A stretch of 64,000 bases of DNA from the NCBI GenBank assembly GCA_010093605.1, contig MU004193.1, positions 875,520 to 939,519 of the forward strand. Reading direction: 5' to 3'. Made by a program: the position numbers and the translations under genes. The notes under the pieces were generated by a model. The model saw nothing but the letters and a program-made list of their open reading frames with translations. It ran no database searches and was not told where the DNA came from. This DNA is from Lophium mytilinum. Taxonomy: Eukaryota. Below, in pieces: positions 1 to 64,000 of this stretch (position 1 is the stretch's first letter; each line of letters opens with the position of its first letter).

Positions 1-913
1 CTGCGTTGGGGTTTACGTTGGATCCCGGAGCGCCAGGATGCATGTTTGGCGGTCCAACTGGAGGTCCTTGAGGGGCTGCTTGAGGTGGTCCCAGTCCCGA
101 GCCTGGTCGTTGAAGCGGAGTTTGAGACATTCGCGACTTCGGGCTGCCTAATCCAGGCGTGTGCGGGTGCGAGCCTTGGTGCTGCATTGGCTGACCTTGC
201 TGATGGGACATCAAAAGTGAGTTAGAAGCCATCGGTTGATGCTGCTGGGACGACGGGTGCTGGGCGTAGGGCGATTGCTGTGCTACTGGGTACGGCGTGT
301 AGTACATTCCCTGTGGTGGCATCTGGCTCGTCGGTTGCCCGTAGAGAGGTCGTCCATGTTGGTCGTGCTGCGGTGACTGCACTGAAGCGGGCGAGTTTGA
401 CTGCGGTGTGTGGTAGATTGGTGGAAATGTGCGGTTCATGGTAGCGGTTGCCATGAGGTCTGGGTTCTCTGCAGATCCAGTCAGAAATCAATACATCTTG
501 GGGCCCGCGGGTTCGACGGGGGTGAAGTTGCTTCGACGCGTCTTCTAGCAAAACATTCACCAAAACAACAGAAAACCTGGTAGACAGACGCGTCGAAGAA
601 GAGAGAAGCTTTGAAACTGACCTGAGGACGTGTAGCTTCCGGAAGCACTGTTCGTGCTATACGGGCTCGGGTGGGCAGGATAGTAGGGGACTTCCTGCTG
701 CTGACCTGGTGGACCTGGGATTGGATTTCCGTACGGCGACTGGTGCTGCTGCGGATTGGACGGGTGCGGCGACGCGTACGGGCCCTGAGCAGGCGACTGC
801 GCGGGTTGAGACTGGTGAGGAGAGTCAGGATGATGCTGCTGGACTACTCCGGCGCGTGGATGTTGGAGGTGCTGTGGCGGTGGGAGGCCCTGCGCAGAGG
901 GGTGGGGGTGATG
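1..913 (-). CDS. Pro/Gln/His-rich conserved Pezizomycotina protein, possibly a transcription regulator; partial (3' end off window, first exon not located)
   Basis: Exon 913-622 (HHPHPSAQG...QQQEVPYYPAHPSPYSTNSASGSYTSS) follows CTAAC..TAG. Intron 621-469 is GTCAGT..CTGAC..CAG. Exon 468-<1 continues in frame (ENPDLMATATMNRTFPPIYHTPQSNSPASVQSPQHDQHGRP...GPPQAAPQGPP). This frame is absent from the ORF track because it runs off the edge. Confidence 0.75.
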
Positions 914-3900
914 CTAGCGCACGACACGTTAGCCACGACGTCCCAACGACGGATGAGTAATGTGCAGGCGAGTGGTGAGGTGTTGCAAAACAAAAGCCCT
1001 CGCGCACATCCACGTCCTGGCAAGAGAGCAGTAGTACCTCGGCGAGATCGGAGCAGACAGATCAGACCAAGGGTAGGAGGGCGGACAAGGAGAATAGACA
1101 GGCAGAAGAGACGGCAAACAAATGCAGGGTTTTTGAGAGGATGGATGGAGGTGGGTGATGGTTGGATGGGTGGCGGGGGTGAGGGGCATATGAAGGCGGT
1201 GTCTTGAGCGATGCGCAACAGGCCAACCGCGTTGGGACAGCTCTGGACAAGGGTAGGTGCAAGGCGGCGGTGACTGAAGGAGATATAGGAAGACAACGGG
1301 GTGTGGAGGAGTGCTCAGACGGCGACAGCAGCGCGCGCTGGTGAGTGGCCCGGGCAGGACGCACAGCGGAGGCCTGGGAGGAGGCACCAGGGTTCCGCTG
1401 CTGGCCCTCGGGCGCACTGCTTGGACATGACAGGGGGATGCCGGTGCAGCAGAGGCTGGAGCCGGACAGGTGCAAGACGACAGAGGGTGCAGGCTGGGGG
1501 AGAGTGAAGGTTGAGGCCGCTGCTTGGCGAGAAGGGCCTACCATGTAGCCAGTGCAGCACTGGAGCTGGGGGTTGGGCGATAGCTCGGGATGCGGCGTCG
1601 TTGCAGCGCGGATGTGCAGCAGAGGGCTTGATGCATGCAATGGGCAAAGCCAACGGTCGGAGGGAGGGTGCGCGAGTGGTGGAGGTTGAGGAGCAGGGAG
1701 GCACTCACCAGCTGGGCCGCCACAGGAGCCGGCTCTTCCTTATACTTGCGGGGGCTGCCTGCCCTATCTCGCGACGACGCATGCGACATTGTTATTATTG
1801 CTGCTGGAGGTCTGGGGGGAGTCAGTGACTGAGTTGGGCGCGAGGGCAGGCCGTGCAGGCTAACAACGGCCGTCCGTGCAGCTGCAGTGCCGCGCTAGCT
1901 GCGTAATTTCAGCACACCACCGCAGACAGGGTGGGCCCCGGGCAGCGTGTAAAAGAGAAACGCCCTAACGCGCCGAGTCCAGCCACCGGCTTGGGCGGGC
2001 GCAGCGGCTTGGGGGGCTGCGTGCACGACGACGATGCGGCCGTGTGAGTGGCCTGTGGTGCTGCAGCAGCGGGACGACTGCCTGTTGCGAGGTCCGGCGC
2101 CGCGGCTGTTGAGCGCGGATAAGGCCCTGTGCAACGGCCGCTGTCCGCAACGGGCTGGCGGGAGGCGTGGTAAGGCCGGGGGGACTTCCGGGGGGCCTGC
2201 GTGGAGGGAGGAGAGCTGGTTTGCTGGATGCCCTCGCGCTGCTCTGCATGTGCTGGGTTGCGTGCCGGGTGTCGGCTAGGGCTTCGGCAGGGCGAGCGCT
2301 GATGGCGACGATGGACCGGGAGGCGTGCCAGCCTGTGTGCCTGCGCGTGGGAGATGAGAGGACGGCGACAGGGGATGGGCGTGGTGGAGCAGAGTGGACG
2401 AGCGATGGAGGCGATGGGATGGAGGATGGGGCCAGGATGGATGCGATGTCCTTGAACGTCGCGTGCGCCGGCTGCCTTCCGGGACGCCAAGCCCGGTAGC
2501 CCCGTGCTAGTCCCGGTCGTCCCGCGCTAGAGCACGCCAAATCTGGCACTAACTTCAAGTCTAGCCCAAGACAGCCCGTACGTTACCGCTGCGCTCTTTG
2601 CGATGAAATATAACGCCGTATTCTTCCTCGCCCTCAACTCCTCCCTCCGGAACCGCTCCACAGCTCCACTCCACCTCTGCTAATTTTATCCATTTGCATC
2701 GTCGCAAAGCACCACCATGACCAACTCTAACCCACCCGCTAACAACGCGTGAACGCCTCCCGCCGTCGTTTGCACGTTTGCACGTTCGCGCTAGACACCT
2801 CCTCTCGCGCTCCCTGAAATTGCAGAGCCCGCCGCGGCGGAATCACATCTTCCAAACGCGCCCGCGTCCCGAACGGTGCCGTTGTTGAGCCCGCAGCCCA
2901 CGATAATACTCCGCTGCGATATGGGCCGGGTTGCCCTCGCGGTGCCGTGTCTCAGATGCGACAGCTGGCTGCTCGGTTCCATCGAGTCCTCGGCCTGCTG
3001 TCCTCGGCTTCCTGCTAGGCCAGCGTCGACTCGGGGCAAAGCCACCCTCCGATGAGTCCTCATTGGCCGGCGCGCTGCTCGAAAATGCAAGTGATCAACG
3101 TCAATCAACGGCCACAGCGCGCGTCAGACTCCCTAACCTGCTTGTGCCTGGCGGGCCCCATCCGTCCCATACGACGCGGATCGGCACACCAGCACGGACG
3201 GAGCCCGCCCGAATCCTGCGCAGAGACATGGCGTCGACAAGCCTGCCCTGGGGATCCTCGCTCATTTCGCTCCCTGCCAGCTGTTGATCGCATCCAAGCC
3301 ATCCATCGCAAGCAGCCCTGGGAGAGATCGTAAATGCTGCGAGGAAGGTTGCGGCGCTGCCACCACGCATTGAGATGGCCGCAAGAATCATGCCCCGGAG
3401 CATCTCAACGCCGCCTGAGTCGCTGCTAAGCTGGAGAACATGCCCGGCCTAGGATGATGCCTGTGCATGTTTATGCGATGGCGCGCAAGACGTTGGCCGG
3501 ACACATCCAACAGCCAACGGCGCGCCGGCAGATGCCACAGAGCGATGGCAAGGCGGGCTGAACTGGCCTCACGGCACAGACGAACGTCAATGTCGCCATC
3601 GAATCTTTTTCCCCTTCGCGCTGCAGGAGAAATGAGGGTCGCGTCGACACGAGCGCCACAGCGAGCAGAAGTCTTTCAAGTAGCTTCGCCGCCGGGCCGC
3701 CGTAGATGTCAGAATGGCCTGATGCTGAGCAGAAGGATGCGCTGCTACTGCATGGCGCCCACACGAGCGCCAGAATAGATTAAAGCTCTGGATTTGCCAC
3801 TGAGGACAAATCGCAGCCGACTTCTCCACCCGGCGCCGGTGCCGTCGCGCTCATGAATTCCCAAAAACCTGCTCTGCGACGAAACGAGCCGCGTCAAGGG

Positions 3901-5947
3901 CGTGTCAACTGTCTGCTTTTTCCAAGACTGAATAGGCTGACAGCGGTCGCCGGCTGTGTGCAGGAGACGACGTGAGGTCGAGGTTATAGCACATATAGCA
4001 CATCCTGGTATATCAAATGCTCCTCAATGGGCAGCCAACGAATGCGGAGAGACCCTGGGAGCGACTGGGAGTGACAGCTTGCCTAGAGAAGCACCGCTGC
4101 TGAGTTGACAAGGGCAACAACTCAGGTACCGAGGAAGGGTTAATGCCTGGTGCTGCAACGACAACTCTAATCCAACAACTGGAAAGCCCTCAGGCACGAC
4201 GTCGAGCTCGAGTAGAGAGCATCACCATCGCCATCACAATCAGCAACACCATCGGACGACGCCGACAGCACGAGCAAATGTTGGCGGTCAACTGCAGTCG
4301 GGGGATTCTTCGGGGCGCAACGGCACCGTGATCCAGCGGATCGAAGGATCGCAGACTACCGAGGTGAGGTCGACTGATAACGACAGTCAAGGTGTGCTGT
4401 GCCGGGACCCAGCGTTCAGACACGACGGATGATTCCCCTTTTCGCGACAGAGGCCGTCTCGAGCAAGACGAGTTGCACGAGATGCGGGCAGGCGCCTGGA
4501 GATCTCGTCCAAAACGGCCACTGCCCCGCGAACAGCCAAACGGATCCTCATTCTTCGAGTCGCTGTTGCACGCCCAGCGCGATAAAAGAACGGCGGCGTG
4601 CATCTGAAGTCGCTCAGACCAGCAGCGCGGCGACGTGCAGCCGGCCACAAGCCAGCAGAGCGTGCTCGTGGTGTCCGAGTGCACAATTGCCCCGATGGGC
4701 TCGCACGCCGTAATCATGTGCCAGTCCTACCGCGTCAACGCTTCCGATCAGTGACACCGCCCGCGGATCCCGAGAGCTGTAGCTGACAGAGGCGGTTGCG
4801 CTGTGGAGAGTCGTCATCACATCGGCTGGACTGTGGTGACTGGCCTCTGCCATCGCGGTGTTGAGGTCTGAGACTCCGCGGTGGGGTTGGCGATGCTCAA
4901 CGTGCCCAGCCTGGCCGTTGAGCTTGTGCTGACGGGAGACATGGATGCCTGTCGCGCCGCTATCCACGCCTGTCGACAACGGTGTGCGATCGGCCGTGAG
5001 GGTGTGGGAGCACAGGCTCGTGGAGGCGCCCAGGATGTGCCGATTCTTACCATACCGAAAAATAACGGAGCGCCTCCGGCCTAGCCTTTTTAGCCCAGCA
5101 TGGGTTGTCGTCCAGGCCTCGACTGTCAAGGTTCCCCCAATGTTGAAGCCTGAAACACCACAGTCGCAGCATCATCTTTACTCCACGCTTCGATACAGTA
5201 TACCCTCGCTCTGGCCCCAATCAGCACCAGCCGGCCACTCTATCTAAAGCATGCTCTGCTATACTTAATTGCCGGAAGCATAGTCCCGGTGTGGTCTCCG
5301 CGAATGCCAGGATAGAGTGGACATCAGCACCGCATGCTCTCCGACAGCAGCCTGCGAGTCCATCTGCAAGACCCTCGTTAGGACCGCTCCGGATCCTCCC
5401 AAGGGCTAGACTTCACGACCTCCACCGATGCTGCTGACTGTGGCCCGGAAATTTAAATTAAGGTTGCTGCCAGGCGGCGTCAAGCAGCAGCATGGGAAAG
5501 GGGCAAAAAACGCGATTGTGGAGGGCGCCAGCCAGCCTCCCCTCCCATGTTCACGATCTCGTCAGACTTCCGCTGCCTGCCTTGCTTCCCGCACTTCCTT
5601 GAGGGTGACGGCTCTGCTCCCGAGCAAGCCTGGCCAGCGCAGCAATCGAGCCAGGACGCCTGGCGATGTGGACAGGCAAGCCGGCCCCGGACGGCGGAAA
5701 CACACGAGATGGCCTTTTGCCGGCGATCCGAGGCATCGCAGGCCTGCCCAGCCTGACAAGGAGCTTCGAAAGGCGATCTGAGGAGCATTTTGTCGTTGCT
5801 TTGAAATGGACCTCTAACCGAGCTCTCGAAACTCAACGGCCATGCATAAGCGCGGTTCTTGCATGACCGTCTCGCACCATGATTTGCTGTCCAGCGCGTT
5901 TTCTTGCTGGCGGCGCCGTCGCCGTGCAAACCATGTCCTTAACAGAG

Positions 5948-6542
5948 CGACAATAGTCTACAATGCGTGCATATTACCCCTGTACAGTCTTCAATGCGTA
6001 CGAAACGCCACCTTCAACACGGGCGCTTCGCTTCAAGCCAGAAATAGCTGTAGCTTCAAGCACCCATGTCTATGCAGCGTTTCGCAAGCATGCACAACTC
6101 ACCCAGCTCTGCCCACGACAGTGATGGTGGTGCAAAGCTAGTCAATATCTCACGTGACCTAAAGGAATCACTTCTGAAACTTAAAAGGCTGCGCAAACAA
6201 CGCCCAACTTGGGTATTCTTGCGTGCTAGTGAGGTGTGTAAGAGGGAGAAAGGAGGGTTGGGGGACGGCTAAGTATTATGTTTAGGGGTGGTTGCTCTGC
6301 CAACAAGATAAGCACGTGCCGGGCACGGGGCTGCCCCCTTATCTTCTGTCATCACCCACCCTCTCTTCCTCCATCTTGCACCTCACGGGTACCTCTACGT
6401 GAGTTGTGCATGCGTGCAAAACGCTGCATAGACAAGGGCGCTCGAAGCTACAGCTAGTTTTGGCTTGGGGCGGCCCGGGTGGCGTTTCGTACGCATCGAA
6501 GACTGTACAGGGGTAATATGCACGCATCGAAGACTATTGTCG
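5948..6542. mobile_element. Non-autonomous Mutator-like DNA transposon (MULE-MITE), 595 bp
   Basis: Imperfect TIRs of ~150 bp at 5948-6102 and 6399-6542 (CGACAATAGTC...GACTATTGTCG). Exact 9-bp direct repeat TTAACAGAG at 5939-5947 and 6543-6551. No transposase inside. Confidence 0.85.
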
Positions 6543-9500
6543 TTAACAGAGCGGCAGTGCCAGGACTGCCCTGCTTCCCGCTCATTCCTGGTCGGTGACC
6601 GGGGGCCCTGATCATTTCTGTCTGACAGGCGGATGGTGGGGTTTTGGCAGCGGCATTGCTTCATGGGCTGATGTCTGCGTCCACTCCAACATCAGGAGAG
6701 CCGCGTGTCGTCGATTGGACTGGCTGGCGGGGGCCAGATTGCTGCTTGGGCTCGGCTGCTGTTGCTGAGATTGTTGATGCATCTTTCAGGAGAAGAACTG
6801 GTTTGACCCAGCCCGCCGGGTCGTCAGCGGTCCAGCACTCGTATCGCTCGAGATGTCCTCGCAAACCTGCCAGGCGAGATGCGGTGCCAGATAGAGTGAG
6901 CACTCCCAATTACCTCAGGCGACACGGCTGTGCAACCTCGCGTGGGACCTTGGAGGCCGCTCGAGGTTTCGAAGCATTCCGGTATCTGTTCCGAACACGG
7001 CCTTTGCTCACGAGCGCAGGATCAGATGCTATCCTCTGCAGCAGCGCGTTGACCAATCAGCACGCGTATGGCACTATTCGAAGAGCGTCGCTCACAGGCT
7101 TGCATCAGTCACCGGAAAAGGCAGCTTTGCGACGCCTCTCCGTCCGTATCGCTCCTCTCCGCACGAATCGCGCTCACAAATCGGCTGACGTGGCATGCAA
7201 ACTGGTCTGGCTGCAATATGCGCAGCTTGGAAGATGGAGGCCTGACGATATTCCCCTTGTGTGGCGATCGACGTGCGACGTGCGACGCGACGTGCTGGAT
7301 TGTTGTCACTCTCCGCATTTCCGCCCCAGTCCCGTGACTTGCGCGTGATTGTACGTAGCTAGGATTGCGGCACAGCGGTGGAGAAAGGCCCAAGCCAAGC
7401 CAGCAGCCCTTTTCCGCTCGGACGACGCCTTGCTTTTCGGCAATTGTCGTTGGCGCCGGGACGACTTCCATGGGTTAAAAAAACGGTGCTCGGAGCGATT
7501 TTTTAACAAAAAGCCACTCATCATTCCGCGACGCCTTGCAGCCCTCAGCCAGCCTTCGCAGACCCGGTGCGGATCGTGGCCGATGTGCTTCGGGGGCCCT
7601 CGCCGAGTCTTGATCGCGGTTTCGAGGCTGCGAGCCCGTGACAGCCCAACCCCAACCACACATGTGCTGGCTGTGGATCGACTCTTCCCCACTTGTCCGT
7701 GGCCTTGCTCCTGGTGTGTCCCAGTGTGCTTGTTGGACGTCCTGGCAGCTTCCGGCACCCCTGTCCTGACGAGCTCTCATCTGCCACTGCGCATCGGGGC
7801 TGCCACCGTTCTAATGTCTCAAAACGACGCCAGAGCAAACAGAGACAAAGGTCGAGTCTGCATGCACCAACGTCCCAATTGCCCATTAACGTCAGCTGAA
7901 CGCGCCGGAATCAAAATTGCCTGGCGCAATCGGCGCTGCAGACGCAGTAGCACTCATCCGCTTCGTCCGAAAATAAAGTCCGCGAGCGACGCGACCAAGC
8001 GGAGATTTGGGCATCCATCACTATTACGCTGTATAACCGTGAGGCGAACATCACCACGCCGGGTGCGACAGTGCTTCGGCGACGTCTCAGCCTGCGTGAG
8101 TCGTTGGAGAGACGAGGACAGCAGGTGGATTGTGCAGCAGCCTCGTCGTGGTGCCGTTCTCGTCGAGCTTCTAGTGCCCTTCTAGAAAAAGGGGTCATTC
8201 CCTTCACTGCGGTTTCAATCGCTAACTTTATATCGCCAACGAGTCACGCCTGTCGAAGCACTGTTGCACCATCGCAATGGGCGGCTTTGGCGGGTGGAGT
8301 ATTGATGGATCATCAAACATCATAGCCCAGTCACTAACATCGAACGAACCAACTAACAATAGAATAGTCACACAAACAACGAGTTCTTATTACGAATTAC
8401 TTCCATCCATCCCACGCATCGACCACCACAAACGCGTCCTCCCAGTTGCTGTTTCCAGCCAGCGTAGAAACGAAACAGTCGCCGGATCACGAGATGAGAT
8501 GCGTCAAGGCGTCCCACCGTGTCTTGTGTCCCACGACCGCGTTTGCCCGCCATCACGGGCTCGGTCGGTCATCTCCAACGCCGTAACTGTGGATGCCGCA
8601 GCGACGAGCACGCCGGTAATGGAAGGGATGCCCACGCGCGTGCCATGCCGTCTCACCATTCCGCAGCAGTACCGTCCGCACGTACTGCAGAACCAAGCTG
8701 GGAGACCCATTGCACAGGCACCGTTCAATTCGAACCGCTGGTAGCGATTCGAGATGATCCGGGTCGGGGGAGGGCAAGGCGTGAGCGAACGGGACACCTG
8801 GAGCATCGGCTCTCCAGCGTCCTTTCCAGCATTCCCTACCACAAATACACGTCTCGTGCGACCAGCGGCCGTTCGAGACGTACAAATACCAGCTAGCGGC
8901 GCTGTGGTTGGGCGGTTGTGGTTCCATACCACTCGCCCTGTTGCGTGCGGCGTGATGCAAATAGAACGGCGTTTCGTGCTATATCGAAAACCGAAACATT
9001 GTAAGTGGTATGTATTTTCAGAGAATGACAAATCTCCAGACGTCGAAACACTGCCACGGCAGGAAGGCGGGTGCTGTTGTCAGCTGGCCTGGACCTGCGC
9101 CTGGGTTGCTGGACGCGCGATGTGGGTGCTGTGGAAGGTGAGTTGCGGTGGTTATGCGTCTGACGGTAGTACGGTTTGTGAATCCTTCGCGCGAGGCGGG
9201 CGGGTGTTGGGTTTCAGAAGGCTGCCTGCATCGCATGGCATAAGGTGGGGGCTGCGACTTGTTTTAGTCGTGGTATCCGGTGATGCTGTGCGGGGTGCGT
9301 GAGAAGGATCAGTTTCTGGTTTCGGGTTCGTGGTCTAAGATAGGAGATCGAGAGGTAAGTCTTGTAGTGCTGAACGGGTAAGTCTGGTTGGCCTGTTCCT
9401 TAATACCGCATCTAGAATTCGAGTTTAGAGTACATCAAATCTATGCACCTATGCGCTATCTACCACGTCTCAGTCACTATCATGCCAATATCTCAAATAC

Positions 9501-9780
9501 TGTTCTCGTGTCTATGCAAAACTCTATAATTACGCAGTCATCAAGCCTCTTTCTACGTCAAACTACCTCGCACGCACCAATGTCTTGACCGTTCACGGAC
9601 GTAGACTTCATGCTACCACCATCTCTCCACCATCGTCCAACACAGCCTCCATTCTCTCTTTTCCCCACTCTGCTCCGTACACAAGCTAAACTAAGACCCC
9701 ACACTACCAACTTCAAACTAGCTACCCCGTGCTTTCTGAAACCAACCCGGCAGCTGTTCGGCAATGCCATCTCGCCGTCT

Positions 9781-10067
9781 ATTTATACACCATCATCAGA
9801 ATAGCTCACCCTGACCTTTCCTACCTTCCTGAACCAGAACCAGCCTTCCCCACGTCGGGGCGTCGTATGTTTAGCGTGTGTACGTCCGCTACGCGTCCGC
9901 CGAGGTGGCTAGTACACTACCTTGCTCAAGCAAGCGGGGAATGCTATGAAGCTGCGAAGTGGATACATTAGGAAGGTAGGAGACGGGCATCGTGATGGTA
10001 GCTTAGGTATGTAAGTCACGAGTCGGCGTGACGATCTCGTGATCAGGGCTTTTCGGCTAGTATAAAT
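9781..10067. promoter_or_regulatory. Putative bidirectional promoter 1 of the non-coding array cluster
   Basis: GTATAAAT on - strand (9788-9781) and on + strand (10060-10067). E-box variants lie between them (CACGTC 9851, CACGAG ~10017, CTCGTG 10036-10041). Confidence 0.55.
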
Positions 10068-10089
10068 GTTTCTAGAATAGATGCATGGC

Positions 10090-10260
10090 CTCGAGACATG
10101 GAGGAGGACGTCCAGTTGGCTGTGCAAAACACTCCCGGGCAAATGGAAATGGACTTGGGCCGTGGAGCAACAAGCGAGGATATGGATTTTTATGTGCGCT
10201 CTGGGTCAATGAAACCGTCAAATTCAGAAGGGAAATGGTTGGTGCCGGGCAGACTGGCCT
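10090..10260 (+). repeat. Degenerate ~45-nt repeat/spacer array (candidate ncRNA unit)
   Basis: ATGGAGGAGG..GTGCAAAA (10098), ATGG..GGAGCAACAA (10143), ATGTG..GGGTCAAT (10192), ATGGTTGG..GGGCAGA (10235). Confidence 0.45.
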
Positions 10261-10449
10261 TTGGAAACTTGGTATCAGTCGAAGGAGATGATGCTGAGCA
10301 CTACTCTTCAGAACACCTCGCAATCCTTTCCATGCTCGCAGTCTATCATTACCATACCCCTAAAGCTTCTCCGATACCGCTAATGCTTCTCGTCACTATT
10401 ACTTCCTTGAACCCCCACACTAGATCCACCCTTCATCAAAGTCTTCGTC

Positions 10450-10860
10450 GAAGCATTTTACTTCCTCCATGATCGGCCAGTGCAAACGGTTTGCTCCTCC
10501 CCTCCCTCCTCCACATCGGAAAGGTGTTGGCAATTTGTTGACCCCCTCCACCAACCTCCCACCATTGTGACCAGCTTCCTAGGGATTTTGCTCCACCGCT
10601 CCCTCCTCCACATCGCAAAGTCGTATTCATGTTGTTGCTCCCACACCACACTCCCACCGTGGCATCGAAGCCTGTCCAATTTTGCTCCACCACCCCCCTC
10701 CTCCATGAAACGAGCTATTGTGTTGTTTTGCTCCCCCCCAATCTTCCACCATCAAGTTTAAGGATTATTTTCTTTTCCAAGCCACTGCTCCTCCGCATAA
10801 CGTTACATTGTGGAAGAGTATTTTGCTCCCATCCGCCGGACCGCACTCCATCCAGTTCCT
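10450..10860 (-). repeat. ~47-nt repeat/spacer array, about 8-9 units (candidate ncRNA)
   Basis: On the + strand TTTTGCTCC-like cores recur at 10493, 10540, 10590, 10637, 10684, 10730, ~10776 and 10825 (period 46-50). Each core is followed by a C-rich tract, and the units are separated by unrelated ~16-22 nt sequences. Confidence 0.75.
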
Positions 10861-10937
10861 CCACGAGGAATTTTAGTCCTCCGACTCCTTCGTCTCACCC
10901 TGCAGAAGGAAAGGTGGAAAGAGAGCGAGGGGCGGGG

Positions 10938-11106
10938 TTTTATACTCGCTGGACGAACGGCGGTCAGGAGGTGTCACGTGGGGTTTTTGGTTGCACGTGA
11001 GCGGGAGTGGTGCGAGGGGGAGGGGAGATGTTAGGCGTGGTTAAGCGGTGAGTGGTAGGTGGTGCGTGATGTGGCACGTGGGTGCTGCTTTCTTTTTCGT
11101 ATAAGA
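10938..11106. promoter_or_regulatory. Putative bidirectional promoter 2 (TATA / 3x CACGTG / TATA)
   Basis: GTATAAAA on - (10945-10938), CACGTG at 10975, 10994 and 11075, GTATAAGA on + (11099-11106). Confidence 0.65.
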
Positions 11107-11486
11107 GGGAGGCGTAGGCGGAGAAAGGAAGGTAAGGAGGGAGTTCGCTAGGTCTCTCGACACGGCGAGGCATGCAAATTGATGGAGAGGGCGGTGGGTG
11201 AAAACTCAGTCAAGAAGACGCTTGATGTGGTTCGGGTCTTTAAACAGGACATACGGAATATTACTATAGGAGGGGATTCGGCTGGACTGGTGTGGAGGCG
11301 TTGTTTAAGGGCGATGATGCTAAGGATTACTTCATGAGATTGGTGGATTTGGTTGTTTCTAGGAAGCTTTGCGGAGGGTTAGCTGATTATCACTACACCT
11401 CTGAATCAACATCGCTCGGAATGGATCACTGCTGCTCATCCTTATCACCTCTCGCCCTTAGAGGACCGAATTCAGCCTCCACAGTC

Positions 11487-21606: not shown

Positions 21607-23810
21607 ATGGCGAGCTTCGAGGACGACGACGACAATGGAGCTGGTGAGTATAATCCTTGCAATCTAAACTACCAGTTACTAACCTCCAGCCAGGTTCTCC
21701 AGACACGAGTTCAGACAACGATGCCGAGATGGAGGACGCGGACGATGTCGATGCGGAGGGTGAAGGAGACGCAGATGGGGATGGGGACGCGGATGGAGAT
21801 GGTGACGGAGAAGGCGATAACGACGAGGATGAAGGCGATAACGACGAGGAAGACGAGCAAGACGAGGACGAGTCACCTTTGAGACCAGCAAATGGCCGCC
21901 GTATCACTCTCACCAACGGCGTCCCCACCACTCCACGAGCTGAGGGAGCTCGGCAAGGCAGTGCGAGTGTCTCGAATCCGAGGGTCCTATTGACCTCGCC
22001 ATCGCCTAGAGCTGCGTCTCTCCCTGGCGCAGGATTGCCATTCCGACCAAGCGTGCGCGCAGAAGCACTCACAGCTCCCGTATACGATATTGTCCCTACA
22101 ATCGCGGCGCCGCATAGCACGTCTATCAATGCTATTACCGCGACCCCGGATATGCGCTGGGTTTTCAGTGGTGGAGCAGATGGGTACATCAGGAAGTTCA
22201 ATTGGGTGGACACAGCAAACTTCAAGCTTGCTCTCACGGTTGCGCAACGACACCCGTTTGTCGACAGCGTCACAAAAGCTGGAGTGCTGATGAGCTACTG
22301 GGAAAATGAAGAAGGTTTGAGCTATATGGACTCTTGGTGCATGCTCGTTTGCTAATACAAGCCGCAGATCGTATTACCAGGGACGACACGCCGCTCCTCT
22401 CTTCTGTTTATTCGCTTGCTGTACATCACCAAGGTCTATGGCTGCTATCGGGACTCGAGTCCGGAGGCATCAATCTCCAATCTGTGCGCCACGACGAAGG
22501 GAGGCGTATAACTTGCCTTCGAGAACACACCTCTGCAGTATCTGTGCTTTCACTAGCCCAGGACGAGAAGTCGGTGCTCTCAGGAAGCTGGGACAAGAGA
22601 ATCAACGATTGGGACCTGAATACCGGTCAGGTTAAACGGCGCTTCCAAAGCAGTGGCTCGCAGATCTCTGCCATAGAACCACGGCCACTTTCCACCTTAC
22701 CGGTTCCGCAAGACACAGGACCTGCAGTCGTCTCTAACGGAACCTTCTCTTCCAACAATGCAGCCAAACCACAACCCAACGGAGTCAACTCAAACGGAGT
22801 ACCTTCTGGAAGGCCTACTCAGCCTCGCCCGGAAGAGGCCGGCAACGAAGATGCGCAAGGATCCCCTGAAGACTCGCTTTTCGGCGACAAAGACTCCCTG
22901 TTCGGCGACGACAAAAGCGGAGGAGTCGCGCCTTTCGGAGATGATGAAGATGATGAATTTTCCCGAGCAATCGCAAGCGGCATCCAGCAGCAAGACGAAG
23001 AGGACGCAGACGCCCAGGGCGACGTTGACATGATGGACGCAGGCGGCCCAGTCCAGCCACCCGCTCCCATCGCCGACCCAGAGCCATCTACCAGAGAACC
23101 AGCTCCTACCTCGGACGAACACATCACGAACGGAGAAACAGACTCTCAAACGACCGGCACTATGAATGGCCTCCCCCACTCTGAAGACACCTCCACCATC
23201 GCCGGCAGCTCCACCGGCCAAGTCGATCCAGCCCCTTCCTCAGACACCACCTTCGTGGACGCTTCTTTTGACGGAACATTGCGCATTTGGGACCGCCGAC
23301 AGCCTAACCCTGTCGCCCGCATCCTACCTAACCATACCCCCCCATGGTGCCTGAACGCCTGCTGGTCACCTGACGGCAACTTCATCTACGCTGGCCGCCG
23401 AAATGGCACTGTTGACGAATATAGCCTACACAAAGGCCTACGCGAGCCACGCCGAACTTTCAAATTTCCTGGCGTGAGTGGGCCTGTGAGTGCTGTGCGT
23501 GCGATGCCGAACGCCAAGCACCTCGTCTGGTAAGTCAAACCTCTGCCCGTTGCTCCGTTTGTGACAACTACTGACAATTGGTGGCAGCGCGTCCTACGAC
23601 ATCCTGCGCTTGTACGACTTAAAGGAGCAAGAAGGCGCACGATATGCGGCAGTGCCGTACCTCATCGTGCCGGGGCACCGCACAGGTGTCATTTCGCAGC
23701 TGTATATTGACCCAACGTGCAGCTTTATGATCAGTACGGGCGGAAACAGGGGCTGGGAGGGGGCCACGACGGAGGTGTTATTAGGCTATGAGATTGGCAT
23801 TGGCTCGTAA
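21607..23810 (+). CDS. SPT8: SAGA complex WD40 subunit Spt8
   Basis: Acidic N-terminus; YDIVPTIAAPHSTSINAI..FSGGADGYIRKFNW; WD repeats LSGSWDK..WDLNTG and FDGTLRIWDRR; C-terminal GHRTGVIS..GNRGWEG. Three introns. Confidence 0.92.
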
Positions 23811-24189
23811 ATCATTATATATACCCATCATGTTTGCATGGCGTTTTGAGGGCCTGAGGTGGATCTGGGGCATATGCATATGGGAGAAATGGTGTTAGTA
23901 GGCGGCTGATTTGAGAGCGGTTAATTGATACCTTTGTTAGCTGAATGATATGCAGTACTCGGAACCAATGATTTGGAATATAATGGTACTGTCTGAAGTC
24001 CTCTATTATAGCGTGAGAAATTGAAGTAGGATGTAAAGATTTGAAACCTCAGAATTAGACTCTTGTACTGATTAACTGCGTCTCTAAGGCGGGGGCACTA
24101 CAGAGGTGTGAAGCATACGCCAATAGATGTCTTAATTCGGAAACCGAAACTCGATGTTTGTTCTATACCTATCTAATTCACACTAGGAG

Positions 24190-25000
24190 AAGATTCGTTT
24201 TGACTATCTCATCCCGCTGTCTGTGGTCCTCCCATGCATCACAGGATTCCAGGTCTCGATGTAAAGTTTTGGAGCGCATGAATCGGACCATTGCATGGAG
24301 CATTCGTAATCTCCAAGCTAGAAGTAGATGTCGCCCACTAAGGTTCCAAACTACAGCCTTAGAAGTTTCGTTTTGCTACTATTATCCTACCGTCTGGCGT
24401 TCTCCAGCACACTGTAAAAAGCCGGCATAGGATGTAAAGCTCCCGAGCCTTTAAATTAGATGCGCTGCTCGTGCAATCGTGTTTTCAAGCAGTTATTCAA
24501 CACTGTGAAACACGCCTCTAAATTGGAGATGTAGGACCATCATTTTGACAGCCTGATCGTGCTGTCTGCAGCCCTTCAGCATCCTTTCAAACCCGTAATA
24601 GACTGCCATCTCCTTAAGCTCGTAAACGGAACTTGCATCTTCGTAGTTGTAATCCGTGAGTAGATTTTATGGACAATACCTTCGCGACGTAGATTGGAAT
24701 CAAGGGGCTCTCGTTTTGACAACCTGATGCTGCCGTCTGCAGTCCTTCAGCATGCCCTTCAGTATTAGAACGCGATGTAAGAAACCGAGCACGTGAATCA
24801 CACTCGCGTCTTGAGCAGCTGTGATCGATGAGCTTTTACTATACAAGACGCCATTACCAGCAGATCTAGCCCATCCGGCCGTCCGTTTTGACATCCTGAT
24901 CCTACCGTTTGAAGTCCTTCAACACACTGGACACCATGAGGGCACCATGTAAGATTCCAAGCACGTCAATAAGACCGCGTCCATAACACTCTTAAAAGAA
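24190..25000. repeat. Degenerate ~172-bp tandem repeat, about 5 copies
   Basis: TTTTG(A)C..AT..T[A/G]C[C/T]GT[C/T]TG cores at 24198, 24371, 24543, 24714 and 24886. ATGTAA..AGC sub-motif at ~24260, 24432, 24775 and 24947. Confidence 0.75.
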
Positions 25001-25579
25001 ACCTTGAAAACGCGTCGAGGGAATGCTAGTCACGTATCTCGTCGCCCGGATGACTCTCCTTCGACTGACGTCGAGAGCTTGGACAGTTCCATCAGTGGAC
25101 AAGGACCAGGCTGGCGGGCTCAGTCCGAAAAGCAGGTATTGTGGCTGGAACTGCTAGGATACGCGCTCTGGAAATTAAGGAGGTTGTTATGAGTTGGCGT
25201 TGTTGATAGCGGCACAGACGGCAGACGGGCGGCGATTTAGTGACATGGGATATTTTTTCGCGCGCAGCCGGGAAAAAGGACGGCTTGGCCCTGCATCTCC
25301 CGACCGCTCACCTTCTATTATCACTCCACTGTGCAGCCACATGCACCTCGAATCTCTCTCTCCACTGCCGACATATCGCATCTCTCCCCGGATTCCACTG
25401 CCCTCTCCCCGCTTTTAGATTCTCATTGACGATATCTTCACTTTGGAAGCTGCTCGGCCGCCGTGCCTGCGCGTTCTCGCGGCAACCCGGAATGATTGGC
25501 ACGCGACTGCCGTCATCTGCACCTGTTCCCACACCGATATAATTACACCCACCGCCGCACGCCTACGCATGAGACCACC

Positions 25580-27370
25580 ATGGCGTTCAACTTCAACTGG
25601 AGTCCGCTGATGGCGGACACCTCTGCCGCGAGGATAATGCTGACTACCGCCTTGAACAAGTCGCCGAAGCCTCCTATAATCGTCGACGATATCATTGTTA
25701 CCGAGCTCAATCTAGGATCCACACCGCCTGAGCTGGAGATTCTGGAGGTTGGCGACCTGGCCGAGGACCGTTTCCGTGGAATATTCAAGATGTCATACAC
25801 TGGAGACGCCTTTTTGACTCTGAAAACTCGAGTACAAGCCAACCCACTAAACACATACCTATCTACGAAACCTTCATTTGCGTCGCCTCAACCTCTGGCC
25901 GCAGCATCCGGCTTGACCATTCCACTGCAAATAACGCTATCAGATATCCGGTTATCAGGCTTCGTCATATTGGTCTTCTCGCGACAGAAAGGGTTGACGC
26001 TGGTATTTCGCAACGACCCCCTAGAATCGCTGAAAGTATCCTCGACGTTCGACTCGATACCGTTTGTTCGGGACTATCTCCAGAAGGAAATCGAAGGGCA
26101 ATTAAGGGTGCTGTTTATGGAAGACCTACCCGCTATTCTGCACAGGCTATCGCTGCGCCTCTGGTCGCCTGAATACGCAGAAATGGATGACGAGCGCATG
26201 GAACAAGAAGCGAAAGATACCACTGTGCCGATAGACCCTCTAGCGAGTCCTCCTCAAGATGCCGTAGACGCGTTCGGCAACCCTCTGGACGAAGAGCAAC
26301 TATCTGCCTTCGCTCTCGATCCCTCCTCCGAAACCCACGCCTCCTTCTCTCAAAAGAACCTCATCCGATTAGCAGCCCTGACCGAATCCCACCACACCCT
26401 ATCTCTATTCACACCTGCCATGCGAGAGACTGTCTTCCGCGCTTGGGCTGGGGCTTGCGAGCGTAGTGATCAATCAGGGGCAGCTACCCCGTCTCTCACA
26501 CAATCTAGCTTGTCACGCATACAATCCTCATTCGGAAGCAACAAGTCCGAAACCCCATCACTTGCGTCGGGCAGCACCGGGAACGAGACAATGTCATCAC
26601 GCCCAGGTCTACAAAGCTTCAATTCCACGCAAAGCGGCCTGGGAATGGGCTCGCGCTCGAGGACCACACGCAAAAAGAAAACACGCGTTGTCAATCTCCG
26701 GAAGGACAAGAACGCCGACGAAGACGCGCCCAGCGTCGGCACGGACGATTCTGCACCCCCCAGCATCACCGTCTCCGACATCGCTTCCATACCAGAGGAC
26801 CACGAAGAAGACCTCGCAACCCCTCCCAGATCTCCCGTCAAACCTCTCCGCTTCGAAAGCCAGCACGCCACTCTCGACGTCGGCGAGCCCGTGGAACTCC
26901 CAGAACAGCCCGCAGACCCCACACCCACTGCCACTGCACCCCTCCTCTCGCCTTTCAAAACCCCCCGCGGCAGCGGCAGATCGAACGCAATGACCACTCC
27001 CTCTACTCCTCCCACTCCTACGCAAGAACGCCCGAAGATCGGACGTTCGTCGACATCCAGACCACCCCAATCCCACATCCGTCAAATGTCTGGATCAACT
27101 CGCCTCCTACGCTCCTTGTCCCTCGACAAAATGCCCTTCCCAACCCCCAGCTCCAGCTCTTCACCTTCCCGTCACCCGCTCTCACCCGCAGAGTCCGGCT
27201 CGGGCGGTATACTCGAGCAAGCCTGGATGACGAAGATGGCGAACGAGATAGCGCGGCGCGTACAGGACGAGAAGGACAAGGAATCGCGAGGCGAGCAGCG
27301 GGGCGCCAGGAAGCTGGAAGGGATGTGGGAAGCTGGCGATGTAGAAGCACCGCCAGCGTATGAAGCGTAA
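25580..27370 (+). CDS. MDM34: ERMES subunit Mdm34 (SMP domain)
   Basis: Starts [10 protein letters not shown], then [29 protein letters not shown] and [19 protein letters not shown]-terminal PPAY. Intronless, 596 aa. Confidence 0.95.
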
Positions 27371-27536
27371 CAATCTGGCTGGTCTTGATGACGTGATGAG
27401 GGATTTGGGATAGGTATGGTCGGATGTATTATATATGGGTAGGGCTGGGCTAGGATAGGGGTGGCTTGGCTTTGGGTTTTTTGTGGGTAACAAAAGTATA
27501 AATGGCGTTTGGCTGCATGGATTGCATGGACTGATG

Positions 27537-27770
27537 GATGGATTGGAAGGATGTGGATATACCCTTACCTTGTCCGTCGTTAGTATAGTTAATACTCTGA
27601 GCTGGCATGCTCGGAATACCTCCACTCTTTGAGAATACGGTTGATGGTTTGGGCTAGATGGATTGGGGGATGGGAGGATGTGGATATACCCTACGTAGTC
27701 CGTCATTAGCATAATTAATTTTTTTGAGATTATCATACTCAAAATATCTCCGTTTCTAGAATTATGGTTG
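27537..27770. repeat. Imperfect direct duplication, period ~127 bp
   Basis: AGGATGTGGATATACCCT..GTCCGTC(G/A)TTAG at 27548 and 27675, with continued similarity downstream. Confidence 0.7.
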
Positions 27771-28098
27771 CTGTTTCTCCTCCGTTAATGCTAATACAGA
27801 TTCTTGGAAGGAATTCGGCATGACCCCCTTGGAAAGGATATGAAGAGACTACAAAGCTGGTGCTGGTGTGCAAGAAGTGAGGCACTATACTTCAAACTAC
27901 GGTAGACATTGTTGATTCCAACTTAGAGATTTTTCAGGTATGACGCTTAACCTTGACATGTATGTAGGGTGTCATGAATGGAATAGAATCCCAGAATGGG
28001 AGCCCCACTGGGCAAAGAAGCTGATTGAGGCGATTGAACTACTCGTAGTTATATTACAATTACCTGAGCTGTTCTTCTTGCAGATATTCAAAATACTC

Positions 28099-28584
28099 TC
28101 ACGCCTCCCCTACAGTCTTCTCATCTCCTGCTAGGATCTTCCGGACTGCGGCAACCTTGTCATCAAAGGTCTGCTTCTTGTCGATCCGCGTTCCGATTCG
28201 TATGTCGCTCTGGATTCGGACGACGCCGTTGGCGTGGAGGAGGGCGTGGCATTGACCGATAGTCTTCGTCACTTCATCCCACGACCCTTCTGAGGATTTA
28301 TATTAGCAAAGCGTGTCATGTCACATACAAGTGTCAGGACCTCAGCGTACCGAGAGTTGTACCAGCGGAGTGCATTGAGTACGTCAGACCGGATCTCTTT
28401 AAGATTCGTTGGACTACCAAATGATTTAGAGTTGATTAAACCTTGAGCCTAATCAGCTGTTGCGAATATAAGTACCTTCTGCGACCTCTTTTGACACAGA
28501 AGCGCTGGGCGTTCCGATTGGGATCAGACAGAAGTCTGCTATGCATGCCGGAGGCGTCGATATGTTTGAGAGATCTGCCGACAT
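28099..28584 (-). CDS. ECM15: UPF0045 / thiamine-binding-protein family (Ecm15-like)
   Basis: Spliced reading MSADLSNISTPPACIADFCLIPIGTPSASVSKEVAE / VQRILKRSGLTYSMHSAGTTL / EGSWDEVTKTIGQCHALLHANGVVRIQSDIRIGTRIDK..GEA*. Two introns; not visible in the ORF track. Confidence 0.88.
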
Positions 28585-28904
28585 TTTGGGGTATGGATTG
28601 GGTATCTGAGTCGTGGAGAGAGCTAGATAATGGAGTGTAGTTGAGGAAGCACGTGATGGTTAGCTCGGAGCTCCACAATTCTATCGAAGGTCACCGAAGG
28701 GCGACGCCAATACGTAGTAAAGGGCGGCAGGCTGCAGATTCACCCCCAGCACTTGAATCTCTCATAAATATTGACTACATATTGGAAACAAAGTGCCCTC
28801 TCCATCTCGAAGCTTCAAAAGTCAATCCTAGCCTTGAGGCTAGAAACCTCATCCCACTTCACCCCGCCACCCCACCACTCACGTCAACATCATCAACCGC
28901 AATC

Positions 28905-30630
28905 ATGGTGGTAGACTACAGCAAATGGGTATATACCCCCTGAGATACTCTAGCAGCCCCATTCCACTCTAACAAATCCCTAGGACGCGCTAGAAATCAG
29001 TGACGACTCGGACATCGAAGTGCACCCAAACGTCGACAAGAAGTCCTTCATCCGCGCCAAACAAGCCCAAATCCACCAAGAGCGCGACCGCCGGCGTCAC
29101 CAGATCACCACTCTCAAGTACGAGCGCATCATCAACGATGGCCTCATCCTGCGCATCGACAACCTCCTTACCGCCCTCAAATCCCACAAGGCCGACGCCG
29201 ACGACTCAGACAAGCTGCTCTTCCGCTCTTTGATCGAGTCGGCGGATCCGGCGAATGACCGGCCTCCGAACCCCCCGCCGGGCGTGCATGATCACATCAA
29301 GGAGAAGCCGACGTATTCGCAGATGATGGGCTCGCTGTTGGACCAGGTTAAGAAAGAGGTGGATGAGGCCAAGGCTGAGAACAGGCTGGAGGCGTTCATC
29401 ACGGAGATTGGGAAGCATGGAGATAGGGTTAAGGGATTGCAAGGGGAGCTATACGCTAAATTGGCGGAGCTGGAGAAGGAGGAGAAGAGGCATATCACGA
29501 GTGACGACATACACACAGGCTTCGACTACTCGGATGTAAGTTCCAAGCTCCCCAATACCATCCGTTGTGAACCAAGTATTAACAAGTTCTCTAGGTCAAA
29601 GCTGCTGCACCTATCCCATCCTCTTCTACCACCAGCAAATCCAAGCCCCAATCCACCGTCGAGGTCCTCAACCCCGGCGCTCTGCAACGCGACCCCCTAA
29701 CCCGCACCGACACAGGCCAATCCTCCGGCGCCGACGCCGACATCGAAGAAGGCACCAACGACGACGACGGCGACGAGACCGAAGCTTCGCCCCTCGGAAA
29801 AGAATTCGCAAAGATCAAAGCCGGCGACTACAGAGCCTGCCTCGCCTTCATCTCGTCGCACCCGGAAGTGCTCTCGGAGCGCGAAACCGACGGCCTCCTC
29901 GTCGAAGCCTTCAACAGCGAGCTCGACGGCAAGCACAAACATGCGAGGCAATGCGTGCACCAAGCCCTGCTCATCCAGTACTGCCGCCAGCTCGGTGGCC
30001 GCGATGGAGTTGGGCTGTTCTTTAAACGGTATATACACTACCCCTTAATCACCCTTCCAATTTCATCCCCCCCCGTCAAAATACTGGATTGCGTATACTG
30101 ACACTTGCCTCCCCAGTATCACTACCAAAGATCACCAAGCCAACAAACTCTTCACCGACGACGTCGACTCCACCTACCGCCGCATCCACACCCGCGCCGC
30201 CGAGATCGCCGCTGAGCGTGCCGAGAACCCCCAGTCCGCCGAGGGCGTCGAGCAGATCCAGCTGCACGCCGTCGACCCGAACACCAAGATCAACATCTCG
30301 ATTCCGCCGGAGAAACCTACCTCAGAAGATGCCGACGAGCGCGCGGGGCAGGAGAAAGCGAGGGCTGTGTTTGACGCGTTCCCACCTGGCCTGCAGCGCG
30401 CGCTGGAGAGCGGGAGTCTGGATGAGGTGAACAAGGTGCTCGCAAAGATGAGTGTGGAGGAGGCGGAGGAGGTGGTGGGGAAATTGGGAGAGGGAGGGAT
30501 GCTAAGTCTCGAGCAAGGGGTTATCGATGCTACGACCGAGGAAGGAAAGAAGGCGATGGAGGAGATTGAGAGGAGTGGGCGGATGCCGGGGGTCGTGGAG
30601 GAAGAAGAGTTGGCTGGGGATCCAGAGTAG
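28905..30630 (+). CDS. CDC37: Hsp90 kinase co-chaperone Cdc37
   Basis: MVVDYSKW/DALEISDDSDIEVHPNVDKKSFIRAKQ; C-terminal FPPGLQRALESGSLDEVNKVLAKMSVEEAE. Three introns. Confidence 0.95.
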
Positions 30631-30974
30631 GTGAGTTGAGAGGAGTGGGAATCAGGGGGTTTCGAAGATCAAGGGGAAAATGAGATCAGACGATACGATT
30701 ACATGAGAGGAAGGGAGGATACGTGGTTGCAAAACTGTGTAGATGTATACCTATACTTCGAATCTGGCATCGAACTAGCTTATGAGTACAAATTCTCGAG
30801 TCAAGAAGTGTTTCCATGAGGACCGCAAGTACACCTCGATATGCCCAGCTACTCCCGAAAAATATTCCTAAGATCTTACAATGAACCCCGTAACTCAAAA
30901 ACCCTTCCGTCTGTCCTCGAAAGGTACCTGAACTTAACCCGTCGTCTCTTGCTCATGCTCACGTTCTGCTAGCC

Positions 30975-32415
30975 TTATAGCATCCCGGCAACATCATCAT
31001 CAATCCCCGCCATCGCATCGTCCCCCACGAACGGCGCAAACTCGTCCTCAGCTGCCGACCTACTCATCTTCCGCTTCTTGTTAAAGCCCCCAGCTCCAGA
31101 TCCAGGATGTATAGCCGGATGCCCATTCCCATTCAATATCCCGCTCGCCGCTCCGCCGCCCGTCAGACTCGACAGCAGATCCGCGCCCGGCGCCGCAATC
31201 CCAGTTGCCGGCGCCGAGAAGTGCGACGAATGCGGTGGGTGCGGTGCTGGCACAGCCACGGGCTCAACAAGGTGATCCAGCGGCTCCGCAAAAACATCGT
31301 CAGGGACATCGGGGAGCGGCACTTGCGACGGCGAGCCGACCGGCGTGAACGACTCGACAGGCGGCGGCGTAAGCTCCTCCGCCTCCGGCCGCTGGGGGTC
31401 CGCATCGAGAGTAATCGACGACGTCCTCGACGGAATCGGTGTGATGCGCGTCGCGGTCTCCGCAGCAGACAAACCCCGCATGATAGCGTCCTCGACATCG
31501 CGCTTCCGCGTCTCGATCGCGGTCCGGCGGGTGCTCAGCTCCGCTTTCTGCTGCTCCTCTTTGGCGAGTGTGCCGCGGTGGGCGTCGAGCATGGCCTCGA
31601 AGCTGGCGATGAGCTTCTTGCGCGCCTCGATGGAGGTGGCGACGGCGGTTTCGGCGGTGGCGAGGGTGCCGAAGAGGGTGGAGAGGCGGGCGGCGTGCAC
31701 GGGGGGCGTGGGCACGGGGTTGGCGTGGATTTGCTGGTCGTACATGGCGTCGGCGTTGTCGACGGCGGTCTTGGAGAGGGTCGCGGCGCGTGTGCAGGCG
31801 GATTGGAGGGGGAGGAGGGGTTGGAGTTCTGGGGGGGTGGTGGAGGAGTTGCTGGCGAAGAGGGAGCCGCCCAGGGCTGCTTTTTTTCCGGGGCCGCGAG
31901 AGCGGTCGACTTCTGGGGTGGTGTTAGGATGGGGTCTGTTTCTGGAAGGAGGAGTTGGGTTTGTACCGTCGAGTTGTTTCTCGATTCCGTCTTGCGTTGG
32001 GTTGTCGAATATAGCTCGTTGTCGCCATACTTCGACTACTCGTCGGAGCTTCCCTTGTACGTCGCTAGAGGCGCCTTTGTAGGCGTTGGCGGTCGCTTCT
32101 GCCATGAGAGGCGCGAACGAATTGACGAAATCGAGTTTACGGCGGGCTTTCGACTGCTGGCAGATTTCTGGATGCGATTGTTAGCTTTGTTTGGCACACG
32201 AGGGTATCGAGTATCGAGGATATACCGTTTGCGAGGTAGATCAGATTCAGCCTCTTGTTTGGCGCCGACTCCTTCAACCGGACCATCCATAGCTGGGCTG
32301 TTCGGTCTGTTTGTCGACGGTGGAACATGATCCATTGCGCGACAGTCACGATGCCATCCTGCGTGTCATTGAGGCTGGAGAGCTTTGCCCTCACGGCATC
32401 GTCCGTGTATGCCAT
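30975..32415 (-). CDS. RTT103: RNA Pol II CTD-interacting (CID) protein, Rtt103/RPRD1-like
   Basis: MAYTDDAVRAKLSSLNDTQDGIVTVAQWIMFHRR..KRLNLIYLAN, then KLRRVVEVWRQRAIF. Spliced. Confidence 0.85.
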
Positions 32416-32738
32416 CACACCTGAAACAAGTCCAAGAAGCTTCACAAAATCACGGCCCTAGCTGTACAGTGAGGTGGTCTTCCAAGTGCTATATGTGGTG
32501 TGCTTCGCAGAGGGCTGAGTTGGGTTTGTGATGCGACGTCGTCAACAGCATGAAGTCGAGTAAAACTAGGGCACTCGGACCACATGTCACATGACGCGAT
32601 TTCAGGGCGACTTCCAGCCTGGGAACTTCTAGTCTCTTTCACCAAGACAACACCGCCGCCAACACCCTCCTATAGTTTCTCTGCCGCGTTGACACCTCAA
32701 GCCTTCTCTCCCACATCTTCCACACCTACAACTCCACA

Positions 32739-33634
32739 ATGGCGGACCGATTCCCTTCATTGGACGAGATCGACGCCGGTTTGTTTCTCCAGGCACACCC
32801 TTGAGATCTCACCTACTGACTGCTTGTAATTCAGGCCACACCGAGCCGCGCGGCAACTCGAACTTCGACCTCGTTGGTGATGCCACTGATGACGGCGACG
32901 ACTTCCTGTCCCGCGAGCGAGCACTACTTGGCGACGACGCGAACCAATTCACATCCCCAGGCGACCGAGTAGCGACTGTTGAGGACGGTGGAGATGATGA
33001 CTTGCTGGGTGGAGGGGACTTCCAAGGTAACGCTGGTGGACAGGAGATGGCTGGGTTCGAGGACTCTTTCCCGGCGATTGACACTACAAACGACGTACGT
33101 CTACATTTCCCAGCGCACAAGATCAATAGCTTCAGAAGTGAAACATGCTAATTAACTATGCAGCACATGGCCCCAGGCGGAACCATAACCGGCAGCACTC
33201 TTCCATATCTCCCCGGTGCCCCCACCACCGGCCGCGCATATACCCCAATGCGCTCAGATTCCCCAGAGCCAGATGTCATCCGAGAATGGCGCGAGCGACG
33301 GGATCTCCAACTCCAGCACCGCGACGAGGTGTCTGCGGAGCGAAAGCAACAGACTGTCAAGGAGGCACAGGAGAACATTGACGACTTCTACGTCAACTAC
33401 AACAACAAGCAAGAAAAGCAAATGGAGCAGGCACGTCGGGAGGCGGAGGAGTTCCTAGCTTCGAGAGAGGATACTTCATCCGGCGGAACGTCATGGGAGC
33501 GAATTGCGAAGCTTGTGGACCTGAGTGGAAAGGGTGTCAAGGGCGGAGCTAGCGGAAGTGAGAAGCAGAGGTTCAGAGAAATATTGCTGAGCTTGCGGAA
33601 AGATGAGAAGGCCCCCGGAGCCACCGGCTACTAG
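32739..33634 (+). CDS. CLC1: Clathrin light chain
   Basis: MADRFPSLDEID; DDFLSRERALLGDDA; EPDVIREWRERR; GGTSWERIAKLVDL; FREILLSLRKDEKAPGA. Two introns. Confidence 0.95.
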
Positions 33635-34137
33635 GTCGCACTATCATCCGGCGTCTGTGGATGGTTTGGTGCTGGGCGGTAGACGGACATAAGTGACATT
33701 GGGCGGAGCTGGTTGCAGAGGTCTTCTTTGGGTCTCGGACGGCCTTTGTATGATTTGGGCGTTTATATCGGTTCTTCGAGAGCATTCTCTGCACTGGCAC
33801 TCTGCTTTGCTGCAGAGTTTCGAAAACAGTGCAATGTGTTAATATAATCATCCCAATCCAGCCATCCCATGAAGGCTCGTCTAGAAGTCCGTGACATCAC
33901 CCATCATTCGCTCTTATGAAGCATCATCAAGCTGATAGACAGCCCATTCCCAAGCCCAACCCGAACTACTGACCACTCCATCTCAGGCCGGTCCGAGATG
34001 AGTTGCCAATTTCGCTCTAGTCAGCCGCTTTTTCGTACGCGAGACATCAAGCTCCGTCACCACCGCAACGCCGCACCTCCACCCTTCACCTCCCATCTCC
34101 ATCCCTATCGAACGACAAAGGGGCGTTCGAGGTGACA

Positions 34138-35626
34138 ATGGCAGACATCATCAAAGGCCTCTTCGGAGGGCCCAAGTCCGCCGCGCCATCTGCTGCAGAC
34201 GATGGTATGCACATCTCCCAAGCTTCATTCCCCACATCTCGTCCACGAGTCGCAACTAACCACCAGTCCTCTCTACAGAGTTCGCAGACTTTGCCGGCGC
34301 GCCATCTCCAGTTCCAGTCTCCTCTTCTCTTGCGTCTGGTGTCCCTCCGTCCCCCGCCTTCGCCGCAACCACTGGCACTCCAGTCCCCTACACGGCCTGG
34401 TATCGCGTGTGGGAGCGCACGACGATCAATGACTTTCGCCAGGAGATGTACATTGCGCCGTTCATCATCCTCGTCATCCTCGTGCATGTCTGGGGCACCA
34501 AGACGAACAGGCGCAAGGCGCGCGGATGGATCACCTCACACGCGCCAATTCTGCACAAGGAGTTCGCGTTAGTAGGCTTCGGCGTCCGACCAAAGGCGCC
34601 AAGTGCGGACGATGTGAGCGCCATGGGACTGCGACAAGCGGCTGAGGCCGCGGCTGCGAAAGGGGACTTCACGACCATGTTGAAGGAAAAGGCTGCGAAC
34701 GAGTTCACGAGCTATGCGACCGGCCGTCAGAATGTCGCGTTCGTGGACTTCAAGCTTAGCATGTACAAGCGCTACAACCCGCTGGTGTGGCTAGGAGAAG
34801 TGTTGTTTGCGCTGTTCTTCGACAGCTTGCCGGCGCCGGAGGAGAGAGTTGAGGCGACGTTGTATCTGTTCGACGGGCGTGAGACTAAGCTTGTGCCCGG
34901 CGGGGAGCTTCTGAAGAAAGTTGGAAACTCGAATGTGGATGGCTTCGTATGGGGCATCGTCCACAAGGATCTCATGAGGCGTCTACGGGAAGATCGCTAC
35001 GACCTTAGTCTCACGACAACCAAGGACCATGAGAAGCTGCCCGTGTGGGCCACCATCATGAGCGAGAGCGCAGAGGTCACGACTACGTTGTTGACGCCCG
35101 AGCTGATCAAGGCTGTGGAGCAGGCGGGAGAGCTCTTGGAGGCATTGGTTATCTCTGACCAGCCGCAAGACCAGCCAAAGAAGTATGCATCTTGTTATAC
35201 TTTTTTAAATTCCGTTTCCTACAATCTAGAAGCTGACCATCGCGCCTTAGACTCGACGAAACAATCCCCAAGAAGCGCATTTCTCTCTCCATGAAGCTCC
35301 CTTCGAACGCAAGTGACTACGAAGCGACCCTCCCGCTTTTCCAGTACTTCCTTCGCATGTCCGATCACCTCGCGTCGGTTGCCCACTTCCGCCCCGAAGC
35401 CATGCGCCGCATTCGCCAGACCCGCGAGGACGAGATCCGCAAAATCAAGAAGGTCGACGAGCAAGAGAAGGCTGAAGAGCGCAAGCTCGAAGCTGACAAG
35501 GCCAAGAAGGAGAAGCGGGACAACCTGCTGAAAGGCATGAGTGCCGACGAACAGCGGAAGTTCCTGGACAAAGAACGGGAGAAGGATATGAGGCGGAGTC
35601 AGAAGAAGACTACCGTGAAGGGATAG
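34138..35626 (+). CDS. DUF1682 / CCDC47 (PAT complex) ER membrane protein
   Basis: Single TM (APFIILVILVHVWG..NRRKA), EFALVGF, YATGRQN, and a highly charged coiled-coil C-terminus (MSADEQRKFLDKEREK). Two introns. Confidence 0.85.
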
Positions 35627-36318
35627 GTATTGGTATCGGAAGCTGTTCCCGCCGACGCAAGTGCCAGAGGTGGGTGGCCGTTGCTAATTTAGATATTCGG
35701 CTGCATATAGGGGAGGTATGCTGACGTAGCAGTTGTGTCGGATTAAATTCTAAATGTACAGCTCACAATCAAGAATTGAGAAAGTCATCAACCACTTCCT
35801 GGAAAGATTGTAGGCAAAACTTCGTTCACACTTGGTTCCAGTGTCTGGAGTGTTCTGTCGCATCATCAGAAAATCACATCGGACGTATCATTCTCGGCTA
35901 CGTGAATCGGCGCAGGTTTTGAGCTCTTCTGATATTGCCAAAGAGTGCTGAATTTATAACATGACAATAAAGTTGCAAAGCAGCCAGAAGTAAGCTGATA
36001 TGGCTTTAGGTCGAAAGTGCTTTGCTTCCTTCAATTGACAAACATTTACCAGCACCTCAGACGGCGGCTGTGACCAGTTGTTCTCTTCGGTTACCATCAT
36101 TCGTTTGAGTTCTTTTACAGGTTAGTCGTGTGCTCTCAGCCTATCCGAGGATACTTTGGCCCCACAACCGTATCTAGACTTTGGTTGGATCCATGGATTT
36201 TCACCTTTCAGGCCACCATCTGTCGAAATTCAAGAGAGCCTCTCGCATTTTAAGCTGCTGCACCGCTTACATTCCTACCTCGACACACTACAATCGAACA
36301 TCCGTTTAGCAATCAAAC

Positions 36319-37164
36319 ATGTACTCCATGCCGAATCAAACCATATTCTGGGCCAACTCGGACCCGAGGAGTAGTTACTACATAGTGAATGGGACAATAT
36401 GTTGGATCAACTTGGTCCCAGACACACCGTTTCACTGGACCTCTGGCCAAAAAGTAAAACCCGAGCCCTTCTTTCGATTTCTCGACCTTCCGCGCGAGCT
36501 GCGCGATATGATCTATGAGTTTGCCATACCCGACACTTACACGCCTACTCGACCCGACACTTACACGCCTCGATTGATACTCAAATCGCCACGATACAAG
36601 CCACTCGTATACCCGGCCGGATTCATCCCAAGTCTCTGCCACGCCAACCGACAGATCAGGCACGAAGCCATGCCTGTCTTTATAAAAACCTTCCGGTTCG
36701 AGCTACATGGGGACCACTACACGCGAAGACTTACGGCGTGGTTGATGGCGCTTTCCGGAAGGAATGCTTTCAAGGACATCCGATATCTCGAATTTCCACA
36801 AATGTGCCTCGTTGGGGATTTAAGCTATGATTTTGTTGATAGGAATAGACAGTATAAGGACGCCGCGTATCATATGGAGTTTGTCCGTCGTTGTCCGGCG
36901 TTAAAAGAAGTGAGGCTCACGTTCTGCACCTACCACTGGGATCCGTTTCCGTTAGGCGGCGTTGTAGAGAGGTATCGCTTACGGAGTCTGCTCGATGTAG
37001 AAGGGTTGGGGATATTGCATCTACATTTCTATGGTTGGCGGTATCACTACGAGGTGCTCAACAGGGACGAATATCAAATATTCTGGGAGTTGGAGAAGTG
37101 GTTTGTGGAGGAGTTTGCCGCGAGAGGGAAAGGGACCAAGGTCAAGGTGACAGTGGGAGGCTAG
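36319..37164 (+). CDS. Hypothetical protein with 2EXR/F-box-like motif
   Basis: 281-aa ORF with FRFLDLPRELRDMIYEF and SLCHANRQIRHEAMPVF, typical of expanded Dothideomycete families. Confidence 0.7.
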   Translation: MYSMPNQTIFWANSDPRSSYYIVNGTICWINLVPDTPFHWTSGQKVKPEPFFRFLDLPRELRDMIYEFAIPDTYTPTRPDTYTPRLILKSPRYKPLVYPAGFIPSLCHANRQIRHEAMPVFIKTFRFELHGDHYTRRLTAWLMALSGRNAFKDIRYLEFPQMCLVGDLSYDFVDRNRQYKDAAYHMEFVRRCPALKEVRLTFCTYHWDPFPLGGVVERYRLRSLLDVEGLGILHLHFYGWRYHYEVLNRDEYQIFWELEKWFVEEFAARGKGTKVKVTVGG

Positions 37165-37624
37165 TAGTTGTACCAAGATGGGCGATATCGATGAGCAGAA
37201 CATTGATTGTCGTTAGTGGTCTTCGAGTTGTTTCTCCTTCGAAAGCCCAATATCACTGCCTCTTATACCCGATACACGCAGAGATGGCCGCAAACGGAAC
37301 GACAAGCTGAGTTTTCGACATCCACCAATATCTGAAGATCTAGAACATACTTTCAAGAAAATGTACGCAACTGAACACGAACCAAAGACGATAACGTAGT
37401 TTCAGAGAACATGATATTTCAGAAGGTCCATTTTTGCGAGAAAACGACTCTTCGAACTCTCTAAACATCTAGGAAATCCATTTCTACCTCTTCATCCAGA
37501 ACCACCATCCTTTCAAAGAACGTTGTCTACCCCCCAGCTCGTCCGCCACTCTTCAACGCAACTTTCCGCACATTCCAGCCCGGCAACTCTCCCCACATTC
37601 CAACCTCCCAACCCCTCTCCCCTC

Positions 37625-38176
37625 CTACTTACAAAACCACGCCCCCCCCTGCCCGCGCTCACAGGGCAACCACTCCAAAAACGTCCTCTGCACCTCCGTC
37701 AACCCATCCCCAGCCCCCGCCGTCCCCCAAATCCCCCTAACATCCGCCAACAGCCTCCTCCAGTCGAAACCCGCAATCCCATGTTCCCAGCTCATCGACT
37801 CTCCATACCTCTCGTGCAGCAACTTGATAACCATCCAACTGACACAGAGAATCCCCCAGTAGTAGAACCCTTTCAAGACAGAGGTGACGACCTTCTCTAG
37901 CCATGAGAACACGGAGGAGTCATAGCTAGAGGCGGAGTGCCTGCGTGATGCGATGCTGGCGAGACTGGCGCGCCGGGGTGGGGAGTCGTGCGAGTGCTGT
38001 TCTTTTGCTGCGAGGTAGGAGGAGTAGGTATGGTCGGTGGGAGAGGTGGTGGTGTAGTAGTCGGGTTGCGGCTGGGAGATATCGGTGTCTTCGTCAGAGG
38101 AGAAGCCGGAGGACGAAGAGGCGGAGGAGGAGGCGGAGGAAGCGGAGGCGATCAGGATTGGTTGGGTTATGGCCAT
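37625..38176 (-). CDS. Hypothetical Ser-rich protein with one hydrophobic segment
   Basis: 183-aa ORF from ATG with a Ser-rich N-terminus and hydrophobic FYYWGILCVSWMVIKLL. Confidence 0.45.
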   Translation of the reverse strand: MAITQPILIASASSASSSASSSSGFSSDEDTDISQPQPDYYTTTSPTDHTYSSYLAAKEQHSHDSPPRRASLASIASRRHSASSYDSSVFSWLEKVVTSVLKGFYYWGILCVSWMVIKLLHERYGESMSWEHGIAGFDWRRLLADVRGIWGTAGAGDGLTEVQRTFLEWLPCERGQGGAWFCK

Positions 38177-38639
38177 TGTTGATCGATTTTTAGAGGTGGG
38201 TTATGGATGTAGTTTGTGGGCGAGTCAGAAGTGGAGGTTAGGATTGGAGTTGGATGGGGTTATGGGGTTGGAGTGTTGGGGTTGTCATTGGGATGGCGAA
38301 CAAAGGAGGGGCCGGAAACGGAAACATCAATGGGGCTCAAGGAATGGCGATGCGTTTTTGGGGATTCGACCGGAAGTCAAAAGGATTGGAGAACAAAGAA
38401 CGATGATCAACACGTGAACTAACAACTAACATTTGCAAGAGAACGAGATGGCGCCTGATATTTATGATCACAGTTGACGGATGTAGGGTTCCAGATGCGA
38501 ATGATACGATAAGTTAAACATAAAAATGCACTATGCATATCAATTAGAAGGAGATGCAGGTGTATAAACGAACTACTATTCAATAGGCGGTATTCACGAA
38601 ATCCCAATACCCTCCCACACTTACGTATCAAAGCGCTTC

Positions 38640-40868
38640 CTACTTCTTCGGCCCCCCTTTCCTTTTCTTAGGGGGAGACCTGCTACGCTCCTTGCTTACT
38701 CTACCTTCAGCTACACGACCGAGTCCCACGTTTGCAGAGCCGGAACTGCTAGGTTGATTGTTCGCTCCTCTAAGCCACACTTGTAGGGACTCGGTGCTAG
38801 CTTTCTGGAGTTTTTTGTTGGGCCAATTGGGGTACGCCTTTGCTAGTTCGGCCTTAAGACGGGCTCTGTCCACCTTTTCTGGAATACGTCTTTCACTACT
38901 GGCTTCGTTTTCCTCTTCGGTCTCCTTATTCTTATCTGCCGACCTGATTCCCTTCTCAGCATGCTCCTGGTCTTCCCTGGGCCTTTCTACTGTCCTGGGC
39001 TCGGGAGCTTCCGCAGGCTCTTCAACTGTGGACTCGTCGACTGTTGTCGAATTCGCCGACACTTCCCTGTTCGGTATATTCCTACTAGCGTCATTGACTG
39101 CCTCAGGTCTGGGAGCTTCTATTGGCTCTTCATTAGTCTGTTCAGGCCTACCGTTTTGGTCACCATTACCACCATTAGCTACTGGGCCATCGCTAGGTCC
39201 GTTGGCCTTCTTAGGAGCTCTTACTTTCCGCTTTCCGGTCTGGTTGGGAGGAGGTGGTGGATCATCTAACGCACCGCCAGGACCCTCTCCAGCCTCATCG
39301 CCCCCTCCATTTCCTGCCCTGCCGTTATTCTTATTGCCATTACTTTTATCTTTGTCCGCCTTCTCGATCAGTTTCTCCTTGGTGTATTTGCAGCCGACTT
39401 CTCCGCATCCACACGAGATCTTTTGAGTGAAATAGTCATCTCCGTAGTCAATCGTTATCTGCTCTCCCTTCATGATCGTTTCCAGAGCATGGATAGCCAC
39501 AAAAGCAGTATAGCCAACCCTAGCCTGAACAATTATGGCGTTTGGCTTGCAACTGTGATTCAAAAACCTTGCCCAGTTCCCTCTCCTTTCGGAGTCGACA
39601 TATACTTGTCTTCTTGAGCCCTCTTTGAATGTCGGACCCTTGCTGTAACCTGTGTTCCTACTTGCCCTGTCGTATCTGGATCCAATTGGCAGCTCCATAA
39701 CGTAACTCGCGTCCTTTGGCTTTTGGGGAATGATCTCTCCCAGGTACGCTCCGAGGGTTTGGTCTTTTTCCCACCTGCATTTAGAGTAAACGCAGAACCC
39801 CATTCGGAGGATTTCGGAGTTACGAATCTCAAATCTCTCTTGCCAGTCTGCCGCGCCTTCGAGCCACTCTGTTAGAGTGTGTGAGCATGTCGGGTCTGCA
39901 CAACCTTTCGTCCTATTCCCCCAGCACCACCTACCTTCACACAAACGCTCAGGATCCATGGGGTCGGCATACAGCAGTTCCAGCACGCTCTCGGGCCCAT
40001 GGCGTTGCGGCGCCGGCAGATATGTTCTAAACCACTCTTTGCCCTCGGGAGCCTCCGGGGGACCCCACCAAGCTTCTACCCTGCCTAACTTCTTGCGCTC
40101 AGCCTGAGTCCACTCGTAGGTCATCTCGTTTTGCTGGATCGGCCGCGTACCATTGCTATTCGAGACAATAGTGCTCGCCTGCGCGGCGTAAAAGTACTTG
40201 ACCCTTTTCGAGGGACATTCATGGTCGTCTTCCTCATCAGCGGGACGCGGTCGCTTTGTTCTCTCGCTTTTCCGGGGAGGTCGTCCGTTGCCATTCTTCT
40301 TACCATTCTTCTTGGATCCATCACCTGGCTGTTCACCGTTGCCACTGTCACCGGTTTCCTCCGTGGCAGATTCAACCCTAGAGCCGCTTGATACAGACTT
40401 CTCCGGGGTTGCCCCTTCGCCGCCATTGGCGGCATCTCCATTAGCTTCAATAGCTTCGTCGACCTGTGGGATAGAGCTAGCTATAACCGTGCCAGCTCCC
40501 TCGCCTTCAACAAGACCTGGAGTATCGTCATTCCGTGGTATAGAGTTAGCCGTAGCACTGCCATCTCTCTCACTTACAACAGCATCGCTGCCCTCTGAGC
40601 CTACAGAAACAACTTCCTGTGTAGCCTCTTTCGCAACCGGCGCCTTCCTCGCAACCGGAGCCTTTCTCGCAGTCGGAGCCCTCTTCGGAGCCGCAGTCCC
40701 CTTCGCTGCCGCTGCCTCTGCCTCTGCCTCAAGCCTCTTAGCCTCATTCGGATACTTCTTCTTCAGTATCGTTTTCTTTACGGGGGGCTTCTCAGCTGTC
40801 TCTTCTTCGCGATATTTCTGTGGCTTTTTCACGTTCTCGCGCTTTGGGCGGGGGGTTCGGTCGACCAT
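38640..40868 (-). CDS. SET-domain lysine methyltransferase-like protein with post-SET motif
   Basis: LGAYLGEI, GNWARFLNHSCKPN, GEQITIDYGDDYF, post-SET CGCGEVGC, flanked by long disordered regions. 742 aa, intronless. Confidence 0.85.
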   Translation of the reverse strand: MVDRTPRPKRENVKKPQKYREEETAEKPPVKKTILKKKYPNEAKRLEAEAEAAAAKGTAAPKRAPTARKAPVARKAPVAKEATQEVVSVGSEGSDAVVSERDGSATANSIPRNDDTPGLVEGEGAGTVIASSIPQVDEAIEANGDAANGGEGATPEKSVSSGSRVESATEETGDSGNGEQPGDGSKKNGKKNGNGRPPRKSERTKRPRPADEEDDHECPSKRVKYFYAAQASTIVSNSNGTRPIQQNEMTYEWTQAERKKLGRVEAWWGPPEAPEGKEWFRTYLPAPQRHGPESVLELLYADPMDPERLCEGRWCWGNRTKGCADPTCSHTLTEWLEGAADWQERFEIRNSEILRMGFCVYSKCRWEKDQTLGAYLGEIIPQKPKDASYVMELPIGSRYDRASRNTGYSKGPTFKEGSRRQVYVDSERRGNWARFLNHSCKPNAIIVQARVGYTAFVAIHALETIMKGEQITIDYGDDYFTQKISCGCGEVGCKYTKEKLIEKADKDKSNGNKNNGRAGNGGGDEAGEGPGGALDDPPPPPNQTGKRKVRAPKKANGPSDGPVANGGNGDQNGRPEQTNEEPIEAPRPEAVNDASRNIPNREVSANSTTVDESTVEEPAEAPEPRTVERPREDQEHAEKGIRSADKNKETEEENEASSERRIPEKVDRARLKAELAKAYPNWPNKKLQKASTESLQVWLRGANNQPSSSGSANVGLGRVAEGRVSKERSRSPPKKRKGGPKK

Positions 40869-41528
40869 GATGTATAATCCGCTTCTCTTTCTTGACAGTG
40901 CGATATATCTATAGTGTATCAGTGTGATATAGGGTTGGAAAAGGCGTACTTCTCGAAAATAGGTATAGTAGCACGGCCAGCGTACTGAAGTCTAAGGAAA
41001 TAATGTATGCCAGCAGTAAGCTATCGTGTCTCGAGAATCCTCGTACCATGATGGCGGAGTAGTTGGCTAAATAGCAGGCCTACTTCGCCTTTGTTGCTCG
41101 ACAAAGGCATTGTCATATCCTCTTGTGATGGTGGAATGGGCGGGAGGACAAAGCGACAATGCCCTCCCGCAATGGTATGAAGGGGATCGCGGACAAGAGA
41201 GATAAAGAGGTAGTGACAGTCCCATTGTCCGTCCGCCGTCATCATCAATTGGAGCGGGGGAATATGCCTAGCTGTAGGATGGAGAGTTTGGGATCTGTGA
41301 CCAATCAGCATGCACTTGGCAGTTCTCAGCTCGACTTACAAGCACAGGGTGCAGACACGCATTGGTCTTAGTATTTTTCAGCTCAATTTACATACACACA
41401 CCCATAGCCTATCTTCATACTTGAATTCTTAGTTCACCGATCAAGCCTGCACATGCCACGATGGTCGGTCAGAGGACGAGTACACATACATAGATCAATA
41501 TATTCCCGCACTCTTCCATACTAAAACT

Positions 41529-41614
41529 CTCGCCTTGGTGTAGTTGGTTTATCACGTCGGGCTGTAATTGCGCATCATACCTGAAGGTCCGCGGTTCGAT
41601 TCCGCGAGGCGAGA
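41529..41614 (+). tRNA. tRNA-Tyr(GTA) with intron
   Basis: Acceptor stem CTCGCCT/AGGCGAG+A, TGGTGTAGTTGG A-box, anticodon arm TCGGG-CT GTA A[~11-nt intron]A-CCTGA, GGTTCGATTCC B-box, T-run downstream. Confidence 0.92.
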
Positions 41615-42009
41615 ACGCATAGCACCAGCATGCTTTTCTTTTTGCTCCGGCATTGTGGGCTCTTTTTTTGCTGGCAGACGCTGATTGGGCGGGTAAACCT
41701 GGGGTGAATGGTGCGGCTGATCCTGTCAAGTAAGCGGAGCTGAATTGGTGGGTTTTCAGCTAGAAGAACGGGGCTAAGAACTCTAGGCGAGGCGAGATGT
41801 GGGGACGTGAAATCTTTTTTTTGTGGGGAGGGGACTGCTGTCATTAAGGCCGGCGGTGTGTTCATGGAAACTCAGATTTTGAAGATATTTGAATGAATTA
41901 GATTCGAACTTTTGTGACGAAATTGAAACATACCACGCTATGAAACTGCATCCTGAGTGATACCAAGAAATGCTTTCCGCACCCTTCACAAACCTCATCT
42001 CCGAATCGC

Positions 42010-43856
42010 TCACCACATCTCCCATACTGCATCTGGCAATACCGTTCGCATGATCCTCCAGTGACTTAGCGCCCCCTTGTTCTGAAACTGTTCTAGCTTT
42101 GCTGTCTCGCCCCTCTTCAGCACCTTCTCTCTATCAACTTCAAGCCCGAACCCGATTTCTAACTTAGCTTGAGGCATCAAGTGCGCTCTCTTCGCGAGAC
42201 TACCTCTGAAGTCGTCCTCCGTCGGTTCGCGAAAGTGGATGGCGGCGCGCCCTTTCCCGAGATCGTTCTTGGCGCAGAAGACAACCATATTGACGAAGTC
42301 GGGCTTCCAGGGTTGGTTGGGGACTGGTGCGGGATTGTCGCGGAAGAGGCGGCAGGCGGGGAAGGCGGCGTGGATAGTGGTGATGATGAGGATGGTGGAG
42401 TCTAGGGAGAGGTCGCCGGCGTAGTTCTGCAGGCTTAGTATTTACGAAAGTATTACAGTCGGAGAGCGTGGGGACATACGATAGCAACGACACCGTCTTC
42501 GGTCAGTAGCTTCTTTAATCCTTCGAGGAACTCGAGAGTAAATAACATCACTGGTTCTGCACCGCCCGTGAACACATCATGAATGATGTAGTCGAAACTG
42601 CCTGGATTCGTGTGGGACTTCTCCTCTACGTAGAAGACTGCGTCGTCAATCACGGCGGTGTGGTTCTTGGAGAGATTGAAGTATTTTGTGGCGAAATGGT
42701 GGACAACTGGATCGAGCTCAACGATCGTGGTGTTGATGTTGTGTGAGATGAGCGAGTTGGGTGCTGTACCGATGCCAAGACCGCTTTTGTCAGGTTAGAA
42801 TCGTGTTTTTGATGGGAATGTCATTGAGATGATAGATGAAAATCCATACATAACTAAAGCGCTCTTCTGAGTATCAGGCCTCGTCTCAATTTTCAATGAG
42901 TCGTCTCCGATCTCCATGAGTCTCACAGCCTCTAGCATCGCAAATACCGAGAATATTGGCTCAGGTATAACCTGCCCCTGAGCAGCTCTCTCAGGAGTCA
43001 CGAGCCACTCTCCTCCCAGCAAGCTGTGATCACATCTCAAGACTCTGAAACCGCTGTCTTGACCTTCCACTACTGAGATGTAGCCAGTCAAGGACTCCTG
43101 GCGATCCAGTAGGGTGAAGTTCTGCACTTGTAGCGTGCTGTTTGCCAATTGAACGGCTCGCTCGGATGTGTAATGTGGGTTTGCTCTCATGGTATGGATG
43201 ATCGCCGGTACAGCCAGAAGAATCAGACGAGATGGGGATACGAAGGCTAACGCTGACCCCATGCCCATTTGAAGTCCGAGACGAGTGAAAGATAGGTGCG
43301 TTCCGATGTATTGCGGCAAGATTGATGTAAAGAGCTTTGATATGGTCGTAACCGTGACATAAGACCCCACAGCAGGTGCCATCTCCGCAATAGTGGGGTG
43401 CAGCTGACTTAGGTCTATGCTCTCCAACAGTTCGCCAGCGGAGTGAACCGAGAGAAACAAAAGGGGTAGATAAGTGACAAGCTCCGTGATGAAAGGTCCA
43501 AACTCGGGCCCCATCTTAGAGCTGTACGGAAACAGCAAGAATTGGATCACTGGTATCCAGTAGGCGATGATGGCAATGTAATCGCTGATGTTGGACGGGA
43601 AGTATCGTTTCAGGGGCCCTTTAGCGATGAACGCCAGTAATGCTGTCACCGTGATTGCCCTTTGGTGAAACAATGCTGATGGAATTGATCCATAGACGGG
43701 GGATAAACTGAGTTGTGAGACCGGAGAAGAGATGCCAGCAAGTATCAACAAAGCCGCAGCTCGACCGACATTCTTTAGGAGGACTGGCGTGGACACAGTC
43801 CGGGCATTCTTCTCGGCTTCCTTCGCAGCCTTAGGCTTTCGTGGTGTCTTTGTCAT
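42010..43856 (-). CDS. Membrane-anchored spermidine-synthase-like SAM-dependent methyltransferase
   Basis: Multi-TM N-half, FRVLRCDHSLLGG, (spliced) GLGIGT, VELDPVV, FDYIIHDVFTGGAEP..LFTLEFL. Two introns. Confidence 0.85.
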
Positions 43857-44554
43857 TGTGACTGTCGATATGCTTGTACTAGGAGAGGTAGGAGAATGGT
43901 ACGAACGAGGTGAATAAAGAAGGTGGGATAAGAGAGATTGGAAGTAATGTGAGCGAAATCCTCAACACCTTTAAAGGAAAATATGACCAAAAAGCGCCTC
44001 TCGCGTCTCAGCGGTCCGTGTTGCCGTGAGGAGATCAGAAAACCATTGTTCAAGTGAAATAGGTCTCTCAGGACGCGTGGATTTCACGCACGAAGGAGAA
44101 TAGAGACGAGGGAAGAAGAGGAGATGGGACACGAAGAGAAAGACGCAGCATGAAGGCTCTCACGGCGGTTGTTTCAGAGCAGATGGAAACACATGATGTT
44201 GAAGTCGCGGGGGGCTCGAGCCGTCACGGATCAGGCTTAGTGGGTTGGCAGGGATTAGTGAGGTTATTGAGGGTTCTTTCACCACTGTGAGGAGTGGCCT
44301 AGCCAGCTGATAGCTGGTATGTTAGGAGGTAGGCTGAATTACACAGTGCTGATCTTTAGATCGACCTTAAAATTCTTTCGACCCATTGAGCTACCTCAAA
44401 CGGTGACCTGCGCATATGCCTCTGGCTCTAGAGTCACGTGCAATACTAGCAGGGGATGATATGTACTAGTGCGAAGTAGGCTAGTCCGGTCGCGTTGACA
44501 TATCTTCGAAGCTCGCCGTCACTCTCCCCACCACCGCCGTCGCTACTTCGCACA

Positions 44555-45235
44555 ATGCCCTACTTTCCACCAGGACGGGTACTAGCCGTGGAGAATATGG
44601 AGAACATGGAGAACATGGAGATTTCGCTCCCGATGCGTCCCCGCGCCGAGAGCAACGCGCAGGGCAACCCGGAGCAGAGCAATAACACCCAAATCAGCGC
44701 CCAGCAGTACTTAAGGCTCAAGACACGCCGTCGTCGATATCTTGACCTGAACCCTGCGTACTTCAACCACGAGCTAGAGCTAGCCGATGTCCTCCTATAT
44801 GACCACTTAATCCGCCGTTTCTACACTCCCGCCGAGAACGTAGCCGCAGACACAGCCAAAGGCTTCGCGGACGCCCTCGAAGCCGACCTCTTGCGCTCCG
44901 AGGCCAAGGCTGAAGCGGTCAAAAACCCGAACCCAAAGCACGACTTCGTATACTACCGCCAGACAAATGGGGTGATTGTGTCTGCAGACAAAGGTGAAGA
45001 GATGGACCAGGAGGAAGCGCTGGAGGCCTGGCGCTTCGAGATGAGGTGGCGCTTCATACGCGGCGAGGATGATCAATTCAACTATAAGACGGTTGATGAG
45101 AACCCGGCGTACGATGACCCCGAGGCGGAGCGTGAGATGCAGGACGCTTATCTGGACGCTCCTGACGATGATCTGGATATGGGCGTTGATATGGACGCGG
45201 AGCTCACTGGTGAAACTGGAATTCTGGACTACTGA
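44555..45235 (+). CDS. CCDC97 / DUF2052-like protein
   Basis: RRRRYLDLNPAYF..LELADVLLYDHLIRRF, FIRGEDDQFNYKTVDENPAYDD, ending GETGILDY. Confidence 0.8.
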   Translation: MPYFPPGRVLAVENMENMENMEISLPMRPRAESNAQGNPEQSNNTQISAQQYLRLKTRRRRYLDLNPAYFNHELELADVLLYDHLIRRFYTPAENVAADTAKGFADALEADLLRSEAKAEAVKNPNPKHDFVYYRQTNGVIVSADKGEEMDQEEALEAWRFEMRWRFIRGEDDQFNYKTVDENPAYDDPEAEREMQDAYLDAPDDDLDMGVDMDAELTGETGILDY

Positions 45236-45557
45236 TGAGTGGATGGCTCTCATGACTGATAACGAACATCACGACTGGTGCGACGGCTGCTTTGAAACCA
45301 CCTCTCCATAGGCTTCTCTTTGCTCACTTGATACCGCCGTCAGAAGTACCCTAGATGGCTTGCGGCTGGTGAGTGAAGAGGCAGCCCAGTTTGCGCAGCA
45401 CTGCAGTTTACATCGTGTCTGGAATTTCGAAAGCCTCTAGGGGCACCCAAACAGTGGTGGACAGCGGTGCACAGAGTTGTGGTAAGGTACGGCATTTGAA
45501 TGCGGTCTCCAAGAATGTAAGTAACTTCTCCTCAGCCTTAATATCCAACGGACCAGA

Positions 45558-47318
45558 TCATAACATGTACCTGAAGGTCATCGCTCGATCACCCAGCGCA
45601 CTCAGCTCTTCCGGCGAATATCCCGCATGTCCCCCTTCAGCCAACTGCCGTTCCCTCTTGGCGTTAATACGACGATAGTTGAACACTATCAGAAGAAGTG
45701 CAAGGATACCAGCAACAATAAAAGCAAGCTCTAGGGCATGACCAAGCTTATAATGCGGAGCATCCTTCGACCTGTAAAAGTTGGATGCCATAGCTGCGAA
45801 TAATGTCAGTGAAGGCTCTTTTCTCGACACTGGGTAGGATAGCAATCAAACTCACCGCCCGCCAAATTCCCTAATGCAATCTGCAGCGCTTGACCCGTAG
45901 CCCTCTTGGTGCTCCCTGCCAAATTATTACTCAGCCACGTGATATTTCCCGGGAACGCTGGATAGAGGGCCGCGGCCGCGATAAACACCCCCGCGTAGAC
46001 CACGCCTGGTTTGGGGCTTGCGATACACATGATGAACCCCACCGCCATGATGCATAAGCACACCAAGATGAACGGCGACCGCTTCCCATATCGATCGCTC
46101 GCGTACGCCACTGCGATTGCTAGCACCGCCGCGGTGATGTAGATCGGGACGGTCAATAGTTGCGCCGTCGAGCTCGTGTAGCCCAGCCCCTTGATAATGG
46201 TAGGCAAGAACCTGTAGAAAGTGAGAAGAATCCTCAGCTGATGAGATTGATACTTACAGCGATATGCCGTAGAGGGGGGCCACGATTCCCCAGTAGACCC
46301 ACACGTTCAACCAAATTTGCCAGTCCAGAAACGCAGCCTTCACATACTTCCACTGGAAGCTATCGTCCTGGCTCACCCGCCCCTGGGCCCCCTCCCTTTC
46401 TTCCTCTGCTTGGCCTTGGTACTTCAACCGGTACACCACAAACGCCCGCTCCTCGGGCGTCAGGAACGTCGCGGTTTCAGGGAAGTCGAAGAGCACGAAG
46501 TACGCAAGCAAAGCGACGAGGACAGTCAGGATGCCTTCGAGGATAAATATCCACCGCCACCCAGCAAGCCCGCCAACACCATCCATATGCGCGATACCGA
46601 ACGCGAGCAAACCGCTAAAAGCACCGGCGATGCTAGCCGCGCTGAAGAAAAGCGCTTGGCGGGTTTGGGCTTCATGGCGGCAGTACCACATCGTGATATA
46701 GTACGCCACACCAGGGAACAGGCCGGCTTCAGCGACGCCGAGGAAGATGCGCGCGATGAGGAGGCCGTTGAAGTTCTGCACGATGCCCATGAGCGTCATG
46801 ACGATGCCCCAGGCGACCATGATGGTCGGGAGCCAGATGGAGGGGCGCAGTTTCTTGAGGAGGAGGTTGCTAGGGACTTCGAAGGCAGCGTAGGTGAAGA
46901 AGAAGGCGGTTAGGCACCAGTTGTATTGCGGGCCCGTGATGTGGAGGTCTTCGGTGAGGCCTTCGATTTTGGCGTTTCCTAAGAAGGGGAAACGCGTTAG
47001 CTACGGGTGAACTCGAATATCAAGTTTTGGTCCTACTACTATGTGGAACGTACCGATGTTTCCTCGATCGAGGAAACTGAGTAGATATAACAGTGCTAGC
47101 ATGGGGATGAGCCGGAGATCCATCTTCCGAAGTATCTTTTTCTCGTCCAGATGCGCGAACGACGCGAGCGTGACGCCAGGTGCGGTGGCTAGGGCATCGA
47201 CTTGGGCTACTTGCTCCGCGAGGGTGAGTTTTCGGCCATTGTAATGATCATGAGCGTTGAAAGACGGCGGAGGGGAGTCGGTGGTGCCGTCGAGCTTCAG
47301 AGTTGAGGGCTTCTCCAT
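45558..47318 (-). CDS. MFS transporter, anion:cation symporter (Dal5/Tna1-like) family
   Basis: KMDLRLIPMLALLYLLSFLDRGNIG, RIFLGVAEAGLFPG, GWRWIFILEG, LGDRAMTFRYML. Three introns. Confidence 0.92.
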
Positions 47319-48453
47319 CGCGGAAAGGAGTAGCACACAGCGCGGTACGCTGTTGCTCAGAGAACGAAGGAATAGAGAAATGAAGATCGATAGTAACACT
47401 TAAAGTAAGGAAAAGCAGCACAGTAGACTCTTATACCTACAGCTCTCAAATCGCGGGGTATTCCACGGGGACCCCACACGTCCCATCAAACATATAAACC
47501 CTACCTACCCAGGTACCCTCCCTCCCCACCTCTGAGCCAACTCTCCAACCCCCAACCCACCGCCCGGCACGTCTCCTCGGGCTCGCCTACCAATCTCCAA
47601 GAAACCCTCACCGCGGAGATGACGGCTACACCTCCCGTATCAGGCGTCCTCGCAGCCAAGCAGCGGCACAGCAGTACCTCTGTAAGGCGTCCTAGATGTC
47701 GACTCGGCAAGCCGAGCTACGAAGGAGCTGAGTGTGTTGCTCGTCTGTCCGATTGGTGTTGCAGGCGGCAGGGAGTGACGTGAGCCGAGGCCGCCGCCGA
47801 TGCGGTGGAGGCGGGAGGCTTGGCCTCCCCGCAAGTTTCAAGCCACATCACGCGGGTTAAGCGGGTTTGGGGTGTTGGGAGGGGAGGTTCGTGAGTCGTG
47901 GTGTGGACGAGCGGATGCAGGGGGCTGCGAGTGGCTGCGAGGTGAGGTGGTGGTTAGGGATGTTCTGTGTACGGGCAGTGCTGTGTGGGGCATCGAACGA
48001 TGTTTGGGAGTAGGTGCTGGGGAGGGGGGTTTCGTAGCGTTTTCGGTGTATCTCTTGCCGACGCTTGATCATAGCTGCACTCGATTCTGAAACAGTGTAA
48101 AGAAAAGGTAGAGCTTGGTACTGCATAGAAGTGAGTAGTCGGATCTCCGTGGAGTAGAAACATGGGCTAGATTTGCAAGTGTGGGTATTCTATATCTCAA
48201 TCAAAGTCAAATGTTATACAAAGCCCTGAGTACTACCTTGTCTAGTCGTCAGATAGACCAAGGGACCCCAAGAGATAGACCTGTCTTTCCGGCGCATGAA
48301 CACATTATCCAATGCTCGGTTCAAAGGAAAAGTAGATCAAAAAGGGTACTGTCGTAGCAGTAACGAGCTATGCATATAGTCCATCCATCCATCATGTCTA
48401 GACATCATCCAAAGTAGGCGCATCTGGACACCTCGAGAAGGAAGGATTACCTT

Positions 48454-50328
48454 CTAGTACTCCCCCAATGGCAGCCGCCTCGCCATAAACCGACTCGGCG
48501 GGCTCCCATAGCCGACGGTCCCGTTCGCTGGCGCTGTAGAAGTCGGGCTGAGCACCGTCGTCCCACTCGCTGTCGCTGTAGAGGAGGCTGGGGACAGAAC
48601 CGTCCCGCTTGCCGGTGCTGTAGAAGCTGGAGGCAGAATAGTTCCACCTACCGGCACTGTGGGTGACGGTGTGCCCACCGTTATAGCTGTCTTGGTGTCC
48701 ACCAAGGACAAGGACGCTGGGGTGGCGTCGACGAGGTCGCCGAATTCCCAGCAGGCTTGTGCGATGGGCTTGTCCAAGGCCTAGACGTTGATGCATCAGT
48801 ATTTGGTTAACAGAGGCATTGGAACATGGGCGACGAGATACGTACAGCAATCTGGAAATTGAGGAAAGGGTCAGCTTCGTCCTCCGTCCTAGCTACCGCG
48901 ACATTCAGCTGGCCGCCGATGTTGGCGCTGATGCGCACGCCGGTCTTGTGGCGAGGGGTGCCGGGAACTATCTCATCTGCTGGGCAGGCGCCTGCGGGGG
49001 CTGTGGATAGGGGTCAGTATAGGTTCGTAATATGATGGTGTGAGATGATGGAGGAAGACGTACCTTCGATGACCTCGAGCTTCGCGTTCACGTTTGGAAC
49101 TCTGAGGTTCAAGCCAATTTCGAAGCCGTGGCCGAGAGCATCGGCCCTCAACTGCAAACTCGGCTGCGCGAAAATGCTCACGGCACCTGAAACCCTCGCA
49201 TCCACGGTGATGGGAAGGGACTCGACATTGGGCATCCACCCAGAGAACTGGTTCGACGAGGGATCCAATAAGTCGACCTCAAGAATAGCCGCGTCGTCAA
49301 GCGTGGCAGTTGCACCACTCGAAATGCCCGCACTGATCGTTAGAGGACCGAGCTGGACGCCCACAGAGACTGTCAGGAAGGGGCCGAGATCAAGAATTTC
49401 AGGGATCGAAATGCCGTCGATAGGGATCTTGACAATATCCCATGTCTTACTCAAATCGCCAGTGATCGCACCAGTTCCTACGAGCTTGATCGCGGCGATA
49501 GCGGAGACGCCCTCGGGCTGCACGGTCATGCTGGCGCCGGTCGGGACGAAGAATGTTTGGGAGATTTTGAACTGCATGTGGAATTTGCCGGCTGTGCTGC
49601 AGTTTGCGCAGACAAGGGTGGCAGAGAGGTCGCCAGAGCCGAGGGTGACGCTGAAAGGGAAGGAAGAAGTGGCATCGATCTCGATGTCTTTGGTGATATC
49701 TCTAGTTTGGAGCGCGTCCTTGGGGAGAGTGCCAACGACTAGATCGTAGCTGTGGGCGACATTCTTCCAGTCACTTTTCGAAGCGGTCAGAAAAGCTGTG
49801 TTGGCTTCCTCGTCGTACTTGAGCGAAGACACAACGAAGGGGAGCCAGTGCGTGTTGCTGCCGCAGTCGGCAACGCCGGCGACCATGATGAAGGTATGGT
49901 TATCGGCTCCGTTCACCCAGTCCCAAATCTTCTGTGCATATGCGAACGTGGCGTCATCCTTGAAGGTGAGCGAAAGGCTGTTGTTGGCAGTGCAGTCAAT
50001 AGACTTAAGCATGCCTTTGAACTTTTCCATGGATAGGATGTTCTCGTTCTTCCCTGGCGTATATACGGTAAAGTTGGCAAGGACTGCGTCACCTCCATCG
50101 GTGGCTAGAGCTGAATTAGCGTTGCTACATCAAAGGGCATATATTAGGGAGATTCATACCCGCATCACCCCAAAGGAAGATCTCAGAGCTTTGAAGTTCG
50201 AGCGCTGATTCCGCACGTTTTCCGATTCCTCCTCTAGACGGAGGAAGGACAGGAACTAGCTCTCTAGCAGCAACATATTGTATAAAGAGAAGAGCAAGAA
50301 GCGCGAAGGAGAGGAATCGAAAAGACAT
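48454..50328 (-). CDS. Secreted beta-rich fungal protein with Ser/Thr-rich repetitive tail
   Basis: Signal peptide MSFRFLSFALLALLFIQYVAA, KR site, WDWVN..FIMVAG..CG, CANCSTAG, LDLGP; tail repeats STAPASGTVLSP. Three introns. Confidence 0.8.
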
Positions 50329-52125
50329 TGTCAAAAAGAGTGAACGACGATATTCGTCTATGTGCTAAAGAACAAAAAGTCAAAGAAACAATTAAAGAGT
50401 GACTGTTGACCGTGTCCTACTTCAGGCTGAAGCTATACTCCTCACCATATATGTATTCTGCAGCGGCCCCCATGTGTCTGGGGCTAGGAAGATCTGTGAT
50501 ACGCCATGGCGAGATCAACGTGGTGTAGATACAGCATAGCCTTGCGAAGCCGCAGAAATTATGCGATGTCATCCATCTGCTGTGCGCAGTTTGAGAACAC
50601 GAAGGATTCGGAACTCTCCAGAGTAAGGAGAACAGGGAATCAGTGGTGGGGTGGTAATCATATTAGGAAGCTCACTTGCCGCTACGCTGCGTGATAGGTT
50701 GTTTCATCGTCCGTCCAGCGGTCCCTGCATTTTCTAAGCCACCAGTGGATGTGCACGATGCATCTCTTGGCGTTACATGTATAATTACCGTGAACTTGCA
50801 ATGGCCTGGAGGTCAGCCACCTAGTCCGTGTAGGGGCCGGTGGCCACACCATGAGACGGAACAGGGAGGCTGAACAGGCCCCTCGTTGCAGGAACCTGGA
50901 AAGCTTCAGGGAGAAATACGAGGAGGCTGAACAAGCTTGAGATCATCGCACGTTTTCACCGGAGTCGATGTGGAGATCGGCAGCCTCCTCGGCTGGCTGC
51001 TGTCAGGGCTGAATAGCGCAATCGTGATGGGCCCTTCCGGTGATGGTGGGGGGTCAGGTGTGGTTAGTATTGACGAGGTGTGCATGGCTGTAGCTTCGAT
51101 TTAAGTGATTTTGAGTGCGTTTTAACGAGATGGACACTCTTGCATGATTTCGATAGGAAGTCAGATGCAAAGAAAAGGGATCCATCGTGAGCGTTGATGT
51201 TAGCGTGTCTTAGTTGAAGAGAGTCTTTCCCTTCGCACGTAGGTTTGCATCCAAGGGTCCATAGTTTATCGATAAGGATCAAATGCGCCAAATAAGGACT
51301 AGCCGCTTAGCTTCACGATTGGACGAAGACTTGCTTACGCTGATGGATGTGGACGCCAACTTACGAAGGGATATAATATTTAAATAATAGGAAAGGAAGT
51401 AAAGCACATTGAAGTATAATTCAGATTAAGTCTTAGATAGTGCTGATATTTACTCGCCTCTAGAAACGTTGATACTTCTCTAGAATAAGAAAACTGCAAA
51501 CGAATACGCTTTACGTGGATACCTCTGATCGAAGGATTCGCTCGCTCTAAAGATGTCAATTAGTTATGGCCGACACAAAGTAGAGCATAGGACATAACGG
51601 AGTTGAACCCTCATGTACGCACGCTACCTGCTATATTACTAATTCTCCTGTGCGTTCTGAATACCCAAGAAGCTTGGTTGGGCTTGGGTGACCGGGTGAA
51701 TGTTGTATCGAACTAAAGAGTGTGGAGGAAGCCTGCTTTACATTCGCATGCTTTTCCGCGGAGGCGGGGGCACGATCGTTGGATCGGGATCGTTTCTAGG
51801 GATTCGAAGGATCATGATTAGCTTTACGCTCGTGGAGATGGGAAATACGCAAGAGGAGCAGGTGAAAACCCGCTGGGCAGTTTTCGCTCTAGTGACACAA
51901 TTATACAACAACTTGATGATTAGGGCGGCTAGCCAATAACATTGATTGCTAAACCATTACCCTACCGCGCGACGCTTGAAAGTATTACTATACGTCTATA
52001 AAGAGCGTTTTCCATCAGAAGGTTGTAGTATCAGCTCCACATCTTGTCTAATATTCCTCGAGTTCTTCCCTTCGATATCAATTGCAGATACGCAATCACC
52101 CCGAAACGCCAAAGAATACTCAGCA

Positions 52126-52756
52126 ATGGCAGCCTCCGATAAAACCCAAAACATCGGGTCGACAGATGATGAAGCCACGGCAACATGCTTCTGTGGCGCC
52201 GTTCAAATGGCATTCGTGAGTATTCCTTCTTCCTGCGTTGGCTTCTCTGTCTGCATTCGGCCATCCTTCAACTTCTTCTTCACCAACACCCTTCCCCAAC
52301 CCAACTTCATCGCTTCTTGGTTCTCCATCCATGTCGATCTCTACCTCGTCTTAACACCGCTAGCCAACCTGGGGCCCGGGCTATATGGGTTCCTTCCTCT
52401 GCCACTGTCTCGACTGCCACAAAATCACTTCCAGCATGTTCAGCTCCGGCTTTTGCATCGACGGCAAATACATCAAGCACACCCGCGGCCAATCCGACCT
52501 TAAAACTGTCTCGCGGACCGAAAGTATCGCCTCCGGTAACACGGTGACAAACTACAGCTGCTCTACCTGCGGTACTCTCATGTATCGCCTTAGCACTGGG
52601 TTTCCTGGACTATATGCCCTGAGAATTGGGACGGTTGATGATGTTACTCTTATGGAGACGAAGTTGAAGCCGACTGTGGAGCAATTCACGACATCGAGGG
52701 TGGCTTATCTCAAGGGGGTAGAGGGAATGAAACAGGTTGAGGGGAATTCATTTTAG
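52126..52756 (+). CDS. GFA / Mss4-like (CENP-V family) zinc-binding protein
   Basis: ATCFCGAV, intron ~52216-52362, CHCLDCHK, CSTCGTLM. Confidence 0.88.
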
Positions 52757-53607
52757 AGACGAAAGGCGGGAAAGAAAACGAGAATTTTGTGGATCATAGA
52801 AGAATATCTGCTGAAAAAAGTATAAGGCTCTTTGTTTACCTAAGGCTACCGTGCTAACGTGCGTGATAAGTCTTTTTCTAGTTTTACCTGATCCTGATAC
52901 CTTTTGTTTAGCGTTCTCGGGGGGGTAAAATGGGTATTAGGTTAATAGTTGCATAGCCGAATTTCGAGATTATATGACAAGATCGACTGGAGATAAGAAC
53001 GAGTAGTGGAGCGTTTCTCAATCTAAAAAGCCGTTCTCTAAGCAGCGGAAGGGTCAAGATAATTGAAACACATCAGTGCATTGTGCCGTTGTAGAAGTGA
53101 TGAAAAAGGAGAAGATTGGTGCTACAGGCAGATTGCACAGCCCCTCGCGACACAAGTGGTTGACAGGACCGCAATAATATACGAAGTAACCTGTGGTTGG
53201 TCAGATCTCATACTTGGTGCCGCTTTAAGAAATACATCGGCTTGTTTTAGCACAAAAGTGTAGTAGTCCTCGTCATTGAATTTATTCACGCCCCGTACTT
53301 ACTCAAATTACCACTCGAGGCTCTACTAATAATCTCAATGGCTCTCAGAAAGCCAAATGTCAGTTCGCTTTGCAATTGGTGATTCTTCTGTCGTGATTCA
53401 CATTCCACAAAGTGAACCCTGATTTGTCCACAACCCAGCCCCCACATCCACCCCGCTGCAAGGGTCAAAGAGCCGAGTACTCGAGGCTAACACAAGCCTA
53501 GCTAGCCCATCAAAAACCTTCCAACATCATCAATGCCCAAGCAGCGCCTCGTACCACTTTTAATGTACTGTATATATTTTGTATAATTCTCGAATTTTGC
53601 ACAATTC

Positions 53608-53692
53608 GGTCTTATAGTGTAGTGGTTATCACTCCGGATTTTGATGTTCGTCAGAAGTTCCGGCGACCCAGGTTCGAGCCCTGGTAAGACCT
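53608..53692 (+). tRNA. tRNA-Gln(TTG) with 13-nt intron
   Basis: GGTCTTA/TAAGACC+T acceptor, CCGGA-TT TTG A[TGTTCGTCAGAAG]T-TCCGG, GGTTCGAGCCC. Confidence 0.92.
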
Positions 53693-54308
53693 TCGTTCTT
53701 CTTTTGAAGTTTTTTGGTCTGTTGAACACCTTCGAATCTACATACGTGGTGGGCTGCGGATTGATTTTTGGCTGCGCGTGGTGCGTAGGCCGTATTCCAG
53801 AGCTTAGTAGGGGCTCCGACGTTATACCGGGCTGCATAGGGGGCTTTCGTGCACGGTTTAGAGTACTTTTGGGGACTATGGGGCGAGCTCGCTGCGCCTG
53901 CAAGCTTCTAAGACATGCCCTTGGCTTTCTTTGCCCTCCTTTGTTTCTCAGTTACAGCTACAGATACTGGCCCCTCTACGTCCGCGAATATGTCCACACC
54001 CCTTAAATCCAACAAAAAGCTATACATCAATCGTCTCGGTCTCCGCAGCCTCCGTGCGGGGTTCTAATGACACATTTCATCATCATTCCCGCCACAGATC
54101 CCCAACACTCCTCCACCGCAACCACAACGCCCCAAATCGCCGCCCCATCTGTTTATTTCTCCCCTGCTCAAACGCCGACGATATCCGAGCGTCACGGTGG
54201 TTCGCCCGTCTCCGCGTTATCTGCCGTTCCCTTTGCTAAACTGTTCACCAATTCCGAACGGAGTTCTTCAGCTTTACGGTCCAAAAATCCCTTAGCGTCC
54301 TCACAATC

Positions 54309-54390
54309 GGTCCTATGGTGTAGTGGTTAGCACGTCGGATTCTGATACTCCTGATTTCCGGAGACCCCGGTTCGATTCCGGGTAGGACCT
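54309..54390 (+). tRNA. tRNA-Gln(CTG) with 10-nt intron
   Basis: GGTCCTA/TAGGACC+T acceptor, TCGGA-TT CTG A[TACTCCTGAT]T-TCCGG, GGTTCGATTCC, T-run terminator. Confidence 0.92.
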
Positions 54391-55409
54391 TTAGAAAGGC
54401 CTGACTTTTTTTGCTTTTTGCTACCTCACAGTCATGATACGCTCTCGTTTCGTTCTTCTTGCGTTCTAAAAAGGCGAGCTGTTGAGATTGGGTGATGGGG
54501 AAAAGTGATGATGGTAACGAAGATAGTTGGGGGAGGGAAAGAGCGAGGATGATTGGCGGCTTCGGATCTTTAAGGAGATTTGGGGGCAAGTGTCGAGAGG
54601 TAGGTTTGGTTTCGATGTCCTCGTGATTTTGGGGCAAAGGTAATCGTTTTTGCATATCTGCGCTGTTTTACTGGGAGATCCCTACACCCCTTGCGATGCT
54701 GGTGGTCACTATGTCTACTTTTCCATCTCCCACGCTCTTGAGCTACCTATGAACCTATCACCGTGCCCGCATACAAAAGAGAGAGGCGTGCAGCACACTA
54801 TATCGGTACGGAAGAGCAGGCCAGCAACAGCACGCTTTAAATTGACACTTCAAGCACTAAATATACCAAACGCTGCATCAAGGGAAGGCAATAAGTTTAA
54901 AGACAAGCCCGCTCGATTGAGCCCGGAGTAATCAAGTATATTACACCCTCGCCCTGCCGCCCTTAGTGGACTTACACTAGAAACGAATATCGACCGAGGA
55001 ATTTCGAGGAAGAATGTATCACAGGCAAGCAAGTAGGAAAGAGAGCGGGTGCAAGAGATATAGCAAACTCTCCGAAGGTCCTTTAGAATCGTGACTCAAT
55101 CGCTCTCGCACCATCACGCTCTCCGTTTCTCATCCACGCCCGCAACGGAATTGCCGATTTTCTTCAAACCCGGAAGTAGAGCTTACCCACATCACGTGCA
55201 TAATAACGGAGGTTAAGTAACACAGTAAAGTTAGTAAAACAGGGAATGAATTATGCCCGCTCTGGACGCATTCACCCATTTAGAAGAGGTCGGCTCCGCA
55301 TCACAACCATCCCGTTCATCATGCTACCGAAATCTTGGAGATCCCATTCCCCGAATTTCGACCGCAACTCCACGAACACGCCTCCAGGCATCTCCGCCCG
55401 CTAGCCAGC

Positions 55410-57116
55410 CTAGACAGACCAGCACTGTACACTACTCAGCTTCATATCGAACGCCGGAGTAAGCGTGTTCTTGACGCCTTGGGTCATCTCGAACGAACTG
55501 CCCGTGCAGTCTTGCTTCCTGTGCACCCGTTAGCCGACCATCCCCATGCTTCATCGCTTGCCCATAAAAAGGCAAAAGAAACACTTACTCATAGTACCCG
55601 CACTTATTCCCAGCAGTAACCTGAATCGAGCGCACCGCATTATCCCATCCCCCAAAGACGTTATACAAATTAATGCATACCGTGTTCGCGCGGATATCCA
55701 GATGATCCCCCGTCAAGCTCTGCCCCTTAAACAAATGCGTAGCATACTCGTCCCGCTTGACAAGCCCGCTATCCTTGGCCGGGGGCGCTACGTTGCTGGG
55801 CTTGGGGGGTGAGCCGCCATCGGGATGCCAGCATTTCGCGCTACTCAGCTGCCGATCAAACCTAGCATCGAGCGTGTCGGCCGCGCCGTAGACGAGCTCG
55901 AAGCTGAGGCCGGAGCATTTTTGGTCGCTGTGGAGACGTTAGCGACACTCCCTTTCAATTCCCAACATCGACCTCTTAAAAGAGAGGAAAGGGGGGAAAT
56001 ACGTACACATAGAACTCGCACTTCCAGCCCGCCGTCACCTTCAGCGAGCGCGGGACGTTATCCCAGTTGTCGCCACTAACAGTATCGTATTGGAGGTCAT
56101 AGCAGAATGCGAAATGGCCCGGTTGGATGCTAGTGCTGTCGCCGCACAGGTTCTGTTCTTTGAAGAAGTATGCGGCGTTTTCGTCCTCGCGCTTTTCCAT
56201 GGACTGATCCGATGCAGGGTGGCACTGGTAGCTGCTAATCGCCTTTTCGAAGCCGTCGGGGAGGGATTTGACGACGCCGTTCGGGGGTGCGACGGTGAAG
56301 TTGGCTCCGGTGCAGTCGTAGGATCTGTGTAGGTGTTTAGCGATAGCTCAAGATGTGGGTTACCTTTACAGGCCGTCTTGTGTGTTCGGGGTAAGGGAAA
56401 AGGGGAATTACAGGTAGAAGCTGCATTCACTGCCCAGAACGACTGCTAGCGATTGGATGGCATTGTCCCAAATGCTGCTAAGAGGGACGCAGGAAGAGGG
56501 CGACTGGCCGTTAGTGACTTCGAGAGTATAGCCGGTTAGGTGGGATTCGCTATGGAAGATGGCAGCATTGGGTTCGGTGCGCTTAGCCCAGGTTAAAGGC
56601 GGGTCGTGGACGCCGTGCCTGGGTGGATGCCAGGGGCCGTCATGGTTTGCGCGCTTAGTCTTGTCGGCGTCCTAGAAGGTGGATAAGTGTGTGTGATCCA
56701 GAATGGAATTGCGAATCTCCTCTTGTAGGAAGTCAAAGGAAAGGCAAACTACTCACCGTATAGTAATCACATTTATAGCTCATCATCCCATCATCCCACT
56801 CCTCCGGAATAGTCGGATATTCCTCTCCACTGGAGACGACGAAGACGCCATCGCCATCCTGCGGGCAGTCTACCGCTGAGTATAGCTCGCAATAGCTCGA
56901 AGCATCATCGGTCTGGCGAACCGAGGAGATGTTGCCAGCTAAGCCTTCCGGGATATTCACACATCCGGCCTTGAGCCAGAAGTACTCGACATCCCCGGCG
57001 AAGTTGGGCTTCGTGTAGGCGGCGCCGCAAGCGTATGGACCCTCGAAGACCGGGGTCGGGGTGCAGGCGACGAGGGCGCCAGTGAGCGCGAGGGGAACGA
57101 GAGTAGTGAAGCGCAT
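55410..57116 (-). CDS. Secreted 461-aa polyprotein: four Cys-rich (beta/gamma-crystallin-like) repeats separated by Kex2 KR sites
   Basis: Exons 57116-56757, 56671-56412, 56324-56007, 55927-55589 and 55518-55410 join with GT..AG ends into 1386 nt with no internal stop. Signal peptide MRFTTLVPLALTGALVA; each repeat has C..S..CxxYxxxxC..SxxC. Confidence 0.85.
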
Positions 57117-57809
57117 CTTGTTGGATGCGTGGTGGAGGATTTGTTGTGGTGTGGTATACAGAGTTGATGAGAGTGCGTTTGAAGAAAAGTGGAGGCGGCG
57201 AGGTTTATGTTGGGGAAAGTAGACAGATTTATGGTGCCCGTCAGTGAACAATCTATCCACTAAAGCCGGAACCCCAAAAATGAAGCCCAATTTCCGCACA
57301 GAGCAAATGAGTGACGTAGAAAGAAATGAGAGGTTTCAGCGCCCGCCGGAAGAAGGTAAATGCGAGCGCACGTGGCGAAGCAAAGTAGTGATGAGAGTCG
57401 TCAACAGCCGCTGCAGTAGAACTAAATGATTAATAGAATGGATATCTTTGCTTGCATGACAGGGCTTCCTGCGAGCCGAGAGAAAGAAAGAATGTTTTCC
57501 AATTCACCAGGAAAGATGAAATCTGCTTCTCCACATCCACCCAGGAGCCTTGTTTGTATGGAGGCTGCAGTCTGGTAGATAAGACGTTGAAAACGACAAG
57601 AAACATTTTGATATTGACGGTTGATAGCTTCTGATGTCTGCTTGTCCATATATCTTGGCAAGCATACAATACCACTATTCCAACCTGCTTATCGAGGCAG
57701 TCGCTCTGGCTTACTGCTTCTCTGCAAAGAATCGTCCGTGCTTTCTAGAGGGCATAACTGCAAGATGCCCCAGAAGCGAGGGAACACGGGTTTCTGCTTC
57801 TCTTGGTGC

Positions 57810-60800
57810 TCAATACTTAACAGCATATTGGCTTCTCACAAAAACCGGCACCGGCTTCTCCTCGAGCCAATCTTCCTCGTCCCTCAACTCCCAATGGAAC
57901 AGCTGCTCTCTCCCTACCGACCTCGTCAGGCTCTGCTTGACCTCATGCAGTTTCTTCAGGTAACTGATGTCCCACTCTACGACCAAGCGCGTATGGGCGA
58001 AGCGCTCGACGACAAGCAATCGACCAGCGGACAGGGGAAAGGTTTGATTCGGCTGGAGCCCACTGATACTCCATCGATTCTGCTGTTTATGCTGCTTGCG
58101 TGAGTAAGATGTTGATGGTGTATGTTTGAGAGATGATGGCAGTATAGTAGCGGGGGATGACCAACTTTTCTCTCCGACAGCCTTAATTCGAGCCCCTTAG
58201 GCAGCGGTGCGGCGCGATTGACGCACAGTGCCGTTTCAAGCACCGGCAAGCCAAGATTTGACGCGTTCGACTTGTCCCTTATTTGACATCTTCCACCATA
58301 CTTGTAGTCTGTCTGCAGGCAATCCTCCGTCATGACCGCAAACGTGCATTTCGTTTCTGAGTCTGCCAGGAAGCCTGTCCAGCTATGTGGGTTTTGTCGC
58401 AGCTGGACTCTGTACCTTTCATCGTCTTTCGTCACCCACAAGGCGCGTAGCGTGCGGTCTTGGTCCACGTTTGAGTGGCGCAGTCCCTCCAGGCACCATG
58501 AGACGAGCTGGCCGAGATCACGCCGCCATTCCCGGTGCTTGTTGTAGAGATCGCGGAAAGCACGGCGGTCGCGGGATTCGATGGCTTCGTGGAAGGCCTT
58601 TTCACAAGCAAAAGGAGCAGTGCTACTTTTGCAGGTCTCGAGCCAGCTTCGCATGGTTGGGGTGTTGATGATGGATTTCAGGCGGCGGCGGCGGGCATTG
58701 TGGCTGCAGAGGGAAACTTCGAGACCGATGAAGTGTTCGAGAATGGCGGGATTACGGTTGCCGTTATTGTGTTTCCATGCGTCGCAGATAGCATCTTTCA
58801 GAGTAACACCCGAGCGCCTCTAAGGAGGAGTCAGTATCCCCATACTACAATTGCATTCCGTTCACGTGTTTGAAAGTAGCTCGATGGAGCTTAAGAGAGC
58901 GGTAGACAATGGACAAGGTTGTTTCTATAAGGCAAGCTATGCCGGAAATGTAAGGCTGGGAGCTGGTACAACGCACCTTGTAGGTTTTACTAGCGCCAAT
59001 AGCCACGCCATAAGCACCAACATTCGCACCTACAGTTTCTTCTGCTAACACTCTAGTCGGCGGTCGAGTGCCCAGGTCGTCTAGCATGTTGGTCATGTGA
59101 AGACGTCGAAGAAACTCGTGCGAGGAGATTTTGCAAGCAGGGTTGACTTTCAATTGTGATGTTCTTGACCAATTAGCAAAATTTGATGGAACGTAGATTT
59201 AGTGACCGGCATTACCTCTTTTCAATCTCAGTAGACGCTCCGATGAGTAGCCTAGCACCTGGCTCGATGGCCCCGGCGACCTTCGAATTCGCCTCCTTTT
59301 CCCCACGCGGTATCCAGTGACTAGGAACTTCATTCTCTTCTACCTCTGGAGCCGTCTGATCGCCATACCAGTGAACAATGGAGCCGGATCCTGTGTCGTA
59401 CTTGATAACGGAGTCCGAATCCTCTGTCTGCTTCGCCGCCCAGACGGGACCCCAGATGTCCGCAAAGTCATCGATCGTAGTTGATAGATACAAGGGCTGG
59501 TTGTCGTCCCATAGGAGGCTGCTTTGAAACGTCCACACTTTATGGGAACCAAGAAAGCCGTCGAGACAGCTCAGCGACCTTCGGCGAATCATAATGCCCT
59601 CGCTACCGTCGACAACATAGGTCCAAGCGGCTGTGATTTTGGCGAAATCGAGGTCTTCACCAAGATAATTTGCGTCGAATCGTTCGATATGTGCACCGCA
59701 GTAGGAGATGATGCTTATATCGAGGACCATGGCTACTTTGCGCCACATACCTACTTGTCCGCTCCTACTGATAGAATTGCCCTTGGGTAGACGTAGCCGG
59801 TCGAGGATGTTTTCGCATCGGCGGGTAATATCTTTGAGTTTCTTGACTAACTCGGGGGGTACTTTATGACTCTGACCCAATTTAGAGATTATCATCTCTA
59901 AGCTTTCCTCGAATACAGCACCTAGATGGGCGATTTTGTCAATTTCGATTCTGGTCAGACGTGCAACGCCTGGCCGATGACGATCCACGCTCAATACACT
60001 GATTGACGTGTCGCAATACCGAGAAGCCACCATCTTAGCAAGATTCGACTTGATCTGGAGCATCAAGTTTCGACATTCCAGTACGTGAAAGGCCCAGGAT
60101 GCGAAAGCCTCCCTAGATGAGGCTTCTTGGGCGCTGCTACCTGAATCTTTTGAGGACCGTGATCGTTCATTGCAGAAAGACATGATGAGATCATCGTAGT
60201 TTTTCGATTGGTTACTAGCTGTTCCTCCGTCTCCGTGGAAATCGAAGTTCAATAAGTAACGTCCATGTGGATATGCTTGCCGATTCTCACGTTTCAGCAA
60301 GAAGAGAGCAGAGTTCCCAGCAACATTTGCCTCAAGCTCTTCAAGATCGCAATAGTACCTCTCAGGTCGGATAAGTCTTTCATCACGATTTAGTTCTGGC
60401 GGCAGATCATCCAGAGAGGCAGTCGAGATTTCGGTCTCTAGGTCCGAGTTCACGTGATTTTCTTCATCGTCGTCGAAAACGGAGGCGGCAATGTCAGACT
60501 GAGTATCGATACTCTCGGACTTTTTCAGAGCAGGAGAAGGCATCCCTGAGTACTTTCGAGATGAGACGGGTGCTGGCGTATGCGACTTGCGTTGGACGGC
60601 CCATTCTGGGATAGTGGTGATGCTGGTCCTCTGCATTGATCCAACTGACAAGGCACCAGCAGCCTGCGCATAGGTGAGCGGGCCATCACTGTCTTGTCTA
60701 TTGAGAGTGATGATTGGCGAGGACTGTGTTCGAGTTTGTAGAACTGGATCCGGATGTTTCGAGCTCCGCCGCTTGGGCTTTCTTTCCCAAGTGTTCGGCT

Positions 60801-61129
60801 CGTCTCCAAACCAGTCGTCTGGGCTAGTGTTAGGTTTGTATGAGGCTCTAACGAGGAGGCTCACCAGGCTGCGGCTTCGGACTCGTTCCTCCTAGCGATC
60901 TCTGCTCGCCGGGACCAATAATGAACGAAGTTCGAGACGGCGATGGAGCGCTGGAACGGCGCACATCCTGCGTCTTCAAATTTGGGGTTAGGTCACGTTG
61001 GCTTTCTTTCTTCCCGCGTGGTGCTTTGCTAGATGCAGGGCGGGCATCGTCTCTCCCACGGCTGATGGGCCGGCGGCTGTCCAGGTGGGCCAGGCTTTTG
61101 ATTTGTTTGGTCAGATTGACGGCCGACAT
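57810..61129 (-). CDS. Large hypothetical protein (multi-exon), no recognisable domain
   Basis: ORFs 61129-60865, ~60830-59215, a middle exon through ~58165, and a last exon ending FVRSQYAVKY* at 57810, joined by GT..AG introns. Contains YLSTTIDDFADIWGP and RLLIGA motifs. Confidence 0.65.

Positions 61130-64000: not shown

What the first reader, a model, noticed from the sequence alone, without database searches (positions are those of the whole stretch)
10450..10860. Best-preserved array: ~47-nt period with conserved repeat and unique ~20-nt spacers (CRISPR-like geometry in a fungus)
Seen on the minus strand: G-rich repeats ending GGAGCAAAA/GGAGCAACAA recur at intervals of 47, 50, 47, 47, 46, ~46 and ~49 nt, alternating two sub-types (~94-97 nt dimer). 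Spacers are mutually unrelated: TACTCTTCCACAATGTAACGTT, CAACACAATAGCTCGTTTC, TTGGACAGGCTTCGATGCC, CATGAATACGACTTTGCG, TCCCTAGGAAGCTGGTCACA, TTGCCAACACCTTTCCG, CCGTTTGCACTGGCCGATC. Neutral minisatellite decay should erode the whole unit evenly; here divergence is concentrated in one half while length is kept. Inference: the spacers may be guide-like sequences on a scaffold. The GGA/GGG-rich half could instead be a protein-binding or G-quadruplex element. This is not a true CRISPR: there are no cas genes and the repeats are degenerate.
Basis: partly seen in the sequence, partly recalled or inferred. Interest (0 to 1): 0.8.

Follow-up and report, generated by a model that had tools for sequence, protein, structure and literature searches.

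The report
G-rich core-and-linker tandem array
A stretch of non-coding DNA in which a G-rich motif of about 27 bases recurs roughly every 47 bases with unrelated filler between copies; the pattern is real and looks maintained, but nothing found here suggests the filler works as CRISPR-like guides.

Summary
On the minus strand, 10906-10471 carries nine head-to-tail units of 46-55 nt in two alternating subtypes, plus a decayed tenth. Each unit is a G/A-rich, C-poor core followed by a 17-22-nt linker. Cores resemble each other far beyond composition (z 8-13, 0 of 2000 shuffles). Linkers do not (z about 0; at most 2.3 in one subset). Uniform neutral decay is therefore excluded.

New context: the array begins about 30 nt downstream of a TATAAAA preceded by three CACGTG boxes. 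This promoter occurs again, inverted, 1.8 kb away (four CACGTG boxes plus TATAAAA), followed by a decayed G-rich periodic tract. A multi-copy transposon-like insert separates the two copies.

I found no conserved reading frame (periods are not multiples of 3), no protein homologue, no Rfam family and no excess RNA structure. No linker has a match in the 64-kb window better than shuffles give. No related locus turned up in the metagenome collection.

Best reading (0.45): the cores are repeated docking sites for a G-rich-sequence binder or structure, on DNA or nascent RNA, and the linkers only set spacing. Main rival (0.3): a functionless minisatellite whose cores are homogenised. The guide reading is unsupported (about 0.03). 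Transcription is inferred, not shown.

The parts
10471..10906 (-). Tandem array of nine units, U-1 to U7, each a G/A-rich core plus a linker. Units on the minus strand: 10906-10852, 10851-10799, 10798-10753, 10752-10707, 10706-10661, 10660-10614, 10613-10566, 10565-10517, 10516-10471.
   Evidence: Core composition is G 0.50, C 0.08; linker composition is G 0.18, C 0.29. Core similarity is z 8.35-13.2 and linker similarity z 0.07. Self-BLAST gives E 6.8e-9.
10421..10470 (-). Decayed tenth unit (U8). Only its first ~10 nt (ATGGAGGAAG) are core-like.
   Evidence: Read from the sequence.
10938..10944 (-). TATAAAA box, 32 nt upstream of the first array unit.
   Evidence: One of only 4 TATAAAA in the window, both strands.
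10975..11080 (.). Cluster of three CACGTG boxes (10975, 10994, 11075) upstream of the left TATA box.
   Evidence: 21 CACGTG in the window. Seven of them lie in this cluster and its mirror cluster.
10592..11347 (-). Left arm of an old inverted duplication: promoter plus the start of the array.
   Evidence: Colinear local alignment with 12730-13419 (+), score 112. A narrower test scores 96, against a shuffle maximum of 72 (0 of 200) and a maximum of 80 for other window pieces (0 of 189). The promoter part alone scores 84 against mean 51.7 (1 of 300). The array part alone is not significant (25 of 300).
12730..13419 (+). Right arm of the inverted duplication.
   Evidence: 457 matches in 836 columns, 226 gap columns, 42 transitions and 111 transversions.
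12941..13087 (+). Mirror promoter: four CACGTG boxes (12941, 12950, 12967, 13056) followed by TATAAAA at 13081-13087.
   Evidence: In the arm alignment two CACGTG boxes and the TATA box stand in matching columns.
13122..13419 (+). Decayed counterpart of the array. G-rich blocks open with ATG at 13122, 13172, 13224, 13274, 13319, 13370 and 13396.
   Evidence: The composition contrast is the same as on the left: blocks G 0.43, C 0.10; fillers G 0.19, C 0.31. Left cores against right blocks give z 3.9 (0 of 1000). The tract's own periodicity is not significant (z 1.5, 157 of 2000), and its ATG chain lies within the null.
11479..12726 (.). Multi-copy, AT-rich, transposon-like insert between the two arms. 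It is 2.2 tandem copies of a 563-nt unit.
   Evidence: Self-BLAST gives 88.6% over 676 nt. GC is 0.37-0.43. In both DNA runs many contigs pile up here and diverge at 11478 and 12726.
10090..10249 (+). Possible inverted partial copy of two or three units. Weak.
   Evidence: Aligns with 10714-10544 (-), score 44. 17 of 500 block shuffles and 4 of 490 window pieces reach it. The single-unit test is not convincing (126 of 2944).

Best explanation
The array is a maintained core-and-linker array, not a guide array.

Shown:
- Nine units of 46-55 nt lie head to tail on the minus strand.
- Each unit has a 27-35-nt core that is G/A-rich and almost free of C, then a 17-22-nt linker of ordinary composition.
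- The cores have stayed alike, including an identical 9-mer end in four units. The linkers are as unlike as random sequence, yet their length is kept.
- The array starts 32 nt downstream of a TATAAAA box that is preceded by three CACGTG boxes.
- This promoter is one of two inverted copies. The other copy is followed by a decayed version of the array.

Inferred:
- The cores are repeated docking sites for one factor that reads G-rich sequence, or they form a G-rich structure. This would act either on the nascent RNA or non-template strand of a short non-coding transcript fired from that promoter, or on double-stranded DNA.
- Several sites in a row make a multivalent platform.
- The linkers only set the spacing: about 4.5 helical turns per unit and 9 per A/B dimer.
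- The CACGTG boxes suggest control by a bHLH-type factor.
For: - Non-uniform conservation. Cores give z 13.2 (0 of 2000), and z 8.35 with the anchoring ATG removed. Linkers give z 0.07 (952 of 2000). Same-subtype core identity is 0.67-0.89 against linker identity 0.26-0.56, which is the level of unrelated pairs.
- Length is kept. Seven successive units measure 46-49 nt. The two promoter arms, by contrast, differ by 226 gap columns in 836.
- The constraint looks compositional as well as positional: cores are G 0.50, C 0.08.
- Promoter architecture. Only 4 TATAAAA occur in the window. Two of them each follow a cluster of 3-4 CACGTG boxes and face away from each other. Two CACGTG boxes and the TATA box are kept in matching columns of an alignment that is otherwise 60% identical.
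- A built-in contrast. The right-hand copy has the same G-rich/C-rich alternation but has lost detectable periodicity. That is what an unmaintained copy would look like.
- No close second copy. In both DNA runs, the depth over the array bins equals that of the one contig listed there at 85% likeness or more. This is my inference from summed depth, not a copy number.
- Coding is excluded as far as it could be tested.
Against: - No relative from another species could be found, so selection is inferred from a single locus.
- No binding factor is known or testable here.
- Transcription is not shown. No run on record as RNA holds the stretch.
- The RNA folds no better than shuffles on either strand.
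- There is no canonical three-tetrad G-quadruplex motif in the array. There are only 6 two-tetrad motifs, and only 4 of 8 cores reach G4Hunter 1.5.
- U1 has a poor core and U0 is atypical.
- Homology between the arms is significant only for the promoter part. That the array predates the duplication therefore rests on the weaker core-to-block similarity (z 3.9).
- Local homogenisation of the cores without any function cannot be excluded.
Confidence: 0.45

Rival explanations
1. The array is a functionless, decaying G-rich minisatellite. It arose by tandem duplication of a ~95-nt dimer. The cores stay alike through short-tract conversion or template switching between neighbouring G-rich tracts, or through slippage inside GGN-like runs. 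The linkers drift freely. The nearby promoter is incidental.
For: - The array is degenerate enough for TRF to miss it.
- The G-rich strand asymmetry is typical of minisatellites (recalled).
- The cores share mosaic exact tracts: 15 nt between U5 and U7, and 13 nt between U3 and U5 (read).
- The right-hand copy has simply decayed.
- Another degenerate tandem repeat, with period 171-172, lies at 24519-24975. Such arrays are therefore not rare in this window.
- There is no structure, no homologue and no target.
Against: - Unequal exchange or slippage copies whole units, so it should leave related linkers. None of the tests finds any.
- Conversion confined to about 27 nt is shorter than what homologous recombination usually needs (established knowledge, not tested here).
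- With linkers saturated, an intact 9-mer in four units and unit lengths of 46-49 nt are not expected without constraint.
Confidence: 0.3
2. The arms are relics of a mobile element: two old LTR-like or terminal-repeat copies, each with its own promoter and subterminal binding-site repeats. The array would then be a former transposase or regulator binding array.
For: - The arrangement is inverted, with outward-facing promoters, next to a multi-copy transposon-like insert.
- Subterminal arrays of short binding sites with variable spacers are known in DNA transposons (recalled).
Against: - No other contig of 85% likeness or more is visible on the arms in two DNA runs, whereas the central insert is heavily multi-copy.
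- No transposase or reverse-transcriptase domain was found in the 6 local ORFs scanned.
- No terminal inverted repeats or target-site duplications were found around the array.
- Relic status would not explain why only the left cores stay alike.
Confidence: 0.1
3. The array is a coding or formerly coding repeat: a proline-rich repeat on the plus strand, a Gly/Trp-rich peptide on the minus strand, or a string of short ORFs that each open with the unit's ATG.
For: - The plus-strand frames give a similar peptide, FAPPLPPPHRK, from two units, and FAPPPPSSMKR from a third.
- Eight of the nine units from U0 to U8 open with ATG (U4 opens with ACG).
- The 124-aa plus-strand ORF next to the array has a codon score of 0.079, at the low edge of the real genes (0.069-0.238).
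Against: - Unit lengths of 46, 46, 46, 47, 48, 49 and 46 are mostly not multiples of 3, and neither are the dimers. The similar peptides lie in three different frames.
- There are no Pfam families for the 6 local ORFs.
- Three word-indexed searches found no homologues.
- The full HMMER search of the 124-aa ORF gave 1 hit. It is a sum of 11-of-31-identity matches to a repeated F5/8 type C domain protein, which I take as spurious.
- The ATG-led peptides differ in frame between units.
Confidence: 0.05
4. One reading: the linkers are guide-like sequences carried on a G-rich scaffold and processed into small RNAs that find targets by base pairing. This might work together with the ZNFX1-type helicase encoded 3.5 kb away.
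For: - The geometry is right: constant-length, mutually unrelated linkers between conserved cores.
- A promoter would put the array on an RNA.
- The next gene is a ZNFX1-type helicase. Members of that family act in small-RNA pathways in other organisms (recalled).
Against: - No scaffold structure is seen.
- None of the 8 linkers has a better-than-shuffle match in the window.
- The linkers are identical in the only other data set that covers them.
- The cores are only 58-89% alike.
- No known processing machinery is tied to such an array in eukaryotes.
- The neighbouring helicase may be there by chance.
Confidence: 0.03

Closest known systems
Xist A-repeat (mammalian lncRNA module)
   Same: Both have about eight conserved repeats alternating with less conserved linkers. 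Xist is a polymerase II non-coding RNA, and four or more repeat units are needed for high-affinity protein binding. These points come from passages of PMC10870365. That Repeat A is 5'-proximal comes from the abstract start of bioRxiv 10.1101/2025.05.21.655143 in the search listing.
   Different: In Xist the linkers are U-rich and the cores form hairpins or inter-repeat duplexes. Here the linkers have ordinary composition, the cores are G/A-rich, and no fold signal appears. There is no sequence relation. Transcription and protein binding are not shown here.
meiRNA and other Mmi1-binding lncRNAs of fission yeast
   Same: It is a fungal non-coding RNA that carries many copies of a short protein-binding motif and acts as a decoy. 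I saw PMC4077057 only as a search listing with the start of its abstract.
   Different: There the motif is a hexamer scattered irregularly, not a 27-nt core at a fixed period. That hexamer is not a regular feature of the cores here.
G-rich minisatellites, including fungal ones
   Same: Both are head-to-tail units of tens of bases with G-rich strand asymmetry. Fungal minisatellites of 23 and 39 nt, for which a role in small-RNA synthesis was proposed, are described in PMC4560493 (abstract read).
   Different: In those, the whole unit is repeated and copy number varies between isolates. Here only half of each unit is kept alike, and no copy-number difference is seen in the data sets laid.
Su(Hw) binding-site cluster of the gypsy insulator
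   Same: It is a cluster of degenerate zinc-finger-protein sites separated by variable spacers, lying just downstream of a promoter. The layout is recalled. PMC5416891 passages show only that Su(Hw) has twelve zinc fingers and binds the gypsy insulator.
   Different: It belongs to an animal retroelement, with a different period and AT-rich spacers. No binding protein is known here.
CRISPR arrays
   Same: Both alternate repeats with unique spacers of near-constant length.
   Different: Here the repeats are 58-89% alike rather than near-identical. No cas-like domain was found in the local ORFs scanned. The context is eukaryotic-looking, and the repeat has no structure.

Membership tests
CRISPR array | Near-identical direct repeats | tested here: not met
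   Core identity is 0.58-0.89 between units. TRF does not call the array.
CRISPR array | Unique spacers of near-constant length | tested here: met
   Linkers of U0-U7 are 17-22 nt. Linker similarity is z 0.07.
CRISPR array | Adjacent cas genes | tested here: not met
   Pfam scan of 8 ORFs: the 6 local ORFs have no family, and the neighbour is a ZNFX1-type helicase. Only these 8 ORFs were scanned.
Minisatellite (tandem repeat of 10-100 nt units) | Head-to-tail units on one strand | tested here: met
   Nine units of 46-55 nt. Self-BLAST E 6.8e-9.
Minisatellite (tandem repeat of 10-100 nt units) | Whole unit shares descent and decays evenly | tested here: not met
   Cores z 13.2 against linkers z 0.07.
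Minisatellite (tandem repeat of 10-100 nt units) | Copy number varies between isolates | tested here: inconclusive
   Three runs from two studies show no length difference. Two of the runs may be the source itself, and the third may be the same strain.
Repeat module of a non-coding RNA (Xist A-repeat-like) | Conserved cores with less conserved linkers | tested here: met
Repeat module of a non-coding RNA (Xist A-repeat-like) | Lies on a transcript | tested here: inconclusive
   The TATA box and CACGTG boxes sit in the right place and orientation. No run on record as RNA holds the stretch.
Repeat module of a non-coding RNA (Xist A-repeat-like) | Cores bind a defined protein or fold | not testable with these tools
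   Folding gives no excess stability. Binding needs an experiment.
Known RNA families (snoRNA clusters, others in Rfam) | Match to a covariance model | tested here: not met
   The E-value scan of 9000-13000 gives only a chance-level histone stem-loop hit at 11997-12042. The whole window at gathering scores gives three tRNAs elsewhere.
Coding tandem repeat (repeat-peptide precursor) | Period a multiple of 3, with one open frame across units | tested here: not met
   Unit lengths are 53, 46, 46, 46, 47, 48, 49 and 46. Similar peptides fall in three frames.
Coding tandem repeat (repeat-peptide precursor) | Protein homologues | tested here: not met
   Searches give none. The single hit is spurious.
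G-quadruplex-forming repeat | Four runs of three or more G with short loops | tested here: not met
   None in the array. There are 6 two-tetrad motifs, and 4 of 8 cores reach G4Hunter 1.5.
Transposon subterminal repeat array | Element present in several copies, with defined ends | tested here: not met
   No second contig of 85% likeness or more is visible on the array in two DNA runs. No terminal inverted repeats were found. More diverged copies could not be searched for.

The most novel reading that the evidence does not exclude
A eukaryotic array in which unique, constant-length linkers between conserved G-rich cores are transcribed from a nutrient-type promoter and cut into guide-like small RNAs, perhaps handled by the ZNFX1-type helicase encoded next door. 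This would be a CRISPR-like layout that evolved independently in a fungus.
Probability: 0.03. Interest if true: 0.9.

Novelty: new member of a known kind. Interest (0 to 1): 0.35.

Why it matters
If the cores are kept by selection, this is a compact, single-copy example in a filamentous fungus of a multivalent core-and-linker module, of the kind known from Xist repeat A or from insulator site clusters. It sits behind a duplicated CACGTG/TATA promoter and has a decayed paralogue nearby as a natural control. It could be tested with one deletion and one pull-down. If instead the cores are kept alike by a local homogenising process, it is an ordinary decaying minisatellite. Its only value would then be as a case where conversion acts on about 27-nt tracts. 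Either way, the CRISPR analogy should not be carried forward without small-RNA data.

Tried and rejected
- Tandem Repeats Finder reports nothing at the locus.
- No whole genome is held. Genome-wide searches for linker targets or for diverged copies were therefore impossible.
- Earlier findings: three look-ups returned nothing.
- Rfam: nothing relevant.
- RNA folding of 10333-10910 on both strands and of 10050-10910 on the minus strand gives z -0.74, -0.14 and +0.74.
- Coding: there is no consistent frame. The 6 local ORFs have no Pfam family. Three protein searches gave no hits. One full search gave a single spurious hit. The codon score of the 124-aa ORF is ambiguous.
- Linkers against the window: 8 of 8 are no better than shuffles.
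- Metagenome scans: an exact core pattern gave 0 loci. The neighbouring helicase as a probe for syntenic loci gave 15 pattern matches, none confirmed.
- Sequencing runs: no RNA holder is listed.
  - Run X3 is only guessed to be RNA. One of its contigs (578 nt, 0 differences) covers 10333-10910 and another covers 10184-10357.
  - I noticed that the first contig ends 34 nt downstream of the first T of the TATA box, that the second ends just after an A-rich run at 10187-10193, that X3 has stretches without cover beside them, and that its contig depths are very uneven.
  - These come from a single run of unknown kind, kept as contigs, so I count none of it as evidence for expression, transcript ends or strand.
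- Inverted partial copy at 10090-10249: weak.
- Right-arm array: its own periodicity is not significant once the anchoring ATG is removed (z 1.5). Its ATG chain of 6 lies within the null.
- Unit-by-unit orthology between the arms is not supported. There is no in-register preference, and the array-only alignment is reached by 25 of 300 shuffles. I therefore dropped the claim that the linkers were already distinct at the time of the duplication.
- RIP signature between the arms: none (42 transitions, 111 transversions).
- Canonical G-quadruplex: none.
- Splice-site readings of the units, and resemblances of the cores to recalled yeast transcription-factor sites, were considered and dropped as untestable numerology.

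Full report
**What is there**

Read on the minus strand, 10906-10471 consists of nine head-to-tail units.
- The units are 10906-10852, 10851-10799, 10798-10753, 10752-10707, 10706-10661, 10660-10614, 10613-10566, 10565-10517 and 10516-10471.
- A tenth unit (10470-10421) keeps only the first ten core-like bases.
- Each unit opens with ATG (ACG in one) and runs through a G/A-rich tract. In most units the tract ends in GGAGCAAAA or a close variant.
- A linker of 17-22 nt follows.
- The spacings between core ends are 95, 46, 47, 47, 51 and 46.

**Is it more than chance**

- Self-BLAST aligns 10490-10610 with 10587-10705 at 71.8% over 124 nt, E 6.8e-9.
- The best autocorrelation lag is 95.
- The repeat finder gives a 56-nt pair at 79% identity and spacing 97.
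- Six of the 21 window matches to the 9-mer core end (up to one mismatch) lie in the array, all on one strand.
- A profile of six cores finds only those six in the window, plus one hit at E 5.6.
- In a window-wide scan for periodic self-similarity the locus scores 0.382 against mean 0.261, sd 0.027. It is the 11th distinct locus.
- TRF does not report the array, so it is degenerate.
- The two alternating subtypes are real. Core identity at lag 2 is 0.67-0.89 against 0.58-0.74 at lag 1.

With composition controlled by shuffling each piece:
- Same-subtype cores score z 13.2 (0 of 2000 shuffles reach the observed score). With the anchoring ATG removed they still score z 8.35 (0 of 2000).
- Linkers score z 0.07 (952 of 2000).
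- Only the subset U2-U7, same subtype, gives a faint linker signal: z 2.27, 41 of 2000, uncorrected. It comes mostly from the last bases before the next core.
- By lag, linkers give z between -1.2 and 1.3.
- Cores are G 0.50, C 0.08. Linkers are G 0.18, C 0.29.
- Seven successive units measure 46-49 nt.

A uniformly decaying tandem duplication cannot give saturated linkers next to an intact 9-mer in four units and a nearly fixed period.

**Surroundings**

- The array starts 32 nt downstream of a TATAAAA at 10944-10938 on the minus strand. This is one of four in the window.
- Upstream of that box lie three CACGTG boxes at 10975, 10994 and 11075.
- A second TATAAAA at 13081-13087 on the plus strand follows four CACGTG boxes at 12941, 12950, 12967 and 13056.
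- The two stretches are homologous in inverted orientation. 11347-10592 (-) aligns colinearly with 12730-13419 (+), score 112.
- A narrower test scores 96, against a shuffle maximum of 72 (0 of 200) and a maximum of 80 for other window pieces (0 of 189).
- The alignment has 457 matches in 836 columns, 226 gap columns, 42 transitions and 111 transversions. The duplication is therefore old, with no RIP-like transition excess.
- Two CACGTG boxes and the TATA box stand in matching columns.
- The significance rests on the promoter part: 84 against mean 51.7, 1 of 300. The array part alone is not significant (25 of 300), and the linkers show no in-register preference between the arms.
- Between the arms lies 11479-12726, an AT-rich tandem duplication of a 563-nt unit. 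It is heavily multi-copy in both DNA runs, and other copies diverge from it at 11478 and 12726.

**The right arm**

Downstream of its TATA box the right arm has G-rich blocks opening with ATG about every 50 nt, at 13122, 13172, 13224, 13274, 13319, 13370 and 13396.
- The composition contrast matches the left arm: blocks G 0.43, C 0.10; fillers G 0.19, C 0.31.
- Left cores resemble these blocks beyond composition (z 3.9, 0 of 1000).
- The right blocks do not resemble each other significantly once the ATG anchor is removed (z 1.5, 157 of 2000). An ATG chain of six lies within the null.

I read the right arm as an unmaintained copy. This inference rests on the weaker statistics.

**What it is not**

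- Not coding.
  - The unit and dimer lengths are mostly not multiples of 3. Similar proline-rich peptides from three units fall in three frames.
  - Six local ORFs have no Pfam family.
  - Three protein searches found nothing.
  - The one hit of the full HMMER search is a sum of 11-of-31-identity matches to a repeated F5/8 type C domain protein.
- Not a known RNA family.
- Not a structured scaffold, with z -0.74, -0.14 and +0.74.
- Not a canonical G-quadruplex array.
- Not visibly a multi-copy element. In both DNA runs, the depth over the array bins equals that of the one contig listed there at 85% likeness or more. That is my inference from summed depth, not a copy number.
- No guide evidence. 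None of the eight linkers has a match elsewhere in the 64-kb window better than the best of 30 shuffles. The one other data set covering the array has identical linkers.

**How it most likely works**

- The simplest account of alike cores, free linkers and a fixed period is that the cores are read as units and the linkers only space them.
- The array begins where the TATA box should start transcription, and the G-rich strand is the non-template strand. GC skew is about +0.39 over U0-U7, computed from the counts. So the cores could act on the nascent RNA or as an R-loop or G-rich structure.
- They could equally be sites on double-stranded DNA for a multi-finger protein. The cores read largely as GNN triplets (from the sequence).
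- I cannot separate these versions, so I give the platform reading 0.45 overall.
- The CACGTG boxes point to a bHLH-type regulator. This is an inference from established knowledge of such boxes and was not tested.
- The main rival (0.3) is a functionless minisatellite whose cores are homogenised locally. It has to explain why no linker was ever carried along.
- A mobile-element relic (0.1), a coding remnant (0.05) and the guide reading (0.03) follow.

**Comparison with known systems**

- In layout it is closest to Xist repeat A: eight and a half conserved repeats with less conserved linkers, and several units needed for tight protein binding (passages of PMC10870365).
- It also resembles clusters of zinc-finger sites such as the gypsy insulator. 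That layout is recalled; PMC5416891 passages show only the twelve-finger protein and its binding.
- In fungi, meiRNA is a decoy RNA with many copies of a short motif (PMC4077057, listing and abstract start only).
- Fungal minisatellites of 23 and 39 nt have been proposed as small-RNA sources (PMC4560493, abstract).
- It shares no sequence with any of these and meets the CRISPR definition only in geometry.
- I found no description of such an array in print in four searches. These were aimed at analogues, not at this locus.

**Limits**

- No genome, no related species and no run on record as RNA were available.
- Transcription, strand, binding and conservation are all untested.
- What the guessed-RNA run covers is told under Tried and rejected and is not counted as evidence.

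**Verdict**

This is a real and statistically solid core-and-linker array, with an informative duplicated promoter context. It is probably a maintained binding platform and possibly just a peculiar minisatellite. It is very unlikely to be a guide array. Interest 0.35.

Noticed in passing
window 11479-12726: An AT-rich (GC 0.37-0.43) tandem duplication of a 563-nt unit, 2.2 copies at 89-91% identity. It contains 20-nt sub-repeats at 11806-11894 and 12369-12457. It is heavily multi-copy in both DNA runs. Where other copies differ, the window mostly has A where they have G (14-17 of 23-31 places), which looks RIP-like.
   Followed up: partly
window 14385-18144 (-): A ZNFX1-type superfamily-1 helicase (ZNFX1, AAA_11 and AAA_12 domains) in at least two exons. 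The cysteine-rich zinc-finger motifs continue from the 1015-aa ORF into the 231-aa ORF at 14385-15077. It is the nearest clear gene to the right arm.
   Followed up: partly
window 24519-24975: Another degenerate tandem repeat: about three copies of a 171-172-nt unit at 73-75% identity, in a region of lower GC.
   Followed up: no
window 10061-10472 (+): A TATAAAT at 10061-10067 lies 31 nt upstream of an ATG that opens a 124-aa orphan ORF (10098-10469). The ORF ends where the array begins. Its codon score is borderline (0.079) and it has no real homologues. It may be a young gene or nothing.
   Followed up: partly
window 41529-41614, 53608-53692, 54309-54390 (+): Three tRNA genes of 82-86 nt, long enough to hold introns.
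   Followed up: no
window 4600-9500: About 5 kb of GC-rich sequence (0.52-0.60) with only short, arginine-rich stop-to-stop frames and no clear gene. One contig of run X3 covers 8000-9466 and extends beyond the laid stretch.
   Followed up: no
window 13829-14000: In run X3 the contig laid here has a far higher depth (148) than its neighbours (1-4), while both DNA runs cover the place with one even contig. It may be a strongly expressed short transcript or the helicase 3' end. Depth of contigs is a poor measure, so this is only a lead.
   Followed up: no
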